Shown here in pieces: positions 1-64,000 of a stretch of DNA of 64,000 nucleotides (the first letter of the stretch is position 1; the number at the start of each line of letters is the position of its first letter). This DNA is from Leptolyngbya sp. BL-A-14 (GTDB lineage Bacteria; Cyanobacteriota; Cyanobacteriia; Leptolyngbyales; Leptolyngbyaceae). The stretch lies in NCBI GenBank assembly GCA_041937185.1, contig CP166621.1, positions 2,196,571 through 2,260,570 of the forward strand, read 5' to 3'. The notes under the pieces are model-generated. The model saw only the letters and a program-made list of their open reading frames with translations, ran no database searches and was not told the DNA's origin. Made by a program: the position numbers and the translations under genes.

Positions 1-191
1 CTGAAGCCAATGCCATGACTCATCCAGAAGCCTGCCCGGATTCGCTGCAACCAGAGCTAAAAGCCTGCGCTGTTCAACTCGTCCCCATTGCACCTGAAAA
101 CACCCGTGCTGGAACAGTTCCTACAGCCCAAAGCGTGAGTCCACTTTCACCACCCCTTTCGGTTTAGGCAATCCATCAACGGTAAGTCTGT

Positions 192-722
192 TTAAGCCTG
201 CGGACTTTGCTCCCAGAGCTTCTCCAGTAGCTTGATTTGGGCGTCTAACGTAGCAGTACGGTAGGACTGATAGCGATCGTGCAGAAAGAGCGTTAACCCA
301 AACCCAACTGGCAAGACAAAGTACAGTATCCCCAGCAAAATGTCCGAAAGACGTTCCATTTGCTCGTTGGTGAGGGGGTGCAACATTGTTCCAGTCTGCA
401 CACTCGCTTGAGAGGACACAGGTAGCGCTTCAAGCTCATGGCTGCTCGTCGTACACATCAGCCCTTGTGGGTCGATCGCACAGGTTGGGTGTTGTACCGT
501 TGCATCAGCTCCGGATCGTATAGCACTTGGACTCAAAACAGCACTTTGACTCAAGGCAGACGGTGTGATCGAGAGTACCCCTGCAAAAACCAACCCAACC
601 GTTGCCAAGTTGATATATTTGCCGCTGCGCCCATGGAGAGTGGATGTCGGTTGAACGCTCAAACAGCGACTTGGCGACTGTAAAGGTAACCCATCACCCT
701 TTCGTACATTATGTAAAACCAT
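192..722 (-). CDS. hypothetical membrane-associated protein
   Basis: 176-aa ORF with an internal hydrophobic stretch (GLVFAGVLSITPSAL) and a second TM-like segment near the C-terminus; no recognisable motif. Confidence 0.35.
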   Translation of the reverse strand: MVLHNVRKGDGLPLQSPSRCLSVQPTSTLHGRSGKYINLATVGLVFAGVLSITPSALSQSAVLSPSAIRSGADATVQHPTCAIDPQGLMCTTSSHELEALPVSSQASVQTGTMLHPLTNEQMERLSDILLGILYFVLPVGFGLTLFLHDRYQSYRTATLDAQIKLLEKLWEQSPQA

Positions 723-1496
723 CTCTGGAACCAGATTCTAAAACAATTTCTGTATCTAATATTACTATTTAAGGCTTTCTAGTTCAAGAACTTCTTCAGT
801 CTTGAAAGGATGTCGCACCTGTCTCACAGGACTGTTACTTTACATAACGCCTTTCTAGTGAACGTTGTGCCTGCTTTGAACGATCGACAACGATAGAAAC
901 GCGCACAAAAATGTCTTGCTTTCCTGACAATTACGTTGAATGGAATGCTTTCTTCGCATGAGAATGATGCCTTTTTGACACTACCGCATCAAGCTCGTCC
1001 CTTAAATTCACTAAACCCTCTAAAAAAGCAGATGGCAGATGGTTTTCTATATGGAAAACTCTTCAGTCTGTGTCGGTTTGCGTCAGTTGATGCAAATGCA
1101 CGATCGACATTTCACTGATGCGAATTAGGCAAGTTCTACAGCTTATCGTTACAGGGAATACATTTACGATCGCGTGCAAAATCTAACGTGAGCGCATGAG
1201 TAAAAATTCAGTTTTCTAAAGGCTCAAAACAACTGATTTGCGAGCCCTTTGATCAAACCAAACACGTTTGAGCTTTTTGCTCAAATCAAACATTTTTGAG
1301 TCTTGCTGAAGAGTAGGATTTTGCACAATCAACAACGTGTTTGGTCAGAGAACCGTAGAAGAAGAAGCCCCCTTTTTACTCTTTCAATTACTTCACTTGA
1401 GCGTTGACTACAGCAACAGCGTTGTAGAAAGCACAACGCAAAAAATGGCAGGTTACGGATACTCATGCACATCTTTTCTTCTAAAGGAATCTTGCT

Positions 1497-2981
1497 ATGC
1501 TGCGAGGGCTTTTGTCTTTTAGAGGTCCCTATCGGATCTTGAACTTCGCCTGGTTTGCGTTCTTCTTAACGTTCGTACTGTGGTTTAACTATGCCCCGTT
1601 TACAACCGTTATTCGAGAAGATTTGCATCTCACAGTAGCGCAAGCCAGAACCATTGGCTTGTGTAATCTGGCGCTCACAATTCCAGCTCGAATTATTATT
1701 GGGATGGTGCTGGATCGTTTCGGTCCGCGCATCACGTTTTCGTCACTGCTGATTTACGCAGCGCTGCCATGTTTTGCATTTGCCTCTGCTCAAAACTTTA
1801 ATCAGTTAGTGCTGAGTCGCTTAGCCATGGGCATTGTGGGCGCAGGCTTTGTAGTTGGCATTCGCTTAGTGGGCGAATGGTTTCAACCCAAGCAAATTGG
1901 GTTTGCTCAAGGCATTTATGGTGGTTGGGGCAATTTCGGTTCCTTTGCTGCCGAAGCTGTCTTGCCGATCCTTGCCTTCGGTTCTGCCTTTCTCTATGCG
2001 GGTCATGAAAACTGGCGGTTGGCGATCGCCCTTTGTGGTGTGGTTTCTGCCGTTTATGGGGTGATCTTTTACCTCAATGTGCAAAACACGCCCCCTGGGA
2101 AAGAATATCAGCGCCCTGCCCGCAATGGCGGCATGGAAGTAACCAGCCGCAAAAGTTTTTGGGCACTCGTACTCACCAACATTCCTCTCTTTGGAGCACT
2201 GGGGCTGATTACCTGGCGTTTACAGCTGATCAAGTTCCTGAGCCCGACGACGATGTATGGGATCTGGGTCTTCCTGGCAGGGTTATTTCTGGTGCAAACC
2301 TACCAGCTTTACAACGTCAATCGGGAAGTCGTTCACGGTACGAAGCATTATCCACCCGACGATCGCTACCAGATTAGTCAAATCATGGTGCTGAATCTGG
2401 CCTATGCCGTGAGTTTCGGCTCTGAATTAGCAGTCGTCTCCATGCTGCCTGAATTTTTTGAGCACACATTCAACCTCAGCCATCAGGTCGCAGGGCCCGT
2501 CGCAGCAACGTATCCCTTAATGAACCTGATCTCTCGCCCCGCCGGAGGCTTGATTTCAGACAAGATTGGGAGCCGTAAGTGGACGCTGACAGCCATGATT
2601 GGCGGTGTGGGTGTGGGCTACATGATGATGAGCCTCATTTCGGGCGGATGGCTGTTGGCGTTGGCGATCGTCATGACCATGGGCTGTGCCTTCTTCGTGT
2701 TTGGCGGTGCGGGTGCCACATTTGGCATTGCCCCCTTGATTAAACGGCGAGTCACAGGACAGATCGCGGGCAACATCGGCGCTTATGGCAGTGTTGGCTC
2801 CGTTATCTATGCCACCACCTATAGCTTGCTGCCCCAAACCGTAGAAGGGAACCGTACGTTTTTCCAATTCCTGGGTTCAGCGGCACTCATTGTCTGCTTC
2901 CTCTGCGCCTTCATTCTGAAAGAGCCAGCCGTTGTGAAGAGTGAAGAGTTGGTCGAAGATCCCGCCTTTGCAGGTCATTAA
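1497..2981 (+). CDS. MFS transporter, nitrate/nitrite porter (NNP/NarK-NrtP-like) family
   Basis: 494 aa with about 12 predicted TM helices; glycine-rich GGWGNFG motif typical of the NNP family; overall resembles cyanobacterial NrtP. Confidence 0.7.
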   Translation: MLRGLLSFRGPYRILNFAWFAFFLTFVLWFNYAPFTTVIREDLHLTVAQARTIGLCNLALTIPARIIIGMVLDRFGPRITFSSLLIYAALPCFAFASAQNFNQLVLSRLAMGIVGAGFVVGIRLVGEWFQPKQIGFAQGIYGGWGNFGSFAAEAVLPILAFGSAFLYAGHENWRLAIALCGVVSAVYGVIFYLNVQNTPPGKEYQRPARNGGMEVTSRKSFWALVLTNIPLFGALGLITWRLQLIKFLSPTTMYGIWVFLAGLFLVQTYQLYNVNREVVHGTKHYPPDDRYQISQIMVLNLAYAVSFGSELAVVSMLPEFFEHTFNLSHQVAGPVAATYPLMNLISRPAGGLISDKIGSRKWTLTAMIGGVGVGYMMMSLISGGWLLALAIVMTMGCAFFVFGGAGATFGIAPLIKRRVTGQIAGNIGAYGSVGSVIYATTYSLLPQTVEGNRTFFQFLGSAALIVCFLCAFILKEPAVVKSEELVEDPAFAGH

Positions 2982-3094
2982 CAAAGTTTTTGGTTGTTAG
3001 TGGCTAGTTGTTAGACGGAGTTGGTTCAAAAACCGGGTTCCGCTGCGAATAGCTGTTGTTGAAACACCGAAGTAGCTAACTCATAGGGTGGGCA

Positions 3095-4612
3095 ATGCCC
3101 ACCCTAGTTAAATCAGCGCCATTCTACGTGCATCCCATTAACGAAAAACTGGCAACTAAAATACTCTCTTTCGACAAACGGCTCTTTGCATCCAATGGTC
3201 GGTTATGCCTTCCCCATTCATTGAGGAGCTTTATGGTATCCACGCCTTCAAGTAATGATGTGACCGCAGAGACAGCGGAAAATCAGTCTAGCTACGGTTC
3301 GAATGAGTTGGGTTATCAGCAGTTGATTTTGTGTGCTGCGCTGATTGGTATTGCCGGTGGGCTGGTGGCAACCGCTTACTATTACGTGTTAGAAGCTTGT
3401 CTTCATATCACCTGGCATACGCTGCCCGACGTTGTGCTGCCACTCTTTCCTGCCATTCCAGCATGGAACTATGTGTGGATTGCGACGACGATCGGCGGTT
3501 TTTGTGTCGGTCTAACGCTGCGCTTTATGGGGCTACCCGGTGAAGTAGCCATGGTGGTGGACAAAGTGCATGATCCGGGTCGCATTGAAGTAAAGCAAAC
3601 ACCCGCCATGATTGTGGCATCGCTGTTTTCCATTACGGCGGGGGGCAGTGCTGGCCCCGAAGCACCGCTGGTGCAAATTCTGGGCAGCTTTGGGGGCTGG
3701 CTCAGCAGCAAACTGCGGCTCACGTTAGTAAACACTCGCGTGCTGACATTTTGCGGCATGAGTGCAGCGCTGGGTGCCTTTTTTGGCGCACCGTTGGGTG
3801 GTGCTTTGTTTGCCCTGGAACTCCCCCATCGACGCGGGTTGGAATATTACGAAGCATTGATTCCCGCCGTGCTATCCGCCATTCTCAGCTTCTTTGTGTT
3901 TCGGTTTAATACCGGGCTAACGATCGGCGGCATGTACCATTTTGAGGCCATTCCAGAACTGACGCTGATGAGCCTGCTGCAAGGCTTGTTACTTGGTGCA
4001 GCTGGTGCGGGTGTAGCCGTTACGTTTGTGTTGATCTTTCGGCTGATTGGCTCTCTGCTGCATCGGCTGGAGCACCACACCATTTTGCTGGCAACGCTCG
4101 GTGGTCTGACCATTGGGCTGCTGGCGCTGGCAGTGCCCCAAACTCTGTTTTTTGGCGAGAAAGAAATTCAGACGATCGTCGAAACGGGTGCCACGTTAGG
4201 GTTAACGATGTTGCTCGTCATTGGTTTCACCAAAATGCTGGCGATCGGCTTCACATTGCATTCTGGCTTTCGGGGCGGTTTCATCTTTCCCCTGTTTTAT
4301 CTGGGTGCCACCTTTGGCTACGCGATCGCTCTCAGCGTCCCCAATCTTCATCCGACGATCGCCATGGTGTGCATGATGGCAGCCGTGAATGTCGCCATTA
4401 CCAAAACACCCATCAGCAGCACGGTGATTCTGAGCGTGTTGTCCGATACAGCAATGGTGCCTGTGATCTTGATTGCGAGCTTTACCAGCTTTTTGCTCAC
4501 GACGCAGGTCTCGCTGATTGGTACCCAGCGATCACGCACCATTTTTCCGGCTGGACCACTCTTACAAGCAGAGCCCCAGCCTATCCCAATCGAAGTGCCT
4601 GTAAAGGTGTGA
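3095..4612 (+). CDS. CLC family voltage-gated chloride channel / H+-Cl- antiporter
   Basis: 505-aa polytopic protein with CLC signature segments GGSAGPEAP (GxEGP-like selectivity filter) and GFTLHSGFRGGFIFP; true start may be an internal Met. Confidence 0.8.
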   Translation: MPTLVKSAPFYVHPINEKLATKILSFDKRLFASNGRLCLPHSLRSFMVSTPSSNDVTAETAENQSSYGSNELGYQQLILCAALIGIAGGLVATAYYYVLEACLHITWHTLPDVVLPLFPAIPAWNYVWIATTIGGFCVGLTLRFMGLPGEVAMVVDKVHDPGRIEVKQTPAMIVASLFSITAGGSAGPEAPLVQILGSFGGWLSSKLRLTLVNTRVLTFCGMSAALGAFFGAPLGGALFALELPHRRGLEYYEALIPAVLSAILSFFVFRFNTGLTIGGMYHFEAIPELTLMSLLQGLLLGAAGAGVAVTFVLIFRLIGSLLHRLEHHTILLATLGGLTIGLLALAVPQTLFFGEKEIQTIVETGATLGLTMLLVIGFTKMLAIGFTLHSGFRGGFIFPLFYLGATFGYAIALSVPNLHPTIAMVCMMAAVNVAITKTPISSTVILSVLSDTAMVPVILIASFTSFLLTTQVSLIGTQRSRTIFPAGPLLQAEPQPIPIEVPVKV

Positions 4613-4745
4613 GGAGTTGGTAGAGAGAGGTAGAGGGATGAGGGATGAGAAACGGCCAAAGGCTGACCGTTGATAGCGAGGGAGAAGGCAGAAGAAAGGC
4701 TGAAGGCTAAAGGCTGAAGGCTAAAAACCTGACTCCTGATCACTG
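4613..4745. repeat. STRR-like heptamer tandem-repeat cluster between convergent genes
   Basis: GGTAGAG, GGATGAG, GGCTGAA, GGCTAAA and GGCAGAA heptamer runs. Confidence 0.8.
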
Positions 4746-4759
4746 CCCGTCCTTCGTCG

Positions 4760-5884
4760 CTAACCCATCCCAGGAATCAAGCTGCTGCTAAGGCGTTTGA
4801 GTGCCCGATTCGCCACATCGGCATAGCGTAATTCACCACACAAAATCTGGCCGATGCGCTGAGTCGCGGAGGGACGCTTAATCCCTACTTTGTAGCCAAT
4901 GTTCGGAACACGGTAGAAAACCCCTGCAAGCCGCTGGGCCCAAAGCATATCGGCTCCCCACTCGTTGTTGATCAAGTCAGTATAAGCTTGCAGCGCATTC
5001 ACGTTGCCTGCCAGAGCTTCGTCGATCGCCCCTGCAGCCTTAACACCTGTAAAGATTGCAGGACGAATGCCTTCAGCCGTGAACGGATCAACTACCGAAG
5101 CGGCTTCTCCAGCTAGCAAAGCATTTTGGGCATGCAGTGTTTGATTTCCATCCCATAGGCAAAGGGAGTGAGCCGTCAGTTGACCGGCTTTGACATTCAG
5201 ACCAGACTTTTGGGCGTAATCGGTCAGCAGTTTGTTCAAGTCTGTAGGATCATTCCCTCGGAAGGTCGCAATGCCGAGCGAATAGCCATCAGCCTTAGGA
5301 AACCGCCAAATATAGCCGTTTTTAACCATGCCAAACTCAAAGTAAGCTTTCTCGGCATCAACATCAGCGGCTGGCACTTCTAGCACAGCCCCAGAACGGC
5401 ACTTCGGTTCTTTGAAGCCAAGCCATTTGGATGTGGGTCCTTTGGCACCATCAGCCGCAATCAGGTAACGACCAGTAATGGCTCCATTCAATGTGTTTAC
5501 CTGCCAGTGATCGGTCTTGAACTCAATCCCAGTGGCCTCAGTGTTGTCTCTTAATTCAGTACCCTGCTTCTGAGCTTGCTGTACAAGAAAGTGATCAAAT
5601 ACATCACGACGTACCATCCACATCGGCTCAGAGGTTTGCAATTTCGCATCGACTGGATCACCGAGTTTCCAGGTGTAGCAAATGTTTTCAAGTTTGCGAT
5701 CAATGGCAGGAGCAAAGTCAAAGTCAAACCATTGCGCGATCGCCGGAGAGACACCACCACAGCATGGCTTGTAACGGGGCAACGATTGCTTTTCAAGTAG
5801 CAGCACCGATCGTCCCCGTTTTGCCAGGTGGTAAGCCGCACTCGCTCCAGCGGGACCCGCTCCTACAACAATGCAATCAAACAT
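4760..5884 (-). CDS. geranylgeranyl reductase family FAD-dependent oxidoreductase
   Basis: N-terminal Rossmann dinucleotide-binding motif DCIVVGAGPAGASAAYHLAKRG; 374 aa; family-level similarity to geranylgeranyl reductases (TIGR02032-like). Confidence 0.7.
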   Translation of the reverse strand: MFDCIVVGAGPAGASAAYHLAKRGRSVLLLEKQSLPRYKPCCGGVSPAIAQWFDFDFAPAIDRKLENICYTWKLGDPVDAKLQTSEPMWMVRRDVFDHFLVQQAQKQGTELRDNTEATGIEFKTDHWQVNTLNGAITGRYLIAADGAKGPTSKWLGFKEPKCRSGAVLEVPAADVDAEKAYFEFGMVKNGYIWRFPKADGYSLGIATFRGNDPTDLNKLLTDYAQKSGLNVKAGQLTAHSLCLWDGNQTLHAQNALLAGEAASVVDPFTAEGIRPAIFTGVKAAGAIDEALAGNVNALQAYTDLINNEWGADMLWAQRLAGVFYRVPNIGYKVGIKRPSATQRIGQILCGELRYADVANRALKRLSSSLIPGMG

Positions 5885-6482
5885 CAGTCCTACTCTCCTT
5901 CAAACTCTAAGACCTTAAAAGCCAGCGATATGATTATGTTGATCAGACACAATTTCCCTACAGGGAGTATTTCAGTTCAGCATTCTCGCTTATCGTGCCG
6001 CATATTTACCCGCATTGAGGTTTGTGTGGCACCAGACGCAAGCAACGCTTCGATCGTGATTCACGTCAACATAAGACGCGTCAGAAATTGTACTGGAGAT
6101 GCCCCGCTTCTCCAGTCATAACAAGCGTTAATCCCCAGTCAATTGACGAAAGTCAGGGTAAAACGGATGACGACTTGCTTAAAAACTTCAGAAAGACACG
6201 CTCAAAGCTGAGACAACAAACCTTATCTACGTACTCGCCTCAATTATGCGATTCACCAGTTATACGGAGTGCAAAGTTCCAATAAGAATCTTAGGATAGA
6301 AGCATAAATCTTTCATGAAGTGCGCCGCCTCAATTCAGTATCATTCAGCAATTCCTCACTGCTGTTGCCCCCCAGTGACGGAAAAACTGCAAAAGCGGAC
6401 GTTAAGCGCTCAAACTAAGCTTTACGATGAGTGGGCGACTGCTCATGTCCATTGCGACCTATTTGGTGAGGCTACATTTATG

Positions 6483-6671
6483 CTTTGGGAAGTTTGTATT
6501 CGATATCCAAACGGTCAGGAACGCGCCTTGCGCTCTTACAAAGACCGGGAAATAGCGCTCAAACGTATTGATGCTATTTATTCAGAAGGTTATCCCCTGC
6601 ACGTTGCGTACATTGTACGACCCGCACAAGAGATCGCCTTTGGCGGACAATTGGCGGTAGCCAGCATCTAG
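6483..6671 (+). CDS. small hypothetical protein (about 62 aa)
   Basis: Internal ATG of ORF 6315..6671, which lies in a roughly 1-kb gene-poor region; no motif; speculative. Confidence 0.2.
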   Translation, partial: LWEVCIRYPNGQERALRSYKDREIALKRIDAIYSEGYPLHVAYIVRPAQEIAFGGQLAVASI

Positions 6672-6867
6672 CAGAAGCACGTATTACGTAAAGAGGCAAG
6701 TTGAGCGAGACGTTAGCCGTTCATATCGCTTTGAACGCAAATTACCGCTAATCAATCTCTACCCGTTACTTGCCTCCTGATCGTTCTATAGTTTGCAACG
6801 ATTGAAGATGAAATCATTGGCTGTTGCAAGCACACATTCATTGAAGGCGGCTGAAGCGCAAAGCTGG

Positions 6868-7416
6868 CTAAACCGTCATAATGTCTTTTTCTTTGTCAGC
6901 CAAAACTTCGTCTACTTTGGCGATGTATTTATCAGTCAGTTTTTGAATTTTGTCCTGCAAATCGCGAGCTTCATCTTCAGGCAGTTCGCTATTTTTCTCT
7001 TGCTTTCGCACACTATCTACCGCATCCCGGCGGATGTTGCGGATCGATACTTTACCTTCTTCGGCATATTTTGCTGCCATTTTGACCAGCTCTTTCCGCC
7101 GATCGTTCGTTAAAGGTGGAATATTGAGACGAATTGTTGAGCCATCGTTATTAGGGGTTAACCCAATATCCGATAGAGAGATCGCTTTCTCAATTAAGCT
7201 CAAGCTACTGCGGTCAAAAGGCTGCACCGTAATGGTTGAGGCATCAGGCGTATTGATGTTTGCAAGCGACTTGAGTGGTGTGGGTGCTCCGTAATACTCA
7301 ACCTGCACCCGATCGAGAATCGAGGCATTCGCTCGGCCAGTCCGAATGGTATTAAACGATCTCTGCGTGGCTTCAATCGCCTTCCGCATGTGTTCTTCAA
7401 CGTCAACTAACTTCAC
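6868..7416 (-). CDS. frr: ribosome recycling factor
   Basis: Conserved RRF sequence ([20 protein letters not shown] ... RNIRRDA); likely GTG start at 7416 preceded by a GGAGG Shine-Dalgarno sequence; overlaps the pyrH stop by 14 nt. Confidence 0.9.
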
Positions 7417-8131
7417 AAGAACCTCCGACAAGCGTTCCAATTTGTTCGCCCGCAACGGCTCGACGTACATTTCCTTTCACGGAAAGGTCAAACACGATGA
7501 TCGGGATATTGTTGTCCTTACATAAGGATATCGCAGTACTGTCCATCACCCGTAGATCCTGGGTGAGAATATGTCCATAGGTAAGGGTTTTGTAGCGGCG
7601 CGCCTCAGGGTTCTTGCGGGGGTCAGAATCGTAAACACCATCGACTTTGGTTGCTTTGAACAACACATCAGCACCAATTTCAGCGGCTCGTAGTGCTGCG
7701 GTCGTATCGGTTGTAAAAAAGGGATTGCCGGAGCCTGCGCCAAAAATGACGACCCGTCCTTTTTCTAGATGGCGGATGGCGCGTCGCCGGATATACGGTT
7801 CAGCGACTTCTTGCATTGAAATAGCTGTTTGAACCCGCGTAGGAACACCAATTTGCTCCAGTGCATCTTGAAGGGTCATGGCGTTCATGACGGTTGCGAT
7901 CATCCCAATATAGTCGGCGGTAGCGCGATCCATGCCTGCGGCAGCGCCTTTGACTCCTCGGAAGATATTGCCGCCACCGACGACGATCGCCACCTGTACT
8001 CCGGTTGCAATCACGTCGGCAACTTCTTGAGCAATGTCTTGCACAATGTTGGCATCAATTCCGTAGGAAAGCTCACCCATGAGGGCTTCACCGCTTAATT
8101 TCAGCACGACTCGCTGGTAAGTGACTCCCAT
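7403..8131 (-). CDS. pyrH: UMP kinase
   Basis: 242 aa; canonical UMP kinase sequence ([11 protein letters not shown] ... GGGNIFRG ... VDGVYDSDP); classic pyrH-frr gene order. Confidence 0.92.
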
Positions 8132-8337
8132 GTGGTGCTATTTCTCTTACTCCAGGTTGCTTTCAACCATAAAGATACTCCTTAGTGAAGAGATTCGTCC
8201 ACCTTGATTACAGATCAGGAAAGTGCGCTAAAAGTAGCTTGACGGATTGCGAGTGAGGCAAAAAGTAGCTGTTATGGCAAAGGCAGCGTACTGTTCCCTT
8301 GCTTCAACGGGATTCTTTGTGGCTAAAGCTTGAACGA

Positions 8338-8883
8338 TTAAAGATGCCATTTGACCGAGCAGCCGACAGGTTCCGTAGAGGTGGGTCGAATGGGAGCATT
8401 GATCAAAATCTGGGCGATCGCGTCTCGAAGATACGTCACTCGCACAGAATCGGGATCATTTGGGCTATCATCCACCGAGCCGCTGTAGCACAGCACGCCA
8501 TCTTGATTTAGGAGAAAAACGTGCGGAGTTTTCTCTGCGCCAAAGCTTTGGGCAACTTCTTGCGTCACATCCCGCAAGTAGGGAAAGTTGAGTTGATGCT
8601 CGGTTGCAAACCGCTTCATGTTCTCAAAGCTGTCATCTGGGTAACGATCGGCATCATTCGAGTTAATCCCAATCAGCGTTACGCTCTGATCTTGGAAATC
8701 TGCCTGGATCTGTTTGAGGCGATCGAGGTGCCGATGTACGTAGGGGCAGTGATTGCACATAAACACAACCGCTACCGCGCGAAATTGCTCCAAATACCGT
8801 GCCAGATGATGCACAGAACCGTCAATCCCTGGAATTTCGAAGTCGGGAGCGTAACTGCCAATCACGGTACTCATTTTTTCCAT
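8338..8883 (-). CDS. thioredoxin-fold thiol-disulfide oxidoreductase (redoxin/TlpA-like)
   Basis: CNHCPY CxxC motif in a thioredoxin-like 181-aa protein. Confidence 0.6.
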   Translation of the reverse strand: MEKMSTVIGSYAPDFEIPGIDGSVHHLARYLEQFRAVAVVFMCNHCPYVHRHLDRLKQIQADFQDQSVTLIGINSNDADRYPDDSFENMKRFATEHQLNFPYLRDVTQEVAQSFGAEKTPHVFLLNQDGVLCYSGSVDDSPNDPDSVRVTYLRDAIAQILINAPIRPTSTEPVGCSVKWHL

Positions 8884-9133
8884 GAAACAGAATCCTGGTA
8901 GAGCAGAGAGGAAGGGGCAAGGGAAGTTTTTGGTTGCTAGTTGAGAAAGGGAAGCAGAGAGAGGACGTTTTGAGCTTTGAGTTGAGGCAGTTTTTAGTGG
9001 TTGGTTTTTAGTTTTTAGGACTGGAACAAGCGCTGCTTTTCTCTCCTTCTAACAACTAACAACTAACAACCAAAAACCCTTCTGCCCTCTGCCTCCTGCC
9101 TTCTTCTAGCAACTAGCAACCCAAAACGAACAA
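8884..9133. repeat. composite STRR-like repeat element with conserved AGCGCT core
   Basis: The whole 250-bp spacer is heptamer runs (GTTTTTA, AACAACT, CCTCTGC) around the core GGAACAAGCGCTGCTTTTCTCTCCTTCTAA. Confidence 0.8.
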
Positions 9134-10045
9134 CTACATCCAGTTTTGTGCGATCGCCTGGTATCCAATTAGTTTATAGACCAATTTCGCTGCCGTAAAC
9201 TCTGACACCACAGAATCGGTAATGGGAGCCAACTCCATCACATCGCACCCGATGACCTGATGAGCCGCGAAGATACGTTGAATGAAGGTAAGCAGGCTAT
9301 ACCAGTTCAGGCCACCTGGTTCAGGGGTGCCAACTCCAGGAATTAGGGTAGGATCAATCCCGTCGAGGTCGATCGTGATAAAGACTTTCTCAGTTTTGAT
9401 ACTGGCAACGGCACGATCGATCCAGTCAGGCTGTATAACAATTTCCCGTGCTCGAAAGACAGCGAGTTGCTTCTCTTTAATCAAATCGGCTTCTTCTTTG
9501 CAAATGCTGCGAATGCCTACCTGAACCGTGGGCAACCCCATATCCACGATCCGTCGCATCACACAGGCGTGGTTGTGAATTGAGCCTTCGTATTCGTGAC
9601 GCAAATCGCCATGAGCATCAACCTGCACAACGGTGAAGGACTCCCCTGGATTCGCTTGCCGATACGCCTCGACAATGCCCGTTGTAATACTGTGTTCACC
9701 ACCCAGCGAGATAACAAATTTGCCGTCTGAGGCAAGCTTAAACACCGTTTCCTGCGTTGCGCGAAGCATTGCTTCAGAGGAAACTTTCTGACCGTTACGA
9801 GTATCGGCGATCGCATCGTGCGTATAGATACCCACCGGCCAAAGTTCGCGATCGAGTTCCTCGTCGTAATACTCGACTTGCTGCGACGCATCGAGAATGG
9901 CATCGGGGCCATGCTCACAGCCACGTCGATAAGTGGTAGTGGCTTCGTAAGGGATCGGCAGGATCACAACGTTAGCCTTGTCATAGGCCGCCGCGACATC
10001 CGGCCCTAAAAACGGTAGTGAAGAAACAGACGTTTGCACCAGCAT
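9134..10045 (-). CDS. speB: agmatinase / arginase-family ureohydrolase
   Basis: Arginase-fold Mn-binding motifs (GGEHSIT, VQVDAHGDL, ITIDLDGIDP); 303 aa. Confidence 0.8.
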   Translation of the reverse strand: MLVQTSVSSLPFLGPDVAAAYDKANVVILPIPYEATTTYRRGCEHGPDAILDASQQVEYYDEELDRELWPVGIYTHDAIADTRNGQKVSSEAMLRATQETVFKLASDGKFVISLGGEHSITTGIVEAYRQANPGESFTVVQVDAHGDLRHEYEGSIHNHACVMRRIVDMGLPTVQVGIRSICKEEADLIKEKQLAVFRAREIVIQPDWIDRAVASIKTEKVFITIDLDGIDPTLIPGVGTPEPGGLNWYSLLTFIQRIFAAHQVIGCDVMELAPITDSVVSEFTAAKLVYKLIGYQAIAQNWM

Positions 10046-10172
10046 GACAGACCCGATTTAAGCAACACCTGATCCTGGCACATTCTTCCCACGATCGACC
10101 ACTGGCAAGACATCTATAATGGAGCGATCGTGTTTCAATCAAATTCTTAATGGTAACACGCTGGCGTGTAAA

Positions 10173-10676
10173 ATGTCTAATCAAGGTGAAAAGAAACCGA
10201 GCGGAAGCAAATATCAGCCCTTGTTAGATGCCTTACGTCGAAGTGATCAACTCAAGGTCACGCTCACCTTTAGCACCATCGAAGCCTTGCTGGGTGAAAG
10301 CCTGCCTCCTTCTGCTCGTAGTAAGCGTGGGTGGTGGAGCAATCGCAGCAAGGGCGCATTACAAGCCACGGCCTGGATGGCAGCAGGCTATCTGGTGGAG
10401 ACGATCGACCTGGAGGGTGAGCAAGTTACCTTTACAAAACCGCCAGAGGTTTACCGTGTGCGGTGCATTGACGACACCCTGCAGTGGAACAGCGAGTTGA
10501 TTCGGGCTTTACGGTTGCACATGGGCTTGACCCAGGCAGGCATGGCGAAAGAATTAGGCGTCCGGCAACAAACGGTAAGCGAGTGGGAAAAGGGTATTTA
10601 CGCCCCAACCCGCGCCAGTTCAAAACATTTGACGTTAGTCGCAGAAAAAGCGGCGTTTCGCTATGAGATTTATTGA
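10173..10676 (+). CDS. XRE-family helix-turn-helix transcriptional regulator with N-terminal domain of unknown function
   Basis: C-terminal HTH (LRLHMGLTQAGMAKELGVRQQTVSEWEKG); start chosen at internal ATG 10173. Confidence 0.6.
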   Translation: MSNQGEKKPSGSKYQPLLDALRRSDQLKVTLTFSTIEALLGESLPPSARSKRGWWSNRSKGALQATAWMAAGYLVETIDLEGEQVTFTKPPEVYRVRCIDDTLQWNSELIRALRLHMGLTQAGMAKELGVRQQTVSEWEKGIYAPTRASSKHLTLVAEKAAFRYEIY

Positions 10677-10854
10677 AGCGCTATTCAGATCTTCCCAAAG
10701 ACATTGTTGCTCCGGTAGAGCGGCTTCGGATGGGGATCTGGTGTAGGGTCATGCCTGAAGTGGAATAGAAACAATTGCATTGGCGCTGTAGGAGCGATCG
10801 CGCTTAAACTGGGGGTAATAACGCAAGCACCCTCCCGATTGAAGAAATCCCAGC

Positions 10855-11922
10855 ATGCAAGTCCTTTTTAACGTCATCAGACAAGACAAGACCTCGACCC
10901 CGAAGGTTGAAACCTTTAAGCTCGATGTTGATCCCGGCAGCACTATCTTAGACTGCTTAAATCGCATCAAATGGGAGCAGGACGGCACGCTGGCGTTTCG
11001 CAAAAATTGCCGCAACACAATCTGTGGTAGCTGCTCAATTCGCATCAATGGTCGCTCTGCTCTGGCCTGTAAAGAAAATGTCGGCAGTGAACTTGCCCGC
11101 TTGCAGCAAGCCATGCCTGCCAAACTAGCAGATGCCCCAACCCCTGACGCTGAAAGCATACCCACCATCACCCTGGCACCCATGGGCAACATGCCAGTGA
11201 TTAAGGATCTGGTGGTAGACATGCACAGCTTTTGGAACAATCTCAAGGCGATCGATCCCTACGTCAGCACCGCTGCCCGACAGGTTCCAGAACGTGAGTT
11301 TTTGCAAACCCCGGAGGAGCGAGCGAAACTCAATCAGACAGGCAATTGCATCCTTTGTGGTGCTTGCTATTCCGAATGTAACGCCTACGAAGTGAATCCC
11401 AACTTTGTGGGACCGCATGCACTTGCCAAAGCGTATCGGATGGTCGCTGACTCACGTGACGAAAAAACAGAGGCACGGTTAGAAAAATACGACCACGGCA
11501 CAGATGGTGTTTGGGGCTGCACACGCTGCTACTACTGCAATTCTGTCTGCCCGATGGAAGTTGCGCCTCTCGATCAAATCAGCAAAATTAAAGGCGAAAT
11601 TCTAGACTTCAAGGATGCCCAGTCCAGTCGTTCGATTCGTCACCGTAAAACACTTATTGAATTGGTCAAGCAAGGTGGTTGGATTGATGAGCGCCTATTT
11701 GGCCTCAAAGTGGTCGGCAATTCCTTCCGCGATCTAAGGGGACTCGCAAGTTTGGGTCCTCTGGGGTTACGCATGATCGCAAAGGGCAAATTTCCGCTCA
11801 GTTTCGAGCCGTCTGAGGGTGCCGCTACTGTACGATCGCTCATTGACGCTGTACAAACCTTAGAAGCCTCTCAAGTGCAGCTTGAAACCCTTGCTGAAAC
11901 GCGTGAACCTGTTGGCGGTTAA
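10855..11922 (+). CDS. sdhB: succinate dehydrogenase / fumarate reductase iron-sulfur subunit
   Basis: Three Fe-S cysteine clusters (CGSCSIRINGRSALAC; CILCGACYSEC; CTRCYYCNSVCP); 355 aa with a C-terminal extension. Confidence 0.85.
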   Translation: MQVLFNVIRQDKTSTPKVETFKLDVDPGSTILDCLNRIKWEQDGTLAFRKNCRNTICGSCSIRINGRSALACKENVGSELARLQQAMPAKLADAPTPDAESIPTITLAPMGNMPVIKDLVVDMHSFWNNLKAIDPYVSTAARQVPEREFLQTPEERAKLNQTGNCILCGACYSECNAYEVNPNFVGPHALAKAYRMVADSRDEKTEARLEKYDHGTDGVWGCTRCYYCNSVCPMEVAPLDQISKIKGEILDFKDAQSSRSIRHRKTLIELVKQGGWIDERLFGLKVVGNSFRDLRGLASLGPLGLRMIAKGKFPLSFEPSEGAATVRSLIDAVQTLEASQVQLETLAETREPVGG

Positions 11923-11946
11923 TCCCGTAGCGTGTCTTATGAGTCG

Positions 11947-12471
11947 CTAACGGTTCATTGACGAATCCGGTAGAGCATCTAATGGCTGTCCATCCCGGTT
12001 GTACAGCACCACATCCCACTGACCATTAACGCTGGACTCAAACGCAATTGTGTCACCATCTGCCGTGATGGTAGGATTTCGCACTTCTGCTCTCACGTTT
12101 TCGGTGAGGTTGCGAAGCTGTTGCGTGTCACGGTTGTACAGGTAAATACCCGATCGCCCCTCGCGAGAACCTGTAAACACAATATAACGACCATTTTCTG
12201 AGATACCAGGGCTGGAGACAATCATGTCGATCGCGTTCAATCCTGGCAAATCCACCAGGTTGTGAATCACCATGTCGTAAAGATAAAGATTCTGACTGCC
12301 GCTGCGATCAGACACAAACACGATATAGCGACCCGAAATACGAGGTTTCAGGTCAGAAAAATTACTGTTTAGACTGCGACCACCTGGATCAAAGGGAAAA
12401 TTGACCAATTGTGGGCCACAGCCACTCAAAACACTAGCTAGAAGCAGAATTAGGAGCAGGCGAAGCTTCAC
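11947..12471 (-). CDS. TolB-like PD40 beta-propeller lipoprotein
   Basis: Lipobox LSGC after a signal peptide; PD40/WD40-like repeats; likely GTG start at 12471, because the upstream part of the ORF is a translated heptamer array. Confidence 0.55.
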   Translation of the reverse strand: MKLRLLLILLLASVLSGCGPQLVNFPFDPGGRSLNSNFSDLKPRISGRYIVFVSDRSGSQNLYLYDMVIHNLVDLPGLNAIDMIVSSPGISENGRYIVFTGSREGRSGIYLYNRDTQQLRNLTENVRAEVRNPTITADGDTIAFESSVNGQWDVVLYNRDGQPLDALPDSSMNR

Positions 12472-12612
12472 AGAAACGTGGGGGCTAGGGAAGTAAAGCA
12501 GGGGATGCGGAGGGAGCAAGGGGAGCGGAGGAAGGAATTTTAAGCGCATTACGCCGCTACATCAGGGAGTTTGGAGTTCTCTCCGTCCTTCTACCGTCCA
12601 CCTTGAGCACCT

Positions 12613-13233
12613 TTAAGGTGCAGATGAAAGCCGCGATCGCATATTGTCAGGCAAGTCTGATTCTACATTGGGACCGCGATCCATCACTTCAATATCCCAC
12701 TGCCCCCGCACAGCCGTCTCAAAAGCAACGTAGCGACCGTCAGGGCTAATGCTCGGATTGCGAAACCAACCGCGATAGTTAGCGGTGAGTACTTGCGGCT
12801 GCTGGAGCGCTCGATCGTAGAGTTCAATTTCAGGCCGCACACTGTCGCTCGTTACATAAACAATGTAGCGCCCTGTATAGCTAAGGCTGGGAGATTCTGC
12901 GATCGCGTTCTGACGGTTAAGGCGAGGGAGCATCACCATCTGCCGTTGCGTCCGATCGTAAAGCAAAATACCACGATTGCCATCACGGTTGGAGACAAGC
13001 GCCAAAAAACGACCGTCTCCACTAAGGGCGGGTTGCTCATCATTATGACGACTGTCGAATGCCGCAGAAACCGTTGGTGGTAGCTCCTCTTGCGCGCAAG
13101 CAACCAGCAGCAAAACAACAACAATGAGGCGAATACTACCTTTAAAAAACTCGCCTCTCCCCAAAAACCTGCGAAACACTACCGCAGCCATGTTCAAAAG
13201 CATTCTTGAACTAGCTGGTTCTCTCGTACACAA
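12613..13233 (-). CDS. TolB-like PD40 beta-propeller lipoprotein (tandem paralog)
   Basis: Signal peptide with LVAC lipobox; PD40 repeat segments (SPDGRYVAFE); exact start uncertain. Confidence 0.55.
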   Translation of the reverse strand: MCTREPASSRMLLNMAAVVFRRFLGRGEFFKGSIRLIVVVLLLVACAQEELPPTVSAAFDSRHNDEQPALSGDGRFLALVSNRDGNRGILLYDRTQRQMVMLPRLNRQNAIAESPSLSYTGRYIVYVTSDSVRPEIELYDRALQQPQVLTANYRGWFRNPSISPDGRYVAFETAVRGQWDIEVMDRGPNVESDLPDNMRSRLSSAP

Positions 13234-13259
13234 AGTTGCTTCACAACGTTATGAAGCCT

Positions 13260-14048
13260 CTAATAGCTGCCCCAGTTATCCTCTTCATCGGTATCGACTG
13301 GGCGATAATCCACATACTCAGAGGGCGGGGCACCATTACGAGATTCAGAGCGGCGATCGCGGGAAGAAAAACTGTCGTCCGAGGAGGGGCGGGAGCGTCT
13401 TGGGCGCGAGGACGGCGACTGATTGCCTGATGAGCGGGAGGGCGATGATCCACGGCTACGAGAGGGCTTATCATCCCAAAGGTCAGAGTCTTCGCGGCTA
13501 CCGCCGATCGAATCAATGGAATCATCCGATGTACGAGGACGACGCTTGCGAGGACGATCGCTCGTGCCTGTGCCTAGGCGAGCTTCACCCGTACGGCTAG
13601 TGGGACGGCGACGTGGCTCTTCATCGTACTCATCTCGCTCAGAGCGCACATCACGCGTTCCACGAATACGACGAGCAGCAGGACGTTCCTCGTAGGGATT
13701 CAACTCTTCCAAATCTGCTCGATACACCCGACTCACAGGACGGTCGTCATCCACGATCGGTGTATTGCGCTTTGCTTGCTCGGTCGCTGCACCACGAAGA
13801 CGGATGCTTTCGTAGGCGAAGAAGATTGCGGTACCTGCCAGCAAGAACTGGTTAAATTGCAAAATGGGGTCAAGCCGCCAACCCTGAAAAAAGAGGATGC
13901 CGCCGCAGAGAAGCGCAATGGCTGCAAAGAAGATATCGTGGTCGCGAGCAAGCCGAGGACGTAGCGATCGCAACGCATATAGACCAGCCCCTGACGCTGC
14001 CAGCGCTATGCCTACAAAACTCGCCCAATTCAGTGAGGCGTTTACCAT
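13260..14048 (-). CDS. ycf66: Ycf66 family protein
   Basis: N-terminal Ycf66 membrane domain (ASFVGIALAASGAGLYALR ... FFQGWRLDPILQF); long R/S/D-rich disordered C-terminal tail. Confidence 0.7.
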   Translation of the reverse strand: MVNASLNWASFVGIALAASGAGLYALRSLRPRLARDHDIFFAAIALLCGGILFFQGWRLDPILQFNQFLLAGTAIFFAYESIRLRGAATEQAKRNTPIVDDDRPVSRVYRADLEELNPYEERPAARRIRGTRDVRSERDEYDEEPRRRPTSRTGEARLGTGTSDRPRKRRPRTSDDSIDSIGGSREDSDLWDDKPSRSRGSSPSRSSGNQSPSSRPRRSRPSSDDSFSSRDRRSESRNGAPPSEYVDYRPVDTDEEDNWGSY

Positions 14049-14466
14049 CGCATCCCTCTCCTAGTTACATCCTATGTTAACGACTGATGCCCAAATTCTC
14101 CAACCCCTCGGTTGAGAAAGAGAACTCCATCCAGGATACCCTTAGAGCACCTTAATCGGTATAGTGCCTTTCTGTCTTAAGTAAAGGCTCACATTCTTTT
14201 TGAAGCGCAGCACCATCTTTGAAGCGCGGCACCATCAGGCACCATCAATGACCTATTCGTGTGGCTGCATTCGCTAATCGCCTAAAGTCAAAACCCCGGA
14301 AACATCTCAAAAGCAGGCAGAATGCCTATTTCAGAGTGGTCCAGGGCTTTTCAACTTGCTTATTAAAGCTATCTGTGCGTTGAGGCTGTCCATACAGAAG
14401 GACATTCCATGTACCAATGCAGGCACCTTCATTGCACCAGAATCTAGGAACGATGAATCTTTTTAA

Positions 14467-14580
14467 CTAACGTTGAATCTGATCTTTTTGGCTAATGAAA
14501 AGGAGGCCACCGAAGATGCCGCCGACTACAATGGCACCTGCCAACAGGCTGATGAAAAAGTTCATTAAAGCAGGGGTCAT
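14467..14580 (-). CDS. psbX: photosystem II reaction-centre protein X
   Basis: 37-aa ORF MTPALMNFFISLLAGAIVVGGIFGGLLFISQKDQIQR matches the PsbX consensus (MTPSL...FISQKD.IQR); it is below the ORF-track length cutoff, so I translated it by hand. Confidence 0.8.
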   Translation of the reverse strand: MTPALMNFFISLLAGAIVVGGIFGGLLFISQKDQIQR

Positions 14581-14768
14581 AGATTAATGTTCCTCGTTGT
14601 ATAACGCGATCGTCATCATAATCTTAGCGGTCTGTTACGCACTTGAGAAGCAGGTTGGGCAAAAGGTTTCTGGATGAGGCTCACCGTTTCATTGTCGGGT
14701 TGGGGCAGAAATGGCGCTAAAATTGATGAGAAAGCTGTTTACATCGCTTCAAACTTATCGGTTGAGCT

Positions 14769-15071
14769 ATGGATTTGATGACGATCGCCTCTTGGACGCT
14801 GAGTCTTGTACTGGGCATCATGACGTTTCTCTTTATCTTTCGCATTGTGCTGACCTGGTACCCACAGGTCGATCTCACTCGCTTTCCCTTTAATGTGATT
14901 GCGGTGCCGACTGAGCCGTTTCTAGCGACATCCCGTAAAATCGTGTCGCCAATCGGTGGTGTTGACATTACACCAATTATTTGGGTCGGCATCATGAGCT
15001 TCTTGCGCGAAATTCTTCTCGGTCAGCAGGGGCTTTTGACCATGATGATGATGGATGGGAAGGGGTTTTAG
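14769..15071 (+). CDS. YGGT family membrane protein (Ycf19-like)
   Basis: 100-aa two-TM protein with the YGGT-family pattern (IFRIVLTWYPQVDL ... PIIWVGIM). Confidence 0.8.
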   Translation: MDLMTIASWTLSLVLGIMTFLFIFRIVLTWYPQVDLTRFPFNVIAVPTEPFLATSRKIVSPIGGVDITPIIWVGIMSFLREILLGQQGLLTMMMMDGKGF

Positions 15072-15184
15072 GGGTGAGGGATGAGAGAAGAAGGCTAAAG
15101 GATGAAGGCTAAAGGCTAAAAAGCTGACCGCTGACTGCTCCTGAACTCAGAACTCAAAACTCAAAACTCCTCTCCCCTCGCCCT
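15061..15184. repeat. STRR-like heptamer repeat cluster
   Basis: GGATGAG, GGCTAAA, GAACTCA and AAAACTC heptamer runs between ycf19 and accC. Confidence 0.8.
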
Positions 15185-16549
15185 TCACCCTTTCGCGTCC
15201 TGCTCTTTTTGCATCATTTGTTCGACGAAGTTCGTATAGATGTCGCCTTTTTGGAACTCTGGAGTATCCAGAATGCGTTGATGAAAACCGATCGTGGTGG
15301 GTAAGCCTGTGACAGCACATTCACGAAGCGCGCGGCGCATGCGTCGGATGGCGGCTGGGCGATCACTGCCCCAAACAATTAGCTTGCCAATCAACGAGTC
15401 GTAGTAGGGCGGAATTTCGTAATCGGTATAAACATGGGAGTCCATGCGTACGCCAGGACCACTGGGCGGAAGGTAGCCACTGATGCGTCCAGGGTTGGGG
15501 CGGAAGTTGTGATCAGGGTCTTCGGCATTGATGCGGCATTCGATCGCGTGTCCCCGCAATACGACCTCGTCTTGCGTGATGCTGAGCGCTTCACCCTGCG
15601 CGATCCGAATTTGCTCTGCGATTAAATCTAGACCTGTGATCATTTCTGTCACGGGATGCTCTACCTGAATTCGGGTATTCATCTCCATGAAGTAAAATTC
15701 GCCAGACTGGTCAAGCAAAAATTCAACTGTACCGGCACCGACATAGTTGATTGATTTCGCTGCCATGACGGCGGCAGTCCCCATTTTTTCGCGCAGGATG
15801 GGTGTTAAGGCTGGGCTGGGTGCTTCTTCTAACAATTTTTGGTGGCGACGCTGAATCGAACATTCTCGCTCACCCAGATGGATCACGTTGCCATGCATAT
15901 CGGCAAGAATTTGAAACTCGATGTGGCGAGGCTTTTGCACAAACTTTTCAAGGTAAACACCGGGGTTGCCAAACGCTGCTTCGGCTTCTCCCTGGGCTGC
16001 TGCAAAAAGCTTCGCTAAATCGCTCTCATCGCGAACCAGTCGCATACCTCGTCCACCACCACCGGCGGTTGCTTTGATGATGATTGGGTAACCAATTTTA
16101 TGCGCGATCGCCCGTGCTTCGGCTTCGTCGGTCAGTAAGCCTGCACTGCCAGGCACCGTTGGCACACCGACTTGCTGCATCGTCTTTTTGGCTGTTGATT
16201 TATCGCCCATCGCTCGAATTGAGTCAGGCGAGGGGCCAATAAAGGCGATCTGGTGATCGGCACAAATCTCGGCAAAGCGGGCGTTTTCTGCCAGAAAGCC
16301 ATAGCCAGGATGAATGGCGGTTGCATTGCGAGTCAGTGCCGCCGCAATAATGTTAGGAATGTTTAGATAACTCTTACTGCTGGGTGGTTCCCCAATACAA
16401 ACTGCTTCGTCAGCAAGCTGTACATGGAGCGAATGGCGATCGACCGTCGAATGAACCGCAACTGTCGCAATCCCCATCTCCTCACAGGTTCGAAGAATCC
16501 GAAGGGCAATTTCACCACGGTTAGCAATCAAAACTTTTGAAAACTGCAT
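15185..16549 (-). CDS. accC: acetyl-CoA carboxylase biotin carboxylase subunit
   Basis: 454 aa; ATP-grasp biotin carboxylase sequence ([14 protein letters not shown] ... GGGGRGMR ... [14 protein letters not shown]). Confidence 0.93.
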
Positions 16550-16589
16550 CTCTATAAACTTTGGTTCTGTATTGAGTAGAATAGACGCT

Positions 16590-16800
16590 TCTGTGGGGCA
16601 CTGGAAGAGGAGAGTGGGGAGTAGGGAGTAGGGAGTAGGGAAGAAATTTGAGTTTTGAATTGTAAGTAGGCTGTGAAGTTCGGGCGTTCGGAGTCAGAAG
16701 ACCTCTGAGTTTGAGACGATTGATCATGCAGGTTTGCCTAACTCTGTTTCCTACTTTTTCCCTTTGCCTTTCCTTCGCAAACAACCAACAACCAACAACT
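16590..16800. repeat. STRR-like heptamer repeat cluster
   Basis: GGGAGTA x4, GAGTTTT, CAACAAC runs. Confidence 0.75.
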
Positions 16801-16801
16801 A

Positions 16802-17515
16802 CTACTGCTCCCCGCACTTACAGCTATCCTTCAGTTGGTGCATCACAGCAGGGGCAAGTCCGCCCCAGAGAGGAGTGTTAACGCCAGCCGATCGCAATCC
16901 TTCAGCCGTCCAGGAGTTGCAAGTTTTGAACATGGAGTAGTGTCCGGTGGCAGCGTAGAAGCTACTATCGCCATCACGTCCACTGCTAATCCGTTCTTGC
17001 TCCTGACCGTTAGTCTGAAAGGAGGCTTCGAGAAAGTGCATAAGCTTCAAGTAATGAGCTTGATCCAGGCTGATGCACCGAAGGGTTTCGTTGGGGTAGT
17101 GGGGAACAGAGGTGTGTCCTTTGACGAAGAGAGCGGCGGCGTTTTGCAGCAGAAGCGATCGCAGTGCGCTAGAAATGCTGATCTTATCCCAGGATGGTGT
17201 TTCAACGTAAAAGATGCGATCGCCCCAGCCAAACTGGAGATACCGATATGTTTCTGGTGCGCTTTTACCCAACGTGGCTAAGTTGAGGTGCTGGTTCCAG
17301 TCGAAGGCATCGTTGCGGACGGGCACAAAAAGATTTGTGTGCATCATGTCGCCCGATACATAGATTCTAAATTTGCAGTCTGCCGGGGGCGGCGACAGCT
17401 GCCACTGTCGAGGAGTGAGAGCGGCGATCGCAAAGAGGGCGAGCGTTCCTGCAATGCCACAAAATCCGTATAACCCTGCCTGTCCAACCCGCCTCCAAAC
17501 GCCCCTGTCGTTCAT
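16802..17515 (-). CDS. conserved hypothetical protein (possibly TIGR02117/DUF2459 family)
   Basis: 237-aa ORF with an N-terminal signal/TM segment; family assignment from memory only. Confidence 0.5.
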   Translation of the reverse strand: MNDRGVWRRVGQAGLYGFCGIAGTLALFAIAALTPRQWQLSPPPADCKFRIYVSGDMMHTNLFVPVRNDAFDWNQHLNLATLGKSAPETYRYLQFGWGDRIFYVETPSWDKISISSALRSLLLQNAAALFVKGHTSVPHYPNETLRCISLDQAHYLKLMHFLEASFQTNGQEQERISSGRDGDSSFYAATGHYSMFKTCNSWTAEGLRSAGVNTPLWGGLAPAVMHQLKDSCKCGEQ

Positions 17516-17785
17516 TACTGCGCCAAACGTGTTGAGTTAACCTACCATTGAGCAAACGAGGCTTATGATTAAGCGACGTTAGACTGCGTATTGCATCAGA
17601 AATATGATCTAATTGGCACTATCTTCTGACTGCTCTTGCCAGCTTGCTTGCAACCCGTTCAGAAGGGTAAGGCAGTCCATTAACGTCTATCCTACGCTGA
17701 TTCGCGATCGCATGATTGCACGCCTGACCAGTAGGGTGTTTGTATAGCCTGTGTTCTCTAGCCTGTTATTTTTTGTGGCCTGACT

Positions 17786-19312
17786 ATGGTGAAACAACGG
17801 CTTTTTCTTGGATCGGTTGCCTTTGGTCTTAGCTTTGGCATTAGCTTCCTGACAGGTCGTGATCTGGGTCGGGCGATCGCGTCAGGGGCAACGACAGCGG
17901 TGGTGTCAGTCGCGGCGGCGGCAGTCGTCGATCGACAGTACTACCAGCAGGCACATACACGCATCGCCGACCTTAAAAGCCATATTCACGCTTTGCAGCA
18001 ACGGCGCGCCGAAGCCTATCAAGCGTATATGCAGCTTGAAGCGGAGAGAGAACAGTTGGCAGCCAGTTTCCAAACCCTTGCGTTTGAGCCCCATCAGTCC
18101 CAATTTCCCCCTCAGCCCCAGTTTGGCAGCGTACAGCTTCCCAGAGCGCTTCCTGCGGCACGTAAAGCGCTGAGTTGGGATTTATCAGCTTCGGCTCAGG
18201 TTGAGCCCTCGATCGTCGTGAAGCCTTATGACCTGCCAACAGAGATTCCTGCTGAACGGCAATCGCCCTGGAATCAATCAGAAGGCGGGCCATCAGAGGG
18301 AGCAACGCCGCAGCAAGTCTTTTCTGAAGCAACTGCAACCAAGCAAAAAATTGAAGCCAGTCTTGCGGCACTTCAAGCTGAACTGAGCCAGATCAAAGGG
18401 CAAATTACCGACCATCGCCAAACGCGGGAAAAGCTCTCGCGGGATGTTGCCAATATCAGGGAAGAAAAACGTCAACTGGAAGCAACCGCCAAAACCCTGA
18501 AGGGCGAAGTGGAGGAATTAGAAACCTGTCGGGTTGAGCTAGAGCAGTTTTTGACTGATGCCGAGGCGAAGAAGCGAGAGCTAGAAACAGGTTCAAATCC
18601 CCTTCAAGAAGCCTTTAAGCAATTACAAACCCAGGTTGTTGCCTTACAAGAAGAACTGCGCGTTTTGGAAGCTCAAATTCTCGATCGTCGCAGCCAAAAA
18701 GAAGCGCTCGAACAACAGTTAGCCATGCTTGCCGCTGTTCCGTTAGATGCGCAAGGAGCCTTACAGCTTGAGTTAAACGGACAGCAACGAAGCGATAACA
18801 CAGCCACGAACGGCAATGGCAAGAACGCTAAGACTAACGATCCAATGGCGATCGCTCTTCAAACTGAGCGTTCAAAGCCAACCCCTCCATCCAAGCAACC
18901 TGTATTATCCCGCAAGCCTGCTGTCATCACAAAGCCAACAGACGAGCCCTCACTGTCGCGATCGACCCAGGCTGGAACAGCCACGCTTCCATCCAAGGCG
19001 GTTACTGCTGACCCAGCAACTGACCTGCCTCAGGAATGGGCAGACCTGATCATGCAATTGCCAGAATATGAGCTACAAGCGCTGAAGGTCATTGCCGAGC
19101 AGAACAACCCTGCTGCCGCACTTAAACAGCTTGCGGAAGATAATTTGACCATGCCAGAGCTATTGATTGACTCGATCAATGAACATGCCCTGGAAACGAT
19201 CGGCGACCTTCTGATTGATGCCAACGCTGGTGCAGGCTCAGCGACGATCGTCCGTGAGCATCTCAAGCAGGTGAAAAAGATCCTGAGAACGTATGACAAT
19301 CTGGCTCACTGA
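17786..19312 (+). CDS. membrane-anchored coiled-coil protein
   Basis: 508 aa; N-terminal TM segment, long heptad-like Q/E/L/A-rich coiled-coil region, globular C-terminus. Confidence 0.55.
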   Translation: MVKQRLFLGSVAFGLSFGISFLTGRDLGRAIASGATTAVVSVAAAAVVDRQYYQQAHTRIADLKSHIHALQQRRAEAYQAYMQLEAEREQLAASFQTLAFEPHQSQFPPQPQFGSVQLPRALPAARKALSWDLSASAQVEPSIVVKPYDLPTEIPAERQSPWNQSEGGPSEGATPQQVFSEATATKQKIEASLAALQAELSQIKGQITDHRQTREKLSRDVANIREEKRQLEATAKTLKGEVEELETCRVELEQFLTDAEAKKRELETGSNPLQEAFKQLQTQVVALQEELRVLEAQILDRRSQKEALEQQLAMLAAVPLDAQGALQLELNGQQRSDNTATNGNGKNAKTNDPMAIALQTERSKPTPPSKQPVLSRKPAVITKPTDEPSLSRSTQAGTATLPSKAVTADPATDLPQEWADLIMQLPEYELQALKVIAEQNNPAAALKQLAEDNLTMPELLIDSINEHALETIGDLLIDANAGAGSATIVREHLKQVKKILRTYDNLAH

Positions 19313-20421
19313 ATACACCTACCTTGAGTCAGGTTAGCCTCGCTTAGTGCTTAGTAGAAGATGATAAAGTGGTTTTTAGGAGATGGTTTAAGCCATAGAC
19401 AACAAAGAAATTGATGAGTCCGTTTGTCGGCTCATTATTGTGTAGTGGGAAATCTTTGCTCTCTGCGATTGGTAGAATCCATTCCCATCCTTTAAAGTCG
19501 GCTTTGAAGACATTGACTAACCCAATTGGTACAAATCTGGTCTTTCCGTCTGCTTTCCCCAAATTCTCAACTTGTGTAAAGATACTCTGTCAAAGAAGCC
19601 AACATAGTTTAACTCGCTTTTGACTTCTTGGATTTACAGAAATAGTTGTGTTGAAGGGGATCAACAAGGCACCGACAAGATGATGTGCGCTTTCCATTCC
19701 CCCAACGGCTCGTCATTTTTCCTCTTCTAGCACTAAAATAACGCGATGTGCTTGCTAGACTTAAACAGCTCTAGACTTAAACAGTTACAGTTAGTTCCTC
19801 AAACTGCGAAGGATTACTACTACAGCGGTTGAGCTATTGATAGGCGATGTGGTCAGCAGTTTACGCTCACTTTGCTTGTGAAGATTTAGTTGCACACCGC
19901 GTGATATACTTCGGTTCTTAATCGTTAGTTCTATTTGATAAAAGCTGTATACTCATTAGCGTTTCTCCGATGGATGAGATAGAGGTGGGAGGTGCAGGGC
20001 AGCGATTTGAGCCTCTGGGTGTACCTCACGCTAGCCGGAAACGCTATACACTTTTCTAAGCTTGTGTCTTTCAAAATGAGAAACCTGATTCATGAGATTT
20101 TGAGAGTTCCACCCTCTAATTTAAGATTTCTGTAAAAATAAGCTGCTTAAAGAAAAGTTCTAAATAGCTGTCTTAGGGCAGTTACTGCAAGGGATTTGCT
20201 TACTCTATTTTGCAAGTTGTTTAGTACCAACCAGTTACTAATTATAGTGGTAAACATATTGACTACAATTGTGGGTTATTTAGCTATGCATGCAACATAA
20301 CTAGAATTCAGAGCTTTAGCAGTTCCAACTGCTCACTTTTTATCTTTAAAGAGGTCTATTGTTCGTACTCAAGCCTTACCCTAGTTATGTGAAGTAATGA
20401 TTAGAAAAGTCGGGTCCTAGA

Positions 20422-21465
20422 ATGCTAGATAATAAAGTTCAGGGTGAGCCTAAATTAAAGGACAGCCAAAACAAAAAAAGAAAGCTAGTGATTCTCATTC
20501 CTATATTTAACGATTGGGAAGCACTAGAGGAGCTGTTGCTATTAATTGACGAAATCGGTACTCCGCAAGAATATAATTTGGAGATTCTTATAGTTGATGA
20601 TTACTCAACGAAACCTTTACCTGAATCACTAGCCTATCGAAAGTATCGGCAACTTCAAACCGTTAATATCCTTCGGTTACGTCGAAACCTTGGGCACCAG
20701 AGAGCCATTGCAGTTGGTTTATGTTACATACACGACAATTTAAGTTGTAGTGTAGTTGTCGTGATGGATGGTGATGGAGAAGACAATCCCTTCGAAATAG
20801 TGCGATTACTGGAAGCCCTCAACAGAAGTGTTGGTGATAGCATTATTTTTGCAAAGCGGAGTAAGCGGTCTGAAAACTGTACATTTAGATTATTTTATTT
20901 TGCGTATAAAATAATTTATTGGTTGCTTACAGGGCGAGATAGCAGCGTTGGCAATTTCAGTTTACTGCCGGGTTCCTTGTTAAGAAATATCGTGGTTATT
21001 TCAGAACTTTGGAATCATTATTCCGCAAGTATTTATCGTTCTAAAATCCCTTATATTGAAGTCAATGTTCCTCGATCAAAGCGATTGGCTGGACAACCTA
21101 AAATGAGCTTGGTATCCCTTGTGACCCATGGCTTGAGTTCGATAGCGGTATATGGGGATGTTGTTGGTACGAGAATCTTACTGAGTACGTCGTTTCTATC
21201 AGTCTTTCTTTTATTTCTACTGCTTATTGTTTTACTCATTAAGTTGTTTACAAATTGGGGAATTCCAGGGTGGACTACTTACGTTTCAGGCTTACTTATT
21301 CTAGCACTTTTCCAAGTGATCTTAATTGGAACTGTTTTCAGTATGATTATCTTGTCAGCCCGTAACAGTTCTAACTTCCTTCCAATTCGAGACTACAAAT
21401 ATTACGTTGATGGATTCTATACGGTGATTGCATGGAAGAGCTTACATACTCTGGAAAAGAATTGA
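20422..21465 (+). CDS. GT2 polyprenyl-phosphate glycosyltransferase (GtrB/DPM1-like) with C-terminal TM pair
   Basis: GT-A fold motifs (ILIPIFNDWE, IVDDYS, MDGDGED as the DxD motif, RNLGHQRAIAVG) plus two C-terminal TM helices typical of GtrB/ArnC-type enzymes; low-GC island. Confidence 0.8.
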   Translation: MLDNKVQGEPKLKDSQNKKRKLVILIPIFNDWEALEELLLLIDEIGTPQEYNLEILIVDDYSTKPLPESLAYRKYRQLQTVNILRLRRNLGHQRAIAVGLCYIHDNLSCSVVVVMDGDGEDNPFEIVRLLEALNRSVGDSIIFAKRSKRSENCTFRLFYFAYKIIYWLLTGRDSSVGNFSLLPGSLLRNIVVISELWNHYSASIYRSKIPYIEVNVPRSKRLAGQPKMSLVSLVTHGLSSIAVYGDVVGTRILLSTSFLSVFLLFLLLIVLLIKLFTNWGIPGWTTYVSGLLILALFQVILIGTVFSMIILSARNSSNFLPIRDYKYYVDGFYTVIAWKSLHTLEKN

Positions 21466-22145
21466 ATTTGTTTGCTGAGGCAAAGAATTGGAAAAGCTAT
21501 GTCAGGAATCACTTAAAGAACTATATCAAAGGAGATGTTTTAGAAGTTGGAGCAGGGATAGGAAGTAATACTTGTTCGCTTTCTTCCTGTTCCTACAGAA
21601 AATGGTTGTGTTTAGAGCCAGATCCTAACCTTTTCCAGAGTTTGGAGACAGAGATCAGTTCTTGCAGTATTGTTAACTGCTACGCTCAAAAAGGAACCAT
21701 TGATACATTAACTAACGAACAGATATTTGATTCCATTCTATATCTGGATGTTTTGGAACATATTTATGAGGATAGAGAAGAAGTTGCAAAGGTGATTAAG
21801 CATCTTAAAGCCAACGGGAACTTAATTATTTTAGCTCCTGCGCATCAATGGTTATTTACACCGTTTGATTCGGCTATTGGTCATTACCGTCGTTACAGTA
21901 AACTAACACTTGAGGCAGTTTTACCAGACAGTGTTGAAGTAACAAGGCTCATTTATATAGATAGCGTTGGCTTGCTAGCCAGTTTGGCAAATAAGTTACT
22001 TCTTAGGCAAAGCCAACCAACTCTACGGCAAATCAAGGTATGGGACAAAGTAATGGTACCTGTATCCAGTAAAACTGATGCGATTTTGGGATACCAACTT
22101 GGCAAAACAGTTTTACTGGTTGGAAAGAAAAAGGTTAGTAAATGA
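21432..22145 (+). CDS. class I SAM-dependent methyltransferase
   Basis: SAM-binding motif I VLEVGAGIGSNT, acidic motif II (LYLDVLEH); 34-nt overlap with the upstream GT2 gene suggests co-translation. Confidence 0.75.
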   Translation: MEELTYSGKELNLFAEAKNWKSYVRNHLKNYIKGDVLEVGAGIGSNTCSLSSCSYRKWLCLEPDPNLFQSLETEISSCSIVNCYAQKGTIDTLTNEQIFDSILYLDVLEHIYEDREEVAKVIKHLKANGNLIILAPAHQWLFTPFDSAIGHYRRYSKLTLEAVLPDSVEVTRLIYIDSVGLLASLANKLLLRQSQPTLRQIKVWDKVMVPVSSKTDAILGYQLGKTVLLVGKKKVSK

Positions 22146-22489
22146 TCTTAAAACTTCACCTTAGTGGTATTTTCCCATCTCAACCAGATCGCTATCCTTA
22201 GAGATCTTCTCAGCCTGTGATTATAAAATCCAAGCCTTTGCTCTACGCTCAGTTGGTATCTACTTGAATTTTATTTGTGAATGTTTTTTGTCTTAGGCCT
22301 TTGGTCTAAAAACAACATTTTATTAGAAAAATCAATTAAACCGCTTAAAAATTTTAGTAAGTACATTGGTCATGTTCACAAAAAATTAAGATATACCCCC
22401 TATTATTTATACAGTTGAAAAAAAGATTGGTTTTGATTGAAATTAACTACGGAGTTTAGCCAACCCACTTTTGAAGGTAAAAAGAGCCC

Positions 22490-24316
22490 ATGAAGTTGAG
22501 AGAATTTTCATTCCGTCAAGAGGTATTATTTGCCTCCATTCATAAGCTTATTGCTATCTGTATAGCCACTATTCCCATATTTTTACTTATACCTTTACTG
22601 GTAAAGAATGCAATCAATATGCCTTACTTGGATGAATGGGATACTCCAGGTATTGCACTGTTAAAGTTTGCTAGTAATACTCTTTCTTTTGGTGACCTAA
22701 TTGCTCAAGCTAACGAAAGCCGACCTCTATTTCCACGTTTAATATTTCTTGGGATGGCATTTTTGACAGGTTGGGATACAAGATATGAATTTTTGGTTAT
22801 CTTTCTTGTAGCCTGCTTGATCAGTTATCAAATATATCGTCTTAGTCAAATTACCATTCGAGGTTCTGAGTACCAGCGGCTTTTTTTAATGCTGCTTGCT
22901 AATCTACTTATTTTTAGCCCAGTTCAATCTGACAACTGGCTTTGGGGAATTCAGCTCATTACTTTTATGCCAATCACCTGTATTACAGCAGGGCTGCTTG
23001 TTTCTTACTCTAACTTGGGAACCAAGCTAAAGACACTGATTTTGCTAGGTTTGTGTACCATTAGCACTTATTCTTATGCTAATGGAATGCTTGCCTGGCT
23101 ACTTTTATTTCCAAGTGCTATCTTCACTTCTAGATTTTTCCAAAATCGAGATCTAAAAGATCAGCGATGGCTAATGTTTGGAGGGGTGATAGGTTGCGTT
23201 TCGAATGTAGTTGTTTACTTCCACAACTACAAGCAGCCTCCAGTTGCAAGCTTTTCAGAATCTTTAATTCACCCGCTTGAGGCTTTAAAATTCTTCTTAA
23301 TCTTCTTAGGTAACCCCTTAAAGAATGGTCAAATAGAAGCTTCCCAACAACTAGGAACTTCTCTGACTGTTGGCTTAGTTCTCTTTACCTTATTTAGTTG
23401 TGTCTTACTTTACCTACTGTCGAATAGGAAGGACAAAGCATTACTTTACTATTCAACACCCTGGGTCGTAATTGGAGGCTACTCTTGTGCAAGTGGGCTA
23501 ATTACAACGGTAGGCAGGCTCGGGTTGGGCTTAGAAGCAGCGCTCTCTTCACGATACCCAACATTCTCACTATATCTTCTTGTTTCTTTGATTTATCTCT
23601 TAGCGATTGTTGCTGAAAATATAATTCAGAACTATTACCTTCATGAAATCAAGAAAGTACGTATCATTCGAGGCGTTCTTGTTTCTTTAACAGCTTCTTT
23701 GATTGTACTTCATACTTCTACTTACTTGTCGCACGCTAAAACTATGGCACTGGACCATCGTTATCGACTTCATGCTAAAGCTTGCCTGTTATTTATAAAT
23801 TTTGTTGATGAGAAGCCGACTTTCGAAGCGCGCATTTATCCCTATTATGAAATTGGCAAACCTAAAATCATTCAGTTGAACCAAAATCATTTTTTGAAGC
23901 CAGCGTTGGTCGAAAGTCCTAATCTCTCTATCATTGAAGGCAAAAGAAAACAGTATCCTTCAGAAGCCTATGGTTTTTTGGACTCAATTACTCAAACCAG
24001 TGAATCAGAACTTTTGCTTTCCGGTTGGGCAGTCTTTCCCGACCGGAAAAAGCCTGCCGATGCTGTGATTTTGGCATACGAAACACCAAACAGCGCGCCG
24101 AAAGCGTTTGCGATCGCTCCTGTCATTGAAAAATCAAAGGATATTGTCAGAGTGTTCAAAGATCAAGCTTATCAGAATGTTCGTTGGAGTAAGTCTTTGG
24201 CAGTTAACAAGCTACCTGAAGGGGATATTAAAGTGAGTGCTTGGGCATTTGATACTGAAGCAAAGCAAGCATTTCGATTGGCGGGTTCAAAGAGCTTGAG
24301 TAAGCCACTTAAGTAA
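22490..24316 (+). CDS. polytopic membrane protein, candidate GT-C-type glycosyltransferase
   Basis: 608 aa; about 11-13 TM helices over the first 400 aa; YLDEWD acidic motif in the first predicted loop; roughly 200-aa soluble C-terminal domain. Confidence 0.6.
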   Translation: MKLREFSFRQEVLFASIHKLIAICIATIPIFLLIPLLVKNAINMPYLDEWDTPGIALLKFASNTLSFGDLIAQANESRPLFPRLIFLGMAFLTGWDTRYEFLVIFLVACLISYQIYRLSQITIRGSEYQRLFLMLLANLLIFSPVQSDNWLWGIQLITFMPITCITAGLLVSYSNLGTKLKTLILLGLCTISTYSYANGMLAWLLLFPSAIFTSRFFQNRDLKDQRWLMFGGVIGCVSNVVVYFHNYKQPPVASFSESLIHPLEALKFFLIFLGNPLKNGQIEASQQLGTSLTVGLVLFTLFSCVLLYLLSNRKDKALLYYSTPWVVIGGYSCASGLITTVGRLGLGLEAALSSRYPTFSLYLLVSLIYLLAIVAENIIQNYYLHEIKKVRIIRGVLVSLTASLIVLHTSTYLSHAKTMALDHRYRLHAKACLLFINFVDEKPTFEARIYPYYEIGKPKIIQLNQNHFLKPALVESPNLSIIEGKRKQYPSEAYGFLDSITQTSESELLLSGWAVFPDRKKPADAVILAYETPNSAPKAFAIAPVIEKSKDIVRVFKDQAYQNVRWSKSLAVNKLPEGDIKVSAWAFDTEAKQAFRLAGSKSLSKPLK

Positions 24317-24433
24317 CTGTTTACCAAGAGCACAATGAGCTGGAATAGCGTTGAGTTGTCGTGCCTGACTACCAAAAGAGTAATGAACGATTGCTTTAGG
24401 GTATGAGCCAGCCTTGTTTAAGCTAACTTCACA

Positions 24434-24976
24434 CTAGAGTGCTTGCCATACTTGTGCAACCGCGATCGTAACGGTACCTGATTGTTCTGCAATACGGTAG
24501 TGACACTTGGGAATATGGAGGATGGGCGTAGGGTGTCGAGCGTAGGAGGTGGAAAGGTCTGTTGGAAAGCTGTCTCCGCGCCTCTGCGTCTCTGCGTTGG
24601 CCTGATCGGCTCTCCTTTCTACTTCCTCCCAACAGGCCAAAAGCGCTGCGGCCTCAGCCACACTGGGAGTGCCAACTGCGCGGTCGATCGTACTAGACGG
24701 ATGGGGAACCGCCACTGATCGCAGCACCTCGGCAGAATAAAAAAAGAGAGGCAGGCTGTGATCGACACAAAATTCGATCAGACCTGCCTCATTTCTTTTT
24801 ATGTCAAGCGTTGCTATACCAGCGATCGCGCTTTCGGGTAGCAAGTGAGCGCTAAATACAGACCGCATCGCTTCTTCGATCAAGCTTTTTGGCGTATTCT
24901 TTTTACAACCAAGCCCAACCCAAAAGACCCTGGAGAGCAATTGCTTGTCGCATTCAGCGCTAGAGTTTGATACCAC
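24434..24976 (-). CDS. cobalamin biosynthesis protein CobE / CbiG C-terminal domain protein
   Basis: 180 aa; resembles the CobE/CbiG_C family (FWVGLGCKKNTP ... ATLDIKRNE). Confidence 0.55.
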   Translation of the reverse strand: MVSNSSAECDKQLLSRVFWVGLGCKKNTPKSLIEEAMRSVFSAHLLPESAIAGIATLDIKRNEAGLIEFCVDHSLPLFFYSAEVLRSVAVPHPSSTIDRAVGTPSVAEAAALLACWEEVERRADQANAETQRRGDSFPTDLSTSYARHPTPILHIPKCHYRIAEQSGTVTIAVAQVWQAL

Positions 24977-24979
24977 GCC

Positions 24980-26569
24980 CTAGCTTTTACGATCAGCATC
25001 AACCACAGGGGTTAACGCAGCCGCTTTGGGCGTACCAGCATCCTGACTTGCCGTTAAGGACAACTGTTGCAGGATGGGCGTTTGAGCCACCGCACTGTTC
25101 GTCAGCGCAAAGAGTGGATTTGAGAGAATGCCCGCCAACGACGTGACGATCGCGGTCATCACCAGCCCGAATTGGAGCGATCGCATACCGGGCAGGCTCC
25201 AGCTAATCGTAGGATAGTTCTTCACAGAATCAGACATTTCCTGCGGTTCTTTCACCACCATCATCTTGACCACACGGATGTAGTAGTAGATAGAGATGAC
25301 GCTAGTCACCAAGCCTAGCAAGACCAACCCATAGGCTCCCGCCTGCCAGCCGGCCCAAAACAGGTAGATTTTGCCGAAGAAGCCAACCAGTGGTGGAATG
25401 CCGCCCAACGACAGCAAGCATAAGCTCAGGCAAAGGGTTAACAGCGGGTCTTTCTGGTATAGACCAGCATATTCGCTAATTTGATCCGTTCCCGTCCGTA
25501 GGGAGAACAGAATGACCCCGATAAACGCCCCCAGGTTCATGAACAGGTAGGAGATCAGATAGAAGAGCAGACTGGCATAGCCCGCGTCACTGTCGATGAC
25601 CAAACCGATCATGACGAAGCCCGCTTGCCCAATGGAAGAATACGCCAGCAGACGCTTCATGCTTGTTTGAGCCAGTGCCACCACATTTCCTAGCACCAAG
25701 CTGAGTACTGCCAAGGCCGTCATGACCAGATGCCACTCTTCGGTGAGCAAGGGGAAGGCGGTCACTAACAACCGAATCGCCAGCGCGAACCCTGCTGCTT
25801 TTGAGCCCACTGAAAGGAATGCCACCACCGGGGTCGGCGCACCTTCGTAGACGTCTGGAGTCCATTGATGAAAGGGCACTGCGGCAATCTTGAAGGCGAT
25901 CCCCGCGATCGCAAAAACCAGTGCAATCACCAAACCCAAGGACTGCGTTGAGCCAGTAGCCGCAATTTGCGTAGCGATTGCGCTCAGCGTTGTTTCACCA
26001 CCCGACAAACCGTATAGGAGTGACAGCCCGTACAGAAAAATGGCAGAACTGGATGCTCCAATCAGCAAATACTTTAGCGACGCTTCATTTGAGCGGGGAT
26101 CACGCTTTGTATAGCCTGTTAGCAAGTATGACGAGATACTCAACGTCTCTAGCGACACGAAGATCATAACCAGTTCGTCTGCGCCAGAGAGAAACATCCC
26201 GCCGATCGTAGCTGTGAGTAGAATCGCTAAAAACTCTGCCAGAGAGGTGCCTGAGCGATCGATGTAGCTGATCGACATCAGAATTGTGACCACGGCTGAC
26301 AGCGCCACGATCCCTCGCAGGAGAACACTCAGCGCATCGCCGTTGAAGCTGCCCAAAAAGGAAATCGGGTTTGAGACATCCCACTGGTAATACAGCGCAA
26401 CCACAGCAGCCAGTAGCCCTGCGATCGAGACGTAGGGTGTCCAGCGCGAGGAGGCAGTTCGTCCCACAATCAAGTCACCCACAATGACGATCATGAGGGT
26501 GGTAATGACAATGCCTTCTGGCAGAATCGTCCCAGCGTTAAGCTGAGCAGCAAGCGTGGCGAAATCCAT
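24980..26569 (-). CDS. ndhB: NAD(P)H-quinone oxidoreductase subunit 2
   Basis: 529-aa polytopic protein; N-terminus [22 protein letters not shown] is characteristic of cyanobacterial NdhB. Confidence 0.92.
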
Positions 26570-26975
26570 GAGGTGTAACTCTATGAATAAGGTACGTTAG
26601 GGGTACGTCAAGGGAAGACGCGATCGGCCTTCTGGCGTCAGTGCTTCTAATCACCAGGAGGCGAGAGAGTCAGAAATCCTCTACAGTGGATTCTACATCG
26701 CAATTTACTGTAACGCTGTATTCCGTAGCATTGGGTTTAAAGTCAGTTGTAATCGCGATCGCTCAATGCAAGACGCTTTCTCTGGGTGGTAAATACCTTA
26801 AACGTCCTTCCAGACAGCGAATACAGCCGATCACTGGTTGACAATCTCCCGGTTTCACACTAGGAATGACATCTCAGGAATCTCTCACTCAACCCTGGTA
26901 GTCACTGCAATATTGGTTATAAGAGAGATTAGAGAATCCGATTGCCGCGATATCCTTTTCAACGTTAACGATCCC

Positions 26976-29705
26976 ATGTCAAAGCTTGTCATCGTCGAGT
27001 CACCCACCAAAGCGCGCACCATTCGCAATTACCTTCCTGAAGGGTATCGGGTAGAGGCGTCAATGGGTCATGTACGTGATTTACCCCAATCCGCCAGTGA
27101 AATTCCGGCAGGCGTGAAGGGAGAAAAGTGGGCACCGCTTGGCGTTAACGTGGAGGCAAACTTCGAGCCCCTGTATGTCGTACCGCAAGACAAGAAAAAG
27201 ATTGTTAAAGAACTGAAAGAAGCGCTAAAGGCAGCAGACGAACTCATTCTGGCGACTGACGAAGACCGGGAAGGAGAAAGCATTAGCTGGCACCTGCTGC
27301 AATTGCTCAAGCCCAATGTGCCGATCAAGCGCATGGTCTTCCACGAAATTACCGAAGATGCGATTCGTGAAGCCATCCGTAACTGCCGCGATGTCGATGA
27401 ACGGCTGGTACGCGCGCAGGAAACCCGCCGGATTCTCGATCGCTTGGTGGGCTACACCCTCTCGCCCCTGCTGTGGAAAAAAATTGCGTTTGGGCTTTCG
27501 GCTGGGCGGGTGCAGTCTGTATCCGTTCGCCTGCTGGTTAGACGGGAACGCCAGAGACGAGCCTTCCGTCAGGGCAGCTATTGGGATTTGAAGGCAACGT
27601 TGGAAGCTGGAGAGCAGGAGAAGCAGTCGTTTGAAGCGCGACTCGTGACGCTGGCAGGCGTTCGGGTTGCCAACGGCAGTGACTTTGATGAAGCAACGGG
27701 ACAGGTGATTGCCGGACGGAATGTGATGCTGCTGAATGAGGCAGAAGCACGGACGTTACAGGACCGGATTCGCGATCGCCCCTGGACCGTCACCAACCTG
27801 GAAGAGCGTCCCGTTACTCGCAAACCTTCGCCACCGTTTACAACCTCCACCCTGCAACAGGAGGCAAACCGTAAGCTAGGGCTTTCTGCCCGCGACACAA
27901 TGCGGACGGCCCAGAGCCTCTACGAGCAGGGTTACATTACCTACATGCGAACGGACTCCGTCAGCCTCTCGCAACAGGCAATTACCGCTGCTCGCGATTG
28001 TGTGCAATCCATGTACGGTGCCGAGTACCTCAGCCCAGAGCCCCGTCGCTACTCCACCAAAAGTAAAGGTGCGCAAGAGGCCCACGAAGCCATTCGTCCG
28101 TCTGGCAGCAGTTTCCGTACTCCACAGCAAACTGGGCTCAAAGACCGAGAATTTCGTCTTTACGACTTGATCTGGAAGCGTACAGTCGCCACCCAAATGG
28201 CTGAAGCTCGGCAAACCCACGTGACGGTACAAATCCAGGTTGAGGATGCGGGGTTTCGTGCCAGTGGTAAGCGCATTGACTTTCCAGGGTTCTTCCGCGC
28301 CTATGTCGAAGGGTCGGACGATCCGAATGCCGCGATCGAAGATCAGGAGATCATCCTTCCCCCCTTGCAAGTCGGCACTACACCTACCTGCACTGATCTG
28401 GACGCTATCGGCCACGAAACCCAGCCACCCGCCCGTTTTACCGAAGCTTCTCTAGTTAAAACGCTGGAAAGCGAAGGCATTGGTCGCCCCAGTACCTACG
28501 CCAGCATTATTGGCACCATCATCGATCGGGGCTACGCCAATATGGTCGGCAATGCCCTGGTACCGACCTTTACCGCCTTTGCGGTCACCGCCTTACTCGA
28601 AAAATACTTCCCCGATCTGGTCGATACAGGATTTACGGCCCGCATGGAACATGCGCTAGACGAGATCTCCACGGGCGCGGTTGATTGGCTCCCCTACCTG
28701 AAAGAGTTCTATCTGGGCGAAACCGGACTTGAAACCCAGGTGAAAGACCGCGAGAGCGAAATCGACCCGACAGAGGCACGGACGGTCGATTTAGAAAATT
28801 TGGCCGCGAAAGTGCGTATTGGTCGCTTTGGAGCCTACATCGAAGCTGAAAATGGCGATGGGAGTGTCAAAGCCTCCATTCCCAAAGATTTGACCCCGGC
28901 GGATCTCGATCCCGCTCAGGTGGAAGTACTGCTACGCCAAAAAACCGAAGGTCCCGATAAGGTCGGTCTACACCCCGAAACCGGCGAACCGATTTATCTC
29001 AAAATCGGTGCGTACGGTCCCTACGTGCAGCTTGGCGACGAGACAGAAGCCAACCCTAAGCCCAAACGTGCCTCTTTGCCCAAAGGCGTCACACCTGACA
29101 CGCTAACGCTCGAACAAGCGGTTGGCTTACTCAAGTTACCCCGGCTGCTAGGGACGCATCCTGAGTCAGGCGGCAAAATTCAGGCAAGCCTGGGTCGTTT
29201 TGGTCCCTACGTCGTGTTGGATCAGGGCAAAGGCGTGAAGGAATATCGCTCCATCAAAGCAGGCGATGATGTGTTGACGATTACCCTCGATCGCGCCCTC
29301 GAAATGCTGGCAGAACCCAAAGCGAGTCGCGGCAAACGGGGTGCCGCCAAACCCCTCCGCGAACTGGGTGCCCATCCTGAAGACGGCGAACCTGTCAATA
29401 TTTACGATGGGCCTTACGGTCCTTACATCAAGCACGGCAAGGTGAATGCCTCGCTGCCCGAAGGCGAAACCGTGGAAGCGATCGCTATGACTACCGCAGT
29501 GGAAGCCCTCAACGCCAAGGCGGGCACAAAGAAAGGAGGACGATCGCGCAAAGCCAGCACCGACGCCACTGAAACCACCAAAGCCACCAAAGCCAGCGGC
29601 ACCGCCAAAAAGACCGCCGCCAAAACAACGGCTGGCACCAAAAAGACCACCGCGAAGAAAACGACGACTAAAAAATCCACCACCAAAAAAGCTTCAACGA
29701 CCTGA
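26976..29705 (+). CDS. topA: DNA topoisomerase I
   Basis: Toprim N-terminus ([14 protein letters not shown]), active-site region, multiple zinc-ribbon-like repeats; lysine/threonine-rich C-terminal tail; start moved to internal ATG 26976. Confidence 0.93.
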
Positions 29706-29789
29706 ACGAATTCGCTCTTTGTTTAACTTGATTGAGCAGGCCGTAACACATTGGTCGATTTTACGATCGCCATTTTTATCCGATCGCCC

Positions 29790-31394
29790 TTAGCATCCAG
29801 CCTCAATCTGCCTCACAGCCGTTAGCGCTGAGTAACTTACCCCTGCCGTTCCCTCACCGGGATGGGTTGAGTCTCCTACCAGCCAAAGGTTACGAATGGG
29901 TGTCCGGTTCGCAAAGCCAAAGGGACCAAACGTAGGTACCCGTTGACCAATGCCACCAACGATGCCCCGATCACGCCCCGTAAAGTGTGCAAACGTGCGA
30001 GGAGTCGCCGCTTCCACCAACAAAATCGTCTCGTCATTCAGGGTGAAGAATTGAGATAACCGGGCGATCGCTTCATCGGTATACCGCTGTTTGAGCAAGG
30101 CAAAAGAGTTAAGAGTTAAGAGTTTTGAGTTTTGAGTTTCAAGTTTAATCTTTTGCCTTCTGCCTTCTGCCTTCTGCCTTCTGCCTTCTACTTCCCCCTT
30201 TTCCCACCAAAGCCCCACATCCGTAAACGACGACGCAATAATCGTCGCCTTCCCCTCCGGTGCCCGACCATCACCCGGACGACTGACCGACACGAAGAGC
30301 GAGTTGTTTTCGCCGATCGGGCCCTCGTAGTCGTATAAAAATTGCAGATGAGGCGGACAGTCTTCAGGAAGCGCACGTTCATCTACGCCCAGATACACCA
30401 CAAACGCACCAGAACTCGGCGGCAGTTTCTCCACCCGTCGTTGGTAGCCGTTGGGAGCCTGGTCGCCCAGCAGTTGCATCAAATTCTGCACCGTTACATT
30501 TGCCACCACGTGGTCAACGGGTTCCGTCCAGCTTTCACCTGTTTTCTGGTTGCGGATCGTTACTCCCGTTGTTCGCCCTTTCTCAGTGTGAATCGCTTTC
30601 ACCGTGTGGCGCATGAGGAGCTTGCCACCATCTCGTTCTAAGGCAGCAACGAGGCGATCGCTCAACGCCTGCATGCTCCCGTGAAGGTGAAACAATCCCT
30701 GTGGCTCCTGAGAAACCCCTAAAGCTGTGGCTGCGTAGAGCAACGCCGTTTCTTCGGCGTCGACCTGAGAATAAAGCTTGAGTTGCAGATCAAGGAAGGT
30801 TCGTAGCCGTTGGTTGTCTGCCAAACCGTAGCCGCGAAGGGCATCTCCCACTGTCGAAAACGTATGCGGCAGCGTCAAAAGCGTATCGGGACGGACAGCC
30901 TTGGTTAATTGCCACAAATCCCACCCGTTGCGTGGCGGTAAGACTGGATCACGAGACTGAAACGCCCAGCTATGGCGAAACAGATCGGACAACAGTTGCC
31001 AGAAGGGTTCGCTGCCTGGAAATTGCCGTTGACGCTCAGCCTGCCATCGCTGCGGGTCGCGCCACACGTTAATGGGTGTGGTTTCTCCAGGCAAATAAAC
31101 GGCACAAGCAGGGTCGCAGTGCGTTGCAGCAGGCAGTTCAATCTCTAGCTCCGAGAAAATGCGGTGATGAATGCCGCCGGGTTCTAACCCTGCAACCTGA
31201 GTCGCACCCACATCAAAGGTAAACCCCTGCCGTTTAAAGGTCGAAGCACAACCACCCGGCACTAGCGCTTGATCCAGCATCAGCACTGAGTAGCCCCGAT
31301 GGGCCAGCAAAGCGCCTGCGGTCAGCCCGCCAATGCCTGCACCAATCACAACCACACGGGGAGAATGAGCACGATCGCCCTGTTTACCTGGCAT
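29790..31394 (-). CDS. phytoene desaturase (CrtI) family FAD-dependent oxidoreductase
   Basis: VVVIGAGIGGLTAGALLAHRGYSVLMLD dinucleotide-binding motif, GGCASTFKRQGFTFDVGA; contains an in-frame STRR-like insertion. Confidence 0.75.
   Translation of the reverse strand: MPGKQGDRAHSPRVVVIGAGIGGLTAGALLAHRGYSVLMLDQALVPGGCASTFKRQGFTFDVGATQVAGLEPGGIHHRIFSELEIELPAATHCDPACAVYLPGETTPINVWRDPQRWQAERQRQFPGSEPFWQLLSDLFRHSWAFQSRDPVLPPRNGWDLWQLTKAVRPDTLLTLPHTFSTVGDALRGYGLADNQRLRTFLDLQLKLYSQVDAEETALLYAATALGVSQEPQGLFHLHGSMQALSDRLVAALERDGGKLLMRHTVKAIHTEKGRTTGVTIRNQKTGESWTEPVDHVVANVTVQNLMQLLGDQAPNGYQRRVEKLPPSSGAFVVYLGVDERALPEDCPPHLQFLYDYEGPIGENNSLFVSVSRPGDGRAPEGKATIIASSFTDVGLWWEKGEVEGRRQKAEGRRQKIKLETQNSKLLTLNSFALLKQRYTDEAIARLSQFFTLNDETILLVEAATPRTFAHFTGRDRGIVGGIGQRVPTFGPFGFANRTPIRNLWLVGDSTHPGEGTAGVSYSALTAVRQIEAGC
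30098..30195. repeat. STRR-like heptamer array inside CDS (in-frame)
   Basis: AAGAGTT, GAGTTTT and CCTTCTG x5 runs; translated as [28 protein letters not shown] within the oxidoreductase. Confidence 0.8.
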
Positions 31395-31596
31395 AGTGAC
31401 ACGTTACAGTTCTTAACACTTCTATCTTAAAGCCTTACGCTCTGTTACTGCGAAGACAATGGACAGCAGTCACCAAGCCCATAGAACTCCATCGCGGCAG
31501 GAAGCTGGAGCGAAAAACGCTTCGTGAAACCATGCAAACTTAGGGTGTTAATCGCCACAGTCTTACCCGGCAACTCTCCGGTTCAGATTAAGATAG

Positions 31597-32943
31597 GTGA
31601 AGCTACCCATCGAAGGGCACTGCATGACTTCAACCCTCATCAAATCCACGGCTCATAAACTAAATGCGCCAACACTGCATCGGCTCCCTAACGGCTTGAC
31701 GATCGTCGCCGAGCAGATGCCCGTCGAAGCAGTCAATCTAGATATCTGGCTTAATGTCGGTTCTGCGGTTGAAGCAGACAACATTAACGGGATGGCGCAC
31801 TTCCTAGAGCACATGATCTTCAAAGGCACTGCGCAACTCCAGAGCGGCGAATTTGAGCGCCGGATTGAGCAACGAGGAGCGGTAACCAACGCGGCCACCA
31901 GTCAGGATTACACTCACTACTACATCACGACAGCACCGAAGGATTTTGCAGCGCTAGCCCCCTTACAACTGGATGTTTTGCTCAATGCGAGCATTCCTGA
32001 TGATGGGTTTGAACGCGAACGTCAGGTGGTTTTAGAAGAAATTCGGCGATCGCAGGATAACCCTCGTCGTCGCACCTTTCAGCATGCCACTGAGTTAACG
32101 TTTGATCGACTTCCCTATCGCCGTCAGGTGTTAGGTCCCACCAACGTTATCGAGCAGCTCACGGCTCAACAAATGCGGGATTTTCACCAGCATTGGTATC
32201 AGCCAACTGCGATGACAGCCGTTGCCGTTGGTAATTTACCTGTTGATGAATTGATCCGCATTGTTGAAGAGGGGTTTGAGCAAACTGTTAGCCGTCAGTG
32301 GCCAAGGGGCACTCAATTGCCCGCACCCCACAACCCACAACCCACACCTACACCCCACACCCCACACCCTGAGTCCCCCTTTCAGCACATTGTGCGCCGT
32401 GAATTGGTTGATGCAAGCCTTCAGCAAGCACGACTGGTGATGATCTGGCGCGTGCCAGGGTTGAATGATTTGCAGCAGACTTATGTCCTGGATGTCCTGG
32501 CTTCTGTATTAAGTCACGGTCGCGCGACTCGTCTGGTGCAAGATTTGCGAGAACAACGGGGACTCGTATCGAGCATTGCTGCCAGTAACATCACCTACCG
32601 TCATCAGGGTGCCTTTTACATTTCAGCGCAGTTGCCTGTAGAAAATCTTGATCGAGTAGAGGCGGCGATCGTCCAGCACCTTCGCACACTACAAACAGAG
32701 TTGATTAGCGACGCAGAAATCGCCCGCATTCGGACTCGTGTGGCCAACCATTTCGTCTTTGGCAGCGAAACGCCCAGCGATCGAGCGGGTCTCTACGGCT
32801 ACTACCAAACTCTGGTGGGTGACGTCTCAGCAGCGCTTGACTATCCGAAGCTGATCCAGGCACTGGATGCCGAAGCGGTCAGGACAGCCGTGCAGACCTA
32901 TCTTTCACCCGAAGCCTATGCGGTGGTTACGATTAAGCCGTGA
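31597..32943 (+). CDS. M16 family zinc metallopeptidase (pitrilysin-like processing protease)
   Basis: Inverted zinc-binding motif HFLEHMIFKGT (HxxEH); 448 aa; internal P/H/T-rich segment encoded by CCCCACA/CACAACC repeats. Confidence 0.85.
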   Translation: MKLPIEGHCMTSTLIKSTAHKLNAPTLHRLPNGLTIVAEQMPVEAVNLDIWLNVGSAVEADNINGMAHFLEHMIFKGTAQLQSGEFERRIEQRGAVTNAATSQDYTHYYITTAPKDFAALAPLQLDVLLNASIPDDGFERERQVVLEEIRRSQDNPRRRTFQHATELTFDRLPYRRQVLGPTNVIEQLTAQQMRDFHQHWYQPTAMTAVAVGNLPVDELIRIVEEGFEQTVSRQWPRGTQLPAPHNPQPTPTPHTPHPESPFQHIVRRELVDASLQQARLVMIWRVPGLNDLQQTYVLDVLASVLSHGRATRLVQDLREQRGLVSSIAASNITYRHQGAFYISAQLPVENLDRVEAAIVQHLRTLQTELISDAEIARIRTRVANHFVFGSETPSDRAGLYGYYQTLVGDVSAALDYPKLIQALDAEAVRTAVQTYLSPEAYAVVTIKP

Positions 32944-32944
32944 A

Positions 32945-33025
32945 GGAAGTTTTTAGTGGTTAGTTTTTCGTTGTTAGATCAAGATAGCAATCTAACAACG
33001 AAAACCCAACAACCAATGACTTTCC
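32945..33025. repeat. STRR-like repeats with embedded 12-bp-stem hairpin (32968..33001)
   Basis: GTTTTTAG, GTTAGT, AACAACG runs; perfect inverted repeat TCGTTGTTAGAT ... ATCTAACAACGA. Confidence 0.7.
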
Positions 33026-33889
33026 ATGTGGAACCAAATTGCTGCACACATTAGTCAGGCCACAGGAACGCCCTTTCAAGGAAGCGATCGCCGCTCGGTG
33101 GGGGGCGGTTGTATCAATCAAGGCTATCGGCTAGCTGATGACAACATCGCCTATTTTGTCAAACTTAATCAAGCGTCAGAGCTTGGGATGTTTGAGGCCG
33201 AAGCGGTAGGGCTACAGCAAATGCAACAGACCGGCACCATTCGGGTGCCAACGCCTATCTGCTACGGCGCTGAAGGCGGCAGTGCTTACATTGTGCTGGA
33301 ATGGCTGACCTTGGGACGAGGTAATGAGCGATCGTGGCAGCTTATGGGCCAAAAGCTTGCAGCCCTGCATCAGGCGAATGTAGCCGACAAATTTGGGTGG
33401 GAGCGCAACAATACGATCGGCTCCACTACCCAAATCAACACCTGGACGGCTGATTGGATCACTTTTTGGGTAGAGCATCGGCTCAGCTACCAGCTCAAGC
33501 TTGCCGAGCGTCGGGGTGGTCACTTTCCCCTACAAAACCAACTGCTAGAAGCAGTGCCCCACCTGTTAGTAGGACACACACCGCAACCATCATTGGTGCA
33601 TGGTGATTTGTGGTCAGGCAATGCGGCTGTCACAGAGGCAGGTGAACCGGTTATTTTTGATCCAGCCACGTATGTGGGCGATCGAGAAGTTGATCTGGCG
33701 ATGACCGAACTCTTTGGTGGTTTTCCAGCCAGTTTCTATCAGGGATATAGCCAGGTCTTACCGATCGAGGAGGGCTATCAACAGCGCAAAACGCTCTACA
33801 ACCTCTATCACATTCTCAATCACTTCAATCTTTTTGGTGGCAGCTATGAAGCACAAGCCAATCGGATGATGAACCAACTGCTGAAGTAA
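33026..33889 (+). CDS. fructosamine kinase family protein (protein-ribulosamine 3-kinase-like)
   Basis: 287 aa; FN3K-family segments (YFVKLN, LVHGDLWSGN, FDPATYVGDREVDLAMTELFGGF). Confidence 0.85.
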   Translation: MWNQIAAHISQATGTPFQGSDRRSVGGGCINQGYRLADDNIAYFVKLNQASELGMFEAEAVGLQQMQQTGTIRVPTPICYGAEGGSAYIVLEWLTLGRGNERSWQLMGQKLAALHQANVADKFGWERNNTIGSTTQINTWTADWITFWVEHRLSYQLKLAERRGGHFPLQNQLLEAVPHLLVGHTPQPSLVHGDLWSGNAAVTEAGEPVIFDPATYVGDREVDLAMTELFGGFPASFYQGYSQVLPIEEGYQQRKTLYNLYHILNHFNLFGGSYEAQANRMMNQLLK

Positions 33890-35662
33890 GGTTCTTTTCT
33901 GAATTTGGTGATCAAGGTTTGGAGTGATATTTGGCTCGGCAGGAACCGTTTCAACTGGCTAAAAGCACCCTTTTTTGCAAAAGGTCAAAACCAGCCCGAC
34001 CGTACATTTGCCGCTTGAGCATCTTCAGCCGATTGATTTGCCCTTCCACTTGTCCATTGCTCACTGCTAACGTCACGCCTGCTTTGACCGCCTCATAATC
34101 CTCCTGCAAACTCTTGGCAAAGTTTTGAAACTGTTTGATCTTGCTGCAACTGGCTTGCTCCAGCCAGGGGTCAAGCTGCTGGGGCGACCGTTGTCGAACC
34201 AACGCCGCAAATTGCTGAGCGAGAGTAATCGCTGTTGCTAACGCAGGATGCTGCTGTAACTCGATAAGCAACGGTTCATCCTCAATGGCTTGCTGCTGGG
34301 ATGGTTTGAGTACCAGCCAGGCAGCGCGACGGGCACTCAAAGGGGGTTGCTTTGCTTCGCTGCCGGCAAGAGCTGGTCCTCGCCCCTCTGAGGTGCTTAA
34401 CTGTTGCCGTTGCGCTTGACGCAGTTGATGGGTATATTTGGCAACGGTTTGATAGGTCCCCTGATAGCCCTGCTGCTGAATGTCCTCAAACAATTGCTTC
34501 GTCTGACGTTGCCCAGTGTGCCATTGCTCGTATAAGTAGGATTTGTAGGGAGTCAGGATGCTAGGACGGGAACGCCGCCGTGGCGATGGCTGCCATTCGG
34601 GAAAACTGGGAGCCGCCAAGTAGGTAAAAACAGTCCGTTCACCCATGCCTAAATGATGTGCAATATCGAGTACCTGGTAGCCCTGCTGGCGCAGTTTGTG
34701 CACCTGCTCGTAGTTCGCCAATCGTCTTGCCCGCCGTTGCTGCGCTCGTTGTTGCTGCGCCGTTGGCGGTTTGGGTGGAACTACCAGCGGTTTGCCTAAG
34801 GCTCGATGATAAGCGAGGTCTACGACTTTGAGCGCATCACTTTGCGTGGCTAGAAAACGCTCTAGGACTTCCGCCAGATTTTGCAGCAGATGGAAGCGGT
34901 CAGCGACCTGAATCGCTGCCGGTGCGCCTTGCGTCATGCCTTGCTTGTACGCCTTGGAGCGATCTCGCGACAGCACTTGCACACCAGGATGCTGTTGGAG
35001 CCAGGCGGCTAAAGTGTTCGCTTCTCGATCTTTGAGCAACGCGATCGGGTGGTGCTGATCGAGGTCAACCAGGATCGTGCCGTAGCGTTGCCCCTTGCGA
35101 AAGGCGAAATCATCGACGCCTAAAGTTTTAGGGGTCGTCATTGTGGGTAAGGTTTGTCGTGCCACGAGTTGCAACAACGGATTGAGGCTAACCCTGTGCC
35201 CCAACCGTCGGCTCAAGCGGGTGCCGGCCGCGCCGCCTAAGGCGAGTCCAATGGCGGTCAAACAGGCTGCCAAACGGCAGGTGCGTCTTGCCCACGGCAG
35301 GGTGACTTGGGGTAAGCGCTCGGTGAAGATGCGCCGTTGGCAGCCAGCCTTGAGGCAGAAAAACTTCCGCACTTGCAGGCGCAGGGTAACGGTGTAATCG
35401 ATACAGGGCAGATCTTGTAGGGTTCGCTCATAGCGACTGTGAATGCGATGGGTTGCTGACTGGCACAGCGGACAGTGGGCAGCAGATTGGCTGCTTGAAA
35501 CCGTAAGAGTTAGTTGTTTATCGTTCGTAGCGAAGGACCAGTTTTCGAGTCGAAGTAATGCCTGATTCGGCAACAGATGGTGCAGGAAATCCACTACTGC
35601 TTAAGCGTGAAATAGGTACACCTTGATCCTGCCGTAAGATCACCAAATTCAGAAAAGAACCT
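33890..35662 (-). mobile_element. ISL3-family insertion sequence, apparently intact
   Basis: 24-bp perfect terminal inverted repeats GGTTCTTTTCTGAATTTGGTGATC (33890..33913 and reverse-complement 35639..35662); 8-bp direct repeat TGAAGTAA at 33882..33889 and 35663..35670; a single transposase ORF. Confidence 0.85.
33951..35594 (-). CDS. ISL3 family transposase
   Basis: N-terminal zinc-finger (CPLCQ ... HSRYER), DDE region, and ISL3-typical C-terminus NGQVEGQINRLKMLKRQMYGRAGFDLLQKRVLLAS. Confidence 0.9.
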   Translation of the reverse strand: MDFLHHLLPNQALLRLENWSFATNDKQLTLTVSSSQSAAHCPLCQSATHRIHSRYERTLQDLPCIDYTVTLRLQVRKFFCLKAGCQRRIFTERLPQVTLPWARRTCRLAACLTAIGLALGGAAGTRLSRRLGHRVSLNPLLQLVARQTLPTMTTPKTLGVDDFAFRKGQRYGTILVDLDQHHPIALLKDREANTLAAWLQQHPGVQVLSRDRSKAYKQGMTQGAPAAIQVADRFHLLQNLAEVLERFLATQSDALKVVDLAYHRALGKPLVVPPKPPTAQQQRAQQRRARRLANYEQVHKLRQQGYQVLDIAHHLGMGERTVFTYLAAPSFPEWQPSPRRRSRPSILTPYKSYLYEQWHTGQRQTKQLFEDIQQQGYQGTYQTVAKYTHQLRQAQRQQLSTSEGRGPALAGSEAKQPPLSARRAAWLVLKPSQQQAIEDEPLLIELQQHPALATAITLAQQFAALVRQRSPQQLDPWLEQASCSKIKQFQNFAKSLQEDYEAVKAGVTLAVSNGQVEGQINRLKMLKRQMYGRAGFDLLQKRVLLAS

Positions 35663-35864
35663 GAAGTAAGCCATTACTAGTTAACTGACAAATTTGTTGA
35701 CTGGCAAATTTAGCGTCGGTTGAGGTTATAGCGATAGCAAAAACCCAACACCAGGGGCTCTTTTATTGCATTACCCTGCGGGAAGCAAGCGACGTACAGC
35801 TCAGCCCAACCAACGGCAGGACAGGGGTTTCATGAGTTTTGTCAGTTAATCAGTCTTGGACAGT

Positions 35865-36386
35865 TTAAAGCATCAGCACTTGACAAGGCAGTTCTGACAT
35901 ACGTTCGGCTTCTTGAGACCAGGCTTCCGTAGAAAGCAGAACGCTAGATGTGTTCAATCGCACTGGATAGGGCGGTTCTTGTAACGAAAACGAGGAACCA
36001 TTTTTTTTCGTTTTTGCTTTGACTAAACTCACAATCCAGGGCAAAAAGGCTAACAGTTCTTCGGGTAAAACAGTCAACTCAAAATGCCAGCCTTGATTCA
36101 TGCCCTGATGCGGCTGATCACGCTTAAAGAAGGTGATGCCGCCAGCCCCTTTGTTAATTGCAACTCGGAGAATAAAAGGACGCTCTGCTAATAGATTGTC
36201 GGGTGCCGTGTGCGCGTAGATGCTGACATAATTGAGGTGCTCCTGCTCATCCACCCAAGACGCGATCGAGGAGCTTCTGTTGTATGAGCTACCGCTAATT
36301 TTTACAGGAACATTCATTGCGGTGGCGAACAACGTATAAAAGTCGCGTCGCAAATTTGAAACCATTTGTACTGCTTCAGGAGTCAT
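35865..36386 (-). CDS. hypothetical protein
   Basis: 173-aa ORF; no recognisable motif. Confidence 0.4.
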   Translation of the reverse strand: MTPEAVQMVSNLRRDFYTLFATAMNVPVKISGSSYNRSSSIASWVDEQEHLNYVSIYAHTAPDNLLAERPFILRVAINKGAGGITFFKRDQPHQGMNQGWHFELTVLPEELLAFLPWIVSLVKAKTKKNGSSFSLQEPPYPVRLNTSSVLLSTEAWSQEAERMSELPCQVLML

Positions 36387-36639
36387 ACATTACCTACGCC
36401 GCTTAAAAATTAAGATGATCGAATTGACGTTCGATCGACCTGGCTCACTAGGGAACTTTGCATGCTGGGGGTAGACGCGATCGAGATGCCCTTTACAAAT
36501 CCTATTGCTCCCAGAAATAGCCGCTTAAGGAGTTAACCGCCGTGATGCTTAAATACAAAATTCATAACTTTTGAGCAACACAACTTTAGCCCACTTGAGG
36601 CTGACTGCATGAAAGATTAAATCAATACAATCAAACTTG

Positions 36640-36686
36640 TTAAAAATAGTAGCCTGCTCCGTTTCAAGCATGAAAACTGGAGCAGG
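36640..36686 (-). terminator. intrinsic terminator downstream of rpsU
   Basis: Stem of about 10 bp (AGCCTGCTCC ... GGAGCAGGTT) followed on the minus strand by a U-rich tract (CUACUAUUUUUAAC). Confidence 0.6.
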
Positions 36687-36713
36687 TTTCTAACACAAAT
36701 AAGTACAGTGAGA

Positions 36714-36902
36714 TTAGTAACGAGAGCGCTGTCTACGTTGCTTGTGTTTAGCAATTGCCTTGCGCTTTTCCTTTTCCAGCGGCGTTTCAAAGTGCCGCTT
36801 TTTCCGCATATCTTGAAAGATTCCTGCCTTAGAAACCTGGCGTTTAAATCGTCGTAGAGCGGATTCAATGCCTTCGTTCTCGCCAACTACTATCTGGGTC
36901 AT
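36714..36902 (-). CDS. rpsU: 30S ribosomal protein S21
   Basis: 62 aa [48 protein letters not shown] matches S21. Confidence 0.9.
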
Positions 36903-37141
36903 GCTTTATCCTCCAATGGAACAGGTCGCTACAAGCTACTGGACGTTAGACCACGGACTGGAGGGAAAAGCTAAACAGGCATGTGCTTTTAACCTGTGGC
37001 GCGATTATCGTTTAGTCCATACTCATACATTCGTGAGTCTAAAGTCCAACGCTGAAGCGTAAACAAAAAGCCTCTGGCAGAGTGGAGCAGTTGCTTTTCA
37101 TCTGCCAGAGACTCTGAAAATTAAGCTTTAAGCATAACGCC

Positions 37142-37456
37142 TTAGTAGCGACGACCGCCGCCACCACCACTGCCACGGTTGTTTCCACCCCAACCGCCAG
37201 AAGAACCGCGTTCTTCACGGGGTTTTGCTTTGTTCACTTTTAAGTCACGTCCCATCCACTCAGCGCCGTCAAGGGCTTCAATGGCAGCCGCTTCTTCTTC
37301 TTCGGTGCCCATTTCTACAAAGGCAAACCCGCGCATGCGACCAGTTTCGCGATCGGTGGGTAGTTGAACTCGATTAACAGTACCGTACTCCTCAAAAGCT
37401 TGCTTCAGATCTTCCTGAGTAACCTGGTACGAAAGGTTACCGACGTAAATTGACAT
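37142..37456 (-). CDS. rbp: RRM-type RNA-binding protein with glycine-rich C-terminus
   Basis: RNP2 (IYVGNL) and RNP1 (RGFAFVEM) motifs; [18 protein letters not shown] tail; located just upstream of rpsU as in the known cyanobacterial rbp-rpsU arrangement. Confidence 0.88.
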
Positions 37457-37601
37457 GGAGTGTCTCCAAATTTCAGAGTGTGTGAGAGTTAAATTCGGAG
37501 AGACGCTTGTCACGGAACAAAAACGAATTACACAGCCGAAGATAATCCTGTAGGCAAACTATAGCACAGGGCTAAAAAACCGTTTTGCCAGCCCTTGTAG
37601 T

Positions 37602-38558
37602 CTATCGCAGAAACGGCAAAACCAGTTCTGCAACTTCAGTCGCGTATTCTTCGTGTAAGCCTAGCGACCCTGAAAGCCGTTCACTTTGCAGTTTAGGCTG
37701 TGCGGCCAGGGCGTCCATCTCAGCTTTAGAGGCAGCCGGTGAACGATCGCCAATCACAACCATCATCGGCATGTTTAAGCGTTGCAGCGGTTTAAGAAAA
37801 TCTTCACGTGTCGCAGCGGGGTCTAACGCACCAGTGACAAAGGCAGCAGGCGCAAACCTGGCACCTGGTTGCTGAGTAATGTGATATTTCTGATCAATAA
37901 AGTCTGGTGTCAGCATGTCTGGGTTGGTATAGACGTGCTGACGGTACATAAAACGTAGGAAAGACGGCAACGTATTGAGCTTGTAAAGCGTTTGACCCAG
38001 AATCGGCGTTCCAACGGTTTGCCTGATGGCGGCAAACCAGGGTTGCTGCTTACCCATCATGGTGGGCAATGGGCCGCGCCAGGTCGGAGCAACCAGCACT
38101 ATTTTCGACCAGAGGGTGTCGATCGCCCCCGCTTGCAAAACATAACCAGCTGCGTGCCCAGCCGCGATCACTGCAAGGGGACGATCGCATACATCGCTGA
38201 CAAATGCCTGCAAAAGCTGGTGGTAAACGTCTGGCTGGTAGGCGATCGCAGGACGTGCCGAATCGCCAAAGCCTAACCAATCCAACGCGATCACTTGAAA
38301 TTCAGATGCTAAGCGATCGGCTAAGCCACTCATCTCGCCTCTAGTAGAAACGGTGCTAAAGGCAGGCAGCAGCAAAACTTGATGTCCCTGTCCTCGCGTT
38401 TCGTACGCGATCGCAAATTCTTGCCCTTCATAACGCCATTGATACGTGTGAACAACACCACCAATCTGGGCCGAAATGGTCGGTGAGCGGTCAAGCGTGG
38501 AAGTCATATTAACGTTCCCACTGAGGGCTGTGAGTAACCTGACTATAGCATCAGCCAA
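37602..38558 (-). CDS. alpha/beta-fold hydrolase
   Basis: 318 aa; alpha/beta hydrolase topology with an HGxP-like oxyanion region (ALDWLGFGDS) and an AAGHAAG nucleophile-elbow-like segment. Confidence 0.65.
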   Translation of the reverse strand: MADAIVRLLTALSGNVNMTSTLDRSPTISAQIGGVVHTYQWRYEGQEFAIAYETRGQGHQVLLLPAFSTVSTRGEMSGLADRLASEFQVIALDWLGFGDSARPAIAYQPDVYHQLLQAFVSDVCDRPLAVIAAGHAAGYVLQAGAIDTLWSKIVLVAPTWRGPLPTMMGKQQPWFAAIRQTVGTPILGQTLYKLNTLPSFLRFMYRQHVYTNPDMLTPDFIDQKYHITQQPGARFAPAAFVTGALDPAATREDFLKPLQRLNMPMMVVIGDRSPAASKAEMDALAAQPKLQSERLSGSLGLHEEYATEVAELVLPFLR

Positions 38559-38591
38559 CGTTGCTAACCCGCTCCAGCTAGTTTGTTGTGC

Positions 38592-38960
38592 CTACTCACC
38601 GATCAACTCCATCAACTCAAGGCGATTGCCAAATGGATCGGTCACATATACTTGACGGTAACGTGCAGCCCCTTCACCCACTACAACGCGATACCCCGAT
38701 CGTTGACATCGACTGACAAGCTCATCCAAATCTTCAACCAAGAGGGCAGGATGGGCTTTTTGAGCGGGGCGAAAGCTGTGGTCAACACCCAGGTGAAGCT
38801 TCAAATCATCCTGCTCGAACCAGACACCTCCAGATCTGACTAAATGCTCAGGTTTTGGCGTTTCACGAAGTCCAAGAATCTTGCCATAAAATACCCTTGC
38901 GATCTCTTCGCTATGCGGAGGAATGGCAAGCTGAACGTGATCGATGGCATAAATTTTCAT
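38592..38960 (-). CDS. VOC (glyoxalase/bleomycin-resistance/dioxygenase) family protein
   Basis: IDHVQLAIPPHSEEIARVFYGKILGL N-terminal beta-alpha-beta-beta-beta module; about 122 aa from ATG 38960. Confidence 0.75.
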   Translation of the reverse strand: MKIYAIDHVQLAIPPHSEEIARVFYGKILGLRETPKPEHLVRSGGVWFEQDDLKLHLGVDHSFRPAQKAHPALLVEDLDELVSRCQRSGYRVVVGEGAARYRQVYVTDPFGNRLELMELIGE

Positions 38961-38987
38961 CAATTGTGCTCCCACTGACTTCTACCA

Positions 38988-39347
38988 CTAACTTCCCCGA
39001 TAGGTACTGTATGACCAGGGTGAAGCCAGCAGCGGGACATGATAGTGAGCATTGGGATCAGCAATGCCAAATTTAATCGGAATTTCATTCAGAAAGGGCG
39101 GGTTGGGCAAGCCCGAAAGGTGTTGGGCGAAGTAGGCTCCAGCACTGAAGACCAGTTCATACACGCCCGCTTGCAGCGCACCATCCGCTAATAACGGACT
39201 GTCTGTGCGCCCATCGGCATTGGTTGTCACCGTTTTCAGGAGTGTTTTTTCACCAGAGGGCGCGATCGACCAGAGTGCGATCGCTAAACCAGCGGCTGGG
39301 CAACCTTGAGCGGTATCGAGAACGTGTGTTGTGAGTTTGCCAGACAT
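38988..39347 (-). CDS. uraH: 5-hydroxyisourate hydrolase (transthyretin-like)
   Basis: 119 aa; N-terminal LTTHVLDTAQGCPAAG and the diagnostic C-terminal YRGS tetrapeptide. Confidence 0.8.
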   Translation of the reverse strand: MSGKLTTHVLDTAQGCPAAGLAIALWSIAPSGEKTLLKTVTTNADGRTDSPLLADGALQAGVYELVFSAGAYFAQHLSGLPNPPFLNEIPIKFGIADPNAHYHVPLLASPWSYSTYRGS

Positions 39348-39425
39348 GGAGGGTAGGGATGGTGAGGGAGCAGAGGGAGCGGAGGGAGCAGAGGAGGGAG
39401 GGGGGCTTAGTTTTGAGTTGGGTTC
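39348..39425. repeat. STRR-like heptamer repeat cluster
   Basis: GGGAGCA/GAGGGAG runs and GTTTTGAGTT in the divergent uraH-guaD spacer. Confidence 0.7.
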
Positions 39426-39558
39426 GGTTACTGAGCTCTGACTGCTGAATTGTCTGTATCAGCTACTTTTGTCACTTTAGATACGCAGTTGCTCGAAAGG
39501 TATGATTTTATGAGACAAATCGCAGTTGATCCCTTTCTTATTCTCCTGAGCTAGTAAC

Positions 39559-40896
39559 GTGTCTTTAAAAGCGTTTCGTGGTGCGTTTCTCGATTTTGTT
39601 GATGATCCATTCTATGTCTCAGAAGCGGACAGCGTTCGTTACCTGCCGGACGGTTTACTGGTTGTAGAAGATGGCAAGGTTAAAGCGTTAGGGACTTACG
39701 AAAGTCTCCAGTCGAGTTATGCAGATATCCCCATTACGGCTTACCCCGATCGGTTGATTGTGCCGGGGTTTATCGATACGCACATTCACTTTCCGCAAAC
39801 GGAGATGATTGCAGCGTGTGGAGAGCAACTGTTGACATGGTTGGGCAAATACACCTTTCCAACGGAAGGAAAGTTTAAAGATAAAGCGTATGCCCTGGAA
39901 ATTGCGTCCTTCTTTTTGGATGAATTACTGAAGCACGGCACCACAACGGCTTTAGTTTTTGCAGCGGTTTATCCCCAGTCGGTCGATGCGTTTTTTGAAG
40001 AAGCGAGCCGTCGCCATCTGCGTATGATTGCGGGCAAGGTGCTGATGGATCGCCATGCACCAGACTTTTTAACGGATACGCCAGAAAGTGCTTATGAAGA
40101 GAGCAAACAGCTCATTGAGAAATGGCACGGACACGATCGCCTGTTGTATGCCATTACACCTCGTTTTGCGGTTACCTCGAGTGATGAGCAACTGCGGCTA
40201 GCGGGTAAGCTGCTGGCGGAGTATCCAGATGTCTACTTACACACGCATTTGTCAGAGAACGTGGATGAGGTGGCGCTGGTAGCAGAACTATTTCCGGACA
40301 GCAAGAACTATCTAGATGTGTACGATCGTGCTGGACTGGTTGGCAGTAAATCTGTCTTTGCCCACGGTGTACAGTTGACCGAAGCTGAATTTCAACGCCT
40401 GTCAAAGGCGCGATCGGCGATCTCTTTTTGCCCAACGTCCAACCTTTTTCTTGGCAGCGGGCTTTTCAATCTAAAAAAAGCGAAGTCTACAGACTACCCC
40501 ATTAAAGTAGGCTTGGGCACTGATGTTGGCGGTGGTACGAGCTTTTCGATGCTTCAAACCACCAGTGAGGCGTACAAAGTCACTCAATTGCGGGATGAAG
40601 CACTTTCATCTTTTCAGGCAATCTTTCTAGCGACGCTGGGTGGTGCGAAGGCACTTTGCCTGGAGGATACGTTAGGCAACTTCAACCCTGGTAAAGAAGC
40701 CGATTTTGTTGTCCTGGATCCAAGAGCAACGCCACTCATGGCCCGTCGAAACCCAATCGCGAAGGCTGATTCACTAGAAACACTCGCCGATCAAGTGTTT
40801 GCCATGATGATCTTGGGGGACGATCGCGCCATTCACGCTACATACGTTATGGGCGAGCTTGCATATGAGAATGCAGCGTATCAGAATCGGGGTTAG
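39559..40896 (+). CDS. guaD: guanine deaminase
   Basis: Amidohydrolase with PGFIDTHIHFPQT metal-binding motif and N-terminal FRGAFLDFVDDPF typical of guanine deaminases; 445 aa. Confidence 0.85.
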   Translation: MSLKAFRGAFLDFVDDPFYVSEADSVRYLPDGLLVVEDGKVKALGTYESLQSSYADIPITAYPDRLIVPGFIDTHIHFPQTEMIAACGEQLLTWLGKYTFPTEGKFKDKAYALEIASFFLDELLKHGTTTALVFAAVYPQSVDAFFEEASRRHLRMIAGKVLMDRHAPDFLTDTPESAYEESKQLIEKWHGHDRLLYAITPRFAVTSSDEQLRLAGKLLAEYPDVYLHTHLSENVDEVALVAELFPDSKNYLDVYDRAGLVGSKSVFAHGVQLTEAEFQRLSKARSAISFCPTSNLFLGSGLFNLKKAKSTDYPIKVGLGTDVGGGTSFSMLQTTSEAYKVTQLRDEALSSFQAIFLATLGGAKALCLEDTLGNFNPGKEADFVVLDPRATPLMARRNPIAKADSLETLADQVFAMMILGDDRAIHATYVMGELAYENAAYQNRG

Positions 40897-40931
40897 GCGC
40901 AAGTGGGTGCCGCTTAGGAGAGAAAGACAAC

Positions 40932-41924
40932 ATGATTGATGACCCGGTGGTTCTAAATGACTGGCATCCTGTGGCGCGATCGGAAGCTGTACCAGAAGGT
41001 GCTGTCTTACCCGTCTGTCTTTTAGAAGAAGAGTTGGTGCTATGGCGCACAGGCGAGCAAGTCTATGCCTGCCAGGATGTGTGCGCCCATCGCGGAACGC
41101 GCCTTTCCTGTGGTCATGTGAAGGAGGAAACGCTGGTCTGCCCCTACCACGGCTGGGTCTACAATAGCGATGGCCAGTGCGTCCACATTCCAGCCCATCC
41201 GGGGCAGACGATTCCGAAACGCGCTCAGGTGAAGACGTACCGCGTACAGGAACGCTACAACCTGGTTTGGGTGGCGATTGGTGAACCCGCGCACGACATT
41301 CCACCCTTTCCTGAATGGGATGATCCGACCTATCGCAAACTGCTATGCGGACCTTATGGAGCGTTTGAACTGTGTGGTCTGCGGGCGATCGAAAACTTTC
41401 TCGATGTGGCCCACTTTCCTTTTATTCATGAGGGCATTTTGGGCGATGTTGCCTACCCCGAAATTGAAGATTATGGAAGCACGATCGAGCCCGACGGTGT
41501 GCTTTCTAAAGGAGTGAGCGTCTACCAGCCGAATCCCTACGGCACTGGGCAAGGCGGCGTGGTGGCTTACACCTACCGGGCTTTGCGACCCTTCACGGCC
41601 TACCTGGCAAAAGAATCAGAGGGCACCCGCTTCTCCATTTTCTTTTGCATCACGCCCCATGCGCCGCTGAGCAGCACGCTCTGGATGTGGATGGCGATGA
41701 ACTATGACTATGAAACCCCTGCGGACGAACTGATCGCGTGGCAGGAGAAAATTCTGAACCAGGACATTCCCATCATCCAGGCGCAACGTCCTGCCCTACT
41801 GCCGCTTGACGGTCAAACGGATTTGCTGCTCAATAGCGATCGCACCCTCATCCTCTACCGCAAATGGTTGCAGGAGATGGGCCTTCGTTTCGGAACTGTG
41901 AATGGTGGAACCGTGAATGGGTAA
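40932..41924 (+). CDS. Rieske [2Fe-2S] domain oxygenase
   Basis: Rieske motif CAHRGTRLSCGHV ... CPYHGWVY; 330 aa with a C-terminal catalytic-like domain. Confidence 0.75.
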   Translation: MIDDPVVLNDWHPVARSEAVPEGAVLPVCLLEEELVLWRTGEQVYACQDVCAHRGTRLSCGHVKEETLVCPYHGWVYNSDGQCVHIPAHPGQTIPKRAQVKTYRVQERYNLVWVAIGEPAHDIPPFPEWDDPTYRKLLCGPYGAFELCGLRAIENFLDVAHFPFIHEGILGDVAYPEIEDYGSTIEPDGVLSKGVSVYQPNPYGTGQGGVVAYTYRALRPFTAYLAKESEGTRFSIFFCITPHAPLSSTLWMWMAMNYDYETPADELIAWQEKILNQDIPIIQAQRPALLPLDGQTDLLLNSDRTLILYRKWLQEMGLRFGTVNGGTVNG

Positions 41925-42213
41925 TTGCTGATTGATCCCCTGGCTGAATGATTTGTGCAGGGAAAGCGCTACCCACACGTCTTCATCGGCGCAAGACATA
42001 CTAGAAAGAGACGATCGCACCAAGTCTGTAGCCCCTACCTGACCATGCAGCCTTGTTCATCCTGTAAACTCGTTGATGCCATACTTTTGATGCAGTACGT
42101 ATCAATCCCCACCGCAGAAGTGGCATGGCGAGAGTAACCTTAGCGATCGACGAACTGTACTCTTAACTATTTTTGCGCCCTTAATCCTTTATCGCTCTGT
42201 AGAGACTCTGACT

Positions 42214-44826
42214 ATGCTTGAATCCTACCGTCAACACGTGGCCGATCGCGCGGCTCAAGGTGTACCGCCCTTACCGCTGAGCGCCGAACAAATGTCTGCT
42301 TTGGGTGAACTGCTCAAACAGCCACCCGCAGGCGAAGAAGCGTTTTTGCTGTCACTGCTGCGCGATCGCGTGCCGCCCGGTGTGGATCAGGCGGCGTACG
42401 TGAAGGCAGGCTTTCTGACGGCGATCGCCAAAGGTGAAATCACCAGTCCCCTTGTCTCACCCAAAGAAGCCGTCGAACTGTTAGGCACCATGATGGGCGG
42501 CTACAATGTCCATTCGCTGATTGATCTGCTGCAAGTTTCGGATGCCGACATTGCCGCTACTGCCACCAAAGCGCTGAGCAAGATTCTCCTCGTTTACGAT
42601 GCCTACCATGACGTGGAGGAGCTGGCGACGAACGGCAACCCCTACGCCAAGCAAGTCCTAGACTCCTGGGCCAACGCTGATTGGTTCACCAGCCGCCCCG
42701 AACTGCCGGAAGCGATCACGGTCACCGTCTTCAAAGTGCCGGGAGAAACCAACACGGACGATCTTTCACCGGCACCCCACGCCACCACGCGCCCTGATAT
42801 TCCCCTCCACGCCCAGGTCATGCTGGAAACCCGGCAACCTGGAAGCCTGGAGACGATCGCTACTCTTAAGCAAAAGGGACATCCTGTGGCTTACGTCGGC
42901 GATGTTGTGGGAACAGGGTCTTCTCGGAAATCTGCCATCAACTCGGTTTTGTGGCATATCGGCGATGACATTCCCTTCGTGCCCAACAAGCGCACAGGTG
43001 GCTACATTCTGGGCGGCAAGATTGCGCCGATCTTTTTCAATACGGCAGAAGATTCGGGAGCACTGCCGATCGAGTGCGATGTCACCAAACTCGAAACTGG
43101 GGATGTGATTACGATCCATCCCTACAAAGGTGAAATTACGAATGAGGCAGGCGAAGTCGTTTCCACCTTCACCCTCAAACCCGACACGATACTGGATGAA
43201 GTCCGGGCGGGTGGTCGCATTCCCCTCCTCATTGGTCGCACGCTGACCGATAAAATCCGCGCCGATATGGGTCTGGATCACAGCCCCTTGTTCCGCCGTC
43301 CCCATCAACCCGCCGATACGGGCAAAGGTTTCACGCTGGCACAAAAAATGGTGGGCAAAGCCTGTGGCCTTCCCGGTGTGCGTCCCGGTACTTCCTGCGA
43401 ACCGCTCATGACCACTGTGGGTTCCCAAGATACGACGGGACCCATGACCCGCGACGAGCTGAAAGAGCTTGCCTGTCTGGGCTTCAGCGCCGATCTCGTG
43501 ATGCAGAGCTTCTGCCATACGGCGGCTTATCCCAAACCTGTTGATATCAAAACGCACAAAGAACTGCCCGACTTCATGCACGAGCGCGGTGGTGTAGCGT
43601 TGCGTCCCGGCGATGGGATCATCCACTCCTGGCTGAACCGCATGCTGCTGCCTGACACCGTTGGTACGGGTGGCGATTCCCATACCCGTTTTCCACTCGG
43701 CATTTCCTTCCCGGCGGGTTCTGGTCTGGTGGCCTTTGCAGCGGCCCTCGGCGCGATGCCGCTGGATATGCCCGAATCGGTGCTGGTGCGCTTCAAAGGC
43801 ACGCTGCAACCGGGTGTCACCCTGCGCGATATTGTGAACGCCATTCCCTATGCCGCGATGCAACGGGGACTGCTGACGGTTTCCAAGGAGAACAAGCAAA
43901 ACGTCTTCTCCGGTCGCATTATGGAAATGGAAGGATTGCCCGATTTGAAGCTGGAGCAAGCCTTTGAACTGACGGATGCCACAGCAGAACGCTCCTGCGC
44001 TGGTTCTACCATCAAGCTGAGTACAGATACGGTGGCAGAGTACCTGCGATCGAACGTTGCCCTGATGAAAAACATGGTGGCACGGGGCTATGGCGATGCT
44101 CGTACGATTTTGCGCCGCGTTGCCAAGATGGAGCAGTGGTTGGCAAATCCCAGCTTGATGGCCGCTGATGCTGATGCAGAGTATGCCGAAATCATTGAAG
44201 TGGATCTGGATCAGATTAAGGAACCGATCGTCGCGGCTCCCAACGATCCTGACAACGTCAAGCTGATGTCTGAATGTGCAGGCGATCCGGTGCATGAGGT
44301 CTTCATCGGCTCCTGCATGACCAACATTGGGCATTACCGTGCCGCTGCCAAAATTCTGGAGGGCGCAGGTCCCGTCAAAGTACGCCTCTGGATCTGCCCG
44401 CCTACCCGCATGGATGAAAAGCAACTGCGGGAAGAGGGGATGTACGGCATCTTCGCCGCTGCGGGAGCCAGAACCGAAATGCCGGGATGCTCGCTCTGCA
44501 TGGGCAATCAAGCACGGGTTGCAGACGGTACCACGGTGTTCTCAACCTCCACACGGAACTTCAATAACCGTATGGGCAAAGGCGCTCAGGTCTATCTCGG
44601 TTCAGCAGAGCTAGCTGCCGTCTGTGCGCTGCTGGGCAAAATTCCCACCGTGGAAGAGTACATGGCGATCGTCACCAAAAAGATCGATCCGTTCGCGGCT
44701 GACCTCTACCGCTACCTCAACTTCGACCAGATTCCCGACTTTGAAGACGAAGGTCGCGTGATTCCGCTCGATGAAATGCCCCGCATTGAAGACATCCTGG
44801 GCATGCCAACTGCCGCCGCACGTTAG
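42214..44826 (+). CDS. acnB: aconitate hydratase B (bifunctional aconitase / 2-methylisocitrate dehydratase)
   Basis: 870 aa; AcnB-type N-terminal HEAT-like domain and Fe-S cluster ligands in the C-terminal aconitase domains ([18 protein letters not shown]). Confidence 0.95.
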
Positions 44827-45124
44827 GGCAGCGCAAGCAGAACGACTGCTATGCCAGAAGAATAGTGGTCGAGCACCGGCAAAGAGGAGTAGCTTTTTGT
44901 TGCTCTCCTAGCCAATGTCAGCAGGAGTAGCAGGGGCGATCGTATGCGATGAAGCACGCTGCCCCTGTGACGGCGGAAGCGTTTGAAGCGATTGGGTGAC
45001 AACGGTGCACAACTAAGTTTTGTTTAAGTAAAGAAACAACCCCTCAATAGCCATGTATAGTACTCTTGCTCATTTGCCAATTTTGGGCGTTGCTTGAGTT
45101 CTCTAGCTATCGGGGTCAGCCTTC

Positions 45125-47368
45125 ATGGGTATACCGTTTGTTTTAGATGTTGCGATCGGTCTAGTTTTCATCTATTTAATTCTGAGCCTTCTCGCTTCGG
45201 AATTACAGGAGTTGCTGACGACGCTTTTTCAATGGCGAGCAAAACATCTAAGAGATGCGATCGAAGTTTTTTTGGCAGGCGGTAGTGGCACTCCAGAAGA
45301 AGAGAAAGTCAGGGATTTAGTGAGCAAACTTTATGACGATCCACTGCTTAAAAACGTCAATCAAGAGTCAAAAGGATTGATTACACGGGGTGCCAGAGAA
45401 ATTACTCGTTGGCTGATTCCAGGTAATCGTAAAGGCGCTTTTGGGTTTAATCAATCAAGTGGACCTTCATACATTGCTGCAGAAACATTTTCAACCTCCT
45501 TGCTAGAGCGTTTGGGCATGGCAACGTTAGCCAAAAAGCTGACCGAAGTCAGGTTAGAAAAGTTTGCCGCCAGAATTGTTGGTAGCTTCAAAGTGCAAGC
45601 CGACGCCGCCTCGATCAGCGATTGGGAGAAGGGCAAAATCAGAGTGATTGCTGAGAAAGCAAATAAGGATTTGAGCAGCGATGCCAACTTTGCAGCGCTT
45701 GTGGACGAGTATAACGATATTCTCAATGATTTCAGGGCTGAGGAAATAACGTTAGACACAAGCGTTGAACGGATGGGGGAAAGTCTTGAAGCGTACATTG
45801 CTAGCTATCCACTTACCAATACGCCCACAACCAATACGCCCGCAAATGTATCTGCTGCACCCCAGAATGCCAATCCATCAGTAGCCCCGGTTGAAGAAGG
45901 CGCAGGTGATGGGGTCGCCACTGAAGCTCCCCAAGCTGAAAATGTTTCTGCTGGTAGTGCGCCTGCTAGTGAGCCAACTCCTATGAGTCAAGTGTCAGTT
46001 AGCGGTGACGATCCCAACTATTTCCCAAGGCGATTACAAGCGTTAAAGCAAAGTCTGTTTGGTGACAATAACGAAAGGGCGATTCTGTCTGGAGGTTTGC
46101 GTCCAAGTCTTGCAGAAATTGCCCAGTTGGTGGATGAAAGCAGTTCAACCTATCAAGAGGTGATGCAAGGCTATGAGTCGATGCTTGCCAAAGCACAACC
46201 CTTAGAAGCATTAGTGAACCCTGAACTTGAACAAGAGCTATTGGAAGCCTATCCAGAAGCTATTGAAAAAGAGATTGTGCAAGCCTATCCAGAAACGGTT
46301 GAAGAGCAACTTGTAGCGATCGCGCCAGACGTTTTTAAGAGCGTTGAACAGCAGTTGACTGAGCGTCGTCGCAAAATCTATCGCGCTAAAGTAAACCCTC
46401 AAGCTAATTTATTAAAGCAGCAGAAACGAACCATTCATAACGCTTTAGGTCAACTGAGCACGGAACAACGACAGCAGGTTTTAAGCGCCGTATTGAATCA
46501 ATTCAGTGGGGATGAGCGGACACTTATTATTAGTAGAAGTCTAGAACAACTGAGCAATGAGCAGCGTTATGCTGTGATTAATATTGTCTTCGTTAAATTG
46601 GGTCTCACGAATGCCGATCGCTCCGTTTATGATGACTATCAAACGTACAAGGTGATTCGACAAGCATTAGAAAAACTGCCGAACTCGGTCAAAGACAGTT
46701 TTGCTATTCTTGCTCGACGGGCGCAGTCTAAAGTACAGCAAGCAAGCCGCGATATTAACCAGTTTCGTGTGGAAGTAGGAGAATGGTTCGATCGCTCAAT
46801 GGAGCGAGCTTCTGGTGTTTACAAGCGCAATGCAAAAGGTGTCGCGCTTTTAATTGGCTTAGCGCTAGCAAGTGCTACAAACTCAGATGCCTTTTTCATT
46901 GTTAATCGCTTAGCCAACGATGAGAACTTACGCAAAGTGATCACCGACCAGGCGGCGCAGTTGCCTCAAAGAGATCCGTCAGCCAAAGTGAGACCACTCG
47001 ATCAGGAGCTTAGGGATCTCAAGCAACAGACCGATATAGCACTTAACGATCTCTCGCTTCCGATCGGCTGGAAACCAGAAAACTTTTCCAACCAATTTGA
47101 GTGCCCACCGCCCCCCTTTGCCCCATCTGGCGGTGATTCCTGTAACGTGTTTTCTAACCAAGCAGGAGCGATGAATGCGGGTTCCATCGTTCAACTCATC
47201 GCATCGAAACCGATCGACCTCCTCAAGCTGCTGATTGGTTGGATCGTGAGTGGTCTGGCGATCTCGATGGGCGCACCGTTCTGGTTTGATCTGCTAGGCA
47301 AGATTATGAATGTACGCAACTCAGGCAGCAAGCCGCCATCGCCAGAAACGAAGGAAACGGCGAAGTAG
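45125..47368 (+). CDS. large hypothetical membrane protein with acidic repetitive central region
   Basis: 747 aa; TM helix at the N-terminus (VAIGLVFIYLILSLL) and two near the C-terminus; central E/Q-rich coiled and low-complexity region. Confidence 0.6.
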   Translation: MGIPFVLDVAIGLVFIYLILSLLASELQELLTTLFQWRAKHLRDAIEVFLAGGSGTPEEEKVRDLVSKLYDDPLLKNVNQESKGLITRGAREITRWLIPGNRKGAFGFNQSSGPSYIAAETFSTSLLERLGMATLAKKLTEVRLEKFAARIVGSFKVQADAASISDWEKGKIRVIAEKANKDLSSDANFAALVDEYNDILNDFRAEEITLDTSVERMGESLEAYIASYPLTNTPTTNTPANVSAAPQNANPSVAPVEEGAGDGVATEAPQAENVSAGSAPASEPTPMSQVSVSGDDPNYFPRRLQALKQSLFGDNNERAILSGGLRPSLAEIAQLVDESSSTYQEVMQGYESMLAKAQPLEALVNPELEQELLEAYPEAIEKEIVQAYPETVEEQLVAIAPDVFKSVEQQLTERRRKIYRAKVNPQANLLKQQKRTIHNALGQLSTEQRQQVLSAVLNQFSGDERTLIISRSLEQLSNEQRYAVINIVFVKLGLTNADRSVYDDYQTYKVIRQALEKLPNSVKDSFAILARRAQSKVQQASRDINQFRVEVGEWFDRSMERASGVYKRNAKGVALLIGLALASATNSDAFFIVNRLANDENLRKVITDQAAQLPQRDPSAKVRPLDQELRDLKQQTDIALNDLSLPIGWKPENFSNQFECPPPPFAPSGGDSCNVFSNQAGAMNAGSIVQLIASKPIDLLKLLIGWIVSGLAISMGAPFWFDLLGKIMNVRNSGSKPPSPETKETAK

Positions 47369-47477
47369 GGAGAGGGATAAAGGATAAAGGATGAAGGATA
47401 AAAAGCTGATCGCTGACTTTTCTACTCCCTACTCCTTACTCCCTACTCCCTGCCCTCTGCCCTCTGCCTTCTCTCCC
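47369..47477. repeat. STRR-like heptamer repeat cluster
   Basis: GGATAAA/GGATGAA runs, CTCCCTA x3, CCCTCTG x3. Confidence 0.8.
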
Positions 47478-48896
47478 CTACTCCCTCACCGCCATTTTCT
47501 CTAATGCCGTTTGCAGGTCTTGCGTTAGGGTTGTCACGGCTTGTTTGGCGTTGCGTCGGTTGCCTTCGTAATCTTGCCAGCGATCGGACACTGAAAGCGG
47601 TTGCCCGATCGTCACAATGGCTTTTTGCTTGCCAAGTTTCGGGCGATCGAGGGGTGTGCCGCCTTTAATGCGGGCAATCATATCCCACATCAGCAGGGCT
47701 GTTTCAGCAAAGCGTTCAGCCGTCGGCTTTTCGAGCACGTACTTACCTGTAACGGCAACAAAACTTTCAACGACGCGCATATGCCAGAGGCGTAGATCGG
47801 CTTCTTCAGCCAGTCGATCGGCAAGTCCATGTTCCAGCAGTGAAACCTCCTCAATCGGCTTCAGATCTTCTCGATAGATGTAGTCCCAACCCGCTTGCTC
47901 CAACCGCCGACAGCGATCGATCACGCTACCTTTGGGCTGCAAGTTGAAATACTGCTCTGCGACTTTTAATGCGGCATCCATCAGCGCGTTGAGGCGAGTG
48001 GCAAACGCTTCGTGAGAAATTGGTGCGTCAAGGTCTGCTGGTGGTGCAGTGCTGCCGTCCTTTACGGTTGCTAGCGGCTGGTGATAGAAACGGCTATAGA
48101 ACTGCTCCATCACCGAGAGTAAGTGTTCACCCAGACGATACAGCCGTTTGTAAAGAAGTGGCTCTGCAGTTGCATCTGCGTGACGGATCGGGCTACTGGC
48201 TAAGCCTGTATCGAGTTCCAGAGTAGTTAAAAGCTGATCGATCGCGCTCCAGGGTGGCGAAATGTAGTGATATTGAATCCCGATCGGCACGACGAGAACT
48301 GTTTCCGATCGATTGGCTTTGTGCAGATCTTCGGCACACCAAAAGGCAAGTTGGCTAAGCCCAGGTTCTAGCGGGCTCACAATTTCGGTATGCCCGTTGG
48401 TCGCCCCTTCGGGAGCAGCAGCCAGTGGCAGCGAACCGTTTGCAAATAGATCGCGGGCAGAACGTAACCCAACGCGATCGACTTTGCCCCGATGAATTGG
48501 CGTACCGCCCAGTCGTGAATAGAGCCAACCCATGAGCGAACCCGCCCAGAGTGGAATGCCGCGATCGTAAATAAAATGGGCATGCAGTGGACGGTTGAGC
48601 GCAACCTTTTGCTGACGCGCAACCTTCGGCACGAGGCGAGCCAGCAAATAAGCCAGCACAAAGGGATCGGTCGCACTCGGATGCCGAAACGCCATGAGAA
48701 AGCGAATGTTACCCGCCTGAAATTGACGATACAGATCGACCAACACCTCAACGTTTTCGGCTTCAACCCGCCGAATCGATGTCCGCGATCGCATAATCAA
48801 CGGCAACAGCCATTGCAACACTTGAACAACGGTCATGCTGAGCTGAGGCGGAATGAATTCTAGCGGTGGTTGAACTTGGCGAATGAGGCGAGGCAA
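47478..48896 (-). CDS. lysophospholipid/glycerol-phosphate acyltransferase (PlsC-like) family protein
   Basis: HX4D motif (FRHPSATD) and PEG motif (AAPEGATNGH); 472 aa with a long C-terminal extension. Confidence 0.65.
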   Translation of the reverse strand: MPRLIRQVQPPLEFIPPQLSMTVVQVLQWLLPLIMRSRTSIRRVEAENVEVLVDLYRQFQAGNIRFLMAFRHPSATDPFVLAYLLARLVPKVARQQKVALNRPLHAHFIYDRGIPLWAGSLMGWLYSRLGGTPIHRGKVDRVGLRSARDLFANGSLPLAAAPEGATNGHTEIVSPLEPGLSQLAFWCAEDLHKANRSETVLVVPIGIQYHYISPPWSAIDQLLTTLELDTGLASSPIRHADATAEPLLYKRLYRLGEHLLSVMEQFYSRFYHQPLATVKDGSTAPPADLDAPISHEAFATRLNALMDAALKVAEQYFNLQPKGSVIDRCRRLEQAGWDYIYREDLKPIEEVSLLEHGLADRLAEEADLRLWHMRVVESFVAVTGKYVLEKPTAERFAETALLMWDMIARIKGGTPLDRPKLGKQKAIVTIGQPLSVSDRWQDYEGNRRNAKQAVTTLTQDLQTALEKMAVRE

Positions 48897-49115
48897 GGGA
48901 AGTCTCCTTGGTGGTGGTGGAAGGCAGGAGGCAGAAGGCAGGAGGCAGAAGGCAGAGGGCAGAAGGCAGGAGGTTTTTGGGTTGTTAGCGGTTAGTGGTT
49001 AGAAGGAGAGAAAATGCAGCGCTTGTTCTAGCTCAAAACTCAAAACCAACCACTCAAAGCTCAAAACTCTCTAGCGAAGCGGCACGAAGTGCTACTCAAA
49101 ACTCTCTTTCGCTCT
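48897..49115. repeat. composite STRR-like repeat element with conserved AGCGCT core (reverse orientation)
   Basis: GGCAGAA/GGCAGGA runs, GTTAGTG runs, core TTAGAAGGAGAGAAAATGCAGCGCTTGTTCT, AAAACTC runs. Confidence 0.8.
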
Positions 49116-50471
49116 CTAAAAGATAAACATCAGCTTCAGTTTCCACGTTTCCGCCTCGCGGATCAGTTCGATTTGGCAGATAAATTCACGAAAGTAGAAG
49201 CGGCGTTCAGGTTCGGAAAGGTCGAGCCAAAACTGGGGAATAGAGACAGTTTGAGCGATCGCTTGCAAATTAACGGGCGGTAATTGTGCCAGTTTGCTTT
49301 GGAGCACAGCTATTTCAGTGCGGAGTTTGTAGGCGCGGAGGTCGGCGGTTTCTTGATCAAGCACACCACTGGTTACCAACGGAGGCAGTTGGGTCAAGAT
49401 TGCTTGCTTCGCGGCGATCGCACCGTTGATGCCTTGCTTTATGGTGCCCACATCCGGTAGTGCAACATCGGCGACTGCACGTGGTAAATCTTCGCAGATG
49501 CGCTCAATGGTTTGCTGAAGAATGGCATCGTACTCGATCGCCTTGCATTTGGGTGCTCGGGAACATTGAGTGGGTCGCAGATAGAGGTATTCGCGATCGC
49601 GGCGAGGGGCTGAAACACGCGTCACGGTCATGGGCGATCGACATTCACTGCACACCACTAAGCCTGCTAGAGAACGCGGTGCGCTGGCAGTGCGAGGCGG
49701 TAGCTGACGGTTGCGTCTTAGCAGACGATCGACCTGCGCTGCTTCTTCGCGAGAGATGATGGGAGTATGGGTATCGCTGATCAGTTCGCCGTTTTGATAG
49801 GCTGTATCGCCCCGATAGACAGGGTTCGTTAGCCACCGGTGCCCCGTAGAGACGGCAATCTTTTTGCTGTACTTTTTGGCTAAGTAACGCACCGCTTCAC
49901 GGAGGGAACCGTAGAGCAAAAATTGATCGAAAAAGTCTTTGACAACGGGAGCCGTGCTGCGATCGACCACATAACGAGCTTTGCTGCGACGATAGCCGTA
50001 GGGCGCTTTCCCAGGTGGCGGTAAAGCATTGACGCGATTCTGGGCGTGCCCTTGACGAATGCGGCGGCTGCGTTGTTCGCGCTGCACTTGCTGCAACAGC
50101 CTGAGCAAATCTGCTTGAAGGTCGGCTCCTTTCAAAAGGGGCTGCTCGGCCAGAGTTGGATGTATTGGGCTAGTTGCTTGCTCTGTCACAATGAGACGGA
50201 CGCCCAGCGTTTCCAGTTCAGCCAGGCGATCGCCGACTGCCTGAACAGAATCGCCCAATTCTTCCACGCGCCGAATGAGCAGATAATCCGCTGGTTCTGC
50301 CTGACAGTCTTCGAGAAGCTCTTGCCACTGCTGCCGAGCGATCGCACCTCTCTTGGGCACGGTTGCGATGGCTAAATCCTGGTAGACGCGATCGACCTCC
50401 CAACCCCACAGGCTCTGATCAGGTGTCGGTTCTAACAACGGATCACTGTAGAGATAGGCAATAATTTTCAT
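49116..50471 (-). CDS. large serine recombinase family protein with divergent catalytic motifs
   Basis: N-terminal resolvase-like domain (KIIAYLYSDP; ADYLLIRRVEELGDS), recombinase domain and zinc-ribbon (CSEC ... C ... C); start overlaps the upstream GNAT stop by 4 nt. Confidence 0.75.
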   Translation of the reverse strand: MKIIAYLYSDPLLEPTPDQSLWGWEVDRVYQDLAIATVPKRGAIARQQWQELLEDCQAEPADYLLIRRVEELGDSVQAVGDRLAELETLGVRLIVTEQATSPIHPTLAEQPLLKGADLQADLLRLLQQVQREQRSRRIRQGHAQNRVNALPPPGKAPYGYRRSKARYVVDRSTAPVVKDFFDQFLLYGSLREAVRYLAKKYSKKIAVSTGHRWLTNPVYRGDTAYQNGELISDTHTPIISREEAAQVDRLLRRNRQLPPRTASAPRSLAGLVVCSECRSPMTVTRVSAPRRDREYLYLRPTQCSRAPKCKAIEYDAILQQTIERICEDLPRAVADVALPDVGTIKQGINGAIAAKQAILTQLPPLVTSGVLDQETADLRAYKLRTEIAVLQSKLAQLPPVNLQAIAQTVSIPQFWLDLSEPERRFYFREFICQIELIREAETWKLKLMFIF

Positions 50472-51052
50472 CGTGCCGAAGGTGGTCGGTCTGCCACCAT
50501 AAGCCAGCTATCCCGATAAACGCCCTCATGCAGTTCATGCTCAGGCAGTTGTTTGACTTTGATAAAGCCACATTTCTCGTAACAGCGGATAGTACGGGTA
50601 TTACTAACGTGCGGGTCTATCAATACCTTATCAGCTTGCAGATGCTCAAACAGGTAGATCAAAGCGGCTGACAGCGCTTTCGTACCAATGCCTTGATTCC
50701 AACAACGCGGCTCGCCAATAAACAGGTCAATGGCATAAAGCCGAAGACCTTCGCCACGACCATAGCCACCATAGCTTTGCTGATCAGCCTCTGTAAGGTG
50801 ATAGTACTGTAAATAGCCGATCGCCTCAGTTTGGTACAGAATCAAACACGGAATGACATTCTCCTCTGCTAAAACGTTGAGACGATACTCTTCTAAAATT
50901 CTTGCTAATGGAAACGGATTATCTCTGCCTTCATAAAATTCCAGCACTGTTGTATCAGTGAGCCAGTTTGCCATCCGTTGATAATCCTGCATGTCGTCTT
51001 GCATGAGACGAATAGCCACATCGTCCTGCTGGATTAACACTCCACTAACCAA
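50468..51052 (-). CDS. GNAT family N-acetyltransferase, AAC(6')-Ib-like
   Basis: 194 aa; resembles aminoglycoside 6'-N-acetyltransferase type Ib (VAIRLMQDD ... WNQGIGTKAL ... IRCYEKCGF). Confidence 0.8.
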   Translation of the reverse strand: MVSGVLIQQDDVAIRLMQDDMQDYQRMANWLTDTTVLEFYEGRDNPFPLARILEEYRLNVLAEENVIPCLILYQTEAIGYLQYYHLTEADQQSYGGYGRGEGLRLYAIDLFIGEPRCWNQGIGTKALSAALIYLFEHLQADKVLIDPHVSNTRTIRCYEKCGFIKVKQLPEHELHEGVYRDSWLMVADRPPSAR

Positions 51053-51057
51053 AACTG

Positions 51058-51420
51058 CTAAACCTCGCCCAACTCAATGACATTGCCATCGGGGTCCTGA
51101 GTAAAAAGTGCAGCACGACCAGACGCACTCGTTTGAATCGGGCAATTGTGAGCCAAAAGACGCTCTTTGGCGGCGTCTAAACTGGCAACAGAAAAGGCAA
51201 GGTGGCGGTTACGTCCCCATTTTTCAGGGTTATCCAGTTCAGTGGTGAACGCATCGGCAACAATCAAATGGATCTGAAAGCCAGCGACTTCGTACCAGGC
51301 TCCAGGAAAACGGAGCACGCGATCGACTTTCTCTAACCCCAGCACCGAGCCGTAAAACTGCTCCGATCGCTCCAGGTCTGAAACCAACAGGGCAGCGTGA
51401 AGGCAGCGAGTAATCTTCAT
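51058..51420 (-). CDS. VOC family protein (glyoxalase/bleomycin/fosfomycin-resistance-like fold)
   Basis: MKITRCLHAALLVSDLERSEQFYGSVLGL N-terminal module; alternative upstream start at 51468. Confidence 0.7.
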   Translation of the reverse strand: MKITRCLHAALLVSDLERSEQFYGSVLGLEKVDRVLRFPGAWYEVAGFQIHLIVADAFTTELDNPEKWGRNRHLAFSVASLDAAKERLLAHNCPIQTSASGRAALFTQDPDGNVIELGEV

Positions 51421-51478
51421 GGTGATCAACCTGTGAGCATCACTCTCCAGAATACCGGAACTCATCATAGCAACGCTT

Positions 51479-52783
51479 TTAGCTGTGCATAATCTCCATC
51501 AAGCAGTCGGCAATCCTTTTGGCGGCTCCGGGTGTGCCCATGCGACGATGACCGTTTTCGGCGATCGTTTGTAGCGCATCGGGATTTTGCAACAGCGATT
51601 GGATCACAGCCGCCACACGATCGGGTTCCTTCACCAACAGAACGGAGGCACCTAATAAACGAGTTTGTGCTTCAGCAAAACGAGGCGTAAACTGCGGACC
51701 TTTGCCTGGAAGGATGATCGCAGGTTTACCCAAGCCGACAAACTGTTCCGTTGCGGTGCCTGCCATCGCGATCGCTACATCGGCTCGATGCAAACACTCT
51801 GCAAACCGTCGTTGCGCCAACACCAGCGTCGATTTGCGATCGCCCAAGCCCACCGTGTAGGAATCTTCCGTCAACTGCTGCCAGCGATACGCCATCAATG
51901 CCTTGTGCAGCAAGTCTACATCCAGTCCGGGCGCGATCGCGGCTAAGAGCGTGAGCGGTCGTGACATCTGGGCAATCATCCCATTCACCGCTTGCAAAAT
52001 CGTTTCCCAATTGGCGTAAGCCTCCGGTGGACGGGAACCGGGAATGAGAGCGATTGTTAAGGCTAAAGGCTGAAGGCTGAAGGCTAAATCTTGACTTTTA
52101 TCCTTTATCCCTAAGCCTTTATCCTTCTCTTCCCACTCCAGCCCATCCATCATTGGATTTCCCAAATCAAACGCTGGAATGTTTCGCCGTCGAAGGCTCG
52201 TTGCCGTGATGGTGTCTCTAGGGAACACCGCTTTGCAGTGTAGATGGCTCATCAGCCACCGCTCCCACGGAAGGTAAATACACCCCGTCCAGCGCTCAAG
52301 GCGATCGTCCCACCAGGAGTCACGCGGCAACCAGCCCCCCTCATCGCGCAGATAGTATTCTGACTTCGCCGTACCCACAAACGCGTAGGGAAGCCCACTG
52401 AGACGGGCGAAGAGGAGGGGGACGATATCGCCAACCGCGAGGATGAGGGAGTGGGGAGTGGGGAATGGGGAGTGGGGAGCGGCGGTTTCCTTTGCCCAGG
52501 CTTTGATGGCGCGGAGTTGTGCCAGCGTGAGTTGAAGTAACCCACCTCGAATGTCGCGCGCAAGCTGCCGCCCATCCTGATAGATGAAACCACCAGACGG
52601 CATGGTCTTGACGGAGCCAATGAGGGAAATGCCATTGTCGATATAGGCATGACCTTCACCCACGATCGGCAAAGCGGCAAGTTCTGGTGGATTGGGCTGT
52701 TGCTGAAGTTCACGCAAGATGCGGAGGGCGATCGCATCTTCACCATGACCGTTGCTAAGACAGAGTACGCGCATGAGCAGCAA
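51479..52783 (-). CDS. lipid-A-disaccharide synthase-related protein (LpxB-like glycosyltransferase)
   Basis: 434 aa; N-terminal LSNGHGEDAIA motif of the LpxB-related family; carries two in-frame heptamer-repeat insertions. Confidence 0.65.
   Translation of the reverse strand: MLLMRVLCLSNGHGEDAIALRILRELQQQPNPPELAALPIVGEGHAYIDNGISLIGSVKTMPSGGFIYQDGRQLARDIRGGLLQLTLAQLRAIKAWAKETAAPHSPFPTPHSLILAVGDIVPLLFARLSGLPYAFVGTAKSEYYLRDEGGWLPRDSWWDDRLERWTGCIYLPWERWLMSHLHCKAVFPRDTITATSLRRRNIPAFDLGNPMMDGLEWEEKDKGLGIKDKSQDLAFSLQPLALTIALIPGSRPPEAYANWETILQAVNGMIAQMSRPLTLLAAIAPGLDVDLLHKALMAYRWQQLTEDSYTVGLGDRKSTLVLAQRRFAECLHRADVAIAMAGTATEQFVGLGKPAIILPGKGPQFTPRFAEAQTRLLGASVLLVKEPDRVAAVIQSLLQNPDALQTIAENGHRRMGTPGAAKRIADCLMEIMHS
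52056..52137. repeat. STRR-like heptamer array inside CDS (in-frame)
   Basis: GGCTAAA, GGCTGAA x2, GGATAAA-type runs; translated as EWEEKDKGLGIKDKSQDLAFSLQPLA inside the LpxB-like ORF. Confidence 0.8.
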
Positions 52784-52997
52784 AAGACTGAGGACTGATG
52801 GCTAGAATAGGGCAGATAGACGACCAACAGACCAATTAGTGCCCTTTAGCTTTAATTTTGTCCCACTGAATACTGAACTTAAGCAGTTGTCCTGGCGCGA
52901 TAGACTGACAGTATGAAACTCTTACTGATGGGATTCATTCGCAGGTACAGGATGTTTCTTTCGCCGTGATTACCGCAGTGTGTCCGTTGAAGCAAGA

Positions 52998-53483
52998 TTA
53001 GTGGGCTGGAGATTGTTTGGGTGCGGGTGCTTCTAACGTTCCTGTAAAGGGGATTTCGCCAGGAGCGGAGCTTAAGCTGAGCGTACCGTTGAGAGATTGT
53101 TGCGCGATCGTCCCCTGAATTTTGACATCGCCCTGGCATTTAGGTAGGTAGCTGGCATCTCCCTGTAAGGTTAACCGTTGATTCTCCCAATTTCCCGTCA
53201 TCGAAGGACGTTCTGTTGCCCGTTTTTCCAGCGCTTCTGCAGTCTCAGACGCAAGCAGCGATCCGGTTAAATAAATCCCAGACTGCTGCACCAGTAGAAT
53301 TAACTGCTCAGACTTCAAGCATCCTGGCAAAGCCTGGGCTGGAATTTGGTAGCGACCGTCGATTTTTTGAGCCGCTTTCAGATTTGCTTCGCCGTAGGCT
53401 GTCACAACGCTAAACAAAGCTACAACAACGGCGATCGCGCCACCGTAGAAACTGAGAGATTTGAGATTGAAGTGATTGCCCAT
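52998..53483 (-). CDS. hypothetical secreted/membrane-anchored protein
   Basis: Start at ATG 53483 (MGNHFNLKSLSFYGGAIAVVVALFSVV signal/TM); the upstream part of the ORF is translated GAGTTTT repeats. Confidence 0.5.
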   Translation of the reverse strand: MGNHFNLKSLSFYGGAIAVVVALFSVVTAYGEANLKAAQKIDGRYQIPAQALPGCLKSEQLILLVQQSGIYLTGSLLASETAEALEKRATERPSMTGNWENQRLTLQGDASYLPKCQGDVKIQGTIAQQSLNGTLSLSSAPGEIPFTGTLEAPAPKQSPAH

Positions 53484-53782
53484 GAAAAATAGTTTTGAGT
53501 TTTGAGTTTTGAGTTTAGTCAGTTTTAAAGCCTTCGGCATGGCTTCGCTAGAGGGGTTGGTTTTCGTTTTTAGCTGGAACCAGCGCTACCTTTTCTCTCC
53601 TTCTAAGCACTTTTCTTGAATGCCCTCTCTTGTATGCCTGAAAGGCTTTAGGGCTATACCACTAACGACCAAAAACCCTTCTGCCTTCTGCCTTCTGCCT
53701 TCTGCCTTCTGCCTTCTGCCTTCTGCCTTCTGCTTTCTGCCTTCTGCTTTCTGCCTTCTGCTTTCTGCCTTCTCCCCCATCC
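53484..53782. repeat. composite STRR-like repeat element with AGCGCT core plus a TTCTGCC array of about 15 copies
   Basis: GAGTTTT x4; core GGAACCAGCGCTACCTTTTCTCTCCTTCTAA; (CCTTCTG)n/(CTTTCTG)n array from 53677 to 53782. Confidence 0.85.
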
Positions 53783-55978
53783 CTACGTAATCGCCTCTGA
53801 CTGATCGGCTTCCCGCCCTGTGCTGTCTCCTGCTGTGCCTAAAACAGACGTTAAGTGTGCTGTGACCTGGCTGTAGCGACGGGTAATCAAGAGTGAAGAG
53901 TGGCACTCTACCGCAAGTTGATCGGCATAAAACCCAAGGGTTTGACGTTCTAAACCCCATTCTCGACTGGCTCCTGCGATCGTCAGGTCTACGGTCGCCG
54001 ACGCTTTGACCACGGCTTCAAGCGGGTTACTGGACTCTACTTGAGGTGTATGAATCCGATCGCGCACTGAGGCAGGTAACTGTTCCATCAGCGTCCGAAA
54101 TTCGTATGTGTGAGCGTTGACTTGCTGATTTTGAGTGACGCTCAGAATGGTCAGCGTAGCCTCTGGGGAATTTACCAAAATGCGAAGGGCAATTTCCAGT
54201 CCAAGATCGTTGTGGCTGTTGGCAACATAGGGCACTAGCAGATTTTGGAGCTTTCCTGGCTGACGATCAACAAAGACTGCAACATCTGTACGTGCTGTGC
54301 TGAGAATTTGCCCCACGCGACCGCCCAGGCGATTGCGACTAAAAGCTGGGCGATGCCATCCCAACAGGACTAGATCAACCCGATCGACCTCGGCAACCCG
54401 AACGGTCTCTTGTGCCACATCCGTCGCAACTCGAATAATGGGGCGCACCACTGAACGAACTTGTGCGGGCTCCAGGCTGGCAACGAGTTCTGTCATCCGA
54501 CGGGTTCGCTCGGCAATGAGCCGTTCTGCTTCGGCAGGGGTACTGCTAAACGCATAGTCCTCATCGAGTTGGATCAGGCTGAGGGGGTAAATGGCAGCAG
54601 AGGTCATGATGGGAGATTCCAGGTCGCTGCCCAGCGCGATCGCCACCGCCAGTTGAATGAGACCCTTCTGGCTGGCAGGGTTTGCGATGGGAACCAGAAT
54701 CCGGTAGTCCGGTTCAGTTTCGTTGACGATCGGCTCCACCACATCCTGGCGAATCAGTCGTTTGGGATAGACCCATTCCAGCAGCGGCGAGGTCATAAAG
54801 GTCGTCACCAACGCCATGATGACCAGCATTGTAAAGAGCAACGGCGAGATTACGTGCAGGCTTAACCCAATGTTCAATACAATCAGTTCTGTTAGGCCAC
54901 GGGTATTCATCAGCCAACCCAAGGCTGCGGCTTCTCGGGGCTCGATTTTAGAAACCCTGGCGGCATAATAAGTGCCAAAATACTTGCCCACGATCGCCAC
55001 AGCAACCACTAGGCCACACAGCAACCACAAAAAGGGACTGTTAAGCAACCCGATTTGAGTGCGTAAGCCGCTATAGGCAAAGAAAATGGGCAGTAAAAAA
55101 GTCAGCACAAAGTCTTCTGTTTTTTGCGCCAGTTCTCGCGTTAACCCGGCATGCTTGGGCATCACTGCACCAATCAAAAAGGCACCAAAAATCAGGTGAA
55201 TGCCAATTAACTCAGTAATCAGCGCTGAGACGACGACCCCAATGTAAATCACAGCCAGTACAAACTGACTTAAACGCCCGCTGCGATTGTAATACGTAGC
55301 AAACGTCTTCAAAAAACGGCGACCTACAGTCACCATAAAAGCGATGTAGAGAATAGATAACAGCACAGTTGGAATCGCACCCGCCATGCTGTTCGTACGG
55401 GTCACTGCGATCGCCAACGCGAGTAAACACCATGCTGTCACGTCATCGACGGCCGCGCAGGTCAGTGCCATCGTCCCCAACCGTGTGCTTTGAAGGTTGT
55501 TTTCTGTAATAATGCGCGCTAAAACGGGGAACGCCGTGATGGACATTGCAGCCCCCAAAAACAGCGCAAAGGCCGTAAACGAAACGCTGCCGCTTGACAC
55601 CAATGGATAGAGCAATAGAGACAACACCGTCCCCAGCGCAAAGGGCACCAAAATGCTGACATGCGAGACTAAAACAGCCACGTCAAGCTGACTTTTCAGA
55701 TATTTAGGGTCCAGCTCAAGCCCGATCAAAAACATGAAAAAGATCAGCCCTATCTGAGAAAGAACATTCAGATAGGGAATTGTTTCGGGTGGAAAAAGGC
55801 CAGTCGCTACAACTGGCGCAAGCAAGCCCAGTAAAGAGGGGCCAAGCATCACCCCGGCGACAATTTCACCAATGACTAGGGGTTGCTTAATTCGACGGAA
55901 CCCCAAACCAACCAACCGGGAAAGCCCGATGACAACGACAATTTCGATGAGAACCTGAACAACGATTTCGAGTTTCAT
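53783..55978 (-). CDS. CPA2-family cation/proton antiporter with C-terminal regulatory (Usp-like) region
   Basis: 731 aa; N-terminal roughly 400-aa Na+/H+ exchanger-type polytopic domain ([15 protein letters not shown]), C-terminal soluble tandem domains. Confidence 0.85.
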
Positions 55979-56064
55979 TGATGTTGTAGGTGGGAGTATA
56001 GAGAAATTCTGAATCGCACGTTGCTAAAGAGATGGGCGGTTTCGCTAAAGCGCGTTGCGTGTTT

Positions 56065-56145
56065 AGTTGGTTGAGTGGTTAGCCATCAGCTTCGACCTTT
56101 CCCCTTTTACTACCCTCTGCCTCCTGCCCTCTACTTTTTGAGTCC
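56065..56145. repeat. STRR-like heptamer repeat cluster
   Basis: GTTTAGTTGGTTGAGTGGTTAG and CCCTCTGCCTCCTGCCCTCTAC runs. Confidence 0.7.
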
Positions 56146-56162
56146 GGCTTTCCACGACTGCT

Positions 56163-57398
56163 CTAGCTCCTCACGCCTGCGTCAGGCAGTTGTAACGATC
56201 GCCCACGCCAAGTCCACCCCCAACCCGTTTCCGTTTTTATAATAGAGCCAATGACGATCGCTGCTACCAATGCACCTCCCACACCGGATAGCCACCAGTA
56301 GCGTGTGGGTATCGCTGCCACGCGCTCAATCGAATAACGAAGGTTGTACTGAAGCCCGATTGCACCCAGAGCAAGCGCGATCGCAAGCCCATCGATTGGG
56401 GGTAGCCCAGCCGTTGCCGTTTTGTAAAGTAAGGTGACTAAGCTTAACCAGGGCAAGACACAAACCCAAAACATAATCATGGCCGAAAGGAGACTGATGT
56501 AGAGGCTGCGACGAGACCCTAAATGCCAGTTTTTAGTCCACCCCTCCCAAACAGCGGCTAGAGAGCGATACATTCGCACTGAGGCCAGGTGAGCCCCAAC
56601 CGCATAGTAAAGCTTTAGCCCCTGCTGTTTCAGTCGCCGGGCTAACTCGACATCTTCAACGGTTTGATCGGCAACGGCTCGGTGTCCCCCTAACTGCTCA
56701 TACGCCGTGCGACGAAAAAACATAAACATGCCCGCCGCAAAGGCCGCTTCTGCGTTGGGATCATTCACTTCGTTAAAGTCAAACCCAGCCATCAGTAGGC
56801 TCATCATCCACGGTTGCACCAGCCACTCAGCGAGGCAAGCACACTCCACCCTGGGACATAGAGTCAGCAGATCAATCTGAAGTGACTCTACCGTCTCGAT
56901 CGCCGCCGCGATCGCCCCTGGGTTTAACCTGAGATCCGCATCCAGAAACAGCAAAAACTCGCCTGCTGCCTGTTCTGCTGCCTGGGTACACGCCCAGTTT
57001 TTACCCATCCAAAGCGCTTGATCGGGTCTGGGCTTGCCTGCCCGTACGTGTAAACGGGGATCATTGAGTGTTGCTTGCAGCGTTTGGGCGATCGCCAGCG
57101 TTGCATCGCTCGACTGGTCATCCACCACCCAAACCTCCAAGGGCTCCACTGACTGGGGCGTTTGCTGCAAGACAGAGAGAATACAAGCTTCAATATTGTC
57201 TGCTTCGTTGTAGGCCGGAATGATCACCGAAACACGTGGCGCAATCAGCTTGCAATCCTGACTGTCCTGTGAGAAGGTGCTGTCGCTGTCGTCCACAGGG
57301 ATAACGAGTTGGGGAGCCGTTGCAGCAATGCGACGTAATTTAGCGGCATAAACCATCGCCGCCAGTAAGGCGATGACCACCAGTACAAGTACTATCAA
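56163..57398 (-). CDS. glycosyltransferase family 2 membrane protein
   Basis: N-terminal TM, GT-A motifs (VSVIIPAYNEADNI; VVDDQSSDAT; LFLDADLRL as DxD), C-terminal TM bundle; 411 aa. Confidence 0.8.
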   Translation of the reverse strand: MIVLVLVVIALLAAMVYAAKLRRIAATAPQLVIPVDDSDSTFSQDSQDCKLIAPRVSVIIPAYNEADNIEACILSVLQQTPQSVEPLEVWVVDDQSSDATLAIAQTLQATLNDPRLHVRAGKPRPDQALWMGKNWACTQAAEQAAGEFLLFLDADLRLNPGAIAAAIETVESLQIDLLTLCPRVECACLAEWLVQPWMMSLLMAGFDFNEVNDPNAEAAFAAGMFMFFRRTAYEQLGGHRAVADQTVEDVELARRLKQQGLKLYYAVGAHLASVRMYRSLAAVWEGWTKNWHLGSRRSLYISLLSAMIMFWVCVLPWLSLVTLLYKTATAGLPPIDGLAIALALGAIGLQYNLRYSIERVAAIPTRYWWLSGVGGALVAAIVIGSIIKTETGWGWTWRGRSLQLPDAGVRS

Positions 57399-57887
57399 TG
57401 TTTTAGCGACCGTAGAGTAGGGAGACAGGAAGAATGAGCAGGCTTGGCAGCATGTTGTTTGAGGCGAGTAGAGGTGAACAGACCTTGCGACCCGACTGAT
57501 CCAGCGTGAACAGCCATCCGCATTCTAAGAGATTGCCTTCAGCAGCGACATAGTTCGTTATCCTCTGTAGGGCTGTATAAAGGGCGATCGCGAGAAGGCG
57601 TGCTCACTTGGCCCAAAAACGGATGTAGAGAGGTTGCCAACTGCGCTGTAACGGCTGAGCAAACGTATTTTTGCTGCTGCATGGTGCATCATCACTGAGT
57701 CTCCAGCCCTCCAAGGCTTGTCTAGCTTGACTCGCAGGTCTTGACGCAAGGACTTTATCTAGACTCTTCTTTTTAAGAAGATTTCCTTTCTTTAGAAAAG
57801 ATTTAGGATCCCTGCTTATAATTTGTACAGACATCTTCGTAATGCTTTAACTTTTATAAGCAATCAGCACCTTTATTTCCTTGAGCG

Positions 57888-58628
57888 ATGCCCCGGATAC
57901 TCGTCATCGACGATGACCCTGCAATTTCAGAACTCGTTGCCGTCAATCTTGAGATGGCTGGCTATGACGTTAGTCAGGCTGCTGATGGCGTGAAGGGTCA
58001 AGCGATGGCCTTACAGCTTCAGCCTGATCTTGTCATGCTGGATTTAATGCTCCCCAAAGTGGACGGCTTTACCGTCTGTCAACGTCTGCGCCGCGACGAG
58101 CGTACGTCGGATATTCCCGTATTGATGCTAACGGCTCTCAGCCAGACCCAAAACAAAGTTGAAGGGTTTAATGCGGGTGCGGATGATTACCTCACGAAGC
58201 CTTTTGAGATTGAGGAAATGTTGGCGCGAGTACGGGCTTTGCTGCGTCGCACCGATCGTATTCCGCAAGCAGCTAAGCATAGCGAAATCCTAAATTACGG
58301 TCCTCTGACCCTGGTACCAGAACGCTTTGAAGCGATTTGGTTTGATCAAACCGTTAAGCTAACTCACCTCGAGTTTGAGCTACTTCATTGCTTGTTGCAA
58401 CGCCACGGACAGACCGTTTCACCCAGCGAAATTCTCAAAGAAGTCTGGGGCTATGACCCAAACGATGATATCGAAACAATTCGGGTACACGTTCGTCATC
58501 TTAGAACAAAGTTAGAACCTGATCCCCGCCATCCCCGGTATATTAAAACGGTGTATGGTGCTGGTTACTGTTTAGAACTGCCAGCGTCTGGGAAAAACTC
58601 GGAGAGTGACGAATCGTTAGCGGGTTAG
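57888..58628 (+). CDS. rpaA: OmpR-family response regulator, RpaA-like
   Basis: Receiver domain ([11 protein letters not shown] ... [15 protein letters not shown]) plus winged-helix domain; near-identical in recalled regions to Synechococcus elongatus RpaA ([11 protein letters not shown] ... VLMLTAL ... GAGYCLELP). Confidence 0.8.
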
Positions 58629-58629
58629 T

Positions 58630-59667
58630 GTGTTGACTCAGCCCTATCGCTTTGGCTGGTTTGATTGGTTTTGTCTCTGGTATCCCCCCGGTTGGCTCAT
58701 TTTGTTCAACCGCCACTGGCAACACTACAAACCTAATAAGGACGGCTGGACATGGCTGGAATACGGTCTGTTTTTGTTACCCCTTGGATTTTATCTGGCG
58801 CTGCTCTTGCGCTGGGTGCGGTTCAATGTGCGATCGCTCCTACAAGGACGATCGACCAGGCTACCCACCAATAGCGATCCCGATCCTGATTACCAGAAAG
58901 CGTTTCAGCAGGAAATTCTCACCCCGATCGTTCATCATTACTTTCGCGCGGAACTGCATCAACTAGAGCACCTACCGGCAAACGGCCCACTTCTGATTGT
59001 GATGAATCATGCTGGGATGTGCTTTCCCTGGGACTTCGTGTCTTTGGGGCTGTTGCTTAGCCAGCAGCGTGACTGGTTTGTACAACCGTTGGCCCATTCC
59101 ATCTTTTTTGACCATCCCTGGTTGCGATGGTGGTTGCCAAACGGTTGGGCGCAGATGCTAGGAGGGGTGCGGGCAGAACGGCAAAGCTTTGAAACGGCGA
59201 TGCATACAGGAGACCCGCAAAAGCGCATTTTGCTTTATGCGCCGGAGGGGTGGCGGGGCTTAAGCAAAGGCTGGCAACAGCGCTATCAACTGGCAACCTT
59301 TGATCCCAGCTTTTTGCGGCTGAGTTTGCGCGATCGCGTACCCGTTTTGCCAGTCATTTGTATTGGCAGCGAATACTTACATCCACTGGCCGCGAATCTG
59401 CCCTGGCTGGCGCGTCGGTTGGGGCTGCCGCTCTTTCCACTGTCGCCGTTGGTGCTGGCGTTTGTGCTCTTTCCCTCAATGGGCGTGTGGGCAATGCGAT
59501 CGCGCTTACACTTCCACGTGCAACCCCTTCAACTCCCCTGGGAGCATACAGCCCACAGTGCAAAGCAAACGCAAACACGCACTTATCGCATGGCAGCCGC
59601 ATTGCGATCGAGCCTACAGGTCGTGGTGAATCAGTTGCGACAGGCTAAGAAAGAACAGACGCTTTGA
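58630..59667 (+). CDS. hypothetical membrane protein with acyltransferase-like motifs
   Basis: 345 aa; N-terminal TM helices; NHAG...D and PEGWRG segments reminiscent of LPLAT motifs I and III; starts 2 nt after the rpaA-like stop. Confidence 0.5.
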   Translation: MLTQPYRFGWFDWFCLWYPPGWLILFNRHWQHYKPNKDGWTWLEYGLFLLPLGFYLALLLRWVRFNVRSLLQGRSTRLPTNSDPDPDYQKAFQQEILTPIVHHYFRAELHQLEHLPANGPLLIVMNHAGMCFPWDFVSLGLLLSQQRDWFVQPLAHSIFFDHPWLRWWLPNGWAQMLGGVRAERQSFETAMHTGDPQKRILLYAPEGWRGLSKGWQQRYQLATFDPSFLRLSLRDRVPVLPVICIGSEYLHPLAANLPWLARRLGLPLFPLSPLVLAFVLFPSMGVWAMRSRLHFHVQPLQLPWEHTAHSAKQTQTRTYRMAAALRSSLQVVVNQLRQAKKEQTL

Positions 59668-59889
59668 GGGGGGTGGGAGGCAGGGGATAGGAGTTGGGGC
59701 AGTGGTGAAAGATTTATCGATCAAACAGAGGCAGGAGGCAGAAGCGTTGAAAGGAGTCAGGAGTCAGAAGCGACAGCTAGGGGAAAGCTGTTGAAGGACT
59801 TCAGCCCATACAGAGCATAAACCAGCTTAGATCTTAAATCTGTCCCCCACGTCCTTTGCCTTCCACCCTCTGCCCTCTGCCTTCTACCT
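59668..59889. repeat. STRR-like heptamer repeat cluster between convergent genes
   Basis: GGCAGGA/GGCAGAA, GGAGTCA x2, CCCTCTG/CCTTCTA runs. Confidence 0.75.
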
Positions 59890-62187
59890 TTACCTCACTA
59901 GAACGCTTGCTTCCACGGGCAAACTCAGGCTAAAGCAACTGCCACGACCGGGCTCGGAGGTTACGGTGAGGTCGCCATGATGCAGTTGAGCCAGCTTGCG
60001 TGCAAGTGCCAAACCAAGCCCAGTGCCCTGATATTTCTTATCCAATCCGGTGTCAAGCTGTTGGAAGGGCTGAAAGAGCAGGGGAAGATCTTGTTGCTCA
60101 ATGCCGATGCCCGTATCCTGCACGTGAAACTGAATGCAAGCGTCTACCTGATGGCTAGAGTGTTTGGTTTTAACGTTTGGGTGGCATGCCTTGGTCAGGC
60201 GCTCTACCCGTAATGTTACAGTCCCTTGTTCGGTAAACTTGACGGCATTTGAGAGCAGGTTAACTAAGATTTGCTTCAGACGACGGCTATCGGCAGTACA
60301 TGTTGTAGCATCGGGGGCGATCGACAGTACTATTTGCAGTCCCTTCAAGCTTGCCTGCTCGCGGATGAAGGCGAGACAAGCCGTACAAAGGTCTTTTACA
60401 TCAACGGTTTCTACGATTAACTCATCCCGCCCTGCTTCAATTTTTGATAGGTCTAGCAGATCATTGATGAGCGATAAAAGATGTTCGCCGCAATCGGCAA
60501 TGTTCTCAATATACTGCTGCTGCTTTGCGTTTAAGGGGCCAAAGATTTGCTTGAGTAGGAGGCTAGAAAATCCCAGAATGCCTGTCAGTGGGGTGCGCAG
60601 CTCGTGACTCATATTGGTCAGAAATTCGCTCTTAGCGGTGTTTGCCGCTTCAGAAAGGCGTTTTTCGCGTTCCAGCTCTTGCGTACGAGCCTGCACCAGT
60701 TGTTCTAACCGTTCATAGCTTTGTGCGTTGTAAAGCGCGATCGCGGCCTGATCACCAATTTGTTGCAGTAAGTGAATTTCGCCATCAGTAAACCGTCGCT
60801 GAGCCGTTGTGGCATTCAGACAAATGCCCCCAAAGAGCTTCCCTCGAATAAAAATCGGCACGCTGATGACAGATTTGACCTGATAGTCGAGGTGGTGCAC
60901 CCGTCTCGTTGGGGTTTGAGCGAGCGCCCCATAATCCGGTGCATGAAAGACCCGTTTGGTGTAAAAGTCAGCTTGTGGGTCAAGTAGGTCAGACCATTCT
61001 GCTAGCGGAAAAGTATTGTTGAGCAGGGAGGGTAGAGCATTGGTTGCCTGCCACTCTTCAACGATGTGAATCTGGCTATCCCGAATTTCAAAGATGAAGG
61101 CTCGATCGACCGTAAAGCTGGTGCCTGTTAGCCGAGTGATTTCTTGCAAAATATAGTTTGGATCGAGGCTTGAATTAATGATGCGGGCAATCTGGTTGAG
61201 AAGCTGCTCTCGCTGCGCTTGCCGCTGTACTTTGTTAAACAGTTGCGTCTGCTGAATCGCGATCGCGCACTGATCTGCGATCGCTTGTAACATCGAAACT
61301 TCGTCGGCTGTCCAGGTGCGATCGCGTTCACACTGGTACAACGATAGCCCGCCCAAAAACACCTGCTGATACAGCAAGGGAATCGTCAAAAAGGCACGGA
61401 TGTGGTACTCCTCAGCCAGTGCCCGCACATCATCCTGATCAGCTTGATCGGCTCTATTTACAACCACTGTCCCACCCTGGCTCAACAAGTTTTCATAGTG
61501 GGGAAACATGCTACAAGGGCAATGCAGCAGCGCTTTCCATTTTTCGGGAGCCTCGCTAAGATTGGACACCACCAGTTCACCACTCTTAGCAGAGCAAACC
61601 ATGAGGCAGCAGGTAGGGTTGAGTGCCGCATACACCATATCAACGGTTGTTTGCAGCACTTCATCTAAAACCAGGGTTTCGCGCATCGCCTGTACAATGC
61701 GGTTAATAATCGTTTCACGCTGGGCTTGCTGGCGGATGCGCAGCATCGCGGCTTGCTGTTGGCGACCAAGCTCAAATTCGTGGAGCGATCGCTTCAACAC
61801 CGTCGGCAAGCGAAACAGTCGATCTTTCAGCACATAATCTGTCATGCCTGCCTTGATACAATCGACTGCCGCTTCTTCGCCCAGGCTACCAGTAATGAGA
61901 ATGAAGGGAATTTGCTGGCCTGACTGTTGAAGCAAACTTAAGACTTGATGCCCCGTAAACCCCTTCAAGCGATAGTCTGACAATAAGACATCCCATGATT
62001 GGGCTTGCAATAACGCCTGGCAACCATCAAGAGTATCAGTGACTTCACAACATACTTCAATATGTGCTTCTGCCAACGCTAAAGTAATCAACTCAGCATC
62101 GGCTGGCTCATCCTCTACGATTAGTACCCGTAGGCTGGAGGGTAGCGTGAACCCCGATTGAAGCGTTGGCTGCTGGTACTCGGACAT
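59890..62187 (-). CDS. hybrid sensor histidine kinase (receiver-GAF-GAF-HisKA-HATPase)
   Basis: N-terminal receiver (VLIVEDEPADAEL ... DVLLSDYRL), two GAF-like regions, H-box MSHELRTPL, HATPase_c G-boxes (GTGLGLALAR); 765 aa. Confidence 0.88.
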   Translation of the reverse strand: MSEYQQPTLQSGFTLPSSLRVLIVEDEPADAELITLALAEAHIEVCCEVTDTLDGCQALLQAQSWDVLLSDYRLKGFTGHQVLSLLQQSGQQIPFILITGSLGEEAAVDCIKAGMTDYVLKDRLFRLPTVLKRSLHEFELGRQQQAAMLRIRQQAQRETIINRIVQAMRETLVLDEVLQTTVDMVYAALNPTCCLMVCSAKSGELVVSNLSEAPEKWKALLHCPCSMFPHYENLLSQGGTVVVNRADQADQDDVRALAEEYHIRAFLTIPLLYQQVFLGGLSLYQCERDRTWTADEVSMLQAIADQCAIAIQQTQLFNKVQRQAQREQLLNQIARIINSSLDPNYILQEITRLTGTSFTVDRAFIFEIRDSQIHIVEEWQATNALPSLLNNTFPLAEWSDLLDPQADFYTKRVFHAPDYGALAQTPTRRVHHLDYQVKSVISVPIFIRGKLFGGICLNATTAQRRFTDGEIHLLQQIGDQAAIALYNAQSYERLEQLVQARTQELEREKRLSEAANTAKSEFLTNMSHELRTPLTGILGFSSLLLKQIFGPLNAKQQQYIENIADCGEHLLSLINDLLDLSKIEAGRDELIVETVDVKDLCTACLAFIREQASLKGLQIVLSIAPDATTCTADSRRLKQILVNLLSNAVKFTEQGTVTLRVERLTKACHPNVKTKHSSHQVDACIQFHVQDTGIGIEQQDLPLLFQPFQQLDTGLDKKYQGTGLGLALARKLAQLHHGDLTVTSEPGRGSCFSLSLPVEASVLVR

Positions 62188-62197
62188 AGCGCTAACT

Positions 62198-62683
62198 TCA
62201 CGAAGGAAATAGAGGCGGTTTATTTAGTAGCATCCAATAAAGCCCTACGTCCCGTGCAACGTCTAAAAACTGCTGAAAGTCTAGAGGCTTCACTACGTAG
62301 CTATTCACTCCCAGATCGTAGCAAGTATTTAGATCGCTGTCTTCCTGAGATGATGTCATAACGACCACAATGAGCCGCTCTGTACGGGGATGACTACGTA
62401 GGGTTTGTAGGACACGAATGCCATTAATTTTCGGCAGCTTTAAATCAAGCAAAACAAAGCGTGGTAGCGGGCGTGGTGCTATTTCCTCTTGCCCCAATAA
62501 GTAGTGAAGTGCCTGTTCACCATCGGTTACCCAATCAATTTGATTGACCAGTCTGTGATTGCGAAACGCAAGCTGAATCAGTTCAACATCATTAGGGTCA
62601 TCTTCGACCAATAAGATGCGAGTAGGCTCAATCTCACCAATACCATCAGTTGATTGAATCATGCGTTTGAGCGATTGAAGCAA
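62198..62683 (-). CDS. single-domain response regulator (CheY-like receiver)
   Basis: ILLVEDDPNDVEL ... VLLDLKLPKINGI ... VVVMTSS ... VVKP; 161 aa. Confidence 0.85.
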   Translation of the reverse strand: MLQSLKRMIQSTDGIGEIEPTRILLVEDDPNDVELIQLAFRNHRLVNQIDWVTDGEQALHYLLGQEEIAPRPLPRFVLLDLKLPKINGIRVLQTLRSHPRTERLIVVVMTSSQEDSDLNTCYDLGVNSYVVKPLDFQQFLDVARDVGLYWMLLNKPPLFPS

Positions 62684-62849
62684 CTTACTATCTGAACGTG
62701 ACCGTAGCGTTGAAGATCCTGGAGTCTGATAGAAAAGGTTTATTAGGGAACGAGTGGAGATTTAACGCGTGAGGATGCGTATGAGGTAACGGGGCTTTCG
62801 TCCACTTCTACCTGCTCACTGCCCTTTCCTGCAAAGCACGGCCAAAATA

Positions 62850-62896
62850 GTTGATAAGTCTTTTGCTGTTGATAAGTCTTCTGCCGTTGGTAAATG
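62850..62896. promoter_or_regulatory. tandem 18-bp direct repeats upstream of the response-regulator gene (candidate regulator binding site)
   Basis: GTTGATAAGTCTTTTGCT / GTTGATAAGTCTTCTGCC / GTTGGTAAATG starting about 165 bp upstream of the 62683 start codon. Confidence 0.3.
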
Positions 62897-62898
62897 TT

Positions 62899-64000
62899 CT
62901 AGAGCGGCCTAATTTCCTGATCAAGATTGTAGGTGGACTGCTTGCTGCTAGCGGAAGGGGCGTTTAACTTGAAGTAGAAAGTCGCTCCTTGGTTGGGTTG
63001 ACTTTCTGCCCAAATCTTGCCGCCATGTCGATGGATAATCCGCTGGACGATCGCCAGACCAATACCATGTCCCTCAAACTCTGAGCGTGAATGAAGCCGT
63101 TGAAAGGCTCCAAAGAGCTGATCGGCATACTCCATCTTAAAGCCCACCCCATGATCACGTACAAAAATTGTACCGTCAGAGAGAGAACCAATTTCGATCT
63201 CTACAGGTTGGCAATTTTGCTTTGCAGACGTTTCATGGCCGCGACTGAACTTCACTGCATTATCAAGCAAGTTAGCAAACACTTGCTGAAGTAACGTCGC
63301 ATCACCCAAAACCGTGGGTAGCTCGCCCACCTGAAACTGGATCGGTGGCTGGCTACTTTCTCCCGCTCTTGGTTCAGCTTCATGGGTTTCTGATCGCTGA
63401 GCGAGAACTGTGGCCACCAAATGGTTCAGGTTAACAGGGACAAATGCTTTCTGTCGCCGTCCAACGCGTGATAGGGTGAGCAACCCATCAATGAGTTGTC
63501 CCATCGTCTGGCTACTGTTCTGGAGAATCTGGAGGTAGTGAGAAACTTTTGGATCGGTCAATTGCCCATTGCGAGTGAGTTGATCAGTCAGGGCTGCTAC
63601 AAAGCCTGTGAGATGCCGTAGTGGAGCACGCAGGTCGTGGGAAACGGAATAGGAAAAGGATTCTAGCTCCTGATTGGCAATTTCAAGCTGTGCCGTGCGA
63701 TCGGCCAGTGCTTGTCGTGCTTTGACCAATTCTGTGATATCGCGCGACGTGCCGATGAGGGCATACACTTCACCATTCGGCTTTTTGAGCGGAATCTTGT
63801 ACGTATCAAAATTCATCGTCCCTAAGGGCGTTGTGTAGGTTTCCTGAAAATGCAGGGTCTCACCCGTTTCAAAAACTTGCTGATTTTGGGCGGCAAATGT
63901 GGCTGCCAGTTCTGCGGTGTAGCACTCAAAGATGGTTTTACCTGCTACCTGGTGACGGCTGTCCTTGCCAACCAAGGCAGCAATCCAATCGTTGCAAAAG
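62899..64000 (-). CDS. PAS-domain sensor histidine kinase (5' end beyond the window)
   Basis: H-box VSHDLRAPL, HATPase_c N/G boxes (DNAVKF, GHGIGLAIV), upstream PAS-like region; the reading frame stays open to the window edge. Confidence 0.85.
   Translation of the reverse strand, partial: FCNDWIAALVGKDSRHQVAGKTIFECYTAELAATFAAQNQQVFETGETLHFQETYTTPLGTMNFDTYKIPLKKPNGEVYALIGTSRDITELVKARQALADRTAQLEIANQELESFSYSVSHDLRAPLRHLTGFVAALTDQLTRNGQLTDPKVSHYLQILQNSSQTMGQLIDGLLTLSRVGRRQKAFVPVNLNHLVATVLAQRSETHEAEPRAGESSQPPIQFQVGELPTVLGDATLLQQVFANLLDNAVKFSRGHETSAKQNCQPVEIEIGSLSDGTIFVRDHGVGFKMEYADQLFGAFQRLHSRSEFEGHGIGLAIVQRIIHRHGGKIWAESQPNQGATFYFKLNAPSASSKQSTYNLDQEIRPL

What the first reader, a model, noticed from the sequence alone, without database searches (positions are those of the whole stretch)
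52056..52480. Two separate in-frame repeat insertions in the LpxB-related gene
Within the 434-aa ORF, a heptamer block of about 80 bp (GGCTAAA/GGCTGAA/GGATAAA types, 52056..52137) is translated as EWEEKDKGLGIKDKSQDLAFSLQPLA. A second block (GGGGAGT x4, 52441..52480) is translated as PHSPFPTPHS. Both preserve the frame. The same heptamers seen in spacers have colonised this coding region twice. That points to an active, frame-constrained repeat-spreading process, or to a tolerated pseudogenisation in progress.
Basis: seen in the sequence. Interest (0 to 1): 0.55.

Follow-up and report, generated by a model that had tools for sequence, protein, structure and literature searches.

The report
Heptamer repeats inside an intact enzyme gene
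Two stretches of the 7-base repeats that litter this cyanobacterial genome sit in frame inside a working sugar-transferase-like gene, in two floppy surface segments that tolerate them; this is an ordinary kind of event, with the odd twist that the repeat DNA is better conserved than silent sites of the gene.

Summary
The gene (51479..52774, minus strand, 431 aa) is an intact TIGR03492 "lipid-A-disaccharide synthase-related" protein, identical to one from a Leptolyngbya sp. BL-A-14 MAG. It carries two in-frame heptamer blocks that short orthologs lack.

Block 1 is not one tandem run. It is an inverted pair, (AAGGCTR)x4, an 8-nt loop, then (TTTATCC)x4. It belongs to the same dispersed module family as three intergenic copies in the window. 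Block 2 is a (GGGGAGT)x4.7 array, C-rich in the mRNA.

In an AlphaFold model both map to coil. Block 2 lies in a helix-to-strand loop. Block 1 lies in the low-confidence linker between the two GT-B domains.

Across 120 homologs, nearly all length variation falls at these two sites, with different heptamers in different lineages. None of the 88 genomic loci checked is frameshifted. Pseudogenisation is rejected.

The block-1 module is old, shared across a Stenomitos/Tildeniella clade. Its arms vary less than four-fold silent sites, without codon periodicity. Two 97%-identical relatives differ only by three CCCCACT units, which shows recent frame-preserving slippage.

Verdict: a new instance of known cyanobacterial heptamer repeats. 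Interest is modest.

The parts
51479..52774 (-). Intact gene for a TIGR03492 'lipid-A-disaccharide synthase-related' protein, 431 aa, GT-B fold
   Evidence: NCBIfam TIGR03492 scores 478 bits against a cut-off of 219, covering profile 1-395/396. It is 100% identical to P0001, a MAG Leptolyngbya sp. BL-A-14 protein. The AF2 model has pLDDT 87.9, and the best PDB matches are UDP-GlcNAc 2-epimerases and MurG.
52059..52126 (.). Block 1: bipartite inverted heptamer module (two 30-nt arms and an 8-nt loop). It encodes the extra linker residues EEKDKGLGIKDKSQDLAFSLQPLA, aa 215-238 (52061..52132)
   Evidence: Inverted repeat I1 is 80% complementary. The mRNA-sense hairpin folds at -24.9 kcal/mol, z -3.47, with 0 of 200 shuffles as good. 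It is absent from short orthologs. pLDDT is below 50 at aa 218-235.
52059..52088 (+). Arm A: (AAGGCTR)x4. In gene sense it reads TTTAGCC/TTCAGCC and encodes LAFSLQPLA
   Evidence: TRF finds 4.3 copies. The junction with the following AAA..TGAC is shared with intergenic copies at 4710, 15105 and 47387.
52097..52126 (+). Arm B: (TTTATCC)x4. In gene sense it reads AAGGATA/AAGGCTT/AGGGATA and encodes KDKGLGIKDK
   Evidence: TRF finds 4.3 copies. It is the most conserved part of the module among orthologs, with mean pairwise identity 0.844 against 0.570 at core four-fold sites. The unit variant AAGGCTT removes an in-frame TAA.
52447..52479 (+). Block 2: (GGGGAGT)x4.7 array. It is C-rich (CCCCACT) in the mRNA, encodes PHSPFPTPHS (aa 100-109), and forms a G-quadruplex-type motif on the template strand
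   Evidence: TRF reports 92% matches, and the translation is confirmed. The G4 regex hit is at 52447-52470. In the AF2 model the residues are coil between helix 79-98 and strand 109-115. In relatives this site carries CCCCACT or CCCCACA arrays of 2 to more than 10 units.
4696..4733 (+). Intergenic sister module: (AAGGCTR)x4 + AAAAACCTGAC, between convergent ORFs
15091..15169 (+). Intergenic sister module: (AAGGMTR)x4 + AAAAAGCTGACCGCTGAC + (AACTCAA)x3.7, between convergent ORFs
47375..47472 (+). Intergenic sister module: (GGATAAA)x4 + AAAAAGCTGATCGCTGAC + CTACTCC/CTGCCCT arrays, between convergent ORFs
16609..16641 (+). Intergenic array of the block-2 unit family (GGGGAGT/GGGAGTA)

Best explanation
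Both blocks are heptanucleotide tandem-repeat modules of the kind that is abundant between genes in filamentous cyanobacteria. Here they are embedded in frame in two disordered, structurally permissive segments of an intact GT-B-fold protein of family TIGR03492.

Block 1 lies in the linker between the N- and C-terminal Rossmann-like domains. It is a bipartite module: a G/purine-rich heptamer array, a short core, then a roughly complementary C/pyrimidine-rich array. It belongs to the same dispersed family as three intergenic copies in this window. Block 2 lies in a helix-to-strand surface loop. It is the C-rich half of a similar module.

Shown:
- The modules were already present in the common ancestor of a Stenomitos/Tildeniella/Leptolyngbya BL-A-14 clade.
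- Array lengths still change by whole units.
- Across the family only these two sites, plus a minor third, vary in length.

Inferred:
- Arrays arise and change length by replication slippage and small nested insertions anywhere in the genome.
- Inside genes, selection removes every variant that shifts the frame, creates a stop or disturbs the fold. Survivors therefore pile up in loops, in multiples of three bases, with unit variants that kill in-frame TAA/TAG.
- The encoded peptides (K/D/G-rich, then L/A/S/P-rich, and P/H/S/T-rich) act as neutral flexible spacers.
- The repeat arms diverge more slowly than silent sites. Most likely this is because repeat units are continually homogenised against each other or against other genomic copies.
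For: Gene integrity:
- The ORF is open and matches TIGR03492 over its full length.
- All invariant columns of 120 homologs are kept.
- There are no frameshifts between anchors in the 88 genomic loci checked.

Insertions:
- Short orthologs lack both blocks.
- Length SD is 11.0 residues at site 1 and 11.2 at site 2, against 0.2-0.6 in three of the four core segments and 3.2 in the one holding a minor third variable site.
- The inserts consist of heptamer arrays that differ by lineage.

Structure:
- The AF2 model has pLDDT 87.9 and pTM 0.87. Both sites are coil. Residues 218-235 have pLDDT below 50.
- The GT-B fold is confirmed by Foldseek.

Same family as the spacers:
- (AAGGMTR)4 + AAA..TGAY occurs 4 times in the window with 0 expected.
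- Unit counts are far above chance.

Age:
- The site-2 insert is 72-92% identical in DNA to the window's in orthologs whose core four-fold sites are only 42-61% identical.

Ongoing slippage:
- L091 and L092 are 97.1% identical and differ by one indel of exactly 3 x CCCCACT.

Stop avoidance:
- The codon that a perfect AAGGATA array would make TAA is TTA in all orthologs.
- The codon that a perfect TTAGCCT array would make TAG is CAG, TCT, AGT, AAG or GAG. It is the most variable codon of the arm.

Generality:
- An M16 peptidase gene and a flavin amine-oxidase-like gene in the same window also carry in-frame heptamer arrays at weakly aligned linker regions.

Literature:
- Heptamers are the commonest long SSR class in many bacteria, and cyanobacteria rank among the richest (Mrazek 2007, as summarised in PMC4679880).
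- 32% of GGGGA(C/T)T arrays in Nostoc PCC 7120 are intragenic (PMC4692102).
Against: - A purely neutral-spacer view does not predict the conservation seen. Insert sites vary at 47% of columns against 83% for core four-fold sites (p = 1.4e-7, 8 orthologs), or 65% against 86% (p = 8.5e-4, 10 orthologs). The codon-position profile is flat. The loop evolves at the neutral rate while the arms do not. Homogenisation is my inference and was not shown.
- The hairpin is kept in 85.8% of pair cells over 10 orthologs, which could instead reflect selection on structure.
- Why exactly these two sites recur could reflect target preference rather than tolerance. This was not separable here.
- No transcript or peptide data were available, so translation of the inserts is inferred from ORF integrity only.
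Confidence: 0.72

Rival explanations
1. The block-1 module is a selected nucleic-acid element that happens to be translated. It could be an mRNA or DNA hairpin, or an array of heptamer binding sites, placed at the domain boundary. Possible roles are slowing ribosomes between the two domains, marking an RNA processing site, or binding a heptamer-recognising factor.
For: - The arms are conserved above silent sites with no codon periodicity, while the loop is neutral.
- The hairpin has z -3.47 in the window and z between -1.1 and -4.9 in the nine clade relatives folded. Two more distant inserts give -0.35 and +0.50.
- 85.8% of pair cells are kept across 10 orthologs. In L083 and L086 both arms switched together to GGGATGA/TCATCCC units.
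- Its position is exactly at the interdomain linker.
- A preprint reports regulatory effects of heptamer arrays upstream of recF/recO in Nostoc and proposes an unknown binding protein (10.1101/2022.06.06.494920).
Against: - Covariation is weak: score 0.144 against 0.117, reached by 15 of 500 shuffles, and most pairs never vary.
- The structure tested was derived from the window sequence itself.
- Many lineages have no module or quite different ones at the same site, and short orthologs do without.
- L088 replaced the module entirely at 84% core identity to L087.
- There is no Rfam family and no terminator- or promoter-like site.
Confidence: 0.15
2. The arrays grew in place from ancestral codons by slippage. 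No module was inserted or copied from elsewhere, and the resemblance to intergenic modules is convergence on slippage-prone units.
For: - Short orthologs have GAAGGCGAAGTCAATCAATCC at site 2. This already contains GAAGGC and a AAGTCAA stretch that resembles the module's loop (AAAGTCAAGAT).
- Conserved flanks are G-rich on the 5' side (GGGCTGGAGTGGGA) and C-rich on the 3' side.
- Unit turnover (CCCCACT versus CCCCACA) and a 3-unit step show local slippage.
Against: - The genic copy shares with three intergenic copies the unit family, the copy number (4) and the junction AAA..(C)TGAY.
- Relatives carry nested non-repeat insertions inside arrays (L081/L084/L085 and L001), which slippage alone does not make.
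Confidence: 0.2
3. The arrays make the gene a contingency (phase-variable) locus. Gain or loss of one or two 7-nt units switches the protein off and on.
For: - The unit length is not a multiple of three.
- Block 2 is a near-perfect array early in the gene at aa 100.
- Two truncated 117-aa forms exist in one metagenome.
Against: - None of the 88 genomic loci first checked is frameshifted.
- The one recent length change seen is a frame-preserving 3-unit step.
- The truncated forms are 1-nt indels, one of them upstream of the array. They sit on contigs whose genes are generally fragmented, so assembly error is likely.
- The arrays are short and imperfect.
Confidence: 0.04
4. Tolerated pseudogenisation in progress, or an assembly artefact of a MAG.
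For: The source is a MAG. The inserts are low-complexity sequence.
Against: - The ORF is intact, the family match is full length, and all invariant residues are kept.
- Core codon positions vary at 0.20/0.11/0.74, which indicates strong purifying selection.
- Homologous inserts are present in more than 10 independent assemblies, including isolates such as Stenomitos frigidus ULC18.
Confidence: 0.02

Closest known systems
Cyanobacterial heptanucleotide tandem repeats (STRR-type long simple sequence repeats)
   Same: The units are 7 nt in short tandem arrays. Many unit families are dispersed through the genome and are mostly intergenic. Heptamers are the most abundant long-SSR class (Mrazek 2007 as summarised in PMC4679880; Calothrix PCC 7601 repeats cited in PMC4692102). 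The window has 30 period-7 arrays.
   Different: The units here (AAGGCTR, GGATAAA, GGGGAGT) are not the three Calothrix STRR units as I recall them; that comparison rests on memory and was not checked. The copies studied are inside a conserved enzyme gene and are arranged as an inverted pair.
G-quadruplex-forming GGGAATC / GGGGA(C/T)T heptamer repeats of Xanthomonas and Nostoc (Rehm et al. 2015, PMC4692102)
   Same: - Block 2 has five G3-4 tracts with 3-nt loops and about 4 units, the preferred number in that study.
- The G-rich strand is the non-coding strand, as they report for intragenic cases.
- They found 32% of Nostoc arrays to be intragenic.
- They describe paired arrays in convergent orientation in Xanthomonas, which is the polarity seen here.
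   Different: The unit is GGGGAGT/GGGGAAT, not GGGGAYT. G4 formation was not tested. Block 1 has only GG runs and cannot form such a G4. They reported few paired arrays in Nostoc.
TAACTGA heptamer repeats within ORFs (MacGregor 2015, PMC4679880)
   Same: Heptamer arrays are translated in all three phases as a 7-residue peptide repeat. The authors argue that most genic insertions are deleterious and that tolerated ones persist.
   Different: Those cases are mostly in hypothetical proteins or at protein ends. Here the arrays are internal to a conserved enzyme at defined structural sites, with ortholog and structure evidence.
Small dispersed repeats (SDR) nested in heptamer arrays of Nostoc (Elhai et al. 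2008, Genome Res 18:1484; cited in PMC3116915; content recalled from memory)
   Same: Relatives carry extra non-repeat pieces nested inside the arrays. L081/L084/L085 have a 21-nt piece at site 2. L001 has a longer piece at site 1 that holds a CCTCG-TTCGG-CGAGG mini-hairpin.
   Different: The paper was not available. The nested pieces have no copy in the window. Identity with any SDR family is untested.
REP/REPIN-type dispersed hairpin elements (Bertels & Rainey 2011, PMC3116915)
   Same: These are short dispersed elements with inverted-repeat architecture found between genes, often at 3' ends. The three intergenic sister modules here lie between convergent ORFs.
   Different: The arms here are built of heptamer arrays. 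No RAYT-type transposase was linked, and one copy lies in a coding region. Membership was not tested.

Membership tests
TIGR03492 (lipid-A-disaccharide synthase-related protein) | Whole-protein HMM score above the curated cut-off, full-length match | tested here: met
   478.3 bits against a cut-off of 219.2. Residues 4-428 match profile positions 1-395 of 396.
LpxB proper (lipid-A-disaccharide synthase) | Match to an LpxB family model | tested here: not met
   NCBIfam returns only TIGR03492. Pfam returns only a sub-threshold Glyco_trans_1_2 hit. The best structural matches are UDP-GlcNAc 2-epimerases and MurG. The gene is LpxB-related by name only.
GT-B fold | Two Rossmann-like alpha/beta domains joined by a linker, with structural similarity to solved GT-B proteins | tested here: met
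   The AF2 model has pLDDT 87.9 and alternating strand/helix elements in two halves. Foldseek gives E values from 2e-12 down, probability 1.00, to 1f6d, 1v4v, 7d1i and 3s2u.
Heptanucleotide tandem repeats (STRR-type SSR) | 7-nt unit repeated head to tail at least 3 times | tested here: met
   TRF finds arrays at 52059-52088 (4.3 copies), 52097-52126 (4.3 copies) and 52447-52479 (4.7 copies).
Heptanucleotide tandem repeats (STRR-type SSR) | The same unit families are dispersed at several loci, mostly intergenic | tested here: met
   The window has 30 period-7 arrays, most between ORFs. AAGGCTR arrays lie at 4696 and 15091, GGATAAA at 47375 and GGGGAGT-like at 16609.
Heptanucleotide tandem repeats (STRR-type SSR) | Length changes by whole units (slippage) | tested here: met
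   L091 and L092 differ by exactly 3 units at 97.1% identity.
G4-forming GGGGA(C/T)T repeats (Rehm 2015) | At least four G3+ tracts separated by 1-7 nt | tested here: met
   GGGAGTGGGGAGTGGGGAATGGGG at 52447-52470 on the + strand, which is the template strand of the gene.
G4-forming GGGGA(C/T)T repeats (Rehm 2015) | Unit consensus GGGGAYT | tested here: not met
   The units are GGGGAGT and GGGGAAT.
G4-forming GGGGA(C/T)T repeats (Rehm 2015) | Quadruplex formation in vitro (CD, melting) | not testable with these tools
   This needs oligonucleotide biophysics.
Contingency (phase-variable) locus | Out-of-frame unit-number variants among close relatives or within populations | tested here: not met
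   None of the 88 genomic loci first checked is frameshifted. The only recent change seen is in frame. The truncated forms are 1-nt indels in a fragmented assembly.
MITE | Terminal inverted repeats plus a target-site duplication | tested here: inconclusive
   Inverted arms are present. No direct repeat is visible at the flanks on reading the sequence. After long residence any duplication could be erased.
SDR elements (Elhai 2008) | Sequence or structure match to SDR1-8 | not testable with these tools
   The paper and sequences are not held.
Pseudogene | Frameshift, premature stop or loss of conserved residues | tested here: not met
Described structured RNA (Rfam 15) | Match at the gathering score | tested here: not met
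   No match in the window. The only sub-threshold hit is a chance MIR529 match with E 0.34.

The most novel reading that the evidence does not exclude
The bipartite heptamer modules are not passive slippage debris. They are a dispersed family with a fixed polarity, G-rich array on the 5' side and C-rich array on the 3' side on either strand. The count is 9 of 9 in the window and 20 to 1 in 88 other cyanobacterial loci, where the single exception is AT-only and four of the 20 are the homologous genic inserts themselves. The family is actively maintained at the nucleotide level even inside a coding sequence.

That would imply one of two things. One is a sequence-specific function: a heptamer-binding factor, or an RNA/DNA hairpin acting at the domain boundary of the mRNA. 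The other is a dedicated writing or repair mechanism, for example templated extension of the two 3' ends at a break, which would produce exactly this polarity.
Probability: 0.15. Interest if true: 0.7.

Novelty: new member of a known kind. Interest (0 to 1): 0.36.

Why it matters
As it stands, this is a clean, well-documented example of how a genome-wide repeat process meets protein structure. Heptamer arrays survive in genes only where the fold has disordered spacers, only in multiples of three bases, and only with unit variants that remove stop codons.

It is useful for annotation. Such inserts should not be read as pseudogenes or misassemblies.

It also gives two natural permissive sites in TIGR03492 proteins. 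The two unexplained features are arms conserved above silent sites and the strict G-rich to C-rich polarity of paired arrays. If they reflect a maintenance mechanism or a function, they would open the long-unanswered question of what cyanobacterial heptamer repeats are for.

Tried and rejected
- My first two translations used off-frame coordinates. They were redone in frame.
- A first consensus fold used sequences to which I had appended the window's TTAACA flank. I discard it and repeated the test with real sequences.
- The Elhai 2008 paper could not be read under three identifiers, so the SDR comparison rests on memory.
- The nested pieces seen in relatives have no copy in the window.
- Two mis-specified junction patterns found nothing. 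The corrected pattern worked.
- There is no Rfam family and no promoter- or terminator-like site in the gene.
- Sequence search of the PDB gives no close relative.
- The truncated cluster members P0124 and P0127 looked like slippage frameshifts but are 1-nt indels. They lie on contigs with generally fragmented genes from one sample, so they are not usable.
- Covariation support for the hairpin is weak and I do not rely on it.
- An intein, intron or mobile-gene reading was not pursued. The inserts are 33 and 68 nt of simple repeats with no ORF or catalytic RNA features.
Full report
**1. What is there**

The region lies in an ORF on the minus strand, 51479..52783. All homologs begin MRVLCLSNGHGE, so the start is the ATG at 52774 and the protein is 431 aa. 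It matches NCBIfam TIGR03492, 'lipid-A-disaccharide synthase-related protein', at 478 bits against a cut-off of 219. The match covers profile positions 1-395 of 396 but spans 425 residues, so about 30 residues are extra. No LpxB model is hit, and Pfam gives only a sub-threshold glycosyltransferase match. The protein is 100% identical to one from a MAG named Leptolyngbya sp. BL-A-14. The window has 61 copies of GCGATCGC against 1.1 expected, the cyanobacterial HIP1 signature.

**2. The observation**

EWEEKDKGLGIKDKSQDLAFSLQPLA is aa 213-238 (52061..52138). PHSPFPTPHS is aa 100-109 (52448..52477). TRF finds period-7 arrays at 52059-52088, 52097-52126 and 52447-52479. The units are far above chance.

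Block 1 is an inverted repeat with arms 52059-52088 (AAGGCTR x4) and 52097-52126 (TTTATCC x4, the complement of GGATAAA). The arms are 30 nt and 80% complementary, with an 8-nt loop. As mRNA it folds into one long imperfect hairpin of -24.9 kcal/mol, z -3.47, and none of 200 shuffles folds as well.

**3. Are these insertions?**

Yes. Orthologs of 403-405 aa read WAKEDGLILAVGD and EWSGSETFDGLTIAL at the two places. In 120 homologs of at least 59% identity, the two sites vary widely in length. The segment between W93 and L110 ranges from 7 to 51 residues (SD 11.0). The segment between D210 and L239 ranges from 12 to 82 residues (SD 11.2). Three of the four core segments have SD 0.2-0.6. The fourth has SD 3.2 because it holds a minor third variable site near residue 305.

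At the DNA level the inserts of many lineages are heptamer arrays of different unit families. Examples are CCCCACT, CCCCACA, GGGGATG, TTCAAAA, GGCAACA, GGGATGA/TCATCCC and GGAGAAGGT/TCCTCAT. They are usually arranged as a G- or purine-rich array, a short spacer, then a C- or pyrimidine-rich array.

**4. Where they sit in the protein**

An AlphaFold2 model built on the 120-sequence alignment has mean pLDDT 87.9 and pTM 0.87. Foldseek against the PDB returns UDP-GlcNAc 2-epimerases, MurG and other GT-B enzymes at E values from 2e-12 down. Sequence search of the PDB finds nothing close.

Block 2 (aa 100-109) is coil between helix 79-98 and strand 109-115, with block-mean pLDDT 65-78. Block 1 (aa 213-238) is coil between the last element of the N-domain and strand 239-244, the first strand of the C-domain. 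Residues 218-235 are the only segment with pLDDT below 50.

**5. Not a pseudogene**

The ORF is open, and the window protein keeps every invariant column of the 120-sequence alignment. In the 88 genomic loci checked, all conserved anchors lie in one frame. Among eight close orthologs the core varies at 20%, 11% and 74% of first, second and third codon positions, the signature of purifying selection.

**6. Relation to the spacers**

The window holds 30 period-7 arrays, most between ORFs. The genic module shares more than its units with intergenic ones. Four units of AAGGMTR followed by AAA..(C)TGAY occur at 4710, 15105, 47387 and 52073, with none expected by chance. The three intergenic copies each lie between convergent ORFs.

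**7. Age and dynamics**

The site-2 module is shared by descent with orthologs from Stenomitos, Tildeniella and allied MAGs. In these orthologs core DNA is 80-88% identical to the window. A recognisable form also occurs in a lineage at 73%. So it is not a recent arrival in this genome.

It is nonetheless dynamic:
- L083 and L086 replaced units in both arms (GGGATGA with TCATCCC).
- L081, L084 and L085 gained a 21-nt non-repeat piece inside one arm.
- L088 carries an 80-residue composite, while its 84%-identical relative L087 keeps the simple module.

The clearest recent event is at site 1. L091 and L092 are 97.1% identical over the gene and differ by a single indel of 21 nt, exactly three CCCCACT units, 2 against 5. 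That is whole-unit slippage in the one step size that keeps the frame.

**8. Selection filter visible in the sequence**

A perfect AAGGATA array read in frame would give TAA at its fifth codon. Every ortholog has TTA there, via the unit variant AAGGCTT or AAGGATT. A perfect TTAGCCT array would give TAG at the third unit. That codon is CAG, TCT, AGT, AAG or GAG in different orthologs and is the most variable codon of the arm.

**9. The unexpected part**

The arms of the module are better conserved than silent sites of the same gene.
- DNA identity of the insert to the window's is 0.72-0.92, while four-fold third positions of the core are 0.42-0.61 identical.
- In a gapless, codon-anchored alignment of eight orthologs, 47% of insert columns vary against 83% of core four-fold sites (Fisher p = 1.4e-7).
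- The codon-position profile of the insert is flat at 0.50/0.36/0.55.
- Adding the two orthologs with replaced arms gives 65% against 86% (p = 8.5e-4).
- Mean pairwise identity is 0.844 for the purine arm, 0.692 for the pyrimidine arm, 0.544 for the loop and 0.570 for core four-fold sites.
- Identical-codon use among conserved residues is 0.815 in site 2 against 0.627 in the core.

These comparisons are not phylogenetically independent, but the direction is consistent. The pattern fits either homogenisation of repeat units or selection on the nucleic acid. The hairpin is kept in 85.8% of pair cells across ten orthologs. Compensatory change is weak, with a covariation score of 0.144 against 0.117 that 15 of 500 shuffles reach, and the tested structure came from the window sequence. 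I therefore treat structural selection as a minority rival.

**10. Polarity**

In the window all nine clusters of paired arrays run G-rich then C-rich, which reads the same on both strands. In 88 other loci (532 kb) adjacent arrays of opposite skew run G-rich to C-rich 20 times and the reverse once, and that one is AT-only. Four of the 20 are the homologous genic inserts, so they are not all independent.

Rehm et al. described 'convergent' paired GGGAATC arrays in Xanthomonas, which is the same polarity (PMC4692102). A palindrome-like element keeps its polarity in either orientation. The rule therefore fits a common origin or a common mechanism, and I cannot tell which.

**11. Block 2 as a G-quadruplex motif**

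The plus strand reads GGGAGTGGGGAGTGGGGAATGGGG, four G3-4 tracts with 3-nt loops. It is the template strand, so the mRNA is C-rich. The window has 8 such motifs against 1.26 expected. The four that lie in credible genes all have the G-rich strand as template. That matches the strand bias reported for Nostoc and Xanthomonas. Formation of a quadruplex was not tested.

**12. Generality in this window**

An M16 peptidase gene (31597..32943) carries CCCACAC x7 at 32320-32369, read as PAPHNPQPTPTPHTPHP. It falls in the gap-rich stretch between the two halves of its alignment to solved homologs. A flavin amine-oxidase-like gene (29790..31394, minus strand) carries GAAGGCA x5 followed by AACTCAA-type units at 30104-30189, read as [28 protein letters not shown]. 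This lies between two aligned blocks. The process is therefore not special to the LpxB-related gene.

**13. Comparison with what is known**

Heptamer arrays are a known hallmark of filamentous cyanobacteria. Heptamers are the commonest long SSR class in many bacteria, and about a third of one Nostoc family is intragenic. Translated TAACTGA arrays have been noted. Small elements nested in heptamer arrays were described by Elhai et al. 2008; that paper was unavailable here and is cited from memory and from PMC3116915.

What this case adds:
- Structural mapping to two permissive sites.
- Family-wide recurrence at those sites.
- The stop-avoiding unit variants.
- A direct 3-unit step.
- The conservation excess of the arms.

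I file it as a new member of a known kind.

**14. Verdict**

Interest is modest at 0.36. The most novel reading not excluded is that these polar modules are actively maintained or functional nucleic-acid elements, with a probability of about 0.15.

Noticed in passing
window 32320-32369 (gene 31597..32943, +): An M16 peptidase gene carries an in-frame CCCACAC x7 array, read as PAPHNPQPTPTPHTPHP. It falls in the gap-rich stretch between the two halves of its alignment to solved M16 peptidases. It also forms two G4-type motifs on the template strand.
   Followed up: partly
window 30104-30189 (gene 29790..31394, -): A flavin amine-oxidase / carotenoid-desaturase-like gene carries an in-frame bipartite heptamer module. 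It is GAAGGCA x5 then AACTCAA/AACTCTT units, read as [28 protein letters not shown].
   Followed up: partly
window, all period-7 array clusters; loci L001-L088: Paired heptamer arrays always run G-rich (5') to C-rich (3') on either strand. The count is 9 of 9 clusters in the window and 20 to 1 in 532 kb of other cyanobacterial loci, where the exception is AT-only. No mechanism is established.
   Followed up: partly
window 9018-9050, 53573-53605 and 49003-49031 (reverse complement): A ~32-nt core, CTGGAACAAGCGCTGCTTTTCTCTCCTTCT, is present three times. Each copy is flanked by G/T-rich heptamers on one side and CTAACAA/CCTTCTG heptamers on the other. This is a second dispersed module family.
   Followed up: no
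window 53677-53773: The longest array in the window is CCTTCTG x13.9. It lies just upstream of a 731-aa membrane-protein ORF (53783..55978, -). It creates spurious repeat-encoded ORFs on both strands, such as [14 protein letters not shown].
   Followed up: no
L081/L084/L085 site 2; L001 site 1: Relatives carry short non-repeat pieces nested inside the heptamer arrays. At site 2 it is a 21-nt piece, ACCYCGCARRGCGAARG... At site 1 of L001 it is a longer piece holding the mini-hairpin CCTCG-TTCGG-CGAGG. They are reminiscent of very small mobile elements, and none has a copy in the window.
   Followed up: partly
L042, L044, L052, L057 (about 4300-4540, just after the gene's stop): In four Nostocales-type loci, including Calothrix parasitica, the region right after the TIGR03492 gene holds a bipartite module. 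It has a central stem-loop GGGAGCAAGATGCTCCC between GGTAAT/GGGAAT-type and TAACTCC arrays.
   Followed up: no
L089, L090 (JGI sample 3300041964): Two contigs carry this gene broken by 1-nt indels, one in the CCC run at the start of the site-1 array and one upstream of it. Neighbouring genes are also fragmented, so sequencing error is likely, though real decay is not excluded.
   Followed up: partly
window, whole: GCGATCGC (HIP1) occurs 61 times against 1.1 expected. Four copies lie inside the studied gene.
   Followed up: no
window 29575-29690 (C-terminus of ORF 26838..29705, +): Period-9 and period-15 repeats rich in CCACCAAAG sit at the C-terminal end of a 955-aa ORF. This is a codon-multiple repeat class distinct from the heptamers.
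   Followed up: no
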